Of a DNA stretch of 64,000 bases, positions 1 to 64,000 are shown one piece after another. The notes below the pieces were generated by a model. That model did not search any database. It saw only the letters and a list, made by a program, of their open reading frames with translations, and was not told where the DNA came from. Position numbers and translations under genes: made by a program. This DNA comes from Chloroflexota bacterium (GTDB lineage Bacteria; Chloroflexota; Dehalococcoidia; SHYB01). The stretch lies in the NCBI GenBank assembly GCA_016875535.1, contig VGPF01000004.1, positions 1,588 through 65,587 of the forward strand, written 5' to 3'. Each line of letters opens with the position of its first letter. Position 1 is the first letter of the stretch.

Positions 1-192
1 GCACAGGTGGTGATGGATCGCGATACCAACCGCTCGAAGGGCTTCGGCTTCGTTGAGATGCCCGAGTCCTCCGAGGCGGCTGCCGCCATCAAGGCCATGA
101 ACGGCAAAGATATGGGCGGCCGTCCCCTCACCGTCAACGAGGCCCGCCCCCGCGAAGAGCGCGGCGGCGGTTCCTTCCGCAAGCGCTACTAA
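1..192 (+). CDS. RNA-binding protein with RRM domain (5'-truncated at window edge)
   Basis: RNP-1 motif KGFGFVEM plus C-terminal RGG-like tail. Reading frame is open from base 1. A strong terminator follows. Confidence 0.75.
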   Translation, partial: AQVVMDRDTNRSKGFGFVEMPESSEAAAAIKAMNGKDMGGRPLTVNEARPREERGGGSFRKRY

Positions 193-207
193 ACCGGCGC
201 CGCACGA

Positions 208-250
208 ATCAAAAAACCGCCCCGGGTGCCGGCCTGGGGCGGTTTTTTTT
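208..250 (+). terminator. Rho-independent terminator (CCGCCCCGG...CCGGGGCGG followed by T9)
   Basis: Perfect GC-rich stem followed by ttttttttt immediately after the RRM gene stop. Confidence 0.8.
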
Positions 251-624
251 TGCTCTTCCCGATGGCGTCGGTCCCGGCCTACGTCTTCCTCTTCCCCATC
301 AGCCGCTTCATCAGGTCCTTCGGCGCCAAGGGCAAAGAGACCGGCCGGCTCGATCAGCCGCGCGGCGTGGCCGTGGACGCCAACGGCTACCTCTACGTGG
401 CCGATACGGGGAACCACCGCGTCCAAGTCTTCAATGATGAGGGCGAGGTGGTGATGGTCCTGGGCGGCCTGGGCAGCGGGCGCGGCAAGCTGCGCCGGCC
501 AAGCGGCGTGGCCGTGGACGCCCAGGGCAACATCTACGTGGCGGACGCCCTCAACGACCGCATCCAAAAGTTCGTGCCCATGCGGCCGATGGAGTCCGCC
601 GCGGCGGAAGCCAAGGCAATCTAG
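226..624 (+). CDS. NHL-repeat protein fragment (2 NHL repeats; start uncertain, possibly M at 262)
   Basis: Two repeats of G..G.G.F..P.GVAVD..G.lYVAD..N.RvQ.F. High GC3 codon bias. Only ~120 aa, and the annotated start overlaps the upstream terminator, so it is likely truncated or a remnant. Confidence 0.35.
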   Translation: MPAWGGFFLLFPMASVPAYVFLFPISRFIRSFGAKGKETGRLDQPRGVAVDANGYLYVADTGNHRVQVFNDEGEVVMVLGGLGSGRGKLRRPSGVAVDAQGNIYVADALNDRIQKFVPMRPMESAAAEAKAI

Positions 625-665
625 GCGGGCGGGGGCGGGTATTGAAAGCCGAAGCTTTCTAGCCT

Positions 666-697
666 ATCGGCGACCGACTCTTCAGTGCTAGAGTCGG
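666..697. repeat. Perfect 12-bp inverted repeat GCGACCGACTCT-(8 nt)-AGAGTCGGTCGC
   Basis: Read directly. Lies in a lower-GC spacer between the NHL fragment and fic. No U-tract follows, so it is not a canonical terminator. Confidence 0.6.
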
Positions 698-766
698 TCG
701 CATTAGCATCGGCAAAGCTGCTTACATTCTTCCTGGATGCCTGGAGGTTGATTTGTCGCAGTAGGT

Positions 767-779
767 ATGATAGTATCAT
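767..779. promoter_or_regulatory. Palindrome ATGATAgTATCAT overlapping the putative -10 region upstream of fic (possible operator)
   Basis: Perfect 6-1-6 inverted repeat in an AT-rich stretch 17 nt upstream of the fic ATG at 796. Confidence 0.3.
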
Positions 780-795
780 TTTTATCTAAAAAGAT

Positions 796-1869
796 ATGAA
801 TGATAAAATCTTCGCGCCACAATTTCACACGACGGCTCAACTCAAATCCAGCCTAGAAGACATCGAACGAAACCAGTGGCTCATTGAGCGAGTGCTCATC
901 ATGCCCAAGCATGAGGCTTGGGTGCGACGCGATGTGGCTGTGCGGCGCGCCACCGGCACAACGCGCATCGAAGGCGCTGCCCTAGACCAGCGCCAGGTAG
1001 CAGAGCTCGCACGCCGCACCCAGCCCGCAAAACTGAGCGAAGATGAAGCCGCGAACGTCAACGCCCTCGAGACCTATGAGTGGATTGACTATCTCAGCGG
1101 CCAGCAGGACATCCCGATGGATGAGTTTGTCATCCGGGAGATCAATCGGCACTTCCTGCGCGGCGCTTCAGAGATGCTGACGCCCGGCGTCTACCGCAAG
1201 GGACAGAATCACATCGGCAGCTTCCTGCCACCGGACCAGGGCGATGTGCCCGACCTGATGCGCGCATTCGGCTTGTGGCTCCGCCAAGAACCGGGCGATC
1301 TCAACCCTGTCTCGCGCGCCGCCATCGCCCACCTGCACTTCGTCGCCATCCACCCGTTCTGGGACGGCAACGGCCGGACTGCTCGCGGGCTCGCCACGTT
1401 GATCCTTCAGCGGTCGCGCTTCAGCTTCCACAAGCTCCTCTCTCTGGAGTACCGCTTCTACGAGCGCAGAGAGGCCTACCAGTCCGTCATCGCCGGAGCG
1501 GTCGGAACACGCTTCTCGCTCACTTATGATGCGACTCCCTTCGTTGAGTTCTTCGCGGCAGAGCTCGCGGGCCATGTCCAGGACCTTGTGAACTCCCTTA
1601 CCGATTGGCACCGCCGGATCGCGGAGCTGCATGGGCGCTTGGAGCGAGAGCATGCCGGACTCAACCCTCGTCAGATAGATGGGCTCATCTACGCCCTGCA
1701 AACGGGAGAACTGCGGCCGGCCGACTATAAGGAAATCACCAAGGCATCCGATGTGACATGCTCGCGGGATCTTGCGGGCCTGGTGAAGGCCGGCCTCCTC
1801 GCCGCCGAAGGCCGCACGCGAGGGCGGGTCTATAAAGTGGTGCGGAGTCAAGGGAAACAAAGGACGTAG
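796..1869 (+). CDS. Fic/DOC family protein (AMPylation/filamentation domain)
   Basis: Canonical Fic motif HPFWDGNGRTARG (HPFx[D/E]GNGR). Length 357 aa. Confidence 0.9.
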   Translation: MNDKIFAPQFHTTAQLKSSLEDIERNQWLIERVLIMPKHEAWVRRDVAVRRATGTTRIEGAALDQRQVAELARRTQPAKLSEDEAANVNALETYEWIDYLSGQQDIPMDEFVIREINRHFLRGASEMLTPGVYRKGQNHIGSFLPPDQGDVPDLMRAFGLWLRQEPGDLNPVSRAAIAHLHFVAIHPFWDGNGRTARGLATLILQRSRFSFHKLLSLEYRFYERREAYQSVIAGAVGTRFSLTYDATPFVEFFAAELAGHVQDLVNSLTDWHRRIAELHGRLEREHAGLNPRQIDGLIYALQTGELRPADYKEITKASDVTCSRDLAGLVKAGLLAAEGRTRGRVYKVVRSQGKQRT

Positions 1870-1887
1870 GCAACCACGCTTTCCCTC

Positions 1888-2643
1888 TCACGCCTCTTCG
1901 CGCTCCTCCTTCGCCGTGAAGCGCAGGCCCACCACGCGCCCGATCTCTGCGTAAGCGAACTTCCGCGCCAGCATCGTGTAGCGCCGCGATATCGCCTCCG
2001 CGTGGAAGGCGCTGCGGCACGCCACCACCAGCGTCGCGATCTGGTCGCCGCTGCGCTCGTCGGCGATGCTCACGGCTCTCGCTTCGCTGAAGTACATCTC
2101 AAAGCTCTGGATCGGGACCTCCTCCTTCAGCCGCTCCCGGATCTTCTCCCACAGCGCTGCACAAGTCACTCGCTCGCCTTTGAGGTTCACGATAGTAGGT
2201 TCCTTGGAAGGTTCCCTGGAAGATTCAATACTATGGGGGTGACGCTCTGCCGCCCCTGCATGACTCTCCGACGCCCCAGCCTGCTCCTCCGCCGCGCCCC
2301 CTCCCGTCGCAGCGACGCTCTCTCCCGTCGCGCCGTCGCCAGGAGGCGGCGCAGCGACGCCCTCCCGCGGCGGCGCATGGATGGGCAGGATGTAGAAGTT
2401 GGAGCTGTGCGACCCATCGGCCCGGCGGCGGCCGTCGCATTGGATGATGCCTTCGGCGATGAGCTGCTTGAGGGAGCGCTGCACCGTGCGGCGGTTCATC
2501 TCCAGCCGCCCGGCCAGTTCAAGGATGCCGGGCCAGCAGACGCCGCGCGCATCGGCGTGGTCGGCCAGGGCCAGCAGGACGGCCTTCGCTGTCGCGCTGC
2601 CCGCCCGCTGCTTCCATGCCCACTGCATCGCCGCGCCGCTCAT
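1888..2643 (-). CDS. Phage/plasmid replication-initiator-like protein: N-terminal winged HTH plus C-terminal DnaA-N-like domain
   Basis: N-terminus AKAVLLALADHADARGVCWPGILELAGRLEMNRRTVQRSLKQL is a typical replisome-organizer HTH. C-terminus ALWEKIRERLKEEVPIQSFEMYFSEARAVSIADER resembles the DnaA N-terminal helicase-interaction domain. Confidence 0.55.
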   Translation of the reverse strand: MSGAAMQWAWKQRAGSATAKAVLLALADHADARGVCWPGILELAGRLEMNRRTVQRSLKQLIAEGIIQCDGRRRADGSHSSNFYILPIHAPPREGVAAPPPGDGATGESVAATGGGAAEEQAGASESHAGAAERHPHSIESSREPSKEPTIVNLKGERVTCAALWEKIRERLKEEVPIQSFEMYFSEARAVSIADERSGDQIATLVVACRSAFHAEAISRRYTMLARKFAYAEIGRVVGLRFTAKEEREEA

Positions 2644-2847
2644 CCTATTTCCCTTCCTCCTAGCACAACTGTCGTAACTGAACGATCGAACAACCTAACC
2701 TCCCGATGCGGAATCTAAGAGAAAGTCACTTGGTTAGCTTGGGCAATTGCGTTCGAAGTAGTCAGCAAAACGTCCCTCTCGAGCAGCGCCATCCCGATGG
2801 CGTGAGCTCGTCTTCGAGCTACGTGAGGGATTGAGGGAGAGGTCTCC

Positions 2848-3060
2848 CTACCCCAGCCCGTTCACCGCTTTGATCACCGCCCCGATCTCCACGCTCTCCA
2901 CCGTCTGCTCATAGAGCGTCTTGCTGTCCGCCACCGCCTCGTCAACCTCCTGCAGACGGAAGGTCGCCTCGTCCTGCCCGTTCACCGGGGAGACGCGCAT
3001 CCACGTATTCAGTTTCCGCTGGCCCATGTGGTTCTCTTTGATGATCACCGTGTAGGACAT
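2848..3060 (-). CDS. Hypothetical small protein (70 aa)
   Basis: Strong RBS AGGAAAGGAG upstream of the ATG at 3060. Part of a co-directional small-gene array. Confidence 0.5.
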   Translation of the reverse strand: MSYTVIIKENHMGQRKLNTWMRVSPVNGQDEATFRLQEVDEAVADSKTLYEQTVESVEIGAVIKAVNGLG

Positions 3061-3103
3061 CTCGCTCCTTTCCTGCGGGCGACCATGCAAGATCGCCCTT
3101 CCA

Positions 3104-3355
3104 TCAGGTCCGCTCGCTCCTGCCCGCTGCCTCCATCTGCGCGACCTGCGGCTCCATCTTCCGCTCCGCCTCCTCCAGCGCCCCCCGCGCGCTGAGCAGC
3201 TCTTCGAACAGCTCCCGGCGTTCCTTGCGGAAGGCCTCCAGCGCCGCTTCGAAGGCCGCGTTATAGGCCGCCTCCGCCCGGGCCAGCCGCGCCTTCGCCC
3301 GGCAATAGGCCCGCAGCATCGTCTCCGCCTCGCTCAATCCTTCGCGCCACTGCAT
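3104..3355 (-). CDS. Hypothetical coiled-coil protein (83 aa)
   Basis: Ala/Glu-rich heptad-like sequence. In the operon array with its neighbours. Confidence 0.45.
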   Translation of the reverse strand: MQWREGLSEAETMLRAYCRAKARLARAEAAYNAAFEAALEAFRKERRELFEELLSARGALEEAERKMEPQVAQMEAAGRSERT

Positions 3356-3373
3356 CAGGGATCTCGCCTTTCG

Positions 3374-3694
3374 CTAATTCCGCGGCATCGTTCCCGGGCG
3401 GTAGGCTATTGCATCACGCACCGCCCAGGCGGAGTGCTCAACGTCCTCAACTTCGCTCCACGCCCGATCCGCCCTGGCGATGCCCTCAGGCCCAAGCTCC
3501 TCCGCGATGGCGGCCTTCACCCGCCCTGCGATGGCCAGCCAGTGCTCGAACATGGAGACCACCACCGGGTCCAAGCAGGGCAGAACGGCCAGGAGCGCAT
3601 ACCGGCGGGCGTCGATCTCCCACTGCCGCACCGCGTTGTAGTTCACCACCAGCACGAGTTCGGCGCTCATGCCGCAGCGTGGCTCGCCGAACAT
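3374..3694 (-). CDS. Hypothetical protein (106 aa)
   Basis: Excellent RBS AAGGAGGTG placed 8 nt before the ATG. Stop/start overlap (ATGA-type) with the upstream gene. Confidence 0.55.
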   Translation of the reverse strand: MFGEPRCGMSAELVLVVNYNAVRQWEIDARRYALLAVLPCLDPVVVSMFEHWLAIAGRVKAAIAEELGPEGIARADRAWSEVEDVEHSAWAVRDAIAYRPGTMPRN

Positions 3695-3696
3695 CG

Positions 3697-3966
3697 CTAC
3701 GCCACCTCCTTGCCCAGGATCTCCCGCTTGAAGCGGCGATCGCTCACCGCCTTGCGGCTCACCAGGTGCCGCTGGAGCGCGCGCATCGCCGCCTCATCCC
3801 AGGCCAGGGGCCCGCGGCGGCGCAGGCTGGCGCCCGTGGCCCGGTCCACCGGGCCGGAGCAGGAGGCGCACGTCACCTCCACGCCCGAAGGGTGCCGGGC
3901 GATGAAGATGGCGTTCCCGCAGCAGGAGCTGCGCACCGAGCAATCGAAGTGGGCGTAGGGCTCCAT
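3697..3966 (-). CDS. Cys-rich small protein (zinc-ribbon-like), first gene of the array divergent from the repressor
   Basis: C-x6-CC ... C-x2-C-x2-C pattern. RBS GAGAGGAG. Sits in the position a Cro/antirepressor would occupy. Confidence 0.5.
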   Translation of the reverse strand: MEPYAHFDCSVRSSCCGNAIFIARHPSGVEVTCASCSGPVDRATGASLRRRGPLAWDEAAMRALQRHLVSRKAVSDRRFKREILGKEVA

Positions 3967-4117
3967 CGCGCTCCTCTCGGTTCAAATACATGTCTAGTCA
4001 TCTATGGCTTATCGTAACTCCTGATGCCTAGTTGCCGTCAATGGGCGGATGGCGTACACTCGTAGCCACTTTGTATCACCATAGCTAGCCTCTGCTGGCT
4101 ATCACAGGAGCATAACG
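3967..4117. promoter_or_regulatory. Divergent promoter/operator region between the CI-like repressor and the small-gene array
   Basis: 150-bp spacer with short inverted repeats (ATAGCtagcc...ggGCTAT). Lambda-like immunity-region architecture. No operator consensus identified. Confidence 0.35.
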
Positions 4118-4747
4118 ATGGGAACACGGAAGAAGCTGCCGCAACGGGGTAAAGGGACCACCTTGGGCCAGCGCCTGCGCGAGGCGCGCCTGGCCCGCAA
4201 GCTCACCCAGCAGGAGGCGGGCGGTAAGACCAACCTCGCCAACATGTCCATCTCCCGCTACGAGCGCGACGCCGTGGAGCCCGGCCTCGACGCCCTCAAC
4301 CGCCTGGCCACCATCTACAAGGTCTCCGTGGACAGCCTCATCAAGGGCACCAACTTCCGCACCCCCCAGTTCGCCGGCGAGATCCCCATCCGCGGCTGGG
4401 TCGCCGCAGGCACCCCGCGCGAGGCCTACGAGCAGGACCTCGGCTCCATCACCGTCCCCGATTTCTTCCGCCTCGATTCGCCCAAATGCTTCGCCCTCAC
4501 CGTCTCCGGCGACTCCCTGGAAGGCGACGGCATCCGCAACGGCGACTTCCTCGTCGTGGACCCGGACGCCTCCGTCAAGCAGGGCGCCATCTTCATCGTC
4601 CGCGTCGGCGAAGAATTCGTCGCGCGTCACCTGCACATCGAAGAGGGCCACGTCCGCCTGCGGGCCGCCAACAAGAAGTACGAGGACATGAAGGCCTCCA
4701 GCGTCCAGTTCGTCGGGCGCGTCATCGGCCACATCAGGAAACTGTAG
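4118..4747 (+). CDS. CI/LexA-like repressor: XRE-family HTH plus S24 peptidase (self-cleaving)
   Basis: HTH 'TQQEAGGKTNLANMSISRYERD'. Ala-Gly cleavage site (VAAGTP). Ser nucleophile in SGDSL and Lys in ANKKY. Confidence 0.85.
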   Translation: MGTRKKLPQRGKGTTLGQRLREARLARKLTQQEAGGKTNLANMSISRYERDAVEPGLDALNRLATIYKVSVDSLIKGTNFRTPQFAGEIPIRGWVAAGTPREAYEQDLGSITVPDFFRLDSPKCFALTVSGDSLEGDGIRNGDFLVVDPDASVKQGAIFIVRVGEEFVARHLHIEEGHVRLRAANKKYEDMKASSVQFVGRVIGHIRKL

Positions 4748-4845
4748 GCGGCTTGAGCCAAGTCCATGGACATTTCGATGGACAATGTCCACTTGCTATG
4801 ATGCGCGCCAACCTCAGCCTCATGGACCCGTCCGCCGAGTAGCCC

Positions 4846-5268
4846 ATGCTCCGCATCCACACCGCCATCGAGATCGCCGCTCCACCGGAGCGCATCTGGC
4901 ACGAGATCACGTCCCTGGACCAATGGGCCCAGTGGAACCCCATCATGACCCGCGCCTCCGGCGTCGTGGCCGTCGGTCGGCGCGTGAAGGTCTACATCGC
5001 GCCCGTCACTTACAAGGTGCGCGTCACCGAAGTCGTCCCAAACAGAGTCTTCCGCTGGGTGGGCAAGCGCCTCATCCAGGGCTTCATGGACGGCGGGCAC
5101 GCCTTCCTCATCACGCCCCTGGAGGGCGGCCGCGTGCGCCTGGAGCACACGGAGCAGTTCACCGGCATGCTGGTGCCACTCTTGAACCTCGTGGGCCTGG
5201 GGCGCATCACCCGCAACGGCTTCGAGAAGATGAACGCCGCCCTCAAGCGGCGCTGCGAAGGCCCGTAG
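4846..5268 (+). CDS. SRPBCC (polyketide cyclase/dehydrase-like) family protein
   Basis: Sequence pattern typical of the SRPBCC ligand-binding fold, ~140 aa. Confidence 0.6.
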   Translation: MLRIHTAIEIAAPPERIWHEITSLDQWAQWNPIMTRASGVVAVGRRVKVYIAPVTYKVRVTEVVPNRVFRWVGKRLIQGFMDGGHAFLITPLEGGRVRLEHTEQFTGMLVPLLNLVGLGRITRNGFEKMNAALKRRCEGP

Positions 5269-5271
5269 CCG

Positions 5272-5532
5272 CTACCGCCCGCCGTCCTTGAACTTCACCT
5301 TCATCCACAGGATGGCACCCGCAAGCGCCAGTGTCGCCGCGTTCGCCAGGATGATCGGCAGCGAGGCCTTCACCACGCCGTAGATAAGCCACAGCGCGAC
5401 GCCCATGACAAAGATGGCGTACATCCACAGCGAGACGTCCTTCGCCGACCGCTTGCGCCAGATCTCCGCCACCTGGGGCACAAAGGCCGCCGTCGTCAGC
5501 ACGCCCGCCAGAAAGCCGATCGCAGACTCCAT
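5272..5532 (-). CDS. SemiSWEET-type (PQ-loop) small membrane transporter
   Basis: ~86 aa, three predicted TM helices, PQ motif in TM1 (FVPQVAEIW). Confidence 0.6.
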   Translation of the reverse strand: MESAIGFLAGVLTTAAFVPQVAEIWRKRSAKDVSLWMYAIFVMGVALWLIYGVVKASLPIILANAATLALAGAILWMKVKFKDGGR

Positions 5533-5614
5533 AGCGCCGCCTTTCGAACGCACTCGCTACAGATTGTAATGGAAGGCGAAGAACTCCATTTGCACCCTGT
5601 GCTACCATCGTCCG

Positions 5615-7075
5615 ATGTGGAAGCTGCTGCTCGCAGTCTCCTTCGTCGCGGCCCTCCTCCTATCGGGCGCCCTCACCCATGCCCAGGGCAAACAGCCATC
5701 CCTGAGCATCACTGCACCTCGGCCAGGCAGCGTGCAGGCCAAGGCCGATGTTGAAATCAAGTTCAAGGCCGCGAACTTCAAGCTCGATGGCAAGTCCATC
5801 GGGGCCGGCAACAAGGCCGGCACCGGGCACATCGTCGTCTCCGTCAACGGCGTCGAGTTGACCCGCACCGCAAAGACCAGCATCAAAATCACGAGGCTTG
5901 ATGCAGGGGAGCACACCGTCACTGCCGCCCTCAGCAACAACGACCTCTCGCCGCTCGCGTCCCCCGTTGAAGCGAGTGTCACCTTCTCCTACCAACCGCC
6001 TGCCTCCGCAAAAGCAAGCTCCGGCTCGCTTGTGGTCCGGCCCACGCCGACCCTCACACCGACGCCAACCGCCACGCCGACGCCGACAGCGACTCCAACC
6101 CCAACACCGACCGTCACACCGACGCCGACACCGACGCCCACACCCACTCCAACACCGCCTCCCACTCCAACGCCCACGCCGACGCCAACACGAACGCCCA
6201 CGCCGACACCATCACCAACCCCCTCGATCTCTCAGGTCGCGTCGCGCTCACGGCCTGCCGTCGTGCGAATCAACGCGAGTGGCGCCAGCGGCAGCGGCTT
6301 CATCTTTGAGATTGACCGCGCTTCGGGTTCCGCCCTGGTTATGACCAATCAGCATGTCATCAGAGGAGCCCTCTCCTTGCGCGTCACGGTGAACGACAGC
6401 GACCAATACACGGCGACGCTCATCGGCGAGGACGCCTTCCGCGACCTTGCCGTCCTTCGCATTTGCTGTTCACCATCCTTCCAAGCCGCCGCCATCGTCC
6501 CCGATATCGGGATAGACCCAGGCGCTCCCGTCTTCACGCTTGGCTACCCGGTGAGCTTGCCGGGTCAGTCCACCCTCACCAACGGTATCCTGACGGCGAC
6601 GCGCTTCGATACTGCCTCGGACAGCTGGCTCATCCAGACCGATGCCGAAGTCAACCCAGGCAACAGCGGTGGGCCGCTCTTCCTCCTCGCCACCGGCGAA
6701 GTCATCGGCGTGGTCACGTCGCGCACCACCACCTCTGCCGATGGTCGTCCGGTCTTCGGCATCGGCTTCGCCGTCATGGGACGCACCGTTCTCGAGCGAT
6801 TACCTTCTCTCCGTTCAGGCGCCACGGCGCCCACGCCTGTGCCCACGCCGACCCCTACGCCGAACCCCCTGCCAAGCTCGGGCTTCGGCCCGGTCAGCGG
6901 CTCCCTGGCCCATTCCACAACAGCCGTCGCCAACGCCCTCGCCGGCATCGTGACAAGAGACGGCCTCGTTTCAGCGACCTTCACCGTTCCCTATACCGGC
7001 AGCACTGCGAACGGTTGGGACTTCGGCTTCTTCTTGCGATACACTGCCGCCACGGCAAATACCGCTAGCTCCTAG
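5615..7075 (+). CDS. Secreted trypsin-like S1 serine protease with Pro/Thr-rich linker
   Basis: Signal peptide. (PT)n linker. Catalytic motifs TNQHV, DLAVLRI and GNSGGPLF. Confidence 0.85.
6046..6232 (+). repeat. Tandem PT-encoding low-complexity repeat (ACNCCNACNCCG)n
   Basis: Read directly. Similar PT tracts occur at ~10390-10640 (minus-strand lipoprotein) and ~23650-23770. Confidence 0.8.
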
Positions 7076-7399
7076 TACGCCGTCGTCGTTGATGACCGCT
7101 TCCAGTGGTATCTCCTCATCCGCACCGCTAGTGGGACCACAGGCACAGCAACGCTCGTTACACGCGGCGTCTTTTCCACCCTCACCCGCTTCGGCCTCGC
7201 CGCAGGCTCCCAGAACACCGTCTCCGTTGACTTCCGCGGCAACTCCGGCCGCCTCCTCGTGAACGATGTCTTTGTCGCGAATCTGGACTTGAGCCAGCGA
7301 ACCGCCTCCGGCGATGTCGGCGTGCTCACCGGCTTTTTCGATATAGATGCGCGCCCTGGCGTCTCTACGGTCTACTCCAACTTCCGTCTCGCGCCGTAG
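7076..7399 (+). other. In-frame continuation of the protease ORF after a TAG stop at 7073-7075 (107 codons, beta-sandwich-like domain)
   Basis: Same frame, high GC3. The sequence ...[40 protein letters not shown]... reads as a single domain cut by the amber codon. Confidence 0.5.
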
Positions 7400-7486
7400 T
7401 CATAGAGGCCCCCCCTGCCCATCTCGCTCCGAAACTCCCTCCCTCCCCTCTTGACATCCTCTCCTCATTTCCATATATTTAGAAAT

Positions 7487-7795
7487 ATGAAAGCGCTCAC
7501 TCTCCTGCCCGCCCATGAGACCCTCCTCAAAGAGGAGCACGTCGAGGCCTTCAAGGCCCTCGCCCACGAAACGCGCATGCGCGTCTTCGTCCATCTGGTG
7601 CGCGCCGATCGCGAGGCGCCCGCAGGCGAGATCCAAGAGACCCTCGGCGTCCCCGGACCCACCCTCTCCCACCACCTGGACCTCCTCCGCAGGGCGGGCC
7701 TCATCCAGAGCCGGCAGGAGGAGCGCTACATCTACTACTCGGTCAAACGCGAGACAGTGCAGGAATTAGTTCGGTTGCTTACCGCTTGCTGCTAA
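7487..7795 (+). CDS. ArsR/SmtB family metalloregulator
   Basis: Winged-HTH signature (HETRMRVFVHLV...GEIQETLGVPGPTLSHHLDLLRRAGL). C-terminal CC. Confidence 0.8.
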   Translation: MKALTLLPAHETLLKEEHVEAFKALAHETRMRVFVHLVRADREAPAGEIQETLGVPGPTLSHHLDLLRRAGLIQSRQEERYIYYSVKRETVQELVRLLTACC

Positions 7796-7806
7796 AAGGA
7801 GGACCC

Positions 7807-8319
7807 ATGCCCGCGCGCATCCATATCCACATCCATAGTGACGACCTCGCCAAGAGCAAGGACTTCTACGAGAAGTTCTTCGGCGTCAAGCCCGTCAAGG
7901 ACCTGGCCGACTACGTCAAGTTCCTTCCCGATTTCGCTCCCGTCAACCTCGCCATCTCCGGCGGCTCCCTGGAGGCCGAAGGCGCCCGGCAGGTCAGCCA
8001 CGTCGGCGTCCAGCTCGATTCCTCCGAAGAGGTCTTCGAGCAGATGCAGCGCGTCAAGGCCACCGGCCTCAAGGTGCGCGACGAGATCAGCGTGAACTGT
8101 TGCCACGCCAACCAGGACAAGTTCTGGGTCCGCGACCCCAGCGGCATTGACTGGGAGGTCTATCACCTCAACTACGACCTTGACCCCATCGAAGAGAAGA
8201 AGATGGGCATGGCCAAGCGCGGCAAGCTGATCGGCCTCACCACTATGGCTCCCGCCGCAGGCTGCTGCCCCACGCCTCCGGCCCGCAGCCGCACGGAGCG
8301 GCACGAGACCCACGCCTAG
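7807..8319 (+). CDS. VOC (glyoxalase-like) family metal(loid)-resistance protein, ArsI/CadI-like
   Basis: VOC fold with vicinal Cys pairs (VNCCHANQD and CCPTPP). Start overlaps the arsR stop and is preceded by RBS AAAGGAGGA. Confidence 0.55.
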   Translation: MPARIHIHIHSDDLAKSKDFYEKFFGVKPVKDLADYVKFLPDFAPVNLAISGGSLEAEGARQVSHVGVQLDSSEEVFEQMQRVKATGLKVRDEISVNCCHANQDKFWVRDPSGIDWEVYHLNYDLDPIEEKKMGMAKRGKLIGLTTMAPAAGCCPTPPARSRTERHETHA

Positions 8320-8340
8320 TCCCCGCGATCGTCGGCGTCG

Positions 8341-10698
8341 CTACCCCGTCACCAGGATCAGCGCGTCGCGCCCGGGGACGCTCACCGCATCTCCCGCAGG
8401 CGCGCCGCTGTTCACGGCGGCGTCCTGCGTCCCCGCGATGCGCCGCAGGGCTATCCCGGGGAAGAGGGCGCGCAGCTCGAACGTCACCGCCTGCAGGCTC
8501 GCGTTCACCAACACCACGCCGCGTTCGAAGCGCCGCGCAAAGATATCGCCGGGGCCTTCCATCAGCCGCGCGTCGTCCAGCCACACATCGCCGGCCTCCC
8601 TGCCGAGCTCCATTACCAGCGTCGCTCTGGCCTCGTCGCTCCGCACGATGAACGTCAGCGAATAGTCCCGCCACGCGCCATCGGCCATCACATCCTGCGT
8701 CGCTGGCCGCGACCCGGCCACGCTCGGCGTCGCGATGCCGAAGGCGATGCGGCGCGGGATCCGCCCGTACGCGGCGTCCCGAGCGCCGTACTTCGGGTCG
8801 GCGGCGACCTTCACGCGCAGCGTATATTCCCGATCCTTCCGCACGGCGAATGTGCCGATGCTCACGCTGATCTTCGAATCGGCAGGGTCTCGATCGAGCT
8901 GAGTGATGCTTACTTTGAGCGAGCCGCTTCCGCTGCCCGCCTTCGCCGCGTCCCTCGAGAGCGTCGCCCGCGATTGGCCGAGCTGGGTGAGCGTCGCGCC
9001 GCTGGTGTCCCGCTCGAAGTCGCCGCTCGCGAGAAGGTTCGGCGCATTCGTCAGGCGGTCGAGCCTGCGCGGCTCCTCCACGGGCCTGCCCAGATAGCCC
9101 CAGCGGTTCTCCCGTCCCGCCTTGAACTCATCCGGCTCCGCGTAGTTGAGCCGCGTCGCCGGGTCCACGTAGGCGCACTGGTCCCGTTCCACTTCAGGGT
9201 TCACGGGGATGTAGGCGAAGTAGCCGTTGCCCAGCAGCGCCGCGCCAAGGGCCAGGCGTATCTTCCAGTTCGTCCCCTTCTCCTCCTCCGGACAGCGCGT
9301 GAATGCCTCGGTGAACTCCTTCAGCTGCAGGTAGGAGAGTCGCGGCGCGCGGGCCTCCTGGAGCCAGTAGAAATAGCGCTGCAGCGGCGCCGAGATCTCG
9401 TCCCACTGGTGCAGGTCGGGGAACGACTCGTTCTCGATGCCGTTGGCGAACTCCGTGTCCCGGTTGCTGGTATCGCCCGTCGCCTCGCTGATGAGGAAGA
9501 CGCTCTCGCCCACCAGGGAGCGCAGCGTCTGCATGAAGGTCACGGCGCCCAGCCCGTACGAGCTGGCGTTGTTGCTGTAGCCTGCGTCCGCCGCGCCGTC
9601 GTTGTCGCAATCCAGCCTGCGGTTCGGGCCTTGCACCGTGGAGGCGGCCGTGAAGCGCGAGACGTCGAACTGGTAGCCGTCTATCCCCTCAAGCGCCCCG
9701 CCCGGGCGCAGATAGCCCGCCAGCGTCTGCGCCAGCGCCTCGATAAGCCTTCTGCCCTGGGCGTCCCGCGGGCCTTCCAGGCAAAAGTTATACTTCCACA
9801 CTTCGTTGCTGTAGCGCACGTAGGCGTGGGCGGCCAGGCGCGTCTGCCCCGCGCGGAACTCCTGCGCCGTGGAGCCGTGGGCGCCCCGTGTCACCTGCAC
9901 CTGGCCGGGCGTCACAGCCACGATCCGCACCTGCTCCACCCGGCTATAGTCCGGCTTCCCATCGGCGCCCAGGGCCGTCATCTGCGCCGCTTCGCCGGGC
10001 AGGAACAGACTGCTGTCGGCCACGGGCAAGATCGTCGCGGCGGCGGAGACATTCGCTGCGAGCGTTGTGCCGTTCATGAGTAGCCAGTGGCCGGGAAAGA
10101 CTGCCGGCTGGCTGCCATCCGGGTTGCGCCCCTCGAAGAGGAAGTGGTCGAGGACGATCTTCTCCGGGTATCGCGATTTCACGGCGCGCAGGTACGGCCC
10201 CACGGCCTGCAGGCCGATGACCTCTTCGTCCAGCCCTTTCGCGATCACCATATCGTAGTTCGCCGCGATCGCAAGCGCTTGTTCCAGGGACTCATTGCCC
10301 GGCGTGCGCGCCAGCCGCTCGAGCACCGCGCGAAAGAGCGTCGCATGCGGATATGCCCGTTGCTGGTCCAGCAGCGCCTGCCCGCGAAGCGGCGGGCGCG
10401 TCGGCGTCGGCGTGGGCCTCTGCGTCGCGGTCGCCGTTGCGGTAGGCACAGGCCTGCCCGTCGCCGTCGGCGCGAGGGTCGGCGTTGGGGCGCGGGTCGG
10501 CGTCACCGTGCTGCCCGGCGTTGGGCTGGGCTGTGGCGCAACCGTTGTCCCCTGGGGCGGCGGCGTTCTTGCAGCCGTCGCCGTCGCCTGCGGCGTAGGC
10601 GTCGGCGAAGGTGGATCACCGCCGCCTGAAGCGCACGCCGCCAGCATGAGCGCCGCGCCGATCGCGATGAGTAGCGCCTCGATTCTTTGCCTCAACAT
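8341..10698 (-). CDS. Secreted lipoprotein, glycoside-hydrolase-like, with N-terminal PT linker and C-terminal CBM4/9-like domain
   Basis: Lipobox LMLAAC. Long PT linker. C-terminal ~150 aa resemble a galactose-binding-like CBM. The catalytic family was not identified. Confidence 0.5.
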   Translation of the reverse strand: MLRQRIEALLIAIGAALMLAACASGGGDPPSPTPTPQATATAARTPPPQGTTVAPQPSPTPGSTVTPTRAPTPTLAPTATGRPVPTATATATQRPTPTPTRPPLRGQALLDQQRAYPHATLFRAVLERLARTPGNESLEQALAIAANYDMVIAKGLDEEVIGLQAVGPYLRAVKSRYPEKIVLDHFLFEGRNPDGSQPAVFPGHWLLMNGTTLAANVSAAATILPVADSSLFLPGEAAQMTALGADGKPDYSRVEQVRIVAVTPGQVQVTRGAHGSTAQEFRAGQTRLAAHAYVRYSNEVWKYNFCLEGPRDAQGRRLIEALAQTLAGYLRPGGALEGIDGYQFDVSRFTAASTVQGPNRRLDCDNDGAADAGYSNNASSYGLGAVTFMQTLRSLVGESVFLISEATGDTSNRDTEFANGIENESFPDLHQWDEISAPLQRYFYWLQEARAPRLSYLQLKEFTEAFTRCPEEEKGTNWKIRLALGAALLGNGYFAYIPVNPEVERDQCAYVDPATRLNYAEPDEFKAGRENRWGYLGRPVEEPRRLDRLTNAPNLLASGDFERDTSGATLTQLGQSRATLSRDAAKAGSGSGSLKVSITQLDRDPADSKISVSIGTFAVRKDREYTLRVKVAADPKYGARDAAYGRIPRRIAFGIATPSVAGSRPATQDVMADGAWRDYSLTFIVRSDEARATLVMELGREAGDVWLDDARLMEGPGDIFARRFERGVVLVNASLQAVTFELRALFPGIALRRIAGTQDAAVNSGAPAGDAVSVPGRDALILVTG

Positions 10699-10756
10699 GC
10701 TGGGATTCTAGCGCATGCCGTCCAGTTGCGCCGCTCCCAAAACAAAGAGGCCCCGC

Positions 10757-10790
10757 CGGACGGCGGGGCCTCTTTTGCACGCTATCGCTT
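10757..10790 (-). terminator. Terminator hairpin AAGAGGCCCCGCC-GGAC-GGCGGGGCCTCTT followed by a T-tract
   Basis: Perfect 13-bp stem. Lies downstream of the minus-strand membrane-protein gene. Confidence 0.65.
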
Positions 10791-10795
10791 ACCGC

Positions 10796-11680
10796 TTAGC
10801 CGTTGCGCGGCGCAGGCCGGAAGGCGTTCTCCAGGCAATCGGGAGAGAAGCCCTGCACGCCCACCTTGCCCGTCTTCGCATACTCGTACAGCACCGCTCG
10901 GTAGACCGAGCTGAGCGCGGAGAAAAAGGCGATGGTCAGCAGGATACCGCCGATGCCGATCGCCAGCAGGATCGCGCCGAAGACGATGGCCGCCGTCGCG
11001 CCGCTCGTGATGAGCGCGATGCCGCTCACGCCGAAGACGACTCCCAGCACAAGGATGATGACCATGGAGATCAGCCCCATGCCTGCATTGCCCACCGCCG
11101 CCTCGCCCCAGCGGTTCTTCACAACGTTGAAGGAGCGCTTCACCGCCTCGAAGCCGCCCACGCCCTCGTAGGCGATGACAGGGATCACGAAGAACGTCAT
11201 CAACGTCCACGCCACGCTCACCAGGCTGATGATGATCTGCGAGATGATGCGCGCCACGCCGTCGCTGTTGCGGCGGGCCGCCATCTGCAAGCCCTGGATG
11301 ATCATGCCCACCACCGCCGCGATGATCGTCCACGTCACGATGGGCCCCAGGCGCTTGTTCGCCTCCCGCAGGGAAGAGCGGATCGTCGGGTCGCCGCCGC
11401 CCAGGCGCTGCTTCACCCCGGCCACCAGCGCCACCTGGCAGTAGATCGTCAGGAAGTACGTTCCCAAGTAGAAAAAGAGGATCAGAATCACATCCGTTAT
11501 CGTGAACGACTCTCCCTCATCAAAGACGCCAAAGGCGATGCCCACGCTCGCCAGGATGCCGGCGAGGACGACGCCGAAGATGAAGGAAATGACCGGGAAG
11601 ATCGCCAGCTCCTTGTCCTGCTTCAGGACGTGCCAGCTCTGCTTCGCCAGCCGCCAACTACGCGTCCAAGAATCGAACAT
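10796..11680 (-). CDS. Polytopic membrane protein (DUF6159-like)
   Basis: Six or more hydrophobic helices, Gly-rich. Confidence 0.6.
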   Translation of the reverse strand: MFDSWTRSWRLAKQSWHVLKQDKELAIFPVISFIFGVVLAGILASVGIAFGVFDEGESFTITDVILILFFYLGTYFLTIYCQVALVAGVKQRLGGGDPTIRSSLREANKRLGPIVTWTIIAAVVGMIIQGLQMAARRNSDGVARIISQIIISLVSVAWTLMTFFVIPVIAYEGVGGFEAVKRSFNVVKNRWGEAAVGNAGMGLISMVIILVLGVVFGVSGIALITSGATAAIVFGAILLAIGIGGILLTIAFFSALSSVYRAVLYEYAKTGKVGVQGFSPDCLENAFRPAPRNG

Positions 11681-11817
11681 AGCCCCTCCTCGTTGATGCT
11701 CGCATGCGGCCTCGGGCCGCTGCAGACAGCTTAGAGCCGCGCGCCCCGGGCGTCAATGGAAGAGGTTCTGCTGCTATACTCGGCCAAGCACGAGATTTGG
11801 AACGGGTCTTGGATTCC

Positions 11818-12138
11818 ATGACAGAGCAAAGCCTCCTCCACCTTCGGCGCGCGATTCGCCTGGGACGCTATCGTCTGACAGAGCATGCCGAGCACGAGCG
11901 TGAAGCAGATACGATCGCCATGCACGAACTGGAGGAGGCCTTCTCTTCCGCAAATGTCGAGATTCTGGAAGACTATCCTCGCGATCCACGCGGCCCAAGT
12001 GCGCTCTTCCTTGGATTTACAAAGGTAGGCCGACCCATCCATGCTGTGATCGGACTTTCCGGCCCTGCTATAGTAGTGGTTGTAACCGTCTACCGGCCCG
12101 ATTCGAAGCTCTGGAAAGATTGGCGCATCCGAATATGA
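11818..12138 (+). CDS. DUF4258-family type II toxin
   Basis: Conserved core ...GRPIHAVIGLSGPAIVVVVTVYRPD. Start chosen at the internal ATG. Overlaps the downstream antitoxin gene. Confidence 0.6.
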   Translation: MTEQSLLHLRRAIRLGRYRLTEHAEHEREADTIAMHELEEAFSSANVEILEDYPRDPRGPSALFLGFTKVGRPIHAVIGLSGPAIVVVVTVYRPDSKLWKDWRIRI

Positions 12139-12368
12139 AATCTCTCACCATCTGTCCTTTCTGCAAAGGGCGGGTTCAACGCAAGCGCATCGAGCACGTC
12201 CACCGTTGGAAGGGTGCTCTCTTCATCCTGCGTAACGTGCCCGCGGAGGCATGCACCCAGTGCGGCGAGACCTTCTTTGCGCCTTCAGCCTTGAAGGCGA
12301 TGGACCGCATCGTCGCCGGGGGCGCCGAACCGAAAGAGCGTCGCTCCGTCCCTGTCTTCTCGCTCTAA
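12120..12368 (+). CDS. YgiT/MqsA-type zinc-finger antitoxin
   Basis: CPFCKG...CTQCGE double C-x2-C zinc ribbon. Overlaps the DUF4258 gene by 19 nt. Confidence 0.65.
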   Translation: MAHPNMKSLTICPFCKGRVQRKRIEHVHRWKGALFILRNVPAEACTQCGETFFAPSALKAMDRIVAGGAEPKERRSVPVFSL

Positions 12369-12430
12369 CCTCGCGCCGGCTTCGCAACGGCGCGGCCAAG
12401 CCCGCCGCCTATACACGCTAGGAGGCTCCC

Positions 12431-12931
12431 GTGCCTGCACAACGTCCGCCCTCCCCCCGCGCCGCGCGGCCAAACTTCACCCCCGGCTACGGCATCGAGC
12501 GCAGGCTCACCAAAGAGATGCTCGCATGGCCTGCCGTTCAGCGCGCCCTGGCCAAGTCTCGCAACTACTGGATCGTCACCGCCTCCGGGGATGGCGCGCC
12601 CCACGCCGCCCCCGTCTGGGGCCTCTGGTTCGATGGCTCCCTTTGCTTCTCCACGGACCCCAACTCCCGCAAAGGGCGCAACCTCGCCGCCAACCCCCGC
12701 CTCGTCGTCCACCTGGAAAGCGGCGATGATGCCGTCATCCTCACCGGCCGCGCCGAGCGCATCACGGACCCCAAGCTCCTCAACCGCTTCGCGCGCGCCT
12801 ACAAGCGGAAATACGCCTTCCGCCCCAACACGGACGATCCCAACGGCGCCTTCTTCCGCCTGCGCCTCGCATCCGCCCTCGCCTGGAAAGAGCGCAACTT
12901 CCCCAAGTCCGCCTCCAAGTGGTCCTTTTAG
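12431..12931 (+). CDS. Pyridoxamine 5'-phosphate oxidase-family (FMN/F420-binding split-barrel) protein
   Basis: PNPOx-like motifs WIVTASGDGAPHAAPVWGLWFDGSL. Confidence 0.7.
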   Translation: MPAQRPPSPRAARPNFTPGYGIERRLTKEMLAWPAVQRALAKSRNYWIVTASGDGAPHAAPVWGLWFDGSLCFSTDPNSRKGRNLAANPRLVVHLESGDDAVILTGRAERITDPKLLNRFARAYKRKYAFRPNTDDPNGAFFRLRLASALAWKERNFPKSASKWSF

Positions 12932-13010
12932 GCTGCCTCCCGGCATCGCCCGCGCCGTGCCCCGTCACCGGTGCTATCATGGGTAGCCGCGAGACGCTCA
13001 CCGCAGAACG

Positions 13011-15290
13011 GTGCAGAGGGGTCGCGGTTGCCACGGCTCTTTGCAAGCCTCCGCTCCCGCCTCATCCTTCTCTCTCTGCGCCTTCCTTCCGGCGCTGGGG
13101 CTCATCCTCTTCATCGCCGATGCACAGCACGATGACGCCGCCCTTCACGCCCGCGAAGATGTGCTCCGCGCCTCCGGCGGCGTCGCCAAGCTCGAGAGCG
13201 ACCTCGTCACCACCGCCAACCAACAGCTCATCGAGTTCCAAAACCTCTTCTCCGACCTCCGCTCCGGCACCGCCGCCGAATGCGACGCCATCGCCAACGT
13301 CGTCCTCGCCCTCTATCCCTCCTTCGCCTCCTTCACCGTCGCCGGCAGGAATGGCTCTCCCGTCTGCGGCGCCCCTTCCGGCGCCGCCCCGCTGGACCTG
13401 ACCCAGCGGCCCGATCTCCGGCAAAGCATTGACCTCAAAACCTTCGTCATCGGCGGCTATAAGACCGATCCCCTCTCCGGCAAGTTCGCCCTCGCCGTCA
13501 GCTTCCCCCTCCTTGATGATGCCGGCTCCGTCGTCCGCGTCATCGCCGCATATCTGGATCTCTCCTGGCTCCAGACCGTCGCCGATGAAGAGCGCCTGCC
13601 CAACGGCTCCACTATCACCCTCCTCTCCGCCGGCGGCATCGTCCTCGCCCGCTATCCTGATCCTGAGCGCTGGGTCGGCAGAACCGTTCCCGCGCCCGGC
13701 ATCACCAGGGCCATCAGCGGCGGCCTCTCCGGCTTCACCGTGGAGAGCGGCGGGATTGACGGCGATCGCCGCATCTACGGCTTCTCCCGCATGAAAGGCG
13801 CCCACGGCAACACCTCCGCCTTCATCGCCGCAGGCATCCCCTCCTCCGTCGCCTTCGCCGAGGCGAACAGCGTCCGGGATCGCAGCCTCATCGCTCTCAT
13901 CATCATCGCCGCCGCCGTCTTCATCATCGCCTCCCTGGGAAGCGAGCTCCTTGTCCTCCGCCCCGTCCGCGCCCTTCGCGCCGCCGCCCTTCGCATCGCC
14001 CAGGGCGATGCCGCAAGCCGCGTCCGCATGAAAGGCGGCGCCTCTGAGTTCCTCAGCACCGCCGCCACCTTCAACACCATGGCCGATGAGTTGGAAGCCC
14101 GCCAGGGCAAGCTGGGGGAGGCCGCCGCCGAGCGCACCGCAGAGCTCCAGGCCCAGGTCGGCCTCACCGCCAGCGCCAACTCCATCCTTCGCTCCACCCT
14201 GGACGCCACGGCAGACGCCGTCATCGTCTACGATCCGGACGGCGTCACCCTGGCCGTCAACGAGCGCCTTCGCGATCTCTTCCCGGACGGCATCGCCGTC
14301 ACCCAGCTCATCGGCCGGCCCTTCGCTGTCTCTGCAAGCCGCCTCCTCGGCGCCTTCGACGATGCGGAGCGCGCCATCGCCGCCGTCAAGGATAGCCTCA
14401 CCGATGGCGACCGCACCTTCAAGGAGAAGCTCTTCACCAAGCCCCCCGTCCGCGAATTCGAGCTCTTCTCCACCCCGGCCTGCGGCAGGGACGGCTCCCT
14501 CATCGGCCGCCTCGTCGCCTTCCGCGATATGACCCAGGAGCGCGAGCTCGGGCGCATGCGCACCGAATTCATCAGCATGGTCTCCCACGAGCTGCGCGCG
14601 CCCCTCACCATCATCAAGGGCTACAACGGATTCCTCGCCGATGGCGATGCCGGCCCCCTCAACGCCCGGCAGGCCGAGTACGTAAGCGAGATACAAAAGA
14701 GCGCCAACCAGCTCATCGCCCTCGTCAACGACCTCCTGGACATGCAGCAGATCGAAGCCGGCAAAGTCGCCCTCGCTCCCGCAGCCCTCCACGTGCGCGA
14801 TTGCGCGGACGCCACCGTCGCCGCCTCCGCCCCCACGTTCGCCCAAAAGCGGCACTCCATCGTCATTGATGTCCCAAGAGACCTCCCCAAGATCTGGGCC
14901 GATCCCCAACGCCTCACCCAGGTCCTCGCGAACCTCCTCTCCAACGCCCACAAATATACGCCCGATGGTGGCCGCATCACCCTCCGCGCCTCCCTGGCGG
15001 GAGACATGGTCCGCATCAGCGTCCAGGACAGCGGCATCGGCATCTCCAAGGAAGACCTCGTCAAGCTCTTCACCAAGTTCTTCCGCTCCGGCAACCGCGC
15101 CGCCCGTGCCGAAGACGGCACCGGCCTCGGCCTCGTCATCACCAAGCTCCTCGTCGAGCTCCACGGCGGCAAAATCACCGTTGATTCGGAGCTGGGCAAA
15201 GGCTCAACCTTCTCCTTCACCCTGCCCGTCGCGGGATCAGGCGGAACCGGTCCTCCCTCGGCGGCGCCCGCCGTCGGGAAGGCCCCCTGA
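13011..15290 (+). CDS. Sensor histidine kinase (extracytoplasmic Cache-like domain, HAMP, PAS, HisKA, HATPase_c)
   Basis: H-box [11 protein letters not shown] plus N, G1 and G2 boxes. The N-terminal start is uncertain. Confidence 0.85.
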
Positions 15291-15699
15291 ACCTTTGGAC
15301 CCTGGAGAAGCGCCTTCCGCGCTAACCGGCCTTTGGTAACGCTCGGTAACGCCCTTCACACACTCCAGCTTCCGGACGCACGCCCGTCCGCTTCCAGACA
15401 GGCTAGTTGCTAGCCAAAAAAACCTATCCAAACCCACACCATACTCTTATACGGCATTTCCAGCTATCCATCTTGGGATCCCACCGCCGGCGATGCCTTG
15501 CCACGGCTCTCTTTCGGGTATGGGTAAGAGAAGCGCCCGCCGCCTACGGAGCCGACCTCCCTAGGTATGGGGTGGGTGCTGTCCCGATTGCGCTATTGCC
15601 CCCACCCTCTACAATCCAGCTATGGTGCCCTGGCACCAGGGGGAGCCGCGATGGATGTCTTCCATGCATCAACGCGGATAATAGTGCCTTGCGCGGGGC

Positions 15700-18600
15700 G
15701 TGACGGCGGTTATGGCCAGAGACCTGATGACCAAGCATCCGCAGACAACCAGCGGGCATTCGCTCTTTGCCAGCCTGGCGGAGATCACTCCGGCGGGCGT
15801 CTATATCCTTGCCGGCGGCCGCTTCCGCCTGGTGAGCGACGCCTTCTGCGCCTTCACCGGCTACACCCGCGCTGAGCTCCTCGCCCTCGACCCCTGGACC
15901 ATCATCGCGCCCCAAGACCGGGAGCACGTCCGCGCTCAAGCCGTCAAGCGCCTCCGCTCCGGCGATACCTCCCCCTACCGCTTCCAGGCCGTCGCCAAGG
16001 ACGGCTCCCCGCGGTGGATCGTCGAATCCGTTCGCAGCGTCACCTTCGAAGGCACGCGCGCCACCCTCGGTAGCTTCTTCGATATCACCGAGTTCAAGCG
16101 CTCCGCTGATGCCCTTCGCGAGTCCGATGCCCAGCTCCGCTTCCTGGCGGAAACCTCCCGGGACGTCATCTTCATCCATCGGATCCGCCCCGCGCGCGCC
16201 TACGAATACATCAGCCCCAGCTGCGAAGCGTTGTTCGGCTTCGCGCCGCAGGACTTCTACGCCGCCCCCGATCTCCTCGCCCGCATCACCCTCCCGGACG
16301 ATCTTCCCCTCCTCAACCGCGACGTCAGCCGACCTGACTCCGCGGAAAGCCCCCCTCGCATCCGCGTCGTCCGCAAGGACGGCCGCGTTATCTGGATAGA
16401 GACCCGCGTCTCCTATGAGCGCGATCCCGCCGGCAAGCCCCTCGTCGCCCGGGGCATCATCCGCGATGTCACGGACTCCGTCCAGGCCAACCGCGCCCTC
16501 CGCCGGAGCGAAGAGAGCTTCCGCGCCATCGCCGAACACTCCAAGGACGTCATCTATCGCTACCACTATCAGCCCCAGCGCGGCTACGAATATATGAGCC
16601 CCTCAGCCCTGGCGCTCTACGGCTACAGCCCCGCCGATTTCTACAATGACAGCCGCCTCCTGACCAAGATCGTCCATCCGGACGACCGCAAGCTCCTGGA
16701 AGACCGCCCCAGCGGCCGCGCCAGGAGTGCGGAGCCTGCCACCGTCCGCATCATCACGAAAGACGGCAAGATGGTCTGGATCGAGCGCAGGGTCTCCTAT
16801 ATCTATGACGATGACGGCGCCCTTGTGGCCGCCCAGGGCATCACCCGTGACATCACCGACCGCGTCGAAGCCCAGGAGGCCCTCCGCGCGCGCGGCGAGA
16901 TCTTCCGCCTCCTGGCGGAAAATTCCGGTGACATGATCTACCGCTACCGCATGACCGAGCCCTACGGCTATGAATACGTCAGCCCCGCCGGTGCCGCCAT
17001 CTTCGGCTACACTCCGGAAGAGTTCTACGCCGACCCCAAGATCACCCGCAAGCTCTGGGCCCCGGAACAGGCCGATGCCATCCACAATGAGGTTAGCGAC
17101 CTCGATAAGTCGTGGCAGGCTCTGGTTCTGCCCGCCCAGCACAAGAACGGCGCCAAGCTCTGGGTGGAAGTCTCCCGCCGCTGCATCTTCGATGACCAAG
17201 GCGCCCTCTCCGCCGTCGAAGGCGTCATCAGGAACGTCACCCAGCGCGTGGAGGCCGAGCAGTCGTTGCGCAAGCGCGAAGAGACCTTCCGCCTCCTGGC
17301 GGAGAACGCCCATGACATGATCTACCGCTATCGGATGACAGAGCCCGTGGGCTACGAATACGTCAGCCCCGCCTGCGAGCGCATCTACGGCCTCACGCCG
17401 GAAGACTTCTATGCAGACCCCCACATCACACGCAAGTACTGGCTGAAGGACGATATCCCCGACTTGATGAAGCGGACCGGAAAGCTCAGCTCCGATTGGA
17501 CCACTTTCACCCACCGCTCCCTGCGCACGGACGGCGCCGTCATCTGGGTGGAAGTGACCCGCCGCCATCTCTTCGATGGCTCGGGCCGCTTGGCGGCGGT
17601 GGAAGGCGTCATCCGGGACGTCACCGAGCGCATGCAGCAACTGCAGGAGCTCGATCGCCGCCGCACCCTCTTGAACCAGCTCGTCATGTCCACCCCGGAC
17701 GCTCTCATCGTCGCCGACCCCGAGGGCCGCATCATCCTCGCCAATCCCGCCTGCCACGACCTCCTCAAAAAGGCCGAAGACTCCCTCGCAGGCGTCACCC
17801 TCTCAGACGCCCTTCCTCTGCCCGAGCTCTCCAGCGCCCTCACCGCAGGCCGGCACGTCACCAACCTGGAGCTCCGCTACCAGGAATCCGGCGCCGACCG
17901 CTACCTCATCGCCAGCGTCATCCCCATGCACAGCCCGGAAGCGGAAGGCGGCGCCGGCGATCTCTACCTCGTCATCCTCCATGACGCCACTATGGAGCGC
18001 GCCTCCCAGGCCGCCCTCTACCACACCGCGCGCCTCGCCTCCATCGGCGAGATGGCCGCCGGCGTCGCCCATGAGATCAACAACCCCCTCACCAGCGTCC
18101 TCGGCTATAGCGAGCTTATCTCCACCTCCCCGGCCCTCCCCCAGAGCCTCCGGCGTGACATCCTCACCATCAAGGCTAACGCCGAGCGCGCCTCCCACAT
18201 CGTTCGCAACCTCCTCGCCTTCGGGCGGCCCTACAAGCTCCAGCGCGCCCCCGTCAACATCAATGACGCCCTCGCCAGCGCCCTCCAGCTGCGCTCCTAC
18301 GAGCTCAAGGCCGGCAACATCCAGGTCGTCACCCGCCTCCAGCCCGACCTCCCGCGCATCATCGGCGATGGCAACCAGCTCCAGCAGGTCTTCATCAACA
18401 TCATCATCAACGCGGAGCACGCCATGCTCGCCGCCAACGGCAAGGGCGTCCTCGTCATCGCCACCGCAAAAGCCGGCGAGCGCGTCTCCATCTCTTTCGC
18501 CGATGACGGCCCCGGCATGACCCCCGATGTCATCGCCAAGATCTTCGACCCCTTCTTCACCACCAAAGAGCCCGGCAAAGGCACCGGCCTCGGCCTCTCC

Positions 18601-18720
18601 ATCTCCCACACCATCATCAAGGCCCACGGCGGCGATATCTCCGCCATCAGCTCCCCCGGCAAGGGCGCAACTTTCCTGATCACCCTGCCCGCTCAAGAGG
18701 CCGAGCAAAAAACGCCATGA
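15700..18720 (+). CDS. Multi-PAS (>=6 PAS/PAC) sensor histidine kinase
   Basis: Repeated PAS blocks (…DMIYRYRMTEPYGYEYVSPA…). HisKA box HEINNPLTSVLGY. HATPase_c motifs. Confidence 0.85.
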   Translation: MTAVMARDLMTKHPQTTSGHSLFASLAEITPAGVYILAGGRFRLVSDAFCAFTGYTRAELLALDPWTIIAPQDREHVRAQAVKRLRSGDTSPYRFQAVAKDGSPRWIVESVRSVTFEGTRATLGSFFDITEFKRSADALRESDAQLRFLAETSRDVIFIHRIRPARAYEYISPSCEALFGFAPQDFYAAPDLLARITLPDDLPLLNRDVSRPDSAESPPRIRVVRKDGRVIWIETRVSYERDPAGKPLVARGIIRDVTDSVQANRALRRSEESFRAIAEHSKDVIYRYHYQPQRGYEYMSPSALALYGYSPADFYNDSRLLTKIVHPDDRKLLEDRPSGRARSAEPATVRIITKDGKMVWIERRVSYIYDDDGALVAAQGITRDITDRVEAQEALRARGEIFRLLAENSGDMIYRYRMTEPYGYEYVSPAGAAIFGYTPEEFYADPKITRKLWAPEQADAIHNEVSDLDKSWQALVLPAQHKNGAKLWVEVSRRCIFDDQGALSAVEGVIRNVTQRVEAEQSLRKREETFRLLAENAHDMIYRYRMTEPVGYEYVSPACERIYGLTPEDFYADPHITRKYWLKDDIPDLMKRTGKLSSDWTTFTHRSLRTDGAVIWVEVTRRHLFDGSGRLAAVEGVIRDVTERMQQLQELDRRRTLLNQLVMSTPDALIVADPEGRIILANPACHDLLKKAEDSLAGVTLSDALPLPELSSALTAGRHVTNLELRYQESGADRYLIASVIPMHSPEAEGGAGDLYLVILHDATMERASQAALYHTARLASIGEMAAGVAHEINNPLTSVLGYSELISTSPALPQSLRRDILTIKANAERASHIVRNLLAFGRPYKLQRAPVNINDALASALQLRSYELKAGNIQVVTRLQPDLPRIIGDGNQLQQVFINIIINAEHAMLAANGKGVLVIATAKAGERVSISFADDGPGMTPDVIAKIFDPFFTTKEPGKGTGLGLSISHTIIKAHGGDISAISSPGKGATFLITLPAQEAEQKTP

Positions 18721-18760
18721 ACAGCCCCAGCAACCCATCTTCCCACTGGAGCGCACCAGA

Positions 18761-19345
18761 ATGAGCAAGCCCCTGATCCTCGCCATAGACGATGAGCCGG
18801 ACATCCTCTTCCTCATCCGCCGCTTCCTGGAGCCCAACGGCTACGAGGTCATCGGCGCATCCAGCGGCCGGCAAGCCCTGCAAGCCGCCGGCCAGCGCCA
18901 GCCCGATCTGGTCCTCACGGATATGAAGATGCCCGGCATGACCGGCATCGAAGTCATGCGCGGCCTCCATGCCATCAGCGCCGATATCCCCATCATCATG
19001 GTCACCGGCACCGGCGATATCGAAACCGCCGTCCAGGCCCTCCGCCACGGCGCCTACGACTACATCCCCAAGCCCTTCCACGGCGAAGAGATCCTCAACG
19101 CCGTCCACCGCGCCCTGGAGCGCCAGCGCCTCGTCCGCGAAAACTTGGCCTACCAGCGCCAGCTCGAGCAAAAGGTCGCCGAAGCCACCGAACACCTGGA
19201 GCAGAAGATCCGCGAGCTGACCGCCCTCAACGAGCTCTTCCAGAAACACCTCGCCGAGAAATATCAGACGGAGGCCTCCCTGGCCAAGCTCTCCGCTGAA
19301 GTCGCCCGCCTCGCCAAGCAAGTCACCGGCAACCCCAGGCCCTAA
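18761..19345 (+). CDS. Response regulator, receiver domain plus C-terminal coiled coil (no DNA-binding domain)
   Basis: Phospho-acceptor context LVLTDMKMPGMTG. KPF motif. Confidence 0.85.
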   Translation: MSKPLILAIDDEPDILFLIRRFLEPNGYEVIGASSGRQALQAAGQRQPDLVLTDMKMPGMTGIEVMRGLHAISADIPIIMVTGTGDIETAVQALRHGAYDYIPKPFHGEEILNAVHRALERQRLVRENLAYQRQLEQKVAEATEHLEQKIRELTALNELFQKHLAEKYQTEASLAKLSAEVARLAKQVTGNPRP

Positions 19346-19568
19346 CAACCCATCTGCGTACGGGCAGCCCTTTCCCGTGAGCGTGCGCTGCGCCGATCTG
19401 TCCCTCTCCCGAGGTTCATTCCAATGAACCGTCGGGGAGAGGAACCCGAGAAGCATTTGTCCTCAGGCCGTATCCTCGGCCCCGATGTTTCCCGGAAGGT
19501 GAGGGTGCATCTTCCCCAGATTGCCTTCGTAATCCCATCCCCATCGGGCGCACACTCCGCCCTGGCCC

Positions 19569-19934
19569 TCACCCCCGCTTCCCCTCCAGATACCCCCTCA
19601 ACGCCTCGGCGTTGCTGTGCTGCGCATCCTTCGCCGCGAAGACCAGCGTCACATCGCCCTTCGCCAGCGCCTCCATGATCGGCCGCCACGTCGCCTCCTT
19701 CGCCTCAAGCTCCAGCGCGTATCTGCGCCGGAACTCCTCCCACTTCGCAGGCTCGTGCGCGAACCACTTCCGCAGCCCATCGCTCGGCGCGACCTCCCGC
19801 AGCCAGGCTTCGATCCGCGCCGATTCCCGAGAGACTCCCCTGGGCCACAGCCCGTCCACAAGGAACCGCCTCCCGTCCCTCGCCTCCGGCGCCTCGTAGA
19901 CCCGCTTCGTCCGTATGCTGTGCCGCTTCGCCAT
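19569..19934 (-). CDS. DUF488 (YeaO-like) family protein
   Basis: MAKRHSIRTKRVYEAP...LVDGLWPRG...LRKWF signature. Confidence 0.75.
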   Translation of the reverse strand: MAKRHSIRTKRVYEAPEARDGRRFLVDGLWPRGVSRESARIEAWLREVAPSDGLRKWFAHEPAKWEEFRRRYALELEAKEATWRPIMEALAKGDVTLVFAAKDAQHSNAEALRGYLEGKRG

Positions 19935-19980
19935 GGCGCTAGTCTACGCCCTCCGCGATGGAACGCCTATAATCTGCCCA

Positions 19981-20588
19981 TGCCCCTTCGCGAAGAAGAC
20001 CGCGCCCGTCGCGCCAAAGACGACCTCAAGTTCTGCGTCCTCTGCAAGCAATACCTCGCTCCCGCCGCCTGGGCGCAGCACGAGCACAACCCCGCTTCGC
20101 GCCCTCCTCCAAAACCGGGGACCGCGCCTAGATCCGCCGCGCTCACCTGCACCCTCCTCCTCGGCCCCTGCGCCATCGGCAACACCAGCGGCGTCATCGT
20201 CCTCGAAGGCCTCGAAATCTTCCGGCTCCGCCACCGGGGCGAAGACGGCCATATCGCCGTCAACATGGACCTCCGCGCGCGTGACGGCAAACCCCTCGCC
20301 AAAATCGAGCGCAACAGCCCGCTCCTCCTCGCGCCAGGCCTCTCCTTCGCCGCGGAAGGCCCCGCCGTTCGCATCGCCGATGCCTCCGGCGCGCTCCTCG
20401 CCTCCGCCACAGCCGATGGCGATTCCCTCCGCCTCACCGGCGATTTCTTCTCCGGCGGCCTTCGCCTCCACATCACCAACGATTCGGCAACCCTCGATGA
20501 TCAACCCCTCGCCCCGCCGCGACTCTACGGCCCAGGCACCGCCCTCCTCCTCCGCAAAGGCAAGCCCATCGCCTTCGCCAAGAGTTGA
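19981..20588 (+). CDS. Hypothetical protein (202 aa)
   Basis: High GC3 and balanced composition. The other two long ORFs here (19915..20613 + and 19944..20684 -) are low-complexity shadows. Confidence 0.5.
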
Positions 20589-20628
20589 TCCTCCCCATGC
20601 GGGACGGCCTTGATATAATCGCTCCGAT

Positions 20629-21912
20629 ATGCCTGGCTCACGAAGAAACCAGCGCTGCTTAGCGGTGTTCCTCGTCCTCTGCATGACGATTCTTCCCGCC
20701 TGTAGGAAGCAGTCCGGTTATGACATCCTCAAGCCTGTCGAGGGCACTCCATTCCCAAACTCTCTTCGCGCCAATGTCCAGATCTACGATCAACGCGTCT
20801 CGGAGATCCGAGGCCTCTCCCTCCAGACTCCTCCGGGCCGAAGACTAGTCTCACAAAAGAACCTCGATCTCATCGTGCAACAGTCTTTCATCTTCAGAGA
20901 CATCTCGGACGAAAAACGATTCAGCCAGATGCTGACCGCCCTCGGGCTGCTCCCACCCAGCGTAGACTTCTTCGATCTGATGAATAGCCTGGAAGGCAAA
21001 GCGCTCCTTGGATACTTTTACCCAAGCACCAACCAGATTTTCATCGTCCAACGCGGTCCATCTTTCACGCAAGCCGAGGAACAGGTCTACGTCCACGAGT
21101 ACCTCCATGCCCTGCAAGATGCGAATGCTCTCCTTCCTGATTTGCTCAGGCCCTATGGCGCAGACGCTGACGCTTCGCGTGCGGTGCTCGCGCTAATCGA
21201 AGGCGATGCGATGCTCACCGAAGGGCTCTATATGCAGCGGTTCTTGCCGGGTGACGCGATAGCCGTTGCTCCCAACAGCGACCTTGCCCCCCTCCTGGCT
21301 GAGGCTCCGCCTGTGCTGAGGGCCCTTGAACGGTTCGTATATGTTGACGGGTTGGCCTTTGTTACGGAGCTCCATCGTCGGGGCGGGTGGGAGGCTGTGA
21401 ACCGAGCCTATCAGGACCGCCCCGTCTCTTCGGAGCAGGTTCTGCACATCGAAAAATATCTCGCCCGCGAATCGCCGGTCGCCCTCAGGCCACCTAGCAT
21501 CCTCCTAAGCCGCGTGGACGCATGGCGCGTCGCAAGCGGAGGCGTTTTCGGCGAATTGCTCTACCGCACTCTGCTCGAAATCCATATCGGCCGGGATGCC
21601 GCGAGCCAAGCGGCCGCCGGATGGGGCACTGACAGCTATGTACACATGAAAGCAACCGGTGGAGAAACGGGAGAGGCGGTCGCGCTTGTGGCGAACTGGG
21701 ACACGCAGAATGATGCTCGCGAATTCTTCGAGGCCTATCGCGAGTCGTTGCGCGCCCAAGGCGCCTCCCCGGAAAGCTCGGGGAGCGACGTCAGAGCCGC
21801 GGCGGGCGGGCGCTACCACTACATCGGCATCAGGGACCGCCGCACCACCATCATCGTCGCAGACAGCCAAACCTCCGCCGACCATTTCATCCACGGACCC
21901 TGGAATCCCTAA
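20629..21912 (+). CDS. Lipoprotein with HExxH zinc-metallopeptidase-like motif (paralog 1)
   Basis: Lipobox ILPAC. VHEYLHALQD ... ALIEGDAML (HExxH...E). C-terminal WDTQNDAREFF and GGRYHYIGIRDRRTTIIVADS shared with paralog 2. Confidence 0.6.
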   Translation: MPGSRRNQRCLAVFLVLCMTILPACRKQSGYDILKPVEGTPFPNSLRANVQIYDQRVSEIRGLSLQTPPGRRLVSQKNLDLIVQQSFIFRDISDEKRFSQMLTALGLLPPSVDFFDLMNSLEGKALLGYFYPSTNQIFIVQRGPSFTQAEEQVYVHEYLHALQDANALLPDLLRPYGADADASRAVLALIEGDAMLTEGLYMQRFLPGDAIAVAPNSDLAPLLAEAPPVLRALERFVYVDGLAFVTELHRRGGWEAVNRAYQDRPVSSEQVLHIEKYLARESPVALRPPSILLSRVDAWRVASGGVFGELLYRTLLEIHIGRDAASQAAAGWGTDSYVHMKATGGETGEAVALVANWDTQNDAREFFEAYRESLRAQGASPESSGSDVRAAAGGRYHYIGIRDRRTTIIVADSQTSADHFIHGPWNP

Positions 21913-21993
21913 CGTACCCAGCCGTCAAAAACTGCTGGTCTCTTCACGGCGATCCATCCGGCACAGCTTCCCTCGCCTCTATCATGCGCCTCC

Positions 21994-22806
21994 TCACCGC
22001 CCTGTGAAGCCGTAGCCCATCTGCCGCAGGATATCCTCCGGCACGTGTTCGCCGCTCAGGCCGAACCGCTCCGGCTGACGCCCCTTCGGCAGGTAGAGCG
22101 TCTTGAAGACAAGGTCGGGCCAGACCAGCCCGCCAGAGAAGTTCTTGTCCAGTCCCTCATCCTGCGACGTATGGTGCCAGCGGTGAAAGACCGGCGTCGC
22201 GATGACATAGCGCAGCGGCCCGAAGCCCCACGGCACGTTCGCGTGGATGAAGATCGCATACAGCGTCAGCGCCGGCGCGGCAGCCGCCACCGCCGAGAAA
22301 TGGAAGCCGCACACCAAGAGCGGCGGCGCCTGGAGGAGGCGCATCCCCAGCTCGTTCACCGGGTGCACGCGAACGGAGGAGAGCCAGTCCACCCATTCGG
22401 AAAAGTGGTGGACGGCGTGGAACCGCCACAAGCGCTTCACCCGATGGAACCACCGGTGGCCCCAATAGCCCGCCAGGTCCAGCCACAGCACCACGATGGC
22501 CGATTGCGCCCACAGCGGCAGGCGGCTCACGGCATTCTCCCGCTCAAAAAAGCGGCGGATCCCTTCGCCCTCCGGCCTGCCGAAGGTTACTGCCACGATC
22601 GCCGCCGCCACGACCAGCGTGACCACCATCGCGATGCGACTCATGAACGGCGTCACGAACCACCACAGAATGTCCGTCGTCAGCGCATTCGGCGCGCGAG
22701 GACGCCTCGGTATCGCCGGCCACACCCGCTCGATACCATAGAACACCGCCCCCAGCGCCAAGAGGCCGATCACCAGCCCGATGAACGAAACGCCCAGGAA
22801 CGACAT
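21994..22806 (-). CDS. Fatty acid hydroxylase / sterol desaturase superfamily membrane protein
   Basis: His boxes HRWFHRV..FHAVHH and HRWHH. Confidence 0.75.
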   Translation of the reverse strand: MSFLGVSFIGLVIGLLALGAVFYGIERVWPAIPRRPRAPNALTTDILWWFVTPFMSRIAMVVTLVVAAAIVAVTFGRPEGEGIRRFFERENAVSRLPLWAQSAIVVLWLDLAGYWGHRWFHRVKRLWRFHAVHHFSEWVDWLSSVRVHPVNELGMRLLQAPPLLVCGFHFSAVAAAAPALTLYAIFIHANVPWGFGPLRYVIATPVFHRWHHTSQDEGLDKNFSGGLVWPDLVFKTLYLPKGRQPERFGLSGEHVPEDILRQMGYGFTGR

Positions 22807-23568
22807 GCCCCTATCCTATCGCCTCAGCGCGGGTCTTGCATGCTCCCAGGCGTGGAGTGTCTATCGCCCCGTTGCGGCGCTTCGAGTCCTTCGTGGATAC
22901 TCTCTTCCTCCCCGTTCCCTTCTCATCTCTGTGCCCTCCGTGGTAGACCCTCTTGTCCTCTCCCTACTTAACATTAGTACTTATCATTGAAGTAGAGGAA
23001 CGTATGGCGATACACCCTCAGCCTATGCCACAGAGTTCTGCAGAGCGGCCCCGTTGCGGGACGCCGCGCCGAATGGTACCCGGCGCTCAGCCCCCGCTTC
23101 GCACTCGCACTTGGCCTAGGCCCACGCGACGAAGGAAGATCGTACGATCTGTCCGTCTTGGACGACTCACACGCGGGCGTGACCGGCTGACCCATGTCGC
23201 CGAGGGCACTGTGGGGAAGTCGCGAGACTGCTATCGCGATGCCCTGTCCCACTGGGACGTTAAACGCCCGCACCTTTGCTGGACGCGTCCACCCATGGCA
23301 CACCGTCGGGCCCTCTGCAGCACACCTATCCCCACACCCATCACACCTGAAAGGAGAAACCACAGCGTAGGGGCGCGGGGCACGCGCCCTGGGTCCACCG
23401 AACGGGGCGCCCCCTCTGTCACCCTGAGGAGCGGCGATGGCAATTGCCACGACGAACGGGCCTACGCTGACTGGGCTGCCCCGCAACCCTAACTCACGCG
23501 CCCCGCGCCCCCGGTCGTCCCAAAACCCCCTGCCCGTCGTACTATGAATAGCTACGGCACCTACTCCT

Positions 23569-24936
23569 ATGCGCCTCCCAACCCACATCGCCATCCGCCT
23601 TGCGCTCCTGGGCGCGGCGCTCTCCTTGGCCCTTGCCGCCTGCCAGACGGTCAAGCCCACGCCGACGCCCACGCCCATCCCTGCGCCCACCCGTCCGGCG
23701 CCGGCGCCAACGCCGACCCCGATCCCGGATGCAGGACCCACGCCCACGGCCCGGCCTACGCCTACCCCGGTTATCGGCCTGCCATTCCCGCCGGACCTCC
23801 TTGAGCGCCTGAAGGTCACGGAGGAGCGCATCGTCAACATGCGGGGTCTCCAGCCGGCCGGGGAGCCGAAGCGAAAGCTGCTTACCAAAGAGAGCCTGGC
23901 CGAAAAGCTCCGCCGGGGTTTCGAATCGGAGGACGCCAAGGAGATGCAGACCGTCCAGGAGGTGCTGATCGCCCTGGGCCTGCTTTCTCCCGGGACCGAT
24001 CTCGCGGCCCTGCAGCTCAAGCAGCTCGGCGATGAGATCCTGGGCCTCTTCGACACCAAGACGGGCGACCTCTATATCGTGACCTCAGGCAAGACCTTCA
24101 GCCAGCTGGAGGAGATGACCCACGCCCACGAGTTCGTCCACGCCCTCCAGCAAGACCACTTCGATATCCACACGAAAGGCGATGCGCTGGAAGACGACTC
24201 CGAAGCCTCCGCCGCCCTCACCGCCCTCATCGAAGGCGATGCCACCCTGGCGGGACAGCTCTACGCCCAGGCCTTCCTCGACCCCCGGAAGATCAACGAA
24301 GAGGCCCGCGCCATCATCAGCACGATTGACCGCGCCTCCATCCCCTTCGTCCTGGAACAATCGCTCAACTTCCCCTATACGGACGGCCTGCTGTTCGCCG
24401 TTTACCTCTACCGCACCGGCGGCTGGAAGGCCATCAACGACGCCTACGCCGACCCGCCGAAGACGACGGAGCAGATCCTCCACCCGGAGAAATACACGAG
24501 CCGCGAGCCCGCCCTGGCGGTGACGCTGCCCGGCGGCCTAGCCGAGCGCCTGGGCGCGGGCTGGGTGCTTGCGGACACCGATTACATGGGCGAGCTCTCC
24601 TACCGCATCCTGCTGGACGCCCACCTGAGCCGGGCGGACGCGAACCGGGGCGCGGAGGGCTGGGGCGGCGATAGGCTCGCCTATTTCCGGGGGCCGAGCG
24701 GCGAAAAGGCCATCGCCATCCCCACGCGCTGGGACACGCAGAACGACGCGAAGGAGTTCTTCGATCTCTATGCGAAATCGCTCGAGGCGCAGAAGGGCCA
24801 GGCGCAGAAGACGCCCACCACCATCGCCGGCGCCGCCGGGGGCCGCTACCACTATCTCCGCATCACCGGCGATCGCACGCTCCTCATTATCGCGGACGAA
24901 GCCTCCCAGGCAGAGCGGCTTGCCGGGGGCTTCTAG
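23569..24936 (+). CDS. Lipoprotein with HExxH zinc-metallopeptidase-like motif (paralog 2, with PT linker)
   Basis: Lipobox LALAAC. PT-rich linker. HAHEFVHALQQ ... ALIEGDATL. WDTQNDAKEFF. GGRYHYLRITGDRTLLIIADE. Confidence 0.6.
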   Translation: MRLPTHIAIRLALLGAALSLALAACQTVKPTPTPTPIPAPTRPAPAPTPTPIPDAGPTPTARPTPTPVIGLPFPPDLLERLKVTEERIVNMRGLQPAGEPKRKLLTKESLAEKLRRGFESEDAKEMQTVQEVLIALGLLSPGTDLAALQLKQLGDEILGLFDTKTGDLYIVTSGKTFSQLEEMTHAHEFVHALQQDHFDIHTKGDALEDDSEASAALTALIEGDATLAGQLYAQAFLDPRKINEEARAIISTIDRASIPFVLEQSLNFPYTDGLLFAVYLYRTGGWKAINDAYADPPKTTEQILHPEKYTSREPALAVTLPGGLAERLGAGWVLADTDYMGELSYRILLDAHLSRADANRGAEGWGGDRLAYFRGPSGEKAIAIPTRWDTQNDAKEFFDLYAKSLEAQKGQAQKTPTTIAGAAGGRYHYLRITGDRTLLIIADEASQAERLAGGF

Positions 24937-24956
24937 CGCGCCATCCCTCCCGAACA

Positions 24957-24980
24957 AGAAGGCCCCGGTTGCCCGGGGCC
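24957..24980. terminator. Bidirectional terminator palindrome AAGGCCCCGG-ttgc-CCGGGGCCTT
   Basis: Perfect 10-bp palindrome between two convergent genes. Confidence 0.6.
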
Positions 24981-25010
24981 TTCCTCCATGATCAGTAAGA
25001 AATGCCTCTG

Positions 25011-25952
25011 CTAGCCCGCATGGGCACCGGCGTGGCCTTTGCCCTGGGGCTTGAGCTTGAGCGAGAGGAGAACGGAGACCGCCAGGATGCCCGCCACAAC
25101 GCCAAGGGAGAGCACGATGGGCGCCTTCCAGACGTCCGTCATCAGCATCTTCACGCCCACCCACGCCAGGATGACGGCCAGGCCATAGTGCAGGTAGTGG
25201 AACATCTGCAGGATGCCCGCCAGGGCGAAGTAAAGAGCGCGCAGGCCGAGGATGGCGAAGACGTTGGAGGTGTAGACGATGAAGGAGTCCGTGGTGATGG
25301 CAAGGATGGCGGGGATGGAGTCTATGGCGAAGATGAGGTCCGTGACCTCCACCACAAGCAGGACGATGAAGAGGGGAGTCGCCACCCGCTTGGCATTTTC
25401 GACGACGAAGAATTTCGCGCCGTGGTAGGTATCCGTCGTGGGGATGACCTTCTTGGCCAGGCGGATGACGGGATTCCTTTCCGGGTGGATCTCCCTGTCT
25501 TTATCCTTCACAAGGCGGTAGGCGCTGAAGATGAGAAAGCCGCCGAAGATGTAGATGACGAAGTGGAAGTTCTCCAGGAGGGTGATGCCGACGGCGATGA
25601 GGATGGCGCGCATCACCAGGGCGCCCAGGATGCCCCAGAAGAGGATGCGGTGCTGGTATTCGCCCGGCACCTTGAAGTAGGTGAAGATGAGGGCGAAGAC
25701 GAAGACGTTGTCCACGCTGAGCGACTTTTCGATGAGGTAGCCAGTGAGGAACTTGACGCCGTCGTCCGACCCGCGCCAGATGAAGATGCCGAGGTTGAAG
25801 AGGAGGGCGAGGCTGATCCAGACGGCGCTCCAGGCGATCGCCTCTTTAAAATGGACGACGTGAGCCTTGCGGTGGAAGACGCCGAGATCGAGGGCGAGGA
25901 CGCCGGTGACGACGCCGCCGAAGACGATCCAGAGAGCAAGTTCGGAGGACAA
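25011..25952 (-). CDS. TerC/Alx family integral membrane protein (TTG start)
   Basis: Typical TerC sequence throughout (…SLSVDNVFVF…DLIFAIDSIPA…). Confidence 0.85.
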   Translation of the reverse strand: MSSELALWIVFGGVVTGVLALDLGVFHRKAHVVHFKEAIAWSAVWISLALLFNLGIFIWRGSDDGVKFLTGYLIEKSLSVDNVFVFALIFTYFKVPGEYQHRILFWGILGALVMRAILIAVGITLLENFHFVIYIFGGFLIFSAYRLVKDKDREIHPERNPVIRLAKKVIPTTDTYHGAKFFVVENAKRVATPLFIVLLVVEVTDLIFAIDSIPAILAITTDSFIVYTSNVFAILGLRALYFALAGILQMFHYLHYGLAVILAWVGVKMLMTDVWKAPIVLSLGVVAGILAVSVLLSLKLKPQGKGHAGAHAG

Positions 25953-26267
25953 GCAGGGGCTCGCTTTCTTGGCTGCGCATGCCTGAGTATGGGCAGCGCC
26001 GAGCGCGGTTCGTTGGGGCGCTTATCGCCGACCCAACTGCCGGAGCGCGCGATCGCTGCGGGGCTATTCGGTTCGGACAGGTGAAGCGTGCTGCAACCAG
26101 CAAGCCTCAAACGCGTCTATTCTGCCAGATGCGGCGTCGCTCCGCCAGAGGTTGCAGACTGACTCGAGACGGCACCTCCCCATCTCCACACCTTAGGGCG
26201 TCACCGAAACCTCCGCCGCCCTGCTAGAATCGGAGCAGATGTCCCTCCTTAGGGAACCGGAGGCCGC

Positions 26268-26849
26268 ATGAACTGGCTCGATATCGTCATCCTGGTCATG
26301 ATTCTGCTCAGCGCCTATAAGGGCTGGAAGTCCGGCTTCATCAGGTCCGTCTTCCTTATCCTCGGCATCCTGCTGGCGGCCCTCATCGGCGCGCGGCTGA
26401 GCGAGCCCATCGCGTCCTGGGCGACGAACAGTGTGGAGAACGACGCGACGGCCACGGTGATCGCCTATGTGGTCATCGGCGCCATCGTCTTCATCGTCGT
26501 GCAGATCATCGGCGCGGCGATCCAGAAGTTCTTGAAGCTGGTCTTCCTGGGTTTCGTGGATAAGATCGCCGGGGCCGGGTTAGGCGCGCTGACGGGCGTC
26601 ATCGGGGCGGGCTTCCTGATCGCCGTCCTGGCGCGCCTGGCGGTGCTGGTGCCGGAGAGCGCGCCCCTGGCGGGTGAAGAGGTGACCAAGATACGCGAAG
26701 GGCTGACCAACACCCTTGTTGACTCGGCCTTTGTCCCTGTATATCTTAGTGCTGAGGAAAAACTCCCCGGCAACGCCTTCGGCATGGTGCCCGGAGACTT
26801 CCACGAGGCCTACGCGGAGCTGCGAGCCATCCGAGACGCAAGGGAGTGA
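26268..26849 (+). CDS. CvpA family membrane protein
   Basis: N-terminal MNWLDIVILVMILLSAYKGWKSGFIR is typical of CvpA. Confidence 0.75.
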   Translation: MNWLDIVILVMILLSAYKGWKSGFIRSVFLILGILLAALIGARLSEPIASWATNSVENDATATVIAYVVIGAIVFIVVQIIGAAIQKFLKLVFLGFVDKIAGAGLGALTGVIGAGFLIAVLARLAVLVPESAPLAGEEVTKIREGLTNTLVDSAFVPVYLSAEEKLPGNAFGMVPGDFHEAYAELRAIRDARE

Positions 26850-26868
26850 CACCGATCGGGCAGGCTGT

Positions 26869-27378
26869 ATGGGAACGAATACGCTCGTTCTGCTGCTGAA
26901 CCAAAACTACGAGCCGTTGAACGTCTGCAATGTGCGCCGCGCCCTTGTGCTCATTGATAAGGGCAAGGCCGAGATGGTGGAGAACGGGGCGGGAAGCCTG
27001 CGCACGGCGACGAGGATCTTCCACCTGCCCACAGTGGTGCGTCTTCGATACCACGTCCGCCGTCCCCTGCCGATGCGCCGCCTGACCCGGCGCGATGCCT
27101 TCATCCGCGATAAGCACCGCTGCCAGTATTGCGGCAACGAGGTGCGCCCGCTGACATTGGACCATGTTGTTCCCCGGGTGCGCGGCGGCAAGCATGAGTG
27201 GGAGAATGTGGTGACGGCGTGCATGGCGTGCAACCACCGGAAGGCGGGGCGCACGCCGAAGGAGGCGGGGATGACGTTGCTTTCGAAGCCGACGCGGCCC
27301 AGCACAACGCCGTACTCGCTCTTTGTGCCGTATCTGGATTCGCGGGCCGAGTGGCGGAAGTTCGTCTTCGCGGACTAG
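26869..27378 (+). CDS. HNH endonuclease (McrA-like)
   Basis: HNH motif CQYCG...LTLDHVVPRVRGG...ENVVTACMACNHRK. Confidence 0.8.
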   Translation: MGTNTLVLLLNQNYEPLNVCNVRRALVLIDKGKAEMVENGAGSLRTATRIFHLPTVVRLRYHVRRPLPMRRLTRRDAFIRDKHRCQYCGNEVRPLTLDHVVPRVRGGKHEWENVVTACMACNHRKAGRTPKEAGMTLLSKPTRPSTTPYSLFVPYLDSRAEWRKFVFAD

Positions 27379-27463
27379 CGGCGCGAGGGACGGCCTTCCG
27401 GCGCATGGCGCCGGCCCTTCGGAAAGGGCAGGCCGTCCCCTACCAGGAAGGATGTCGCATCCC

Positions 27464-28474
27464 CTAGGCGAAGCTCTTGGGCGCGAGGCCTTCGATGGTA
27501 TCGCGGAGCTGGTCGCGGGAGAGGCTGAAGGGCAGGAAGACGACCGGCGCGCTCACGCCTTGGGCCTCCATCTCCAGCATGCGCTCCTGGCAGCGCCGCC
27601 TAGGCCCCACGATGGCGATGGCGTCCACCATCGCATCGGTCACCAGGGCGGCGGCGCCCTTGCGATCGCGCTGGAGCCACAGCTCGCGGATGCGCTTGGC
27701 CTCTTCCACGTAGCCGTAGCGCTGCATGAGCTCGTTGTAGTACCTGCCCATCCCGCCGACGTAATAGGCCAGATGGCCGCGCGCGAGGTCGCGGGCCTGG
27801 GCCAGGTCGTCCGTGACGCAGCAGAGGAGCCACGGGGAAATGGCGACGGCGTCCAAGGGCCTGGCACGCCTGGCTGCGCCGGCCTGGAGCTGCCGCCGGA
27901 ACTCGGGCAGGTGGCCCAGGGAGAAGAAGACGGGGGACCAGCCATCGGCCACTTCGCCCACCATCTCGATATTCTTGGGCCCCATGGCGGCGACGTAGAT
28001 GGGGACCTTCCGGCGCGGCGGGTTGAACCTGAGCTGGAAGTCGCGGATCTTCACGAAGTTGCCGCTATAGTCGGCGCGCGCGCCGCTCAAAATAAGGTTG
28101 ATCGCTTCGATATATTCGCGGGTGCGGGCGACGGGCCTTTCGAAGGGGAGGCCGTGCCAATCGCGCACGACCTTCTCGCCGGAGGAGCCGAGGCCGAGGA
28201 TGGCGCGGCCCCCGGAGATCTCATCGAGGGAGGCGATGGTCTGGGCGATGAGGGCGGGCGTGCGGCTGAAGACGTTGACGATGCCGGTGGCGAGTTTGAT
28301 GCGGCTGGTGCTGCAGGCGATGTGGGTGAGGCCAGTGAAGACGTCCCGTCCCCAGGATTCGCCCATCCAAAGGGCGTCATAGCCCAGGGCTTCGGCGCGC
28401 TGGGCGAACTCGATGACGCGGGAGCGTGGCGCATGCTCCCCGATGCTCATCACTAGGCCCATGCGCGGCGGCAT
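27464..28474 (-). CDS. LLM-class flavin (F420)-dependent oxidoreductase
   Basis: Luciferase-like monooxygenase fold signatures. 336 aa. Confidence 0.8.
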   Translation of the reverse strand: MPPRMGLVMSIGEHAPRSRVIEFAQRAEALGYDALWMGESWGRDVFTGLTHIACSTSRIKLATGIVNVFSRTPALIAQTIASLDEISGGRAILGLGSSGEKVVRDWHGLPFERPVARTREYIEAINLILSGARADYSGNFVKIRDFQLRFNPPRRKVPIYVAAMGPKNIEMVGEVADGWSPVFFSLGHLPEFRRQLQAGAARRARPLDAVAISPWLLCCVTDDLAQARDLARGHLAYYVGGMGRYYNELMQRYGYVEEAKRIRELWLQRDRKGAAALVTDAMVDAIAIVGPRRRCQERMLEMEAQGVSAPVVFLPFSLSRDQLRDTIEGLAPKSFA

Positions 28475-28514
28475 GCGATCCTCCGGCCGAAAGGCGGCGC
28501 TTGCGAAAGGCTAG

Positions 28515-29744
28515 CTACTGCCCGCTCGGGCTGCTCTGGCCCTGGTCCGGCCCCTGCTGAGGCGGCGGGGGCGGCGGCTGGCCCCCCTCATCGCGCCGCT
28601 GGTCCTGGGGGCGCGGGCCCTGCTGCTGGTAGGGCGGGCGCTGATCGCGGCGATCATCGCGCCGGTCATGCCGGGGCGGGCCACCGCGGTCGTCGCGGCG
28701 ATCATCACGGCGGTCGCCCCTGGGCTGATCGCCCCGGGGCTGGTCCCGGCGGTCGTCGCGGCGCTGGTTGTCCTGGCGGGGCTCGTTGCGGCGGTCGTCG
28801 CGCCGATCATCTCTGCGGTCGCCTCGCGGGCCGCCTCTGCGGTCGTCGCGGCGGTCGCGCTCCTGGGGCGGGCGCGGCTCGACGCGCCCCATGCCTTCGG
28901 CGGCGCTGGGCGCGGCGGGCACGGGGACGGGAAGAGGCTTGGCGGGGGCGGCGCCGCTCAGCTCGGCCATGGAGACTTCCACCCATGCGCCGCTTTCCAG
29001 CTGGACGGTGACGGTCTGCTTGAGGGGGTGGCCGACGACGACGCGGGCGGGGCCGTTGGCTGTGGGTACGGTCGCGCCGATCTTGGGGAGGCCCTGCTTC
29101 AGCTCGCGGTACTGCTCATACTCATAGCGGAGGCAGCAGCGGAGCCTTCCACAGACCCCCGCCAGCCCCGGGGGGCTGAGGGGAAGGTCCTGCTCTTTCG
29201 CCATCTTCATCGTGACCGGCGCGAACTCTGTGAGCCAGCTGCTGCAGCAGAGTTCGCGCCCGCAGCGTCCCAGTCCGCCGAGGGCCTTGGTATGGTCCCG
29301 CGGCCCAAGCTGCTTCAGGTCTATCTTCCCGGCGTGCTTGGCGCCCAGGCGCTGGAGGATGGGGCGGAATTCGATGCGCTCTTCGCTGGTGTAGCTCACG
29401 GTGAGGCGCTCGCCCGTGAGGTCAATGAAGGCCTCGACGATCTTCATCTCGAGATTGAGGTCGCGCACGATGGCGCGGGCCTCGTTATAGATCTCGTCGG
29501 CGCGGGCCTTGTTGCGGTCGCGGGCGGCCAGGTCCTCAGGGGCGGCCTTGCGGACGATCCTGGGCAAGGAGCCCTTGATCTTCTGCATCAGCACCTGGGT
29601 GGGGGCGATGGCGACGAGCCCCGTCTCCAGGCCGCGCTCGGTCTCGACGACGGCCGATTCGGCGACGGCGAACTCCTCGTCCCCAGGGTCGAAGTACTGG
29701 ACCTTGCCAGCCTTCATGAATCGTAAGCCGACGACTCCTGCCAT
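28515..29744 (-). CDS. ricT: PSP1-domain protein RicT/YaaT with long Arg/Asp-rich C-terminal tail
   Basis: PSP1 core GRCGRELCCSSWL. Conserved position downstream of holB. Confidence 0.75.
   Translation of the reverse strand: MAGVVGLRFMKAGKVQYFDPGDEEFAVAESAVVETERGLETGLVAIAPTQVLMQKIKGSLPRIVRKAAPEDLAARDRNKARADEIYNEARAIVRDLNLEMKIVEAFIDLTGERLTVSYTSEERIEFRPILQRLGAKHAGKIDLKQLGPRDHTKALGGLGRCGRELCCSSWLTEFAPVTMKMAKEQDLPLSPPGLAGVCGRLRCCLRYEYEQYRELKQGLPKIGATVPTANGPARVVVGHPLKQTVTVQLESGAWVEVSMAELSGAAPAKPLPVPVPAAPSAAEGMGRVEPRPPQERDRRDDRRGGPRGDRRDDRRDDRRNEPRQDNQRRDDRRDQPRGDQPRGDRRDDRRDDRGGPPRHDRRDDRRDQRPPYQQQGPRPQDQRRDEGGQPPPPPPQQGPDQGQSSPSGQ
28530..28900 (-). repeat. Imperfect tandem repeats encoding the (RDDRR)n-like tail
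   Basis: Recurring gcggtcgtcgcggcg units on the forward strand. Confidence 0.7.
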
Positions 29745-29756
29745 GTCTGCTCTGAT

Positions 29757-30815
29757 CTAGACCTGTTCCGCTTCCGGCTCGGCCGCGGGCCGCCCTGTTG
29801 GAGCGGGCTCCGCCGCCTTCACCAGCGGCAGGTTCAACGCAAAAGTTTCGAGGGTCAAGCGCGGGTTGGCGTTCAACTGCAGCCGCGCTATGGCCGACTC
29901 GGTTTCCCGGATGGCCCCCGCCAGCTCAGCCAGCGTGAGCGACCCGGTCATCCTCTCCAGCATATCACGCCTATCGGCGTTGACGACGGCCTGGGGCGAC
30001 CCGCCCTTCAGCAGGAGGGCGTCCCGCCAGAGCCGGCGCAAGAGGGCGAGGGCCTCATAGGACTCCTCCCGCCTGCGGGAGAAGTCCTGGGCCATGCGCC
30101 CCGCCAGCTGGAGGCGCTCCACATAACCCGACTCGATAAGCTCGACGGCCTCATCCACCAGGTCGCGGCGGGTTTCCTCCACGGCGGGGTTCTGCGCCGC
30201 CGCCAGGGCCCAGCCGATGCGCCCCTCGGAGAGGCGGGCGAGCTCGCGGGCGCGCTCCTTATCGGTACCGTGGAGCTTCATCAGGGCATCGGTGATGGCC
30301 TGTTCCGGCACGGAGCGGAGGTCGTAGACGCGGCAGCGGGAGACGATGGTGGGGAGGAGCTTCGCCGGCTCACGAGAGAGGAGGAGGATGCAGACCTGCG
30401 CGGGAGGCTCCTCCAGCGTCTTCAAGAGGCGGTTGGCGGCGTTCACGTTCAACAGCTCGGCGTTTTCGATGATGAAGACCCTGTGCGCGCCTTCGAAAGG
30501 AGCCAGGCTGGCCATCTCCTGCAGGGCCTCCACCTGCTTGATGCTGATCTCTTTCTGCGTCTCTTCGCCGTCTCCCCCCAAGCCCACCACCTGCACATCG
30601 GCGTGCTTGCCATCCAGGATGCGCTTGCACTGGGCGCAGGCGCCGCAGGGCTTGCCATCGGCGAGGCAGTTGAGGGCGCAGGCCAGCTGCATCGCGAGGG
30701 TCATCTTGCCGATGCCCTGGGGACCGGTGAAGAGGTAGGCGTGGGCCAGCTTTCCATCCTTGACCGATTGGGCCAGGGCTAGGACCACCCGCTCATGCCC
30801 GATGACGTTCCACAT
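29757..30815 (-). CDS. holB: DNA polymerase III delta' subunit
   Basis: AAA+ Walker A FTGPQGIGK. Zinc module C-x8-C-x2-C-x2-C. SRC motif. Confidence 0.85.
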   Translation of the reverse strand: MWNVIGHERVVLALAQSVKDGKLAHAYLFTGPQGIGKMTLAMQLACALNCLADGKPCGACAQCKRILDGKHADVQVVGLGGDGEETQKEISIKQVEALQEMASLAPFEGAHRVFIIENAELLNVNAANRLLKTLEEPPAQVCILLLSREPAKLLPTIVSRCRVYDLRSVPEQAITDALMKLHGTDKERARELARLSEGRIGWALAAAQNPAVEETRRDLVDEAVELIESGYVERLQLAGRMAQDFSRRREESYEALALLRRLWRDALLLKGGSPQAVVNADRRDMLERMTGSLTLAELAGAIRETESAIARLQLNANPRLTLETFALNLPLVKAAEPAPTGRPAAEPEAEQV

Positions 30816-30893
30816 AGAAAGAACCTGAGTGATCCAGGGGCAAAGCGCCCTGGGGCAGAAATACTATCGTGCACTTCTGCTCACGATAGTCTT

Positions 30894-30949
30894 CACCCTC
30901 TCCTCTCGGGCTACGCTCGAGTTCCTCTCCCATCGAGGGAGAGGAGGAT
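30894..30949 (+). repeat. Hairpin repeat element copy A (CACCCTCTCCTCTCGGGCTACGCTCGAGTTCCTCTCCCATCGAGGGAGAGGAGG)
   Basis: Terminal hairpin CCTCTCCC-atcga-GGGAGAGG. Near-identical copies at 52305 (inverted) and 54313. Confidence 0.8.
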
Positions 30950-30985
30950 TCGCATCAGGACGCTGTCCGAAATACAAAGGTCTCC

Positions 30986-32305
30986 TTACAGCACTTCGTT
31001 CCGCATCAAGTCTTCCGCGGTCTCCCGCCTGCGCCACAGCTTGGACCTGCCCTTATTGACGAGGACGATGGCCGGGCGCGAGACGGCGTTGTAGTTGCTG
31101 GACATGGCGATGCAGTAGGCGCCGGAGGCCGGGATGGCGATGATATCGCCGGCCCGGACCTTCGGCAGTTTGTAGTCCTTGATGAGCACGTCGCCGGATT
31201 CGCAGTATTTCCCGGCGATGGTCACCTTCTCGCGCTCCTTGGACTCGACGCGGTTGGCGACGAAGGCCTCATACTTGGAGCCGTAGATGGCGGGGCGGAT
31301 GTTATCCCCCATGCCGCCGTCCACGGAGACGTATTTGCGGACGCCGGGGATCGTCTTGGTCGCGCCGACGGTGTAGAGGGCGACACCCGCGCGACCGACG
31401 ATGGAGCGGCCGGGCTCCAGCACGAGCTTCGGCAGATCGAACTTGTGCCGCTTGCAGGCGGCCTTGAGCGCCGCCGTGATGGTCTCGGCGTAGTTCGCCA
31501 GGGGCGGCGGCGCCTTGTCCACGACGTACCGGATGGGAAAGCCGCCGCCGGGGCTGAACTCCAGCAGCTTCAGGCCGTGTTTGTCCCTCGCCTTGGCGAT
31601 GAAGCCGAAGATGACGTTGATCCCTTCGGCGTAGGGCGCCACTTCATAGATCGGCGAGCCGAGGTGGATATGGATGCCGATGAGGTTGAGGCTCCTGGCC
31701 TCTTGGGCCAGCCGCACGGCCTCCATCGCCTGCCCGTTCTCCAAGGTGAAGCCGAACTTGCTGTCCGTGATGCCCGTGGTGGTCTTGTGGTGCGTGTGGG
31801 GGTCCACGCCGGGGGAGATGCGCAGGAGGATGTCCTGCTTGCGCTTCGCCTTGGCGGCCAGCTCGTCCAGCAGCTTCAGCTCATGGAAGTTGTCCACGAC
31901 GATGCGCCCGATCTTCCACTTGAGCGCGAGCTCCAGCTCATCGGGCGTCTTGTTGTTGCCGTGGAAGTAGGCGCGCTCCGCCGGAAGGCCCGCAGCCCTG
32001 GCGATGGCGGCTTCGTTCCCGGAGACGACGTCCAGCCCGAGCCCCTCTTCGGCGATGAGCTTCACCAGCGGCGCGAGGAGGAGGGCCTTGGAGGCGTAGA
32101 GGACCTGCACCGATGGGTAGCGCTTGCCGAACTCCTGCTTGTAGGAGCGGCACTGGGAGCGGAGGGTCTGCTCATCGAAGACGTAGAGGGGCGTGCCGTA
32201 GGTCTTGGCCAGCGCGGCGGCCTCGATGCCGCCGATGCTCAGCCGGTTGTCCGGCCCGATGACCGCCGTCTTAGGAAAGATGGGAAGGATGGGATTGGAG
32301 GGCAT
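30986..32305 (-). CDS. lysA: Diaminopimelate decarboxylase
   Basis: PLP fold-III decarboxylase motifs. 439 aa with full-length similarity to LysA. Confidence 0.9.
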   Translation of the reverse strand: MPSNPILPIFPKTAVIGPDNRLSIGGIEAAALAKTYGTPLYVFDEQTLRSQCRSYKQEFGKRYPSVQVLYASKALLLAPLVKLIAEEGLGLDVVSGNEAAIARAAGLPAERAYFHGNNKTPDELELALKWKIGRIVVDNFHELKLLDELAAKAKRKQDILLRISPGVDPHTHHKTTTGITDSKFGFTLENGQAMEAVRLAQEARSLNLIGIHIHLGSPIYEVAPYAEGINVIFGFIAKARDKHGLKLLEFSPGGGFPIRYVVDKAPPPLANYAETITAALKAACKRHKFDLPKLVLEPGRSIVGRAGVALYTVGATKTIPGVRKYVSVDGGMGDNIRPAIYGSKYEAFVANRVESKEREKVTIAGKYCESGDVLIKDYKLPKVRAGDIIAIPASGAYCIAMSSNYNAVSRPAIVLVNKGRSKLWRRRETAEDLMRNEVL

Positions 32306-32432
32306 AGCGTCTCTGCTTAGTGAAGAGGAAGGCCGGGATGGAAGGCTTGCGCCGCCCGGTTCGCACTTCTGAAGGTTGGCACCATGCTACCCAGGGGCGC
32401 CCCGGCGTGTCAATTTGTGACAGGAAGGCGGC

Positions 32433-32807
32433 CTAGCGGCGCCGGGAAGAGGCGCGGACCTTGCGCGAAGGGGTCTTCTTGGGGCCGACGGGCTTCAAGC
32501 GGCGGCCCTTGAGCACGACGCGCGGCTCATAGCCCAGGGCGACGGCCATCTTGGCGATGGTGGTGAGGGTCATGTTGGGCGGCGCGCTCATGACCTTGGA
32601 GACGTGAGCCTGGGAGACGCCCATCTGCCGGGCGAGCCAGGCTCGGGTGAGCTTGCGCCGCCGCAGCTCCCGCGCGACGGACTCGGTGACCTCCATGGCG
32701 AGGCCGATGGCGATGTAGACGGGGTCGTTGCGGTATTCGTCCGCCCATTGTTGAAGCAGAGGCTTCTCACTGGTTTCCGTATAGTACCGCCGTGGATTTG
32801 TGGTCAT
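32433..32807 (-). CDS. HigA-like XRE-family HTH antitoxin
   Basis: HTH 'LTRAWLARQMGVSQAHVSKV'. Downstream of the toxin gene (HigBA gene order). Confidence 0.65.
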   Translation of the reverse strand: MTTNPRRYYTETSEKPLLQQWADEYRNDPVYIAIGLAMEVTESVARELRRRKLTRAWLARQMGVSQAHVSKVMSAPPNMTLTTIAKMAVALGYEPRVVLKGRRLKPVGPKKTPSRKVRASSRRR

Positions 32808-32812
32808 TAACG

Positions 32813-33196
32813 CTATCCCTTCGGGCGCATCCATGTGAGAATCACGTCGCGGTATCGCTCTGCTCTCTCGAACTCCGGTTCGGGCGGCGCGCCCTTGTGA
32901 AATCCTCCCAAGAAGGCGATATCTCCATTGGGCAGGAGGGAATAGAGGAGCCTGTCCCCCTGATGCGACTTAAGCTCGAAGAGGTTCTTCCTCCCTTTGA
33001 TTTGGCGCGAGATCGCTGTGTTTGCGACTGGGCCGTGATTCGCAAGGCTCTCCGATCGTCGAACAAGGGCCTCGGCAGAGTTCCTGTTCGTCCGACGCAG
33101 CCGCTCCAGAAAGTCCATCGCAGGGGACCTTCCGGAACTATCGTACAGCGCCACTACTTTATGCAGCCTGCCGTGATAGACAACATCAAGTCGCAT
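32813..33196 (-). CDS. RelE/ParE-superfamily (HigB/Gp49-like) toxin
   Basis: ~125 aa, upstream partner of the HTH antitoxin. The family assignment is by weak similarity and gene order. Confidence 0.5.
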   Translation of the reverse strand: MRLDVVYHGRLHKVVALYDSSGRSPAMDFLERLRRTNRNSAEALVRRSESLANHGPVANTAISRQIKGRKNLFELKSHQGDRLLYSLLPNGDIAFLGGFHKGAPPEPEFERAERYRDVILTWMRPKG

Positions 33197-33333
33197 AGTA
33201 ACTCACAAGTTAAGTCTTGTCCACAGCCCGCGCCGTCGCTCGCAACGCACGCCACAAGTATTCGGCCCGTCCCCCGCGCCTGTCCAGGGGCGGTTGGCAC
33301 ACCCCCCGCACAAGGGGCCCCATCCCTGCGACA

Positions 33334-34755
33334 ATGGGTGCCAAGGAACACACCGTGTCCGAACTCTCCCTCACCTTCCTCGGCGCCGCCGGGACTGTCA
33401 CCGGCTCGAAGTATCTTCTCCGCTTCGGCCGCGCGACCTACCTCATTGATTGCGGCCTCTTCCAGGGGAATGACGACCTAGAGCAGCGGGACCGCCAGCC
33501 CTTCTTCATAGATCCGCGCAGGATCACCGCCGTCATCCTCTCCCACGCGCACATTGACCACTCGGGCTATCTGCCCAAGCTCGTGAAGGACGGCTTCCGC
33601 GGCAAGGTCTTCGCCTCCCAGGGAACCCGCGACCTGGCGCAGATCATGCTCCCCGATTCGGGGCGCTTGCAGGAGGAGCAGGCCGCCTACGCGAACAAGC
33701 TGGGCTACTCCAAGCACCGTCCCGCGGTCCCGCTTTACACGGAGAGGGACGCCGAGCGCGCCCTGCGGCTCATCCGCGCGGTGCGCCCGAACGAGCCGAC
33801 CAAGGTGGGCGAGCACATCAGCGTCACGATGCGCCGCGCCGGCCACATCCTCGGCTCCTCTATCCTCGAATTCACCGTGGAGCTGCGCCGCCGCCGCGCG
33901 GCCATCGTCTTCTCCGGCGACCTGGGCCGCTACGACCGCGTCTTCATGAAGCCGCCGGAGCCGGTGACGGAGGCCGACTACCTGGTGGTGGAGTCCACCT
34001 ACGGCCATCGCGCGCACCCGGCGACCTCGGTGGAAGAGCAGCTCGCCGAAGTCGTCAACAAAGTCGCGCAACGGAAAGGGGTCCTGCTCATGCCGGCCTT
34101 CGCGGTGGGGCGCACCCAGCGGATGCTCTACCACCTGCGCCGGCTGCAGGATAGCGGACGCATCCCGGATATCCCTGTCTATGTGGACAGCCCCATGGCG
34201 AGCGATGTTTCGGAGGTCTACTGCCGCCATAGCGACGAGCATGAGCTGAGCGTGGCGCTCCTCAAAGACCCGGAGCGCTGCCCCCTGCATGCGCACCGCC
34301 TGCGCTTCGTCCGCACGGTGGAGGAATCGAAGCGGCTCAACGATATGCCGGGCCCGATGATCATCATCGCCGCCAGCGGCATGTGCGAAGGCGGGCGCAT
34401 CGTGCATCACCTGAAGCACCGCCTGCCGGATCCGGCGACGACGGTGCTGTTCGTGGGCTATCAGGCCCAAGGCACCAGGGGGCGGCGCCTTTTGAGCGGC
34501 GAGAAGACGGAGCGCATCCACGGCCAGTTCATCCCCGTGCGCGCCTCCATCGAAGTCATCAACGGGATCTCCGCCCACGCCGATTGGCAGGACACGCTGC
34601 AGTGGCTGAGCAATTTCACCGCCGCGCCGCGCACGCTCTTCATCACCCACGGCGAGCCCGAGGCGCGCGCCGGTCTGAAGCAGCGCATCGCCGAGCGCTT
34701 CGGCTGGGCCGCCGAAGAGCCCGACTACAAGGCAAGCTTCTCACTGGAAATATAA
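33334..34755 (+). CDS. MBL-fold beta-CASP RNA-metabolising hydrolase
   Basis: HxHxDH (SHAHIDHSG), beta-CASP and C-terminal motifs. Confidence 0.8.
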   Translation: MGAKEHTVSELSLTFLGAAGTVTGSKYLLRFGRATYLIDCGLFQGNDDLEQRDRQPFFIDPRRITAVILSHAHIDHSGYLPKLVKDGFRGKVFASQGTRDLAQIMLPDSGRLQEEQAAYANKLGYSKHRPAVPLYTERDAERALRLIRAVRPNEPTKVGEHISVTMRRAGHILGSSILEFTVELRRRRAAIVFSGDLGRYDRVFMKPPEPVTEADYLVVESTYGHRAHPATSVEEQLAEVVNKVAQRKGVLLMPAFAVGRTQRMLYHLRRLQDSGRIPDIPVYVDSPMASDVSEVYCRHSDEHELSVALLKDPERCPLHAHRLRFVRTVEESKRLNDMPGPMIIIAASGMCEGGRIVHHLKHRLPDPATTVLFVGYQAQGTRGRRLLSGEKTERIHGQFIPVRASIEVINGISAHADWQDTLQWLSNFTAAPRTLFITHGEPEARAGLKQRIAERFGWAAEEPDYKASFSLEI

Positions 34756-35276
34756 TGAGAACCATGAAACACCTCCGCATCGCCGCATCCGCCCTCGTCG
34801 CCCTGCTCATCGCGCTGGCCGTCACCGCCTGCGGCGATGACCCGCCGACCATCGGCATCCTGGAGCCGGACCTCGGCGCGAGCACGGAGGCGACGCGACT
34901 CGCCTTCCTGGAAGCGCTCAAGGCCGACGGCTTTGCGGCGGGCGACAACGTGCGCTTCTTCCGCCGGAACTATGAGTTCCGCGACGACCCCTACGACGAG
35001 CTTGCCGACTACCTGGCGAACGAGAAGAAGGTGGACTACTTCTTCGCCATGTCGCCAGAGGCCTTGGATGCCATCGCCAATGTGGCGGGCGGGAGGCCCA
35101 TCGTCTACGCCTTCGCGGGCGGCATCGTGAACCGCCCGCCCAACGCCGTCGGCGTCTCCATCGCCGCCGGGCCGGCGGCCGATCACAAGGGGCTTGGCAG
35201 CGCAGCGGGACACATCATGTCCCAGGTGCTGAGGGGCGTCCCCATCGCGGAGATCCAGGCGCCGGCGATCAGGTGA
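34755..35276 (+). CDS. Lipoprotein resembling an ABC-transporter substrate-binding protein, possibly truncated (174 aa)
   Basis: Lipobox AVTAC. Start overlaps the upstream stop (TAATG). Short for an SBP. Confidence 0.4.
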   Translation: MRTMKHLRIAASALVALLIALAVTACGDDPPTIGILEPDLGASTEATRLAFLEALKADGFAAGDNVRFFRRNYEFRDDPYDELADYLANEKKVDYFFAMSPEALDAIANVAGGRPIVYAFAGGIVNRPPNAVGVSIAAGPAADHKGLGSAAGHIMSQVLRGVPIAEIQAPAIR

Positions 35277-35322
35277 AACGGGCGTGTTATCACGCCATGC
35301 AAAGGACGCATGCCCTGCGCCC

Positions 35323-35940
35323 CTACGGTTTCGACGGGCGCGGGCGTTTCACTTCGTCTATGTTCATCTGAGAGACGAAGAGCGCGTGGAGGCCGTCCCA
35401 GGTCTTGAGGGCATCCTTCGGGTCGTCGCCGGCTGTGATTCGGAGGAAGAAGGCGCTGCCGTTCTCGAAGACAAAGGTCGGCGTGCCGAAGATGCCCAGC
35501 TTCGCCCCGCGCGTGTGGTCTTCGGCCAACCGGGCCAAGATCGCGGGGTCGCGTACATCCTTGTGGAAGCGGGCCATGTCCAGGCCAGCCGCCCGCGCGA
35601 TCTCTTCCATGTCCCCCGGCTCGCTGAACTCCTTCCGCCGCAGGTGCCGGCCCTCCATCAGCGACCAGCGCATGCGCTCGAAGGCCTCCTCCCCCTGGCG
35701 TCGCGCCGCCTCAGCGGCGCGGAAGGCGTGGAGGCCCCGGCTGGGCGTCTCCGGATGCTCCCACAGGCGCCAATCGGGGCCGTTCTTCTGGTTCACCTGG
35801 TCGAGGGCGAAATAGCGGAAGGTCCAGCGCAGCGGCCGTCCAGCGGCCTCCTCAGCCCGCTTCAACAGAAGCGAGGCCTGGTAGACCCAGGGGCAGGTGA
35901 AGTCGCCGTACAGATCGAAGGTTGCTTGCTTTGTGTCCAT
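35323..35940 (-). CDS. DsbA-like thioredoxin-fold protein (single-Cys CPW motif)
   Basis: FTCPWVYQ active-site region. DsbA-like fold features. Confidence 0.6.
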   Translation of the reverse strand: MDTKQATFDLYGDFTCPWVYQASLLLKRAEEAAGRPLRWTFRYFALDQVNQKNGPDWRLWEHPETPSRGLHAFRAAEAARRQGEEAFERMRWSLMEGRHLRRKEFSEPGDMEEIARAAGLDMARFHKDVRDPAILARLAEDHTRGAKLGIFGTPTFVFENGSAFFLRITAGDDPKDALKTWDGLHALFVSQMNIDEVKRPRPSKP

Positions 35941-36161
35941 ATCGCGTGCGCACGTGCGCGCGACATATAGTACCACTGGCCATCCAGACTGAAGAGCTTA
36001 CCCGAAGCCGCCTCTTATGCCGTTGCCCCTCCTCTGAAGCCTATGGTATGCTTTCCGGGTCCTTCTCCCCCTGTGAACGGGGGCATTTCGCCCGGCGCGC
36101 AACCCCAGCGTACCGCCCGGCGTTCCCTGATGGACAAGCGTTGGCGTGAGAGTCTGGTCGG

Positions 36162-36224
36162 CGGGGCGTGCGCGGTCCATAGCGCATCCCGAGCGGCTCG
36201 GGAGGGTTCCGAGTTCGCGATTGT
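36162..36224 (+). pseudogene. Truncated tRNA-like fragment (acceptor and D-arm intact, aberrant anticodon arm, partial T-arm)
   Basis: CGGGGCG-TG-CGCG...GCGC...GGTTCCGAGTTCG mirrors tRNA-Pro positions 1-25 and 45-58. Bounded by 24-bp direct repeats GTGAGAGTCTGGTCGGCGGGGCGT at 36146 and 36225. Confidence 0.55.
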
Positions 36225-36240
36225 GTGAGAGTCTGGTCGG

Positions 36241-36317
36241 CGGGGCGTAGCGCAGCCCGGTAGCGCACCTGCATGGGGTGCAGGGGGTCCCGAGTTCAAA
36301 TCTCGGCGCCCCGACCA
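36241..36317 (+). tRNA. tRNA-Pro (anticodon GGG)
   Basis: Manual fold: C1:G72 (hallmark of bacterial tRNA-Pro). D-stem GCGC. Anticodon stem CCTGC/GCAGG with loop AT-GGG-GT. T-arm CCGAG-TTCAAAT-CTCGG. Encoded CCA. Confidence 0.85.
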
Positions 36318-36351
36318 GTTCTTCTTTTCTCTACCACAGGCCTTAGGCCGA

Positions 36352-36403
36352 CTGCATGGGGCGCGAGGGGGTCCTCCGGTGCAGAACCGGAGCGCCCCGA
36401 CCA
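36352..36403 (+). pseudogene. Diverged tRNA 3'-half fragment (anticodon loop through ACCA)
   Basis: CTGCATGGGG...TCCTCCGG-TGCAGAA-CCGGAG-CGCCCCG-ACCA parallels the tRNA-Pro 3' half. Lies 35 nt downstream of the intact tRNA. Confidence 0.5.
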
Positions 36404-36470
36404 GTCTTTCCGCCTGCATTGACGCTCGCCGCGCCGTGGCATAGGCTGGCGGCCATAGGAGGCTGAGGCC

Positions 36471-37628
36471 ATGGCGAGAAACGGCCACCCCGTCGCCGAT
36501 TGCGATATGCACGTCATCGAGCCGCCGGACCTGTGGCAGCGCTACATGGAGCCTGCCTACAAGCACGCCGCCCCGATAGGCTTCGCCGAATCGCCGCGCG
36601 ACCTGCGCATCCGCATCAAGTGGCAGATCCTGCCCCACAGCGGCGCGACGCGCTTCGTGGACAGGCAGCCCCTCGCCTGGCACAAGCAGCGCGAAGACCT
36701 CTACGAATCGGCCATCAAGCGCCGCTGGGACCCGGCCTCCCAGCTCGCCGCCATGGAGACGGAAGGGCTGGACTACGCCCTTCTCTTCCCGACGCGCGGG
36801 CTCTTCGCCCTGAGCGTTGATTCACAACAGGCCATCGGCCGCGACGGCCTGAAGCCCGACGAGGCCGCGGCGATCGCCCGCGCCTACAACAACTGGATGG
36901 CCGACTTCGTGAAGGCGGACCCGAAGCGGCTCCTGGGCTGCGGCATGATCGCGCCGCACGATGTGCCCTCGGCGGCGGCGGAGGCGCGACGCTGCGTCCA
37001 AGAACTGGGCTTCAGGGGCGTCTTCCTCGCGCCCGGGTGCGTCAACCGCACGCCCTGGGACAGCCGCCACTATGACCCGCTCTGGGCCGAGCTGCAGCGG
37101 CTCAACGTCCCGGTCCTCTTTCACGGGGGCGGCAGGACCTGCCTCCAGTCCGACTTCTCCTTCGATATCTTCGACAACCTGATGCAGCACCACACCCTCT
37201 CGCAGCCCGTCGGCCTCATGACCGTCGCCGTCAGCCTCACTTCCGGCGGCGTCTTCGAGCGCTTCCCCAAGCTGCGCGCCGGACTTTTGGAGGGCAGCTG
37301 CTCCTGGGCGCAGTGGCTCTTCCACCGGCTCGATGAGCACTACGAATGGCTCCACGAATCGGCGCCCGACCTCACGATGAAGCCCTCCGCATACTTCCGC
37401 CGGAACTGCTTCCTGGCCGTTGATGCCGATGAGCTTCCCGTGAAGCAGTACATCGAGTGGTTCGGCGACGACAACCTGGTCTTTTCGACGGACTATCCCC
37501 ACGGCGACTCGAAGTATCCGCACGCGATAGATTCACTCTTCAAGCTTCCCATCCCCGAAGCCTCCAAGCGCAAGATCGTGTGGGACAACTGGTGCAAGCT
37601 GTACGATATGCCGCCCGGCCGCCCATAA
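36471..37628 (+). CDS. Amidohydrolase-2 (TIM-barrel metal-dependent hydrolase) family protein
   Basis: N-terminal DCDMHV. C-terminal DYPH motif. RBS AGGAGG. Confidence 0.75.
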   Translation: MARNGHPVADCDMHVIEPPDLWQRYMEPAYKHAAPIGFAESPRDLRIRIKWQILPHSGATRFVDRQPLAWHKQREDLYESAIKRRWDPASQLAAMETEGLDYALLFPTRGLFALSVDSQQAIGRDGLKPDEAAAIARAYNNWMADFVKADPKRLLGCGMIAPHDVPSAAAEARRCVQELGFRGVFLAPGCVNRTPWDSRHYDPLWAELQRLNVPVLFHGGGRTCLQSDFSFDIFDNLMQHHTLSQPVGLMTVAVSLTSGGVFERFPKLRAGLLEGSCSWAQWLFHRLDEHYEWLHESAPDLTMKPSAYFRRNCFLAVDADELPVKQYIEWFGDDNLVFSTDYPHGDSKYPHAIDSLFKLPIPEASKRKIVWDNWCKLYDMPPGRP

Positions 37629-37701
37629 CCGGCGCAGCTCTTTACCGATGCACCCCTTCGCCTCCCCGCTATAATCGGCACAGTCCCGTCTGGAGGTCTC
37701 C

Positions 37702-38511
37702 ATGCCTAAATGGCTCGAAGGGCGCACGGCCCTGGTCACCGGCGCGAGCCGCGGCATCGGCGTCGGCATCGCCGTCTGCCTCGCCAAGGAGGGGGCGAAG
37801 GTCGCCCTCGCCTCTCGCACCGTCTCCGGCCTGGAGGCCGCGGCGGCTGAAGTGCGCAAGGCCGGCGGCGAGGCGCTGGTCGTCCCGGCCGATGTCACCA
37901 AAGAGGCGGACGTCGCCGCGATGGTGCGCGCGGTTGAGAAGAAGTGGGACCAGGTGGACATCCTGGTCAACAACGCAGGGGCCATGGGCGGCCCCGGGTG
38001 GAACACCGTGTGGCCCGAGCGCCCCCACGACTGGGAGCACGCCTTCCGCGTCAATACGCTCTCGCGCGTCCTGGCGATAAACGCCGTCGCCGAATCCATG
38101 AAGAAGCGCACATGGGGGCGCATCATCAACATCGCCTCGCCCGCCGGGCTGGAAGGCGTGACGCTGCACGTGGCCTACGCCGCCACCAAGGCGGCCGAGA
38201 TCAACTACACCCAGGCCATGGCTAAGGAGCTGGGCAAGTTCAACATCACGGTGAACGCCGTCCTCCCTGGCCTGGTCTACACGGAGATCTCCAACGAGCT
38301 GTGGCATCAGCTCAAGCTGAAGCACGGCGAGCGGCTCGCGGGCGACGACCCGAAGAAGTGGTTCGACGGCCTGGTGACGCGGCAGATCCCCCTGGGGCGC
38401 GCCCAGACGGCGGAAGACATCGGCTGGATGTGCGTCTTCCTCTGCTCCGAGCTCGCGCGCAATATCACGGGCCAGGCCATCAACGTGGACGGCGGCATGA
38501 AACCCCATTAA
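37702..38511 (+). CDS. SDR-family oxidoreductase
   Basis: TGASRGIG Rossmann motif, NNAG, YxxxK. Confidence 0.85.
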   Translation: MPKWLEGRTALVTGASRGIGVGIAVCLAKEGAKVALASRTVSGLEAAAAEVRKAGGEALVVPADVTKEADVAAMVRAVEKKWDQVDILVNNAGAMGGPGWNTVWPERPHDWEHAFRVNTLSRVLAINAVAESMKKRTWGRIINIASPAGLEGVTLHVAYAATKAAEINYTQAMAKELGKFNITVNAVLPGLVYTEISNELWHQLKLKHGERLAGDDPKKWFDGLVTRQIPLGRAQTAEDIGWMCVFLCSELARNITGQAINVDGGMKPH

Positions 38512-38547
38512 GAGATCTCCGCACCCTCTCTCCCCCGGCTGGAGAGA

Positions 38548-39264
38548 ATGAAAGAGAGGAGGATCGAGAGCGCCATGATTTACTACCAAGACATCGTCCA
38601 AGCCGAACCCGGCATGATGGACAGATACCTGAAGATCTTCGGCGAAAAGGCCCTCCCGCCGCTGCTAGAGCGCGGCAACAAGCCCATCGGCATGTACCGC
38701 GTCGTCCCCGGCACAGGCACCTATAACGAAGTGATCTTCATCAACGGCATTGACGATTGGCGGCGCTGGGGCAAAGACGTGGCGACGACCGAAGGCCACC
38801 CCAATCGCGATGAGTGGCACCCCGGCGTGCGCTCCTGGGCCGAGATGGCCTTCGATTACCGCAAGCGGTGGATCAAGAACTTCTACTTCCCCGCGCCCTT
38901 TGCGCCATCGCATGAGCAGCTCATGAAGCGCAAGAAGAACGGCGCGACCTTCATCCACTTAATGTACCGCGTCACCCCGGGCAAGATGGAGCAGTGGCTC
39001 GATTTCGCAGGCTCCACCCTCAAGCCCGCCTGGGAGAAGCAGGGCATGGAGCTCATCACCTTTCTTCACATCTTCCCCGGCACCGGCCCCAGCGACCAGT
39101 GCGTGGAGCTCTGGGCCGTGAAGGACTGGAACGACTGGTCCGATGTGGTCCAGGCGCGCCAACGGCACCTGCCGCTCAAGCGCGCCCTCGCCAGGGCCCT
39201 CGCCTTCCGCGACCGCTGGGACGAGCGCACGCTTCTCCCGGCTCCCTGGTCGCCCGTCCAGTAG
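38548..39264 (+). CDS. NIPSNAP-like dimeric alpha/beta-barrel protein (two repeats)
   Basis: Two ~100-aa internal repeats. Weak family assignment. Confidence 0.45.
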   Translation: MKERRIESAMIYYQDIVQAEPGMMDRYLKIFGEKALPPLLERGNKPIGMYRVVPGTGTYNEVIFINGIDDWRRWGKDVATTEGHPNRDEWHPGVRSWAEMAFDYRKRWIKNFYFPAPFAPSHEQLMKRKKNGATFIHLMYRVTPGKMEQWLDFAGSTLKPAWEKQGMELITFLHIFPGTGPSDQCVELWAVKDWNDWSDVVQARQRHLPLKRALARALAFRDRWDERTLLPAPWSPVQ

Positions 39265-39509
39265 CGGCGCGACTCGCGAACGAGAACCCCTTCGGCCTCG
39301 CCGCCGGCATCTGGACCAGGGACATCACCAAGGCTCGCCGCCTGGCCGGAGCGCTCAAGGCCGGCTCCGTGTGGGTCAACTGCTTTCAGGCGGCCGATCC
39401 CGCCGTTCCCTTCGGCGGCTACAAGCTCAGCGGCTTCGGCCGTGAGAGCGGCACGGAGCAGTACGAGCATTCCCTCGAGACGAAGGCCGTCTGGATCAAG
39501 CTGGGCTAG
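39265..39509 (+). pseudogene. Aldehyde dehydrogenase C-terminal fragment (~80 aa) without an N-terminal body
   Basis: RLANENPFGLAAGIWTRD...PFGGYKLSGFGRESG matches the ALDH C-terminal consensus. It starts immediately after the upstream stop. Confidence 0.7.
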
Positions 39510-39514
39510 CCGAT

Positions 39515-39850
39515 GCGCTCCCGCGAAACGATCGCGCCGCAGCCGCCAGCGAGACGGAGAGCGCCCTCGCCCGCCTCCTGGTCGTCGTCGAGAACTACCC
39601 GCAGATCGCATCCGCCCAGAACGTGCGCGCCCTGCAAGCCCAGCTTGAAGGCACCGAGAACCGCATCTCCGTCGAGCGCCCCCGCTACAACGATGCGGTC
39701 CTGAGCCTCAACAACGCCGTCCGGCGCTTCCCCAGCAACGTCGTCGCTGGCATGTTCGGCTTCGAGAAGCGCACCTACTTCAACGCCGCCCCAGGGACCG
39801 ATGTCGCTCCGCCGGTGAACTTCGGCCGCACGCCAACGCCCTCGAGATAG
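39515..39850 (+). pseudogene. LemA-family C-terminal fragment
   Basis: LLVVVENYPQIASAQNVRALQAQLEGTENRISVERPRYNDAV...FPSNVVAGMFGFEKRTYF is the LemA C-terminal consensus. The N-terminal TM and first half are missing. Confidence 0.65.
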
Positions 39851-39860
39851 CGAGGTCGCC

Positions 39861-40769
39861 ATGTCGCGCCTGCGACGGCTCTTCATCGTCTGCGCGGCGC
39901 TGGCGGCCCTGTTGCCGCTGGCCTCGGCCGCCGCGCAGAAGTATCCCGAGCCCCAGGGGTACGTGAGCGATTTCGCGCGCATCCTCACGCCTGAGATTCG
40001 CACCCCGCTGGAGACGGCCCTTCGCCAGTTCGAGCAGGAGACCACCGTGGAGATCGCCGTCGTCACGGTCCCGAGCCTCCAGGGGGACACCATCGAAGGC
40101 TATGCGGTTCGCCTCTTCGAGAAGTGGGGCATCGGGAAGAAGGGCGTAGATAACGGCCTTTTTCTCCTCTTCGATAACGAATCGAAGCGCGTTCGCATCG
40201 AGGTCGGCTACGGCATGGAGCCCTATATCCCGGATAGCCTCGCGGGCTTCCTCCTCGAGGTGAACTTCGTCCCGCAGCGCGCCAGGGGCAACGTGCCCCT
40301 GGGACTCGTCTCCACGGCGCGGGCCATGGCCCAGGCCGTCAAGGACAGCAGCTACGTTCCCGGCACTGTGCGGACTCGGCCCGTCTCTGAAAAGGTCGGC
40401 GACTATTTCGGACGGCACTTCTGGTGGTTCGTTGGCTTGGGCATCCCATCGATCTATGCCTGCGCCTACATGGCCCGCTCGAAGTCCATCTGGCTCGGCG
40501 GCATCTGGGGCGTCGTCGTCGGCCTCATCGCAGGCATCCTGGCCAATGGCTGGCCTCCGATCGTGCTTGGGATCTTCATCGGCGCCGTCGCAGGTCTTGT
40601 CCTGGACTACATCCTCTCCAACGCCTACAAGTGGCAGTCCTCCAGCGGGCATTCCACATCCTGGGGCAGCACGTGGGGCGGCTTCTACGGCGGCTATCGA
40701 GGCGGAGGAGGAGGGGGCTTCGGAGGCTTCGGCGGAGGCCGCTCCGGCGGCGGGGGCGCTTCCCGCTAG
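39861..40769 (+). CDS. TPM-domain (YgcG-like) membrane protein with Gly-rich tail
   Basis: Signal peptide, TPM domain, TM helices, C-terminal GGGFGGFGGG. LemA-TPM is a conserved pair. Confidence 0.75.
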   Translation: MSRLRRLFIVCAALAALLPLASAAAQKYPEPQGYVSDFARILTPEIRTPLETALRQFEQETTVEIAVVTVPSLQGDTIEGYAVRLFEKWGIGKKGVDNGLFLLFDNESKRVRIEVGYGMEPYIPDSLAGFLLEVNFVPQRARGNVPLGLVSTARAMAQAVKDSSYVPGTVRTRPVSEKVGDYFGRHFWWFVGLGIPSIYACAYMARSKSIWLGGIWGVVVGLIAGILANGWPPIVLGIFIGAVAGLVLDYILSNAYKWQSSSGHSTSWGSTWGGFYGGYRGGGGGGFGGFGGGRSGGGGASR

Positions 40770-40772
40770 CTG

Positions 40773-41678
40773 CTAGCGAAAGTTCGCCATGATCTTGGAG
40801 GCGAAGGTCTCCAACTGCTCGCAGTAGTGCTCCAGGGACTTCGCCCGGAAGTAGAAGTTCATCCCCGTGGCGCCCGCCTTTTGATAGGCCGCAATTTGGT
40901 CCACCAGGGCTGCGAAACCCTTCGGCTCGCTGATGTCATAGTTCGGGTCGCCCATGATGACGACTTCCAGGGGCGAGGCGCGGGCCTTCCACTCGGGAGT
41001 CTGCTTCACCGCCGTGATGATCTCGGTGAACTGCTCGATGGATAGGCCGGGGGTGTCCCAGCCGTCCGCACTCGCCACGGCGCGCCGCAGGGAGACCTTC
41101 GTGTTCCCGCCCAGCCAGATGGGCATGCGCTCCTGGACGGCGTGCGGGTCAATAATGAAATCATCGAAGTTGTAGTACTTCCCGTGAAAGACCGGCTGCC
41201 GCTCCCCCATGGCTGCGCGCAGGGCCTGCAGTCCCTCGGTGTAGCGCTCGGCCCGATGCTCGAACTCCACGCCCAGCAGGTCGAACTCCTCTTTCAACGT
41301 GCCGACGCCGACTCCCAGGATGAGCCGCCCGCCGGAGATCACGTCCAGCGTCCCGTAGCGCTTCGCCACGGAGAGCGGGTGGTGGTACGGCAGCACGATG
41401 ACGTGCGTCAGGAACTTCAGCCGCTTCGTCACCGCCGCCAGGTAGCCGAAGGTTGCCAGCGGGTCGTAGTACCGCGGCCCGCGCGACTGCACGATGTGCG
41501 TAGGGATGCCCACATGCTCGCTGCAGGAGATGTGGTGGATGCCCAGGCGGTCCGCCGTGACAGCGATCTGCCGCAGCTCCCTGGGGCCGCTCTCTACCTC
41601 CCACGGCTGGTGCCGGCGCGTCAGGTGCGTCGCGATTGGCGTCACCAGCCCGAAGAGCATCCCGCGCTCAGCCATCAA
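40773..41678 (-). CDS. LLM-class F420-dependent oxidoreductase (paralog a)
   Basis: Luciferase-like fold. 50% identity to the adjacent paralog. Confidence 0.8.
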   Translation of the reverse strand: MMAERGMLFGLVTPIATHLTRRHQPWEVESGPRELRQIAVTADRLGIHHISCSEHVGIPTHIVQSRGPRYYDPLATFGYLAAVTKRLKFLTHVIVLPYHHPLSVAKRYGTLDVISGGRLILGVGVGTLKEEFDLLGVEFEHRAERYTEGLQALRAAMGERQPVFHGKYYNFDDFIIDPHAVQERMPIWLGGNTKVSLRRAVASADGWDTPGLSIEQFTEIITAVKQTPEWKARASPLEVVIMGDPNYDISEPKGFAALVDQIAAYQKAGATGMNFYFRAKSLEHYCEQLETFASKIMANFR

Positions 41679-41741
41679 TCCCCCCGATCATCCTTGGCTC
41701 AAGCTCCGTCTTCCTACTCTGTGCGCTCTGTGGACGAATCT

Positions 41742-42644
41742 CTACTGGAACTTCCCCGCGACTCGGTCCCTAAATATCTCCAGCTGTTCGCAGTAGTGCT
41801 CCAGGGATGTTGAGCGGAAATACATGTTGAGGATCGTCCCGCCCGCCCTTCGATAGCTGGCGATCTGGTCCGTCACGCCGGCAAGCCCGCTCGTGGTCGT
41901 GACGTCGTAGACCGGCTCCGGCCCGAGCACCACATCGAAGGGCTCCCTCCGCGATCGCCACTCAGGCCACTGCTTCGCCTCGGGCAGCAGCGCGCCCAGC
42001 GTCGCCAGGTCGAAGCCGAACGGGTCCCAGCCGTCGGCCGAGGCCAGCGCCCGCTTGAGCGAAAGCTTGGTGCGCCCGCCCAGCCAGATCGGCACATGCT
42101 CCTGTACGCCGTGGGGCTCGATCACGAAGTCGTCGAACTCGTAGAACTTCCCCTTGAAGACGGGCTTCTGCTTGCCGAAGGATTCGCGAAGAGCCTGCAG
42201 CGCCTCCGTGTAGATCTCCCCACGGCGCTCGAACTCGGCGCCCAGCAGCTCGAACTCTTGCCGCAGGCTGCCGACGCCGATGCCCAGGATGACCCGCCCT
42301 TCGGACATCCTGTCCAGCGTGCCGTAACGCTTCGCCACCGCGAGCGGGTGATGGTACGGCAGCACCAGCACGTGGGTCGCGAACCGGATGCGCTTGGTAA
42401 GCGCGGCGAAATAGCCGAAGGTCGCCAGCGGATCGTAGTAGCGGTGGCCGCGTATCTTCCCGATCTCCGTGGGGATGCCCACATGCTCGCTGCACGTCAT
42501 GTGGTAGAAGCCGCAGCGGTCCGCCGTGATGGCGATCTGCCGCAATTCCGCCGGGCCGCCCTCCGTCTCCCATTTCCCATGCCGCCTGGGCAAATGCGTC
42601 AGGATCGGCGTCAAGATGCCGAACTTCAGCGCCTGCTCTGCCAT
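41742..42644 (-). CDS. LLM-class F420-dependent oxidoreductase (paralog b)
   Basis: Tandem duplicate of the previous gene. Confidence 0.8.
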   Translation of the reverse strand: MAEQALKFGILTPILTHLPRRHGKWETEGGPAELRQIAITADRCGFYHMTCSEHVGIPTEIGKIRGHRYYDPLATFGYFAALTKRIRFATHVLVLPYHHPLAVAKRYGTLDRMSEGRVILGIGVGSLRQEFELLGAEFERRGEIYTEALQALRESFGKQKPVFKGKFYEFDDFVIEPHGVQEHVPIWLGGRTKLSLKRALASADGWDPFGFDLATLGALLPEAKQWPEWRSRREPFDVVLGPEPVYDVTTTSGLAGVTDQIASYRRAGGTILNMYFRSTSLEHYCEQLEIFRDRVAGKFQ

Positions 42645-42747
42645 CTCTGCCTCCCGATGACTCTACTGTCTCACGACCGAGCTCGTGCCGTCTCCCGTCC
42701 CGCGCGCTCTGTACAGAGCGACGAGCGGGCTAGAGGGAGAAACTCGC

Positions 42748-43632
42748 TCACCCTCTCCATCGCGCGAAGATCGCCGTGGGCAACAATCGCCCCTTGCTCT
42801 TCTCCACGTTCGCCAGCTCGCCCGCCGTCACCTGTCCTCCCTTGCCCGCCATCGCGTCGCCCACGATGTTCGCCAGGCTCACCGGCGAAAGCTGGGCAGC
42901 ATAGCACGTCAAGATAAGAAAGAGCGGACGCTCGCTCGCGACGGCCCGGCACTCCTCCAGCAGCCCCGCCAGCGACGTCTCGATCTGCCATAGCTCTCCC
43001 TCCGGCCCGCGCCCGTACTTCGGCGGGTCAATGATGAAGCCGTCGTACCGCGCGCCGCGCCTGCCCTCGCGCTTCACGAACTTCAGCGCGTCGTCCACGA
43101 TCCACCGCACGGGGCGCTCTCCCAACCCGGAGAGACGGTGGTTCTCGGAGGCCCAGTGCACCACCTTCTTGGATGCGTCCACGTGCGTCACGTGGGCCCC
43201 GGCCGCCGAGGCCGCGAGGGTCGCGAGGCCGGTATAGGCGAAGAGGTTCAGCACCTTCACCTCGCGCTTGGCCCCCTGGATCAACGGCGTCATCCACTCC
43301 CAGTGGCTCGCCTGCTCCGGGAAGAGGCCCATGTGGCGGAAGGGCGTCGGCTGCGTCCAGAACGTCAGCCTCTCGTAGCTCATCTGCCACCGCGGCTCGA
43401 TCTCCTTCGGGAAGAACCATCGGCTCCCCGCATCGTCCGTCCCCCGGAAGGTGCCGTGCGCCTTGTCCCACGCCTCTTGCGGCAAGCCCGGCTTCCAGAT
43501 CGCCTGGGCCTCCGGCCGCACGAAGGTGTACGGCCCGAAGCGCTCCAGCTTCTGCCCGTTGCCGCTATCCAACAGCTCATAGTCCTTCCACCCGGAAGGC
43601 GTCAGCACATCGAGCTGTGATCGGCCCTTCAT
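42748..43632 (-). CDS. Class I SAM-dependent methyltransferase (RlmI/RlmK-like)
   Basis: SAM-binding motif NLFAYTG. DPPKYG-type motif. Confidence 0.65.
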   Translation of the reverse strand: MKGRSQLDVLTPSGWKDYELLDSGNGQKLERFGPYTFVRPEAQAIWKPGLPQEAWDKAHGTFRGTDDAGSRWFFPKEIEPRWQMSYERLTFWTQPTPFRHMGLFPEQASHWEWMTPLIQGAKREVKVLNLFAYTGLATLAASAAGAHVTHVDASKKVVHWASENHRLSGLGERPVRWIVDDALKFVKREGRRGARYDGFIIDPPKYGRGPEGELWQIETSLAGLLEECRAVASERPLFLILTCYAAQLSPVSLANIVGDAMAGKGGQVTAGELANVEKSKGRLLPTAIFARWRG

Positions 43633-44654
43633 CGCCGCACCCGCGCCAGGTGCCGGTTGATCTCCTTCACGATCCCCGGCCCCCGGTAGACCATCCCAGT
43701 GTAGACCTGCACCGCATCCGCCCCGGCGTTCAGCATCGCCTCGGCATCCTCGCCGCCGAAGATGCCGCCGACGCCGATGATGAAGTAGTCCTTGGGCGCA
43801 TGGGTGCGGACCGCCCGCACCACCGCAAGGGAGCGCTGGTGCAGCAGGCGCCCGCTCAGACCGCCCTCCCAGGCGCGCGCCCGCTCGGGCCGCAGCGACT
43901 TCTCCGTCGTGGTGTTCGTCGCGATGATTCCGTCCATGCCGCTCTCCACGCAGGCCCTCACCGCATCGGCCAGTTGCTCATCGCTCATATCGGGCGAAAG
44001 CTTCACCAGCAGCGGCTTCGGCGGCCTTCCCTGGGAGACGCGGCTCCGCACCGCGATGAGCCGCGCAGCCAGGTCCCGCAGCGACTGCGCCGATTGCAGG
44101 GAGGTGAGCCCCGCCGTGTTCGGCGAGCTGACGTTGACGGTGAAATAGTCGCCGTGGGCGTAGAGCGATTCCAGGCAGTTCTCATAGTCCGTCGCCGCCC
44201 GCTCCATCGGCGTCGAAGCGTTCTTCCCGATGTTGATTCCCAGGGGCACGCGTCGCGTCGCATAGCGCGCAAGGTTGGAGGAGACCTTCAGCGCGCCCTT
44301 GCTTGGGAAGCCCAGGCGGTTCACCAGCGATTGCTCTTGCTTGAGGCGGAAGACCCGCGGCTTCGGGTTCCCGGGCTGCGCCAGGGGCGTCACGGTGCCG
44401 ATCTCCACGAACCCCAGGCCGATCGCCTCGAACATCCTCGGGGCCTCGGCGTTCTTGTCCGCTCCCGCCGCGAGTCCCACGGGGCTCGGGAAAGTCAGGC
44501 CCTTCCACGTGAAGGCCAGCCGCGGGTCCGCATAGGCGTACAGCCGACGCGTCACCTGATAGGAAAGCGGCAGCCGCTGGACGGCGCGAAGAAAGGCGAG
44601 CGTTGCCTGATGACTGCGTTCAGGGTCCAGCCGGTGCAGCGCCGGCCGCAGCAT
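43629..44654 (-). CDS. pyrD: Dihydroorotate dehydrogenase (quinone), class 2
   Basis: Full-length DHODH motifs (GFVEIGTVTP, NVSSPNT, IGVGGI). Start set at the internal ATG (MLRPALHRLDPE) typical of class-2 N-termini. Confidence 0.85.
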   Translation of the reverse strand: MLRPALHRLDPERSHQATLAFLRAVQRLPLSYQVTRRLYAYADPRLAFTWKGLTFPSPVGLAAGADKNAEAPRMFEAIGLGFVEIGTVTPLAQPGNPKPRVFRLKQEQSLVNRLGFPSKGALKVSSNLARYATRRVPLGINIGKNASTPMERAATDYENCLESLYAHGDYFTVNVSSPNTAGLTSLQSAQSLRDLAARLIAVRSRVSQGRPPKPLLVKLSPDMSDEQLADAVRACVESGMDGIIATNTTTEKSLRPERARAWEGGLSGRLLHQRSLAVVRAVRTHAPKDYFIIGVGGIFGGEDAEAMLNAGADAVQVYTGMVYRGPGIVKEINRHLARVRR

Positions 44655-44806
44655 ATGTTCGTAGAAGATGCCCACCTGTGCGCGTTGCCCCCGCCTCGCT
44701 CCACAAGGCTCGCGCCAGTATACCCGACTCATCCCTCGTCGCGCGATTGACCGCCTGCTCACACCAGGCGATAATCCCTCACTATGCGCCCTCCCGCGAG
44801 TGCCTC

Positions 44807-46219
44807 ATGACCCAGCGCGCGCCACGCCCCCACCTCATCCTCGCCGTCGTCGCTCCCGTCCTCCTCGTCGCCTCCATCAACTCCACCATCGTCGCCGTCG
44901 GCCTGCCCACCATGCGGCGCGAGCTCGGCACCTCCCTTGCCTCCATCGGCTGGACCATCACCGCCTTCCAGCTCGCCCAGACCATCATGATGCCCCTGGC
45001 CGGCAAGCTCAGCGACGATTTGGGCCGCAAGCGCGTCTTCATCGCCGCCCTCATCCTCTTCACCTCCTGCACCATCGCCTCCGGCCTTTCGCCCAACATC
45101 GGCGTCCTCATCGGCTTCCGCATCCTCCAGGGCTTCGGCAGCGCCTTCTTCCAGCCCTCCTCCACGGCCATCGTCAGCGATACCTTCGGCGCGAAACGCT
45201 CCACCGCCATCGGCCTTTTGGCCAGCATCGTCCCCATCGGCGCCATCGCCGGCCCCAACATCGGCGGCCTCATCCTCACCCACCTCTCCTGGCGGTGGAT
45301 CTTCTTCGTTACCGTCCCCCTCAGCATCGGCCTCATCATCGGCGCCTCCATCGTCCTTCCCAACGTGCCGAAGAAGGCCCCGGAGAGGCTCGATCTCACC
45401 GGCGTGGGGCTCTTCGCGGGCGGGCTCAGCCTCACCCTCTACGGCCTTACCGACCTGGCGCACAACACGGGGGTTATCCCTTGGAGCGTTCCCCTACTCC
45501 TCTGCCTCGGCCCGCTCTTCCTAGCAGCTTTCATCCTGCACGAGCGACGCGCCAGCGCCCCCTTCCTGAAACTGGACCTCTTGCGGCAGCCAGCCTTCGC
45601 CGCTATCAACTTCTACAACGTCGTCTTCGGCATCGCCACCCTCTCCATCCCGGCCTTCCTGCCGTACTACGCCAGCGTGGCCTTCGGCCTCTCCCCGGGG
45701 AAGAACGGCCTGGCCCTCACGCCCTATTCCACCGCCACCCTCGCGGCCTCGCTCCTCTGCAGCTTCTTCTTCCTCAGATACAGCTACCGCCGCCCCATGA
45801 TCGCCGGATCGCTCCTCATGGCCGCAGGCCTCTTCCTCCTGAGTCTGGGGCTGGACGGCGTTCGCATCGGCTCCTTCGAGCTGTCCAACGCCGCGCTCCT
45901 GGGGCTCATCTTCATGATCACGGGAATCGGCGTCGGCTTCAGCAATCCTGCCGCGAATAACGCCGTCCTTGATCTTGCCCCAGGCCAGGTTGGCGCGGCA
46001 TCCGGCATCCGCGGCATGTTCCGCATCTCCGGCGGCCTCATCGGCACGGCTTCGATCCCCCTCGTCCTCAGCCGCTTCGGCGATGAGGCCATCGGCATGC
46101 GCTACATCTTCGCGGGCCTCGGCGTCATCCTGCTTCTCATGATCCCCCTGGTCCGCGTCATCCCGGACCACGGGCGCATGCGGTACTTGGCATCACAAGG
46201 CGCCTCTCCCGGGAAATAA
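44807..46219 (+). CDS. MFS transporter (DHA2-like, 14 TM)
   Basis: MFS motifs (GKLSDDLGRKR). Start at the internal ATG. Confidence 0.8.
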   Translation: MTQRAPRPHLILAVVAPVLLVASINSTIVAVGLPTMRRELGTSLASIGWTITAFQLAQTIMMPLAGKLSDDLGRKRVFIAALILFTSCTIASGLSPNIGVLIGFRILQGFGSAFFQPSSTAIVSDTFGAKRSTAIGLLASIVPIGAIAGPNIGGLILTHLSWRWIFFVTVPLSIGLIIGASIVLPNVPKKAPERLDLTGVGLFAGGLSLTLYGLTDLAHNTGVIPWSVPLLLCLGPLFLAAFILHERRASAPFLKLDLLRQPAFAAINFYNVVFGIATLSIPAFLPYYASVAFGLSPGKNGLALTPYSTATLAASLLCSFFFLRYSYRRPMIAGSLLMAAGLFLLSLGLDGVRIGSFELSNAALLGLIFMITGIGVGFSNPAANNAVLDLAPGQVGAASGIRGMFRISGGLIGTASIPLVLSRFGDEAIGMRYIFAGLGVILLLMIPLVRVIPDHGRMRYLASQGASPGK

Positions 46220-46344
46220 AAAGGGCCGCCGCTCATCTCCCTGGGGCTTCCTCACCAGGAAAAGGGAGACAGGCGGCGGCCGGACTCGCTCTTAGAGCCC
46301 GACGGGGCAGATCGGGCCGAGCCGAGCGAAAAAGGCTCCGATCG

Positions 46345-46636
46345 TTATGATGCGATGCGCTGCGGCGAAGGTGCAGCCTGCCGGATGATGCGATGCACCG
46401 TCCGCACGCTGACGCCGAAGCGGCTCGCCAGGTCGTCCACGGACGCCCGGCCGCCCACGCGGAACTTCAAGATCTCGGCGTTCCGCGAGGTCCGCTCCTC
46501 TTTCATGAGCCACCCAGGCTCGTCATAGCGGCAGCGCGGCAGCGGGCACGTCAGGCACGAAGGATGCATATCGCATCCCGTGTCTCGATAGCTGGTGAAT
46601 TCCGGAAGATGATCGAGCGATGATGTCCGAGCCATA
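46345..46636 (-). CDS. Small Cys-rich protein with C-terminal sigma-70-region-4/LuxR-like HTH
   Basis: C-x6-C-x2-C-x4-C cluster followed by ASVDDLASRFGVSVRTVHRIIRQ. Confidence 0.5.
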
Positions 46637-46694
46637 GCGATGTCCTCTCCTTGTTCCAGTGCGCTCAACTGCAATCCAATGCTCCGTTGCGACG

Positions 46695-47480
46695 CTATGC
46701 CGTCACGGCGGCGAGATAGAGACCCCGGGCCGCCTCCAGGGCTAATGCCAAGCTCATCAGATACCCATCGTCGGAGGCCGTGTCCGGCGGGAACTCCAGG
46801 CCCCCGTCCGGCTTCGCCTTGGCCTGCGCCCGCACGATCTGCGCCCAGAAGTCCATCGCCTCCCGGGAGCCGTCCTGGGCGTAGACCTTCACCAGCTCGG
46901 CCTCCACCTCATGGAGGAGGCGCGCGCACAGCTCCGTGCGCTGTCGCCCGTAGAGGCCAGTCACCTCCACGCGCCCGTCGCCCATCGCCCCGTCGCGCTC
47001 GATGTGATCCGCCGCCGACGCCAGCGACGGCATCCCCGCGACGACCCGGCTCAAGCGCCACGGCGCGAGCTGTTCCCTGACCAGCGCGGAGAGGCGCACA
47101 TCTTCCAGCTTGCCGCTCCACTGCTCGTGATGCACCACGCGCACCATGGGCCTCGGCATCCCGGCGTCCGTTTCGGCGATGGTCAGCGTCAGCGCTTCGC
47201 GAGGCTCGCCGGAGAAGAGTGAATAGCTGTTGTACTGGGTCTGGGGCGCGGAGACCGCAAGCCCCGCCACATACGATTTGCCCGCCAGCGGCTGTTTCCG
47301 GCGCGGATAGACGCCGCGCATCCCCACCCGCTGCACCAGGGAGAACATCCGCGAGGCATTGGGCTGCTCAACCGCCGCCGCTTGCCTCGCCTGCCACGGG
47401 CGGTCCGCCGCTGCCGCCATCCGCGTCCGCGCCGTTTCAATCGCCTCTTGGAACTGCCTCACCTCGGCCTTTGCTGACAT
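46695..47480 (-). CDS. Hypothetical protein (261 aa), co-operonic with the Cys-rich HTH protein
   Basis: High GC3. No recognisable domain. Confidence 0.45.
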   Translation of the reverse strand: MSAKAEVRQFQEAIETARTRMAAAADRPWQARQAAAVEQPNASRMFSLVQRVGMRGVYPRRKQPLAGKSYVAGLAVSAPQTQYNSYSLFSGEPREALTLTIAETDAGMPRPMVRVVHHEQWSGKLEDVRLSALVREQLAPWRLSRVVAGMPSLASAADHIERDGAMGDGRVEVTGLYGRQRTELCARLLHEVEAELVKVYAQDGSREAMDFWAQIVRAQAKAKPDGGLEFPPDTASDDGYLMSLALALEAARGLYLAAVTA

Positions 47481-47859
47481 CGCTGTGCTCCTTCAAATCA
47501 AGTTGCCCCTTCTGCAATCCGAACGCACGTTCTGATGAATGGCTCGATGGTAGCACAGGCGTTCTACTGCCGTCAAGCCCCCTCCGCCGCCTGAGGCGGC
47601 GGCCCTTGGGCCTCGGGCGTGCAAGATGCGCCGACGCCCTTGGCAGCCGCCCGCAAGCCGTCCTGAGGTATAATCATTCGAGCGGCCCAGGCCGCCTTTC
47701 CTATGGACGAGCGCCAGGCATACGCGAAGGGCCATCCGGCCGCCTGCACCTGCGCGGACTGCAGCAGGCGGCGGCTTGAGCGGCAGCAGCGCAAGGGCCT
47801 CCTCTCGCGCCTGCTGGCCAGGCTGCGCGGCAAGCGCTAGCGCGCCCGTCCGGTCTCAC

Positions 47860-47933
47860 TGCCCCGTTGTGTAGCGGTAGCACAGAGGACTTTGGATCCT
47901 TTAGCCCTGGTTCGAATCCAGGCGGGGCAGCCA
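47860..47933 (+). tRNA. tRNA-Gln (anticodon TTG)
   Basis: Manual fold: U1:A72 (as in bacterial tRNA-Gln). 3-bp D-stem. Anticodon stem GAGGA/TCCTT with loop CT-TTG-GA. T-arm CCTGG-TTCGAAT-CCAGG. Encoded CCA. Confidence 0.8.
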
Positions 47934-48028
47934 TTCCACTCGCTTCGCTCGCTCATGGCTTCCAGCCGCGGAAAGCGAGTCGAATGCACTGAGCGACGAG
48001 CGTGAGCGAGGAGCCGAAGGGTATCAAC

Positions 48029-48301
48029 ATGTCCTATACCATCTACGTGCTTCGTTTTGCGGACAACAGTCTGTATATCGGTCAGACAGGCAACTTACAG
48101 GCCCGATTGCGAGAGCATTTGCACGGCGCATCAAAAGGGGCGAAGTTCACAAGAGAGCACGGTAATTTTCAGCTTGCATACCAGGAGAGGTATCAGACCA
48201 GAACAGCGACAATGGAAAGAGAACAGCAGCTCAAGAGGTGCACAAGGGCAAAGAACGAAGCCTTGATTTCTGGAGTTCTGGAATTGCTAAGACGACTCTG
48301 A
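48029..48301 (+). CDS. GIY-YIG nuclease family protein
   Basis: YTIYVL...LYIGQTGNLQARLREH motif. Confidence 0.75.
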   Translation: MSYTIYVLRFADNSLYIGQTGNLQARLREHLHGASKGAKFTREHGNFQLAYQERYQTRTATMEREQQLKRCTRAKNEALISGVLELLRRL

Positions 48302-48526
48302 AGCGATCGCCCCTTGCTCCCTCTAACGACTAGCACTAGGCCTTGGCTGATTCGCCTCCGCCGTGAGTTCAAGAAGGCAGGCCGTTTCACCTGGCCTCGC
48401 ACATCGGCCTACCCATGCATCGCGCTGAACGTGCCCGCTAGTCCCACCCACCGCCGCGCCATTGACGGAGCGCCGGCTTGGCTCTATGCTGGTCATACCA
48501 AAGTATGATTTAGGTATGAATCCAGT

Positions 48527-48799
48527 ATGAACAGGACAGAAAAAGTCGCCATCAGCATCCCAAAGGACCTCTACCGTTGGGTTGAGCGCCAGCGCCGCGC
48601 GAAGGGGCAATCGCGCAGCGAGTTCTTCTGCAAGGCGCTGGAAGAAGCACTGCATCGGGACGCCGAATCTGCGCGTGAGGAGCAATATCGCACCGCCTAC
48701 CTCCGGAGCAAGGGCAAAGGTGACGAGGTGCCGTGGGCGGCCGCCACTGCGCCATCGGCATTCCGAGATTCGCCATGGCGTGCAGGTGACAAACAGTGA
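48527..48799 (+). CDS. Ribbon-helix-helix (CopG/MazE-like) antitoxin
   Basis: RHH N-terminus (KVAISIPKDLYRWVE). ATGA overlap with the downstream toxin gene. Confidence 0.65.
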   Translation: MNRTEKVAISIPKDLYRWVERQRRAKGQSRSEFFCKALEEALHRDAESAREEQYRTAYLRSKGKGDEVPWAAATAPSAFRDSPWRAGDKQ

Positions 48800-49113
48800 A
48801 GCGCGGCGAAGTCTGGTGGGCGAACATCCCGGCTCCGATCGGTAGCAGGCCCGTCGTGCTGCTCTCCCGCGATGTCGCCTACGAGGTGCGCGATTCCATA
48901 ACCGTCGCTCCGATAACCACCAGGATCTATGGCATCCCGGCCGAAGTTCTACTCGGTCAGGCCGATGGCCTGCCCGAGCGGTGTGTCGCAAACCTGGACA
49001 ACATCGCTACGATCGAGAAGGCTTGGCTTGACCGGTATATCACCACCCTCATCCCTGAAAAGGCGGCCGCCGTGAATAAGGCCATCCGCTTCGCCCTCGC
49101 CCTTCGCGATTGA
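48796..49113 (+). CDS. MazF/PemK family toxin (mRNA interferase)
   Basis: RGEVWWANIP...GSRPVVLLS...APITT signature. Confidence 0.8.
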   Translation: MKRGEVWWANIPAPIGSRPVVLLSRDVAYEVRDSITVAPITTRIYGIPAEVLLGQADGLPERCVANLDNIATIEKAWLDRYITTLIPEKAAAVNKAIRFALALRD

Positions 49114-49182
49114 CGGGTGCTTCCATCCCTTCCACCCAGTTGCTTGCCCTGGTAAAGTGGTGCCACTCTCCAAGAGGCCTAC

Positions 49183-49830
49183 GTGGCGAACCAACAAGCA
49201 ATCGCTCTTCCCAACCTTGCCCCGCTCCGCAGGGAGCAGATCAATGAGGCGGCCTACATCCTGGGGCGCGCCTTCCAGACGGACGGCATGTTCATCTACG
49301 TCTTCCCGGATGAGCGCGCCCGCGCCCGCCATGTTCCCGTCATCATGAAGTCCGGCGTCACCTACGCCTTCACCTACGGCCAGGCGCACGTCACCCAGGG
49401 CGCTATCCACGGCGCCTCCGTCACCGCCGTCCATGGCCGCCCGGGTGCGCCGAGGCCCAAGCCCGGCAGGACCTACAAGCTGCGCCAGCTCATCACCCGC
49501 CTCAAGTACGGCCGCGAATCCTGGCGCCGCTATCAGCTCGCCTCCGCCGCCATCCGGGAGCTCCACGTGCGCAACATCAGCGGCCCGCACTGGTACCTCC
49601 TCCTCCTGGGCGTCAATCCTCCCCGGCAGGGAACCGGCCTCGGCGGCCTCTTGCTCAAAGAGCTCCTCGCGCGCGCGCACCGCGATAAGCTCCCCATCTA
49701 CCTGGACACCTTCAAGCGCGAGAACCTGAGCTTCTACCAGAAGTACGGCTTTGAAGTGAAGCAGCAGCTGAGCATAGACGGCGGCAAGGCGATGGCCTGG
49801 GCCATGGTTCGCCAGCCTAAACCGGCGTAA
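49183..49830 (+). CDS. GNAT family N-acetyltransferase
   Basis: Acetyl-CoA binding motif RQGTGLGGLLLKEL. Confidence 0.7.
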   Translation: MANQQAIALPNLAPLRREQINEAAYILGRAFQTDGMFIYVFPDERARARHVPVIMKSGVTYAFTYGQAHVTQGAIHGASVTAVHGRPGAPRPKPGRTYKLRQLITRLKYGRESWRRYQLASAAIRELHVRNISGPHWYLLLLGVNPPRQGTGLGGLLLKELLARAHRDKLPIYLDTFKRENLSFYQKYGFEVKQQLSIDGGKAMAWAMVRQPKPA

Positions 49831-49912
49831 TCGGCCTCCGCGCTTTAGCCTTCGGTCACCCTCCCCTTATCCGGTATAATGATTGCTTGGGTGCCTTGCG
49901 CCCATAACCGAC

Positions 49913-51040
49913 ATGGCTACCACCAAGCGCGACTACTACGAAGTCCTCGGCATCGAAAAGAACGCCTCGGAAGAGGACATCCGCAAGGCCTTCCGCAAGA
50001 AGGCCTTCGATCTGCATCCCGACCGCAACAAAGCGCCCGATGCCGAGGCGAAGTTCAAAGAGGTCAACGAGGCCTACGCGGTCCTGCGCGACCCGGAGAA
50101 GCGCGCCCACTACGACCGCTTCGGCCACGCGCGACCCGGCGCACAGGCGCCCAACGGCGACGACTTCGGCTTCGGCGGCTTCGGCGATATCTTCGACGCT
50201 TTCTTCGGCGGCGCCACAGGCGCCCGAGCGGGCCGCCGCAACGGCCCCATCCGCGGCGCGGACCTGGCGGCCACCATCGCGATTGATTTCGAAGAGGCGG
50301 CCTTCGGCGTGGAGAAGGAGTTCGAGATCAACCGCCTGGAGACGTGCGAGCGGTGCAAGGGCGCGCGCAGCGAGCCCGGCACCTCGCCGAGCCGGTGCGC
50401 CGCCTGCAACGGCTCGGGCGAGATCCGCCGCGTCCAGCGGAGCGTCTTCGGCCAGTTCGTGAACGTCGCCGCCTGCAGCGCCTGCCAGGGCATGGGCCAG
50501 GTGATCTCCAGCCCCTGCAAACAGTGCAAGGGCGCGGGGCGCGAGCGCAAGAAGCGCAACATCGGCGTGGCGATCCCGACGGGCGTCAGCGAAGATTCGC
50601 AGGTGCGCCTCACCGGGCAAGGCGAACCGGGCGTCAACGGCGGCCCCTCCGGCGATCTCTTCATCACGCTGAACATCGCCCCGCACCCCATCTTCGATCG
50701 CCAGGGCGACGACGTGCTCTACACCCTGCCGCTCAACATCGCCCAGGCAACCCTCGGCGCGGAGCTTGAGATCGGCGTCCTCCAGGGAAAGAAGACCGAG
50801 ATCAAGATTTCGCCGGGGACACAGCCCGGCACCGTCTTCCGGCTCAAGGGCCAGGGCGTCCCCCACCTGCGCGGCGGCGGTCGCGGCGATTTCCTGGTCA
50901 CGATAGACGTCGTCATCCCCAAGAGCCTGGATTCACACCAGCGCAAGCTTATGGAAGAGCTGCATAGGTCCCTCCCGAAGCCGGACGTCTCCAAAAAGGA
51001 CAAAGGCTTCTTCGAGCGCATCAAGGACGCCCTGGGTTAA
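49913..51040 (+). CDS. dnaJ: Molecular chaperone DnaJ
   Basis: J-domain HPD. G/F region. Four CxxCxGxG zinc-finger repeats. Confidence 0.9.
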
Positions 51041-51058
51041 GGAGGAGGTTGAGGATTC

Positions 51059-51262
51059 ATGAAGCTTCGAGTAGTCCTGCAAAAGAGCGACGAGGGCGGG
51101 TACACGGTCTACGTTCCCTCGCTTCCCGGCTGTATCAGTGCGGGCGAGACGAAGAAGCAAGCCCTGGCGAACATCAGGGAGGCGATCGCCCTCTATCTTA
51201 AGCCCGCCGAAGACGATATGGTCGCGGCGGAGAAGGCTGAAGTGGTAGAGTTGGCGTTGTGA
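51059..51262 (+). CDS. HicB family antitoxin
   Basis: MKLRVVLQKSDEGGYTVYVPSLPGCISAGETKKQALANIREAIALYL matches the HicB/UPF0150 fold. Confidence 0.75.
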   Translation: MKLRVVLQKSDEGGYTVYVPSLPGCISAGETKKQALANIREAIALYLKPAEDDMVAAEKAEVVELAL

Positions 51263-51414
51263 CTGTTGTTCCCAGCCTTTCGTATCGGCTCATCGTCCGC
51301 GCCCTGTAACGAGACGGCTGGATCGTGGTCCGCCAGCGCGGCAGCTTCTCACGCAGTTTGATTCAGAAGTCAAGATTCCTGAATCGTCTTGCCTCCCGCC
51401 GCGCGATTCGCTAG
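51259..51414 (+). pseudogene. Decayed HicA toxin (in-frame TAA at 51307-51309; C-terminal half diverged)
   Basis: GTG overlaps the hicB stop. ...YRLIVRAL*RDGWIVVRQRGSF... parallels the HicA consensus LIkaLekdGWvlvRqkGSH, but has a stop codon and lacks the catalytic His. Confidence 0.55.
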
Positions 51415-51514
51415 ACTGGTTCCTGTGCACCCTTCCCATGGTGAGTCCGGCGAGGGCGTACCAATACAACTCGCGCTGTTCGAGATTTTCGAGGCCTTCT
51501 CCTACCCCGTTCCT

Positions 51515-52264
51515 ATGCCTCCCTCCCAGCGAACAACAAGCGCGAAGGCGACCCTGCGCGTCGGGCGCTCCACCATCCGCTACCAGGTGGTCCGCAGCCC
51601 CAAGCGCCGCCGCACGCTCCAGATCACCGTTGACCCCAGCGATGGCGTCATTGTGGCCGTGCCCATGCGCGCCTCCTGGAGTGATATCAACAGCTTTGTG
51701 AAGCAGAAGGCCCGCTGGATCCTCAAGACCGTCGGCGAGATGCGCAAGCGCGGGCGGCGGCGCGCCTTCGTCACCGGGGAGACGCTCCCCTATCTCGGCC
51801 GCCCGGCCAAGCTGGTGCTGGAAGCCAAGCCCGTGGCCGAAGTCTCCGTGACCCTGGAGGGCTGGCGCTTCCACGTGGGCGTGCCGGAGGAGCTGCGGGG
51901 CAAGCGCCGCCGCGAAGCCATCGTGGAGGCCTTCAAAGGCTGGTACACCAGGCACGCCTACGAGCCTATCGCCAACAGCCTCGCCAGGTGGTCGGAGGTC
52001 ATGGGCCTCAAGGCCAAGCGCCTCCTCATTCGCGATCAGCGCCAGCGGTGGGCCAGCTGCGCCAGGGATGGCACCCTCCGCTTCAACTGGCGCGTCGCCC
52101 TGATGGAGCCTTCGCTCATAGACTACATCGTCGTCCACGAGCTGGCGCACATCGCTGTGCCGAACCATTCGCAGCGGTATTGGCAGCGCGTCGCCAGGTT
52201 CATTCCGGATTTCACCGCCCGGCGCGCCAAGCTCCGCCAGGCAGGCCACCTCTTCACGATGTGA
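51515..52264 (+). CDS. M48-family / YgjP-like (DUF45) metal-dependent hydrolase
   Basis: HELAH zinc-binding motif near the C-terminus. Confidence 0.7.
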   Translation: MPPSQRTTSAKATLRVGRSTIRYQVVRSPKRRRTLQITVDPSDGVIVAVPMRASWSDINSFVKQKARWILKTVGEMRKRGRRRAFVTGETLPYLGRPAKLVLEAKPVAEVSVTLEGWRFHVGVPEELRGKRRREAIVEAFKGWYTRHAYEPIANSLARWSEVMGLKAKRLLIRDQRQRWASCARDGTLRFNWRVALMEPSLIDYIVVHELAHIAVPNHSQRYWQRVARFIPDFTARRAKLRQAGHLFTM

Positions 52265-52304
52265 CCCTCTTTGGGTGGAAGTTCACTTCTGCCCGCGCGC
52301 TTCT

Positions 52305-52350
52305 CCCTTGATGGGAGAGGAACTCGAGCGTAGCCCGAGAGGAGAGGGTG
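52305..52350 (-). repeat. Hairpin repeat element copy B (inverted orientation)
   Basis: Reverse complement of copy A with one mismatch. Confidence 0.8.
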
Positions 52351-52354
52351 TCTC

Positions 52355-53512
52355 TCAGTCCAGGTGGTAGACCCGCCGCGCATTCTCGTACACGATCTTG
52401 CGGCGCTCGTCCTCTGGCACGCCCTTCAGCGATTTGTCCACCGCCTGGTGGGAGAAGGGCCACGTGGTGTCCGTGTGCGGGTAATCGGACTCCCACAGGA
52501 TGTTTTCGACGCCGATGAGGCTGCGCGCGAAGATGCCGGCATAGTCTTCGATGAAGGCGACGTAGCACTGGCGGTGGAAGTAGCTGGAGGGCAGCTCCTT
52601 GATCTGGGCCTTCATCCAGAAGCGGTGACGGTTGAAGGCATGGTCGGCGCGCTCCAGGAAGTAGGGCACCCAGCCGATGCCGCCCTCCGATGAGACGCAG
52701 ACGAGCTTGGGATGCCGCGCCAGCAGTCCGCCCCAAACGATCCAGGCCAGGATGGAGAAGTTGGTGAGGGAGCTTTCCGTGAGGAAGACCTCCGCCTGGC
52801 CGGGCAGCGGGTCCTTGAGGAAGTTCGCCTGCTGGGTGCGTCCCCCGGCGATGTGGAGGTTGATGGGCAGGTTGTACTCTTCGCAGAGCGACCAGACGGG
52901 GTCGTACTGCGGGTGGACGATGGACTTGCACCCGGGGACTTCGGCGAGCCAGGCCGGGATGGAGAGGGACTTGATGCCGCGCTTGGCGATGCGCCGCAGC
53001 TCCGCCTCCGCTTCATCGGGGTCGTTCATGGGCAGGATGCCCAGGCCGATGAGCCGTCCCTTGCGCGGCCCCTGGTACTCTTCGATCAGCCAATCGTTGT
53101 AGGCCTGGAAGGAGAGGCGGCGCACCTCCGGGTCTGCGATCTGCATCAGCTTCTCGCCGCCGATGCCCGGGACAGAGGGGAAGGAGATCTGGGTGCGGAT
53201 GCCGTCCAGGTCCATATCTTTTACCCGGGCCGCCGGGTCGTAGCAGCCGGGGCGCATATCAGAGAACTTCTGCGCCTTGGCGGAATACTCCTCGAACTTC
53301 TTGCCCGCCTGGGCGTTGAGGCCGATGTTGGGGTAGACCTTCCCTTCGATCTGCCAGGATTCGGTGCCGTCCGCCGCGGGGACCACATGGGGGACCTTGG
53401 CCTTCAGCGCCCCCGTTGCCCGGGAGGTCCAGACGTGCGCCGGCTCGATGATATGGTCGTCGGCAGAGATGAGGTCAAGCTTTCCCCAGGGTTTCGTCGG
53501 GATATCCAGCAC
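52355..53512 (-). CDS. Amidohydrolase-2 family protein
   Basis: Same family as 36471..37628 (DDHIIEP...DYPH). Confidence 0.75.
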   Translation of the reverse strand: MLDIPTKPWGKLDLISADDHIIEPAHVWTSRATGALKAKVPHVVPAADGTESWQIEGKVYPNIGLNAQAGKKFEEYSAKAQKFSDMRPGCYDPAARVKDMDLDGIRTQISFPSVPGIGGEKLMQIADPEVRRLSFQAYNDWLIEEYQGPRKGRLIGLGILPMNDPDEAEAELRRIAKRGIKSLSIPAWLAEVPGCKSIVHPQYDPVWSLCEEYNLPINLHIAGGRTQQANFLKDPLPGQAEVFLTESSLTNFSILAWIVWGGLLARHPKLVCVSSEGGIGWVPYFLERADHAFNRHRFWMKAQIKELPSSYFHRQCYVAFIEDYAGIFARSLIGVENILWESDYPHTDTTWPFSHQAVDKSLKGVPEDERRKIVYENARRVYHLD

Positions 53513-53566
53513 GTGCCACCTCCGTAGTCAAAGGTCGGGTGCGGCTATTGTACCGCGCCGCAGCAA

Positions 53567-54244
53567 TCACGTGACGGCGTGCGCCAGGGAGGTGGCGGCA
53601 TCGTAGATGGCGTTGCTGAAGGCGCTGCCGCCCACCAGGAGCACGACGAGCAGGATGGGGATGCCGTAGGGCTCCAGCCGCCCGATATCGTTGGCGGTCT
53701 CCCGGGGAAGGATGCCCTGGAGGACCTTGAAGCCGTCCAGGGGCGGGATCGGGATGAGGTTGAAGATGGCCAGGGTGAGGTTGATGAGGACGGCGAAGCT
53801 GAGGGTGATGGAGAAGAAGGCGGTGCCGCTATAGGTGAGGAGATCCCAGCTCAGGCCGGGGAACCAGACGAGGTGGCCCAGCTTGAAGGGGATGGCCAAA
53901 AGGAAAGCAAGGGCGACGTTGGCAAGCGGCCCCGAGGCGGCGACGAGGGCCATGCCCCGGCGCGCCCCCGCCGTGAGGGCGTTGGGGTTCACCGGCACGG
54001 GCTTGCCCCAGCCGAAGCCGGCCAAGAGCATCATGAGGGTGCCCGCCGGGTCCAGGTGGCGAATGGGATTCAGCGAGACGCGCCCGAGCCGCTTGGCCAT
54101 GCTATCTCCCTGGAGGTGGGCGACGAGGGCGTGGCCGAACTCATGGATGGTGAGGCCGATGAGGAGCGACGGGATGATGACGACGATGAATGCGCCGAGG
54201 GCTTGGAAGAAGTCGTCGCGGTTGTTGAGGAGGTAGAGGACCAT
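53567..54244 (-). CDS. Site-2 protease family (M50) membrane metalloprotease
   Basis: HEFGHAL zinc motif in a TM helix, with a second downstream motif. Confidence 0.8.
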   Translation of the reverse strand: MVLYLLNNRDDFFQALGAFIVVIIPSLLIGLTIHEFGHALVAHLQGDSMAKRLGRVSLNPIRHLDPAGTLMMLLAGFGWGKPVPVNPNALTAGARRGMALVAASGPLANVALAFLLAIPFKLGHLVWFPGLSWDLLTYSGTAFFSITLSFAVLINLTLAIFNLIPIPPLDGFKVLQGILPRETANDIGRLEPYGIPILLVVLLVGGSAFSNAIYDAATSLAHAVT

Positions 54245-54312
54245 GGACTTACATGATACAGCAGGGCTCTGTATCAGAATCAGAGTTGTAAACCGATGGT
54301 CCGACAATCAAT

Positions 54313-54366
54313 CACCCTCTCCTCTCGGGCTTCGCTCGAGTTCCTCTCCCATCGAGGGCGAGGAGG
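54313..54366 (+). repeat. Hairpin repeat element copy C
   Basis: TCACCCTCTCCTCTCGGGCTTCGCTCGAGTTCCTCTCCCATCGAGGGCGAGGAGG. Confidence 0.8.
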
Positions 54367-55167
54367 ACTGGGGCGAGGTCTCCTTTAGGAGGGGGACTGC
54401 TCAGCGCGGCTTGCAGTGTCCCGGCGGATCGTCTGATTGTGTGTTCCGCGATCGTGGTTGGCGGATACGGCGTTGCGCAGACGGCCCAAGGTTCGAGGTG
54501 TCCCGGTGCCACCGGGGACTGCGAGGCTCGGCAGGGGCGCTGCGCACCTTGGAGAGATGCGCGCCGCCTCCGGCGTTTCTCCCTTGCGGGAGGACGGGCC
54601 CACCGAACGCCCAGCGACAGGTGTCTGCCGGCCAGCCTCGCGGGTGAGCCTACGGGAATCTACGAGGCGCATGCCTTGCGCCTCTTCGCCCCGCCCCGCT
54701 AACGGGGCGAGCGCTGTCTGCGAACGAAGACCTCCTTTGGGGCCTTGCCCCGGATATGCGGGTGGCCCTTAGGGCGCACCCCTACGGCGCATCCCTACCA
54801 GAATGTTCAGCCCGGCGGGTTGAACTCCGGAGGGCGTGCCTTTCGCCTCCCGATGGGATCGGGATCTCCGACGCCCTCTTATGAGGACGTCTTCGACCTA
54901 CCTTTCATTTCCTCTCCCTGTAATGCCTTGCCGCGCGAGGAGTCTTCGGCGGTTCGGCGCGCGCCCTACGCGTCGGGCTTACGCCGGCCACTGGGGCCGT
55001 CCACGCAACGCTGGACAAACAAAAAGGGGAAGCGTTCCGACCGAGGGCGCGGTTTCGCGCTCCTTCGAATCGTCACGCCTCCCCGGCTCGCTGTCCTGGC
55101 GAAGGCTTACAAGTGAATAATAGTCAGGTTGTGCGAGAGCGTCAAGAGCTTAGCTTCGTCCCTGGAG

Positions 55168-56322
55168 TCACGGGCGCTGGGAGAGGGGGATGTAGGGGAG
55201 GTCCATGGGGCCGACGTAGTGGGTGAGGGGGCGGATGAGGATGTTGTTTTCGAGCTGTTCGACGGCCTGGGCGGTCCAGCCGGGGACGCGGCCTGCGGCG
55301 AAGATGGGGACGAAGAGATCGGGCGGGAAGCCGTTGAGGTAGTAGATGACGCCGGCGTAGAAGTCCACGTTGACGTAGAGGCCGTGGCGACCCAGGGGCT
55401 TCATGGCCTCGACGACGGCTTCCAAGACGGCGTACCAGCGCGGCTCGTTGCGCTCGGCGCTGAGGCGCTTGACGCCTTCGCGGAGGTGCTTGGCGCGGGG
55501 GTCTTCGACGCGGTAGACGCGATGGCCGAAGCCGGTGATGCGCTTGCCTTCGGCGCGGAGGCGCTTCACGTAGGCCTCGGCATCCTCGGGGCGGCCGATC
55601 TCCATGGCCATCAGCATGACGTTTTCGGCGGCGCCGCCGTGGGCAGGCCCGGAGAGTGCGGCGATGGCGCCGACGACGGCGGCGTGGAGGTTGGCCTGCG
55701 TGCCGATGATGACTCGGGCGGCGAAGGCGGAGGCGTTGGGGCCGTGCTCGGCGTGGAGGATGAAGTCCACGTCCATGAGCCGGGCGGCATCGGCCGTGGG
55801 CTCGGCGCCGTGGAGCATGTAGAGCATGTTGGCGGCGTGAGAGAGGGTCTTGCTGGGCGCAACGGGGGCGCGGCCGTTCCGGATGGCGTGATGGGCCATC
55901 ATGATGACGGGGACCTGCGCGGTGAGTCGCGTGCCCTTGCGAATGGCGGCGGGGATGGAGCTGTCGCCGTTATCGGGGTCGAAGGCGCCCAGGGCAGAGA
56001 CGGCGGTGCGCAGGACGTCCATGGGGTGGGCGTGCTTGATGGTGCGGATGATATCGAGCACCTGAGGCGGAATCGCTCGCGCGGCCTTCAGCTCGGCATC
56101 GAAGGCAGCGAGCTCGGACTTGGAGGGCAGGCGTCCGTGGAGGAGGAGGTAGGACGTCTCTTCGAAGGTGGAATAGTTCGCCAGGTCGTCTATCGAATAG
56201 CCGCGATAGAGGAGCTTGCCGACCTTGCCATCTATGAAGGAGGCGCGGGTGCGGTCGAAGTAGACGCCATTGAGGCCGCGGTGGATGGGAATCCCGCCAG
56301 CCGAATCGCCGGATTGGGTCAT
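55168..56322 (-). CDS. Citrate synthase
   Basis: Full-length citrate synthase signatures (GFGHRVY, catalytic His and Asp). Confidence 0.9.
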   Translation of the reverse strand: MTQSGDSAGGIPIHRGLNGVYFDRTRASFIDGKVGKLLYRGYSIDDLANYSTFEETSYLLLHGRLPSKSELAAFDAELKAARAIPPQVLDIIRTIKHAHPMDVLRTAVSALGAFDPDNGDSSIPAAIRKGTRLTAQVPVIMMAHHAIRNGRAPVAPSKTLSHAANMLYMLHGAEPTADAARLMDVDFILHAEHGPNASAFAARVIIGTQANLHAAVVGAIAALSGPAHGGAAENVMLMAMEIGRPEDAEAYVKRLRAEGKRITGFGHRVYRVEDPRAKHLREGVKRLSAERNEPRWYAVLEAVVEAMKPLGRHGLYVNVDFYAGVIYYLNGFPPDLFVPIFAAGRVPGWTAQAVEQLENNILIRPLTHYVGPMDLPYIPLSQRP

Positions 56323-56378
56323 GCAGCCTCTCTCAACAAGGGGGCTTTGCCCCAAAAGTCATTAAGTTGTCGTTGTGC

Positions 56379-56447
56379 CCCCTCACCTCTCGGGAAGCAT
56401 CGGAATGCTTCTCGAGTTCCTCTCCCCCGATGGGGCGAGGGACGAGG
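56379..56447 (+). repeat. Hairpin repeat element copy D (variant with internal AAGCAT-cgga-ATGCTT palindrome)
   Basis: CCCTCACCTCTCGGG...CTCGAGTTCCTCTCCCCCGATGGGGCGAGGGACGAGG. Confidence 0.7.
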
Positions 56448-56616
56448 TGTGAGTTGCCAGCAACGTCTATTTTTGAGGCAAGTCCCCACAAAGGCCTGAG
56501 GGCATCATACCGCAGAGGGCGGGGGCGTATCAGTCGTGAAGGAACTGCAAGGGGGCGTTTTCCGGTTCGTTCCAGGAGTAGCAGGGCGACGGCGACAATT
56601 CGGCGAAGGCTTTGGG

Positions 56617-57102
56617 TTATTCGCGGAAGTTGACGTATTGCAAGGGCTGATTGAGCTTGAGGGACTTGACGAGGGCGATGGCGGACTGAAGGTCGTCGCG
56701 CTTTTTGCCGGTGACGCGAAGCTCTTCGCCCTGGATGGAGGCCTGGACTTTGATGCCGCTATCCTTGACGGCCTTGGCGATCTTCTTGCCCAGCTCCTGG
56801 GGGATGCCTTGCTTCACCACGGCGGGCTGTCGCACGGTGCCGCCGGCCGCCGGCTCGACGGTCTTGAAATCGAGGGCGGCGAGCTCGATGCCTCGGCGCA
56901 CCAGGTATTTGGCGAAGACTTCCTTGAGCTGTTTCAGCTTGAACTCATCGGCGGTGGCGAGGGTGAGGCTGAGCTTATCGCGGTCTATGGAGAACGTGGT
57001 GTCCTTGAAATCGTAGCGTTCGCCCAGCTCGCGCCGGACGCCGTTGATGGCGTTGTCTACCTCATCGAGGTTGGTGCGGGAGACGATGTCAAAGGAGGGC
57101 AT
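56617..57102 (-). CDS. YajQ family (UPF0234) nucleotide/c-di-GMP-binding protein
   Basis: MPSFDIVS...full-length similarity to YajQ. Confidence 0.8.
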   Translation of the reverse strand: MPSFDIVSRTNLDEVDNAINGVRRELGERYDFKDTTFSIDRDKLSLTLATADEFKLKQLKEVFAKYLVRRGIELAALDFKTVEPAAGGTVRQPAVVKQGIPQELGKKIAKAVKDSGIKVQASIQGEELRVTGKKRDDLQSAIALVKSLKLNQPLQYVNFRE

Positions 57103-57225
57103 GAACAGTTTCCCTGGGGAAGGTGTGGGAACCATGATAGCAGGTTGGGCGGTGCATCCGGCGAATCATTGCTATACTGCGTCACCTGGGGAACGTGCTC
57201 AAGCTGGTGCTTAAGCCAGGGAAAA

Positions 57226-57282
57226 TCACCCTCTCCCTTCGAGGGACTCAGGACAAGCTCTCTCCCATCAAGGGAGAGGAGG
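57226..57282 (+). repeat. Hairpin repeat element copy E (variant)
   Basis: TCACCCTCTCCCTTCGAGGGA...CTCTCCCATCAAGGGAGAGGAGG. Confidence 0.7.
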
Positions 57283-57344
57283 TCAAAGAAGCATCACTCC
57301 CTTGGCGCGCTTTGGCCGGGGAGCTTACGGAGCGGCAGGTGGCT

Positions 57345-59903
57345 ATGGATACGCGCGCAATCGCAGGGCTGCGGGTGCTGGACATGAGCCGGGGGATCGC
57401 GGGCGCATATTGCACGAAGCTTCTGGCTGACCTGGGGGCAGAGGTTATCTTTCTCGAGCCTCCGGGCGGCCACCCGCTGCGTCGAGAGGGGCCGTTTCTC
57501 ACGAGGCTGGGCAGGCCGGATGAGAGCGGGCTCTTTCATTTTCTGTGCGCGAATAAGTCGGCGATCATCGCGGATGTGGGAGTACCCTCATCTGAGACAG
57601 GAGCACCCTCTCCCGGCTTAGCGAGAGACTCGCAAAGCCGACCTCTCCCATCGAGCCCCGAAAGGCTCGGGGTGCGCGATAGGAATCGGCAGGAGAGGAA
57701 CGATGAGGCGGAGCGAGTGCGGAGGCTGATCGCAGGGGCGAACTTGGTGGTGGAGGATGGGCAGCCTGGAGAGATGGCGAGCCGCGGCTTGGGCCATGCA
57801 GCGCTGAAGGGGCTGCATCCATCCCTGGTGGTGACTTCGCTCACGCACTTTGGGCCGACGGGGAGATGGCGCGACTGGGAGGGGAGCGAGATCGCTGATT
57901 GGGCGATGGGCGGCTATATGTATTTCGGAGGGCATCCGGAGCGGGAGCCTTTGATGATCCCGTGCGACCAGGCGGCCTTCCATGCGGGGGTGCAGGCGGC
58001 GATCGGGTCGCTGGCGGCGCTGCGGTGGGCGAAGGCGACGGGCCAGGGACAGCGCGTGGAGGTCTCCGCGCTGGAGGCGCTGCTCTCCGCGCACATCTGG
58101 ACGGTGGCGCGGTGGACGCACCACGGGCAGGTGATGCGGCGGACGGGGACGGACGTGACGCGCTGCAAGGACGGCTTCGTGCGGTTCCTGGTGAACCGCT
58201 ATACGCCGGAGATGTTCCTGCTGGTTGACCGTCCGGACCTGATGGACGACCCGCGCTTCGCCGACCAGCCGAGCTGGCGGAAGAACTATCCCGAATTCCG
58301 CGTGATCCTGGAGGAGTGGTGCCTGGGACAATCGAAGGACGACATCTTCCGCCGAGGTCAGGAGCTGCGGATCCCGTGCGCGCCGGTGTGGGATGCGAAG
58401 GATCTGAGCACATCGGCGCTCTTGCAGGAGCGGAAGTGGCTTGTGGCGTACGAGCCGGGGCTGGTTTTTCCGGGGTATCCATATCTTATGAGCGAATCGC
58501 CGCCTTCGCTGCGAAAGCGGGCGCCGGTGTTGGGAGAGTCGGTGGAAGACTGGGCAAGCCCAGGGAATCCCCCTCTCTTTTCTTCTCTCCCGCCAGGGGA
58601 GAGAAAAGGAGCGCGGAAGGCCGCTTCCCGGCAAAAGAACAAAAGGAGGTTGCCGCTGGAGGGTATGCGGGTGCTGGAGATCACGGGGAACTGGGCGGGG
58701 CCGTACGCGGGACGCATGCTGGCGGACCTGGGGGCGGAGGTCATCAAGATCGAGGACCCAAAGAATCCCCAGGGGCGCAATATGCTGTACCCAGGGATCC
58801 AGCCGCTGAAGCACCACTACAACCGCTCGGCCTATTTCAACAAGCTGCACCGGAACAAGAAGTCGCTGACGCTGGACGTGAGCGAGCCGGAGGGCCGCGA
58901 GACCTTCCTGAAGCTCATCGAGCTTTCCGATGTGTTCATCGAGAACACGAGCCTGCGGGTGATGCGGAACTTCAACATCCGCTATAAAGACTTGCGCAGG
59001 GTGAACCCGCAGCTCATCTACGCGGCGATCTCGGCCTTTGGCGATACTGGGGCGCTGGCGGACTATGTGGCCTACGGCGGCAATATCGAGGCGGCCTGCG
59101 GGCTTTCGGCGGTGATGGGCTACCTGGGGGAGGACTATCCGTACAACAGCGGGCAGTTCTACTGCGACCCGATCACGGCTTCGCACGCGGCGGTGGCGGT
59201 GCTGGCGGCGCTGGAGTACCGGGAGCGCACGGGGAAGGGGCAGTACCTGGACCTTTCGCTGGCGGAGAACGGGATCAACTTTTTCGCGGAGTCGTTCCTG
59301 GAGTATGTCTGCACCGGGAAGAAGCGCCCGGCGATGGGGAATCGCCATCCGGTCTACGCGCCCCAGGGGTGCTATCCCACTGTGGGGGACGATATGTGGA
59401 TGGTGGTGACGGTGCGCTCGGATGAGGAATGGCAGCGGTTCGCTGATGTGCTGGGTGCGCCGGAGCTGAAGGACGAGCGGTATCGCACGGTGGAGGGAAG
59501 GCGGCGGCACCACGATGAGCTGGACGCCATGATCAAGAAGTGGTCGGCACGGTACGACCATGTAGAGGCGTCGTCGCTCTTGCAGCGGGTGGGGATTTCG
59601 GCGGCGCCGGTGCTGACGAACTGGGAAATGGTAAGCAACGCGCATATCTTCGACCTTGGCTTTTACCAAACGATCCCCCACCCGGAGATGGGGGCCTATC
59701 CGCAGCCTGGGATGCCGTGGCGGCTTTTGGAGTCGCCCGGGGTTATCCAGGCGCCGGCGCCGCTCTATGGGGCGCACAACGAGGAGATCCTGCGGGGGCT
59801 GCTGAAGCTGCCAGAGGAGCGCCTGGCGACGCTGTATGGGAAGGGGATCGTGGCGGACGTGCCGCCGAGGACGATACCGCCGCCTGCGGTGCTGAATACG
59901 TAG
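57345..59903 (+). CDS. Tandem-fused family III CoA-transferase (two complete CaiB/BaiF-like modules in one ORF)
   Basis: Two N-terminal motifs (GLRVLDMSRGIAGAYCTKLLADLGAEVIFLE and GMRVLEITGNWAGPYAGRMLADLGAEVIKIE), each followed by a full CoA-transferase body. No stop codon separates them. Confidence 0.7.
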   Translation: MDTRAIAGLRVLDMSRGIAGAYCTKLLADLGAEVIFLEPPGGHPLRREGPFLTRLGRPDESGLFHFLCANKSAIIADVGVPSSETGAPSPGLARDSQSRPLPSSPERLGVRDRNRQERNDEAERVRRLIAGANLVVEDGQPGEMASRGLGHAALKGLHPSLVVTSLTHFGPTGRWRDWEGSEIADWAMGGYMYFGGHPEREPLMIPCDQAAFHAGVQAAIGSLAALRWAKATGQGQRVEVSALEALLSAHIWTVARWTHHGQVMRRTGTDVTRCKDGFVRFLVNRYTPEMFLLVDRPDLMDDPRFADQPSWRKNYPEFRVILEEWCLGQSKDDIFRRGQELRIPCAPVWDAKDLSTSALLQERKWLVAYEPGLVFPGYPYLMSESPPSLRKRAPVLGESVEDWASPGNPPLFSSLPPGERKGARKAASRQKNKRRLPLEGMRVLEITGNWAGPYAGRMLADLGAEVIKIEDPKNPQGRNMLYPGIQPLKHHYNRSAYFNKLHRNKKSLTLDVSEPEGRETFLKLIELSDVFIENTSLRVMRNFNIRYKDLRRVNPQLIYAAISAFGDTGALADYVAYGGNIEAACGLSAVMGYLGEDYPYNSGQFYCDPITASHAAVAVLAALEYRERTGKGQYLDLSLAENGINFFAESFLEYVCTGKKRPAMGNRHPVYAPQGCYPTVGDDMWMVVTVRSDEEWQRFADVLGAPELKDERYRTVEGRRRHHDELDAMIKKWSARYDHVEASSLLQRVGISAAPVLTNWEMVSNAHIFDLGFYQTIPHPEMGAYPQPGMPWRLLESPGVIQAPAPLYGAHNEEILRGLLKLPEERLATLYGKGIVADVPPRTIPPPAVLNT
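57604..57674 (+). repeat. Hairpin repeat element copy F, inserted in-frame inside the CoA-transferase CDS
   Basis: CACCCTCTCCCGGCTTAGCGAGAGACTCGCAAAGCCGACCTCTCCCATCGAGCCCCGAAAGGCTCGGGGTG encodes a ~50-aa insertion between the conserved ADV and LVVEDG segments. Confidence 0.7.
58585..58604 (+). repeat. Short hairpin CTCTCCC-gcca-GGGGAGAG in the linker joining the two CoA-transferase modules
   Basis: Read directly. Same CTCTCCC/GGGAGAG arm motif as the repeat family. Confidence 0.5.
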
Positions 59904-60129
59904 GGGGACGACCTAACCCCTGACCTCCCGATGCGAAATCGAGGCCGAAGGTCCGGCCTGAGGACAGATCTCGATGACTCGACGTGTGAGTGCCCTCTTG
60001 TAGCTAGAGGACTAGCACAGCTCCTAAGAAGGGTATTAACTTACTTGCCTCAGTAAGCCAGCATGCAATAGTATTGCCTCGTCCTAGCCTGGAACCAGTC
60101 CATATGATCGAGGGTTGCACCTCACAGCG

Positions 60130-60999
60130 ATGCTAACGTTGGATGCATATGCAGATGAGAGCGGTGTTGAGGAAGCACCGGACTACTGCCTGATTGCAGG
60201 CTACATCGGTGCGCCGTCTACCTGGGAGTCCTTCAACCGACGCTGGATGGTTGCGCTTGACGGTGTGCCTGAGTTTCACGCAAAAGAGTTCTTCCCCCGC
60301 CGACGGGCGTTGAGTACTCGGAGTCCGTACCACGGCTGGAGTATTGAGAAGCGAGTCGCCTTTATCAGAAGGCTTGTGGGTGTCATCAAAAACCATGCAC
60401 TCTTACCTGTCGGTTCTGCTGTCGAAGTTGCTCCGTTTAGAGAGTTATCGCAAGAAGAGAGACGCATCTTCATAGGAGCAATCATCCGACAAATCACAGT
60501 GCACTTGAATCGGGTCGGAGGGCCTACTAGTCGCCAATTCACAGCCAGGTCAGAGTTCACACTCAAAGGAACGGGCTCTCCGCAGCGCCCCTATTTTGTG
60601 GCGTTTCGGAGCTTCTTAGAAGATACAATGCGCCACATCGCCTCGGGGACCAAGCTCAATATAACCTTGGATAGGAATAGGTCGCTTGAAGCTTACGCCG
60701 TTGATTTATTCAATCAGCTTGCAAAGGCGTGGGGCGACGCAGACCCACAGAAACGCCTAGGGCTGTTTGGGTATGCGGACTCATCCGAGCCTCCACTACA
60801 GGCGGCTGACTTGTATGCCTACATATGGACGCGGCGGCTTCATTCTCGAAGTATTACTCAGGAAATGCTAGAGACGGCCCCGGTCTTTGATGGATCAACA
60901 ATATCGGTTGTACGCCGAACCGACTTTGTGGAAATGCTGAAAAGCATGCGCGCTGGGCTGTCCGAGTTCAATGAAGTACCACTAAGGACGCCTTTGTGA
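60130..60999 (+). CDS. DUF3800-like hypothetical protein in a low-GC islet
   Basis: N-terminal LTLDAYADESG resembles the DUF3800 start. Local GC is visibly lower (~50%) than the flanks. Confidence 0.5.
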   Translation: MLTLDAYADESGVEEAPDYCLIAGYIGAPSTWESFNRRWMVALDGVPEFHAKEFFPRRRALSTRSPYHGWSIEKRVAFIRRLVGVIKNHALLPVGSAVEVAPFRELSQEERRIFIGAIIRQITVHLNRVGGPTSRQFTARSEFTLKGTGSPQRPYFVAFRSFLEDTMRHIASGTKLNITLDRNRSLEAYAVDLFNQLAKAWGDADPQKRLGLFGYADSSEPPLQAADLYAYIWTRRLHSRSITQEMLETAPVFDGSTISVVRRTDFVEMLKSMRAGLSEFNEVPLRTPL

Positions 61000-61099
61000 C
61001 CGCCTTGCCTTCTGGAGCCTTTCACGTTTGTCCGCCTCGGCCTTTGGCGTCGAGACGATTTTCTTGGTCATCTGCTCGAATCTTTCAAACGGCGTTTGC

Positions 61100-62200
61100 T
61101 CCCCTTTGCGGGGAGTCTCTTGCTTCTCCATCGTTTACCCCTTCCTTGCTTACGCAGGCGTCGTATTGGGGAGCGGCGAGGGTGCGCCGGTCAATTGTGC
61201 ATAGGTCAGTCGCTTGCCTGCGATCCGTCCGGCTACTTGTCGGGATCTGCCGCCGTCCTTGTCTCCGCGAGTGTTGTACCGAAACACCTCTTCGTCGAGG
61301 TATCTGAACAGATGGAACGGCTCGACGCTTACATATGTGCCTCGGATAGCCCTCTTCAGGAGGCTCCAGAAGTTTTCAACGCCATTGGTGTGGACATGCC
61401 CCTTCACATACGCCTCGGCATGGTTGATGATGTTGTGGACATATTCGGTATTGATGCCCTTATAGCCTGTCCAGTCATCGGTGATGACCTCGGAGCCGGG
61501 TTCGATGTGGTGGCGCACCATCGGCTGAAGAGTCTGCCGCTTCACGTCGGCAATCATCTTGGCCTTGACTGTGCTGTATCCATCCTTGCCATGCCGAGCC
61601 AAGAGGCCCATCACCGCAACCTTACCCACCATGCCAGTCGCGCCCTTGATGACCTTCTCTCTACGGCTCTTGTGCATGAATCGGGCCTGCCCGCCGATGA
61701 AAGTCTCGTCCACTTCAACTCTGCCTCCGAATATCCCGGTGTCACCCTCCATAGCCAAGCGGATGCGATGGAGCATGAACCAGGCGGTCTTTTGAGTCAC
61801 GCCAAGGCTACGGGCGATCTCATAGCTGGAGACGCCATTCTTGGCGTTGGCAATCATCCAGATAGCGGCAAGCCATTTATCAAGCCCAATGGGGCTGTCC
61901 TCAAAGATGGTCCCGACTTTGACCGAGAATTGCCGCTTGGCATGCTTAGTCTTGCACTCCCAGAGACGGCGAGTCGAAATGAAGCGCACGTCTTTACTCT
62001 GGCAAGAAGGGCACGTGACGCCATCAGGCCAGCGCAGCTTGACCATGTAGTCCAAGCAGGTGTCAGGGTCAGAAAAGTGCCGGATCGCTTCAAGAAGAGT
62101 CTTAGGTGTTGCCATCGCCGTCTCCTGTTTTCCTCTGTACAACAGAAGTCTAGCAGGGAAAGGCTGCTGAGTCAAGTATATTATTGCCCTAAGAAGGAGC
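61100..62200 (-). mobile_element. IS1595-family insertion sequence (approximate bounds; terminal inverted repeats not resolved)
   Basis: Contains the transposase gene. Lower GC. Flanked by the DUF3800 islet and hairpin repeats. Confidence 0.45.
61150..62115 (-). CDS. IS1595-family transposase (N-terminal zinc ribbon plus DDE domain)
   Basis: Zinc ribbon CPSCQS...C..K. DDE_Tnp_IS1595-like core (…FIGGQ…HTNGVENFWSLLKR…). Confidence 0.75.
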   Translation of the reverse strand: MATPKTLLEAIRHFSDPDTCLDYMVKLRWPDGVTCPSCQSKDVRFISTRRLWECKTKHAKRQFSVKVGTIFEDSPIGLDKWLAAIWMIANAKNGVSSYEIARSLGVTQKTAWFMLHRIRLAMEGDTGIFGGRVEVDETFIGGQARFMHKSRREKVIKGATGMVGKVAVMGLLARHGKDGYSTVKAKMIADVKRQTLQPMVRHHIEPGSEVITDDWTGYKGINTEYVHNIINHAEAYVKGHVHTNGVENFWSLLKRAIRGTYVSVEPFHLFRYLDEEVFRYNTRGDKDGGRSRQVAGRIAGKRLTYAQLTGAPSPLPNTTPA

Positions 62201-62398
62201 GTAGCTCATCAGAATGAGCACATGCCACCTGAATGGCTCTCCCGGCCGATGTGATGAATCACATCTGGGAGAGGGTAAGAGCGCAGTGGCGCGCTCCATG
62301 GGGAGGGCTGGCCTCTCCGATATATCGGAGCCCTGCGGGAAGGCCAGCCCCTACGGGAGCAGAGGGTGGGTTGCAAGGACAACTAGGGGGATTGATTT

Positions 62399-62500
62399 AG
62401 GTTGCGCCGCAACCTAGGGCGCACGCCCTGCGCCCCTACAGGAGACGGAGGAATCGGGTTGCGTGGCAACCTGGGGCGGATGGCCTGTGCCCTTACGCAG
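62399..62500 (+). repeat. Two tandem ~45-bp imperfect repeats, each with a GGTTGCG-NN-GCAACC palindrome
   Basis: GGTTGCGCCGCAACCTAGGGCGCACGCCCTGCGCCCCTACAGG / GGTTGCGTGGCAACCTGGGGCGGATGGCCTGTGCCCTTACGCAG. Confidence 0.65.
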
Positions 62501-63452
62501 AAGGCGATTTGGCGTCTGCGGCGAGGGCGGCCTGCATGGCGGCGACGGCGACTTCGATCTGCTGATCGTCGGGCTTTTGGGTGGTGAGCTTCTGCATGAG
62601 CAGGCCGGGGTAGGTGAGGACCTTGCCGATGGTGCTGTCTATGTGAGCGGCGTTGAAGCGGATGATCTCATAGCTGACGGCGGCGATGACGGGGATGAGG
62701 ACGATGCGCGAGACGACGAGGAGCCAGAGATCGGGGCGGCCGAGGAAGGCGAAGAGGATGATGGCGACGACCATGACGGTGAGGAGGAAGGCGGTGCCGC
62801 AGCGGGGGTGCTCTTTCTTGTATCTCCTGATGTTCTGGGTCTCGAGGGGCTCGTTGTGCTCATGGCAGGCGATGGTCATGTGCTCCGCGCCGTGGTACAT
62901 GAAGAGCCGCTTCATGTCTTTCATGCGGCCCATGAGCCAGATGTAGGCGATGAAGATGGCGAAGCGAATGACGCCTTCGAAGACGTTGGCGGCTATGTCG
63001 TTCTCGATAATGGAGTCGAAGGCTCTGCTGATGAAGAGGGGGATGATGAAGAAGATGCCGATGGCGAGGAGGAGGGAGACGGTGAGCATGGCGCCGGAGG
63101 CGAAGCCGGAGAGTTTGACCTCTTCCTTGGCGTCTTCCTCTTCGAGGGCGGCCTCAGCCGAGAACATGATGGCCTTGAGGCCGAGGGAGAGGGTCTCCGC
63201 GAGGACGATGGCGCCGCGGACGAAGGGGATCTTGCGCCAGCCGCCGGTGAAGAGCTTGGGCAGCGGCTCGATGAGCTGCTTGAGCATGCCGTTGGGCCTG
63301 CGGACGGCGACGGTGACGTGGGTGCGGCCGCGGATCATGACGCCTTCGATGACGGCTTGGCCGCCGTAGTTGAACTTGGGCTGTTTGGCGGTCTCGGCGG
63401 CGGAACAAAAAAAGCCCCCGATCTGCCGGGGGCTTTTTCGATGCTGAGGCAT
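62493..63452 (-). CDS. DUF1385 (YqhQ-like) membrane protein; 5' end uncertain
   Basis: Conserved N-terminal motif [17 protein letters not shown] and TM helices. An ATG at 63452 lies 4 nt after the rpmE stop, but the first codons would span the rpmE terminator hairpin. Confidence 0.6.
63405..63440 (-). terminator. Rho-independent terminator (GCCCCCG-gcagatc-GGGGGC followed by T7) after rpmE
   Basis: Read on the minus strand. A canonical stem plus U-tract. Confidence 0.75.
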
Positions 63453-63456
63453 CTGC

Positions 63457-63657
63457 TTATTTGAGGCCGTAGCGCTTCTTGAAGCGGTCAACGCGGCCTT
63501 CGGTATCGAGGATGCGCTGCTCACCGGTGAAGAAGGGGTGGCACTTGGAGCAGACCTCGACCTTGAGGAGCGAGGTTGTGGAGCGGGTGAGCCACTTGTG
63601 GCCGCAGGCGCACTGCACCTGGGCGGCTACGTATCTGGGATGGATGTCTGCTTTCAC
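63457..63657 (-). CDS. rpmE: 50S ribosomal protein L31
   Basis: MKADIHPRY...CxCG...[10 protein letters not shown]. Confidence 0.9.
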
Positions 63658-63926
63658 TTTGCTGCTCCCTGTCCCGCGGGCATGACGTTGGCGCGCTTGC
63701 GGAACTTGGTGGCGCGGTCGAACTTGACGAGGCCGTCCACGCGGGCGAAGAGGCTGTGGTCCCTGGCGAGGCCGACGTTGAGGCCGGGCTGGATGGCGGT
63801 GCCGCGCTGGCGGACGATGATGCTGCCTGCGGTGACGGGCTGGCCATCGAAGACCTTGACGCCGAGGCGCTGACCGGGGCTATTGCGACCGTTGGCGCTG
63901 GTGCCGCCGCCCTTTTTTTGTGCCAT
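63654..63926 (-). CDS. rpmA: 50S ribosomal protein L27
   Basis: [24 protein letters not shown]...full-length L27. Confidence 0.9.
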
Positions 63927-63929
63927 AGC

Positions 63930-64000
63930 TTACTTCCCCTTGGCCTTTGCCGCGGCCTTGAGGCTCGCGCCGCCGACTTCGATGCTTTCGATGGCGAGGC
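63930..64000 (-). CDS. Partial CDS (3' end of an upstream ribosomal-operon gene, possibly L21)
   Basis: Open frame running to the window edge and ending ...LKAAAKAKGK*. Its identity cannot be established. Confidence 0.3.
   Translation of the reverse strand, partial: LAIESIEVGGASLKAAAKAKGK

Follow-up and report, generated by a model that had tools for sequence, protein, structure and literature searches.

A single-chain family III CoA-transferase of a Chloroflexota bacterium with translated in-frame copies of a triplex-type repeat

Introduction

The locus raises the question of how two family III CoA-transferase modules came to share one reading frame in a Chloroflexota bacterium and whether the short repeats that are translated together with them had any part in this. 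The original prediction, which was made from the DNA alone, proposed that adjacent paralogous CoA-transferase genes had fused when their intergenic spacer became open reading frame, possibly by repeat activity, and that the product is a single-chain version of a homodimer. We analysed the gene within a 64-kb stretch of DNA, which is called the window throughout, and compared it with homologues, protein structures and published repeat families.

Results

Integrity of the reading frame

The following features define the gene and its upstream region.

57345..59903, forward strand: fused family III CoA-transferase coding sequence, 852 aa plus stop (Pfam, homologues, independent assemblies)
57195..57344, forward strand: in-frame upstream extension with GTG start (homologue N-termini and the NCBI annotation begin at 57345)
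57228..57283, forward strand: repeat copy E, triplex-motif element with 8 triads (upstream region; fold z = -2.4)

The open reading frame (57195-59903, forward strand) opens with GTG and comprises 902 codons. From the ATG at 57345 it encodes 852 amino acids and it ends with a TAG at 59901-59903; the length of 853 given originally included the stop codon. The NCBI entry MBM4405032.1 ('CoA transferase [Chloroflexota bacterium]') is identical to the product of 57345..59903, and the start methionine at 57345 is common to all aligned homologues and to the NCBI annotation. The upstream extension had been described as repeat-encoded and probably untranslated, and this description holds, with a repeat copy at 57228-57283 and homologues and NCBI starting at 57345. 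Judged from these start sites, 57195..57344 is most likely 5' untranslated sequence that separates the CoA-transferase from the divergent yajQ-like gene.

A missing stop, a frameshift or a chimeric repeat insertion in the assembly might create a falsely long reading frame; the sequence comes from a MAG, and metagenome assembly can go wrong at repeats. However, reading frames of the same length, with both of the inserts described below, were found in separate NCBI, JGI, ENA and Logan assemblies, which differ by 1-4 amino-acid substitutions and by no indels. Two assemblies carry distinct substitutions (M441V in one, K421R/R429G/M441V/M729I in the other), and both inserts are kept there without indels. 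When we scanned JGI metagenomes, one close contig was recovered (L004, 99.3% nucleotide identity), which begins at 58667, downstream of both inserts and of the junction. Moreover, an orthologue from a different sample bears homologous inserts, and full-length homologues confirm the read-through. Neither a stop nor a frameshift is present at the module junction and the reading frame is uninterrupted. The independent assemblies exclude sequencing error as source of the long reading frame, and an artefact of this kind is extremely improbable.

Two unequal modules

The coding sequence can be divided as follows.

57345..58529, forward strand: module 1 (aa 1-395), BbsE-like, probably non-catalytic CoA_transf_3 (Pfam, PDB match, alignment)
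58530..58652, forward strand: inter-module linker (aa 396-436), with low model confidence, a dN/dS of 0.70 and a native basic C-terminal part
58653..59900, forward strand: module 2 (aa 437-852), BbsF-like, predicted catalytic CoA_transf_3 (Pfam, PDB match, alignment)
59166..59168, forward strand: codon of Asp608, predicted catalytic nucleophile (Y-A/C-D-P motif; aligns with BbsEF D178)

The presence of two complete family III modules of the CaiB/BaiF/Frc type on one reading frame was confirmed by Pfam (PF02515 CoA_transf_3, E = 1.3e-169, 564.6 bits at a cut-off of 23.3, in three stretches). Module 2 covers positions 1-366 of the 366 model positions, and the match of module 1 falls into two stretches that are split by an insert. 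PDB relatives were recovered for both modules, and no solved chain in the PDB spans both of them. All seven hits to NCBIfam equivalogs (succinate-glutarate, succinyl-CoA:mesaconate, formyl-CoA, CaiB, Mct) stayed far below the cut-offs, the best one reaching 312.7 bits at a cut-off of 750 (succinate-glutarate CoA-transferase). Quantification of dN/dS yielded 0.12 for module 1, 0.10 for module 2 and 0.70 for the linker. Both modules are under purifying selection and the linker evolves almost neutrally. An AF2 model of the 852-aa chain reached a pLDDT of 91.7 and a pTM of 0.93, and its confidence was low only at aa 85-102 and at about aa 410-435. This pTM implies a confident inter-module geometry of the model, and together with the superposition of each module on the BbsEF chains it suggests that the modules may interlock.

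The catalytic aspartate of the family (Frc/CaiB D169, BbsEF D178) forms covalent intermediates, and an acyl-aspartyl anhydride and an aspartyl-CoA thioester are typical of family III CoA-transferases. D608 of module 2 does not vary in the family alignment (115 of 115). Its alignment partner is D178 of BbsEF chain 9fn0_B, and D178 bears the CoA adduct in PDB entry 9fol. In module 1, the canonical position corresponds to aa 211, which is alanine here and M, Q, A or E across the family; there is no conserved aspartate, and the nearby Q209 (57969-57971) is invariant in the family alignment. The family-invariant residues that we checked (Y606, D608, P609, Q209) are all intact, and a Variovorax homologue of 33% identity has the same catalytic asymmetry. 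D208 was considered as catalytic aspartate of module 1 and was rejected, since alignment to 4ed9 and to Frc-type sequences puts the canonical site at 211.

Judged from the alignment, module 1 is probably inactive. The predicted single-chain homodimer was not borne out: with D608 in module 2 and no conserved aspartate in module 1, the protein resembles a pseudo-heterodimer with one catalytic module. According to the mechanism we propose, the N-terminal, BbsE-like module 1 would have lost the canonical nucleophile and would act as structural partner, and in the C-terminal, BbsF-like module 2 Asp608 would form the anhydride and thioester intermediates. Since the nucleophile would come from module 2 alone, there is probably one productive active site per chain. 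The enzyme most likely exchanges CoA with a small (di)carboxylate, the putative substrate, and has succinyl-CoA or acetyl-CoA as the other partner. As a side observation, an aspartate is located at position 208 of the window protein and of the orthologue P0002, three residues ahead of the canonical site, where it could conceivably act.

In the window, the gene is surrounded by genes for a citrate synthase, a DUF520/YajQ protein, an unknown ORF and an IS1595 transposase. The orthologue loci have ribosomal proteins, PlsY and DUF1385 as neighbours. No gene neighbourhood is conserved across these loci, and the substrate is not deducible from the context; a dicarboxyl-CoA catabolic cluster was found around the distant Variovorax homologue only. 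A DMSP-catabolic neighbourhood consists of a BCCT transporter, dddB/dddC and a LysR regulator. Such neighbours (dddT/B/C/R-type) are absent at the window locus, and bbs genes are absent near the gene.

Age of the fusion

It can be seen from the database comparison that each of the best 120 hits has the one-gene architecture (41-84% identity, about 780-908 aa). At least 114 one-chain homologues of 41-84% identity, which are mostly from Chloroflexota, have linkers free of repeats, and the same is true for proteobacterial and actinobacterial one-chain homologues of about 30-33% identity. On replicons of Variovorax, Rhodococcus and Bosea, homologues of about 32-33% identity were recovered as a single tblastn piece. 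The linkers of the homologues have a median length of 38 aa (range 29-81), and that of the window protein has 45 aa. When the N-terminal 200 aa were searched against the protein database, the only fragments recovered had 34-40% identity and no close orthologue fragments were found.

Orthologues are encoded by one gene, and an arrangement as two genes was not found among them. This result confirms the reading frame but it removes the claimed novelty of the fusion. Judged from these homologues, the fusion is ancient; its clade is common among Chloroflexota and extends to Proteobacteria and Actinobacteria.

These data bear directly on the fusion of tandem paralogues proposed in the original prediction, which is taken here as a recent event. 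It is true that the linker holds a repeat copy and evolves almost neutrally, and that heteromeric two-gene relatives (BbsE/BbsF) exist. However, all close and distant homologues found, down to about 30-33% identity, are already fused by linkers of 29-81 aa that contain no repeat, and even the nearest orthologue (P0002, 84% identity) is fused yet lacks the repeat. Moreover, the two modules share only 22% identity and are therefore not recent paralogues, and the native basic segment of the linker is common to orthologues without inserts. A recent fusion by repeat activity has, in our view, a minute probability. The enzyme itself is an ordinary member of an old and widespread fused family, and its sole oddity is the two translated in-frame repeat copies. 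With it, a large and uncharacterised clade of family III CoA-transferases that are naturally fused and asymmetric gains one further member. This clade, more than the present copy, is a reasonable target for solving the structure of a single-chain intertwined pseudo-dimer.

Repeat copies in the coding sequence

Triplex-type motifs were defined as three consecutive homopurine/homopyrimidine blocks, of which one pairs by Watson-Crick and one by mirror (Hoogsteen-compatible) symmetry, with 6-15 triads and at most 1 mismatch; the ITxF definition of the loops is 1-6 nt. With this test we found 9 loci in the 64-kb window and 0-1 in shuffles. Three of the repeat copies (E, F, G) cluster at the CoA-transferase gene. 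By sequence geometry, copies A, C, E, F, G and H and both inserts of the orthologue P0003 have 8-10 triads. Loops within 1-6 nt are found only in copy G (3 and 3 nt) and copy H (5 and 5 nt). In copies A, C, E and F, as in the P0003 inserts, the first loop is 18-28 nt long and accommodates an extra hairpin, and the second loop of copy F measures 41 nt. Because of the long first loops in most copies, the element can be regarded as a long-loop variant of the TM motif discussed below. It was found at at least 120 loci in a scan of a genome collection, distributed over many phyla, and identical copies are present on Thermoflexus hugenholtzii MAG contigs; the element is multi-copy in the Thermoflexus-like genome of the window. 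Within the 64 kb, intragenic in-frame copies (F and G) occur in one gene only.

57579..57704, forward strand: lineage-specific in-frame insertion in a loop of module 1 (aa 79-120; homologue alignment, AF2)
57606..57699, forward strand: core of repeat copy F (RNA fold, triplex geometry, homologue alignment)
58570..58605, forward strand: repeat copy G, compact three-arm triplex motif with 10 triads (triplex geometry scan)

The insertion in module 1 consists of 15 extra nucleotides (GVPSS), a native-looking ET and a repeat-derived block (G86-R120, 57600-57704). It extends the loop to 48 aa at a family median of 10, and P0003 is the only other sequence with a long loop. The insert is predicted to be disordered (pLDDT < 50 at aa 85-102) and then to lengthen the following helix. 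The in-frame repeat copy F, which had been claimed for this module, is real. Its arms are CCCTCTCC (arm1, 57606), CCTCTCCC (arm2, 57642) and AGGAGAGG (arm3, 57691), with an inner hairpin (GGCTT-AGCGAG-AGA-CTCGC-AAAGCC) between arm1 and arm2 and a nested hairpin block of about 35 nt between arm2 and arm3. The core (57606-57699) folds more stably as RNA than its composition predicts (z = -3.7, more exactly -3.74; 0 of 200 shuffles as stable).

In the linker, the hairpin CTCTCCC-GCCA-GGGGAGAG is present at 58585-58603 as described. By itself it does not exceed the stability expected from its composition (z = -1.5, 15 of 200 shuffles), and it forms part of the three-arm triplex-type motif at 58570-58605. 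This copy G has the arms CCCCTCTCTT, TTCTCTCCCG and GGGGAGAGAA, which are separated by loops of 3 and 3 nt, and encodes approximately PPLFSSLPPGER. The linker had been described as encoding a basic low-complexity peptide. Only about 36 nt of the linker are repeat-derived; the basic part (…ARKAASRQKNKRRLPLEG) is native, because orthologues without inserts have it too.

At the boundaries of copy F and of the P0003 inserts, no clear target-site duplication was seen in the codon-level alignment, and no transposase was identified for the repeat, whose arms are by their nature mirror or inverted repeats. For these reasons we infer insertion from the presence and absence of the repeat among orthologues. 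An Rfam search returned tRNA and nothing else, the promoter scan gave 0 hits, and terminator-like hits were at chance level.

Fate of the inserts

The orthologue P0003 (74% identity) has related inserts at both sites and in frame, and the sister of each insert-bearing sequence is free of them (P0002, 84% identity, and P0004). We also considered whether the genomes of P0002 and P0004 are free of the element. Here, 0 hairpins were found in about 8 kb each, but this argument is weak since the density of the window predicts no more than about 1 copy.

In the scenario we favour, copies of a G/C-rich intrastrand-triplex repeat would have landed in or beside an old CoA-transferase scaffold. The only survivors would be those that were in frame, free of stops and placed at structurally permissive sites, one of them a loop on the surface of module 1 and the other the flexible linker between the modules. 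These copies would be translated as disordered or low-complexity peptide, an outcome resembling that of the Rickettsia palindromic elements (RPEs).

The repeats might instead have impaired the enzyme, with the frame still open only because the events are recent. A disordered insertion of 38 aa in a loop of a Rossmann-type domain could be harmful, three repeat copies crowd one gene, an IS1595 transposase is located nearby and the downstream synteny is broken relative to P0002. Such decay is very unlikely in view of dN/dS values of 0.10-0.12 on both modules, intact invariant residues among those checked, a model that is confident outside the inserts and the lack of frameshifts among population variants. 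In addition, the orthologue of 74% identity holds homologous inserts in frame, which indicates either long tolerance or repeated selection for the frame.

The comparison of the window gene with P0003 may also suggest that the inserts have been co-opted as mRNA or DNA structure (pausing, mRNA stability, local recombination or instability) or as functional disordered peptide. The insert core is 90% identical in these two sequences, and the gene is 75.5% identical. The core has a pS of 0.065 and a pN of 0.155, a pattern of conservation at the nucleotide rather than the protein level. The inner hairpin remains paired by a double compensatory change (GCGAG/CTCGC to GTGAG/CTCAC), and the folds of the inserts are significantly stable (z = -3.7 and -3.3). 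However, the same pattern is expected if both inserts arrived recently and independently from conserved master elements, or if gene conversion homogenised them, and the comparison involves two sequences only. Furthermore, P0002 and P0004, the sister orthologues, manage well with no inserts, and work on TM motifs in E. coli revealed no regulatory role (PMC4666352). Taken together, we consider co-option unlikely.

A wider reading, which we regard as doubtful, is that TM/BoxC-like repeats, whose published copies lie strictly between genes, are RPE-like colonisers of coding sequences in Thermoflexus-like Chloroflexota, with a copy in module 1 that is ancestral or was re-inserted at the same codon. 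If ancestral, it would have been kept since the split of the window gene and P0003 (about 25% protein divergence), with hairpins maintained by compensatory change and precise loss occurring twice. If this reading is true, selection would act on non-B nucleic-acid structure in a coding sequence, or the insertion would be targeted to specific sites.

Returning to the favoured scenario, the gene very probably encodes a functional single-chain pseudo-heterodimeric CoA-transferase of an ancient fused clade, in and near which copies of a triplex repeat have landed. TM/BoxC-type motifs can become translated at permissive sites within a conserved enzyme. For annotation, these repeats are a warning in two respects: they make spurious N-terminal extensions (902 instead of 852 aa), and the low-complexity 'linkers' they create can be mistaken for evolutionary novelty.

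Discussion

Tandem class III CoA-transferases on a single chain have been described before. An example is DddD, a DMSP CoA-transferase/lyase with two tandem class III (CaiB-like) domains on one polypeptide (residues 1-416 and 439-821 in E. acroporae; PMC7174347). DddD of Marinomonas, Halomonas and Endozoicomonas (about 820-840 aa, short linker) has the same architecture as the window protein, as judged from its published description. A passage of PMC4437653 that cites Alcolombri et al. 2014 states that DddD activity needs one catalytic aspartate, and SAR202 Chloroflexi have been observed to contain DddD-like proteins (PMC5395668). Repeat insertions are unreported in DddD, and the likeness does not imply lyase activity for the window protein.

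Taken module by module, BbsEF, the succinyl-CoA:(R)-benzylsuccinate CoA-transferase (PDB 9fn0/9fol), was the best match in both sequence and fold. Its chains B/D match module 2 (E = 2e-58, TM 0.95, 30% identity) and its chains A/C match module 1 (E = 5e-37, TM 0.89, 23% identity). Chains A/C have 'PDNQ' and, like module 1, no aspartate at the canonical position. Both systems combine one catalytic with one non-catalytic unit, which for the window protein is a prediction. BbsE and BbsF are separate polypeptides that are encoded in the bbs operon in the context of anaerobic toluene degradation, whereas the window protein is one chain and has neither context. Its sequence suggests that it works like BbsEF without being a member of BbsEF.

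The repeat matches the TM/BoxC-like motif, its triplex character being deduced here from sequence geometry and hairpin energetics. TM (TMECO in E. coli) is a G/C-rich intrastrand triplex motif related to BoxC (Holder et al. 2015, PMC4666352). The window repeat shares its arms (CCCTCTCCC and GGGAGAGGG plus a third mirror arm), its geometry, its multi-copy nature and its occurrence in many phyla, and it matches TMECO Table 1. The compact E. coli motif measures 34-37 nt, has loops of 3-5 nt and is reported to be 'always located intergenically' (PMC4666352). In contrast, the first loop of most window copies is long (18-28 nt) and holds an additional hairpin, the second loop of some contains a nested one, and two copies lie in frame within a conserved enzyme gene. 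TM loci show raised insertion/deletion variation between relatives (PMC4666352), and the coming and going of the repeats between close orthologues fits the proposed role in local genomic instability.

In-frame insertions of MITEs into genes have been documented for RPEs, which occur in functional genes that are unrelated to one another (PMC10969869). Like RPEs and other intragenic MITEs, the window element is short, structured and multi-copy, and it is translated in frame at positions compatible with the fold (PMC10969869). With copies F and G, a multi-copy element is located in frame in a functional gene, which is under purifying selection. RPEs are AT-rich, measure about 100-150 bp and are restricted to Rickettsia (and Wolbachia), whereas the window element is a GC-rich polypurine/polypyrimidine repeat of Chloroflexota.

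The reading frame of the CoA-transferase

The proposal that two CoA-transferase modules share a single ORF was borne out. The frame is uninterrupted over 57195-59903(+) (902 codons counted from GTG; stop TAG 59901-59903), and its sole Pfam match was CoA_transf_3 (PF02515; E = 1.3e-169). The match falls into three stretches: one for module 2, which covers positions 1-366/366 of this model, and two for module 1, which is interrupted by an insertion. Counted from the ATG at 57345, the CoA-transferase comprises 852 aa and is listed at NCBI, with equal length, as MBM4405032.1 ('MAG: CoA transferase [Chloroflexota bacterium]'). Versions of 902 aa in the same 90% cluster come from JGI, ENA and Logan assemblies; compared with the window, they show 1-4 substitutions (e.g. 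M441V, M729I, and the linker changes K421R and R429G) but no indel. Since these separate assemblies agree, a frameshift or stop error at the junction can be discarded. The extension at 57195-57344 carries a repeat copy (57228-57283), as had been claimed, and it is probably untranslated, because every aligned homologue and the NCBI annotation start at the Met of 57345.

Immediately downstream of the gene, we observed an ORF without Pfam match (60115-60999(+)) and an IS1595-family (ISXO2-like) transposase (61150-62175(-)). At L001, the closest orthologue locus, this place is taken by DUF1385 and by the genes for ribosomal proteins L31, L27 and L21, and thus there has been local rearrangement beside the gene in the window lineage.

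Age and spread of the fusion

The original prediction was that the spacer between tandem paralogues had become open reading frame, possibly through repeat activity. We searched 5.8 billion proteins and examined the best 120 matches. Here, we found one gene throughout, down to 41% identity: all matches were about 780-908 aa long (41-84% identity), nearly all covered 95-100% of the query, and the named sources among them were Chloroflexota or Dehalococcoidia. When plasmids and secondary replicons were searched by tblastn, full-length single-piece matches (~30-33% identity, annotated 'CoA transferase') were obtained from Variovorax, Rhodococcus, Bosea, Neorhizobium and Diaphorobacter. P0002, the orthologue closest to the window protein at 84% identity, is fused and has a basic linker that lacks the repeat. 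The two modules share only 22% identity, and their dN/dS values against P0002 (0.12 and 0.10) indicate purifying selection on both, whereas the linker is nearly neutral (0.70). With 45 aa its length is unremarkable (29-81 aa, median 38, in an alignment of 115 sequences). A recent repeat-driven fusion is unsupported, because the homologues are fused, the P0002 linker is repeat-free, and the modules are divergent and under purifying selection. Judged from these sequence comparisons, the fusion is old and not a recent accident.

In some genomes, several family III CoA-transferase genes lie within a few kb: L133 (1-1310 and 6001-8415) has another fused paralogue (792 aa), and L134 (6001-8427 and 9770-10954) has a single-module enzyme (394 aa). 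This clustering suggests family expansion, as reported for SAR202.

Fold and asymmetry of the modules

AlphaFold2 modeling with the 115-sequence alignment yielded a mean pLDDT of 91.7 and a pTM of 0.93, and low confidence was confined to aa 85-102 (pLDDT < 50) and roughly aa 410-435. In Foldseek searches of the PDB, both modules matched family III CoA-transferases, with the succinyl-CoA:(R)-benzylsuccinate CoA-transferase BbsEF on top (9fn0 chains D/B: TM 0.95, 30% identity; chains A/C: TM 0.89, 23% identity), and no solved chain spanned more than one module. In sequence searches, the partner of module 2 was 9fn0_B (E = 2e-58) and that of module 1 was 9fn0_A (E = 5e-37).

Asp608 of module 2 aligned to D178 of 9fn0_B, the CoA-adduct residue in entry 9fol, and its Y-A/C-D-P motif was invariant in 115/115 fused homologues. 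The equivalent position 211 of module 1 is M/Q/A/E across the family; Q209 is the sole invariant residue nearby, and Asp208 of the window protein is N/H/Y in most relatives. The same asymmetry is seen in the Variovorax homologue (33% identity), where module 1 reads '…SQ…' and module 2 'YPD'. A single-chain homodimer, as originally envisaged, does not fit this pattern, and the protein is instead predicted to be a pseudo-heterodimer, in which one module is putatively catalytic and the other would serve as its structural partner.

All NCBIfam equivalog scores were far below cut-off, and no conserved gene neighbourhood was found among the orthologue loci compared. The 865-aa Variovorax homologue (L135; Variovorax sp. 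SRS16 plasmid 3, 392-7299) neighbours genes for HMG-CoA lyase, an MmgE/PrpD-family protein, acyl-CoA dehydrogenase and MaoC-type dehydratases, which hints at dicarboxyl-CoA metabolism for the Variovorax branch only. A tripartite tricarboxylate transporter binding protein gene is also present. This cluster may give a clue to the class of substrates used by the fused clade.

Repeat copies in the gene and the window

Repeat copies in the window (those at ORF edges are canonical copies)
2773-2841 (-), ORF edge, between genes
19368-19442, ORF edge, between genes
30893-30948, ORF edge, between genes
38526-38564, copy H, ORF edge, between genes
52300-52350 (-), ORF edge, between genes
54312-54395, ORF edge, between genes
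56390-56445, repeat copy
57228-57283, copy E, just upstream of the start
57600-57704, block containing the copy F core, CACCCTCTCCC-GGCTT·AGCGAG·AGA·CTCGC·AAAGCC-GACCTCTCCC-ATCGAG-[35-nt nested hairpins]-AGGAGAGG
58570-58605, copy G, compact, in the linker

The in-frame copy F in module 1 was confirmed. The loop after the fourth strand (aa 77-124) measures 48 aa, whereas the median of 114 homologues is 10, and the only other long loop (39 aa) is that of P0003 (74% identity). The 105-nt block is preceded by 15 extra nt (57579-57593), and the fold of copy F was more stable than that of shuffles (z = -3.74, 0/200 as stable). As for the linker, the repeat itself is there, but the basic peptide also occurs in repeat-free P0002. 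F and G are the only intragenic copies in the window.

In its general form, this multi-copy element has three polypurine/polypyrimidine arms, CACCCTCTCC-[variable hairpin]-CCTCTCCC-ATCR-RGGGAGAGG. Nine three-arm loci were counted in the window, three of them at the CoA-transferase gene, compared with 0-1 in shuffled sequence. A pattern scan with one genome per species gave at least 120 loci, and in about half of the matches listed the required CTCTCCCATC was followed by RRGGGAGAGG, which the pattern did not require. It follows that the element is real: its arms are conserved, also across phyla, and its inner hairpin varies. Among the matches listed were Pseudoxanthomonas, Hyphobacterium, Maricaulaceae, Azonexus, deltaproteobacterial MAGs, Dehalococcoidia and Thermoflexus (loci include L015, L026, L031, L075, L106 and L130); L106 and L130 are contigs of a Thermoflexus hugenholtzii MAG with copies identical to the window A-C type, which puts the source organism in the vicinity of Thermoflexales. 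No Rfam family matched the repeat, and the sole gathering-level Rfam match in the window was one tRNA gene (47860-47930; RF00005, 61.9 bits). Copy H lies upstream of a NIPSNAP-domain gene, with its terminal GAGAGGAGGA about 10 nt from the ATG at 38575, and for this reason its purine arm could double as, or sequester, a Shine-Dalgarno-like sequence.

Arms and geometry agree with the G/C-rich intrastrand triplex motif TM/TMECO, a relative of BoxC with the form CCCTCTCCC-loop-GGGAGAGGG-loop-GGGTGAGGG. Copies A, C, E, F, G, H and both P0003 inserts passed the geometry check (8-10 triads, <= 1 mismatch): the purine arm is matched in Watson-Crick fashion by one pyrimidine arm and has its parallel (mirror) complement in another. 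Copy G is a textbook compact motif (10 triads, loops 3 and 3); most other copies have a long loop 1 with an extra hairpin. We read the repeat, from its sequence, as a probable long-loop variant of the TM-type repeat, a form that would escape the 1-6-nt loop definition of Holder et al. 2015. TM motifs occur in > 260 genomes, lack a link to known mobile elements and go along with raised indel variation among related strains (PMC4666352).

History of the inserts

Protein and nucleotide identities and synteny gave the relationships ((window, P0002), (P0003, P0004)). The window and P0003 carry inserts at both sites; P0002 and P0004 carry none, and their module 1 loops have the native 10-aa length. 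The module 1 inserts share their frame, lie immediately 5' of the same Asn codon and have in common an inner hairpin, GGCTT…AAAGCC, found in none of the other copies inspected (window, P0003 locus); within it, a double compensatory change (GCGAG/CTCGC -> GTGAG/CTCAC) is seen. Because frame, position and specific hairpin are shared, a single ancestral insertion, precisely lost twice afterwards, is favoured. Precise loss of a palindrome is plausible and in keeping with the instability that has been reported at TM loci. However, the 51-nt insert core is 90% identical between window and P0003, compared with 75.5% for the gene (core pS = 0.065), as expected if conserved master copies inserted independently and recently, or under gene conversion or selection on nucleic-acid structure. 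With two sequences compared, we lean slightly towards shared ancestry over independent insertion.

Other repeated segments of the window

Long 12/18-nt-period runs (6025-6234 and 6825-6876) in ORF 5615-7075 encode a Thr/Pro-rich low-complexity linker. Four direct repeats at 16136-17637 (384-nt spacing, 61-76% identity) in the 1006-aa ORF 15700-18720 are consistent with tandem duplicated putative sensor (PAS-like) domains. At 41046-42314, 300-nt segments 969 nt apart (73% identical) fall in neighbouring ~300-aa ORFs, 40773-41678(-) and 41742-42644(-), probably tandem paralogous genes.

Comparison with known systems

Natural fusion of class III CoA-transferases is already known from the DMSP CoA-transferase/lyase DddD, which has two CaiB domains (1-416 and 439-821; PMC7174347) and requires a single catalytic aspartate (PMC4437653). 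Proteins resembling DddD have been recorded in SAR202 Chloroflexi (PMC5395668). Our enzyme appears to be a fused asymmetric family III CoA-transferase with BbsEF-like working and DddD-like architecture, not demonstrably a member of either; the BbsE/BbsF logic of one catalytic and one partner module would here operate within a single chain. As for the repeat, the E. coli TM motif is 'always located intergenically' (PMC4666352), whereas here two copies lie in frame within a conserved enzyme, a case that, in the data examined, rests on one gene and its orthologue. The parallel is with the Rickettsia palindromic elements (PMC10969869), repeats that are likewise translated in frame.
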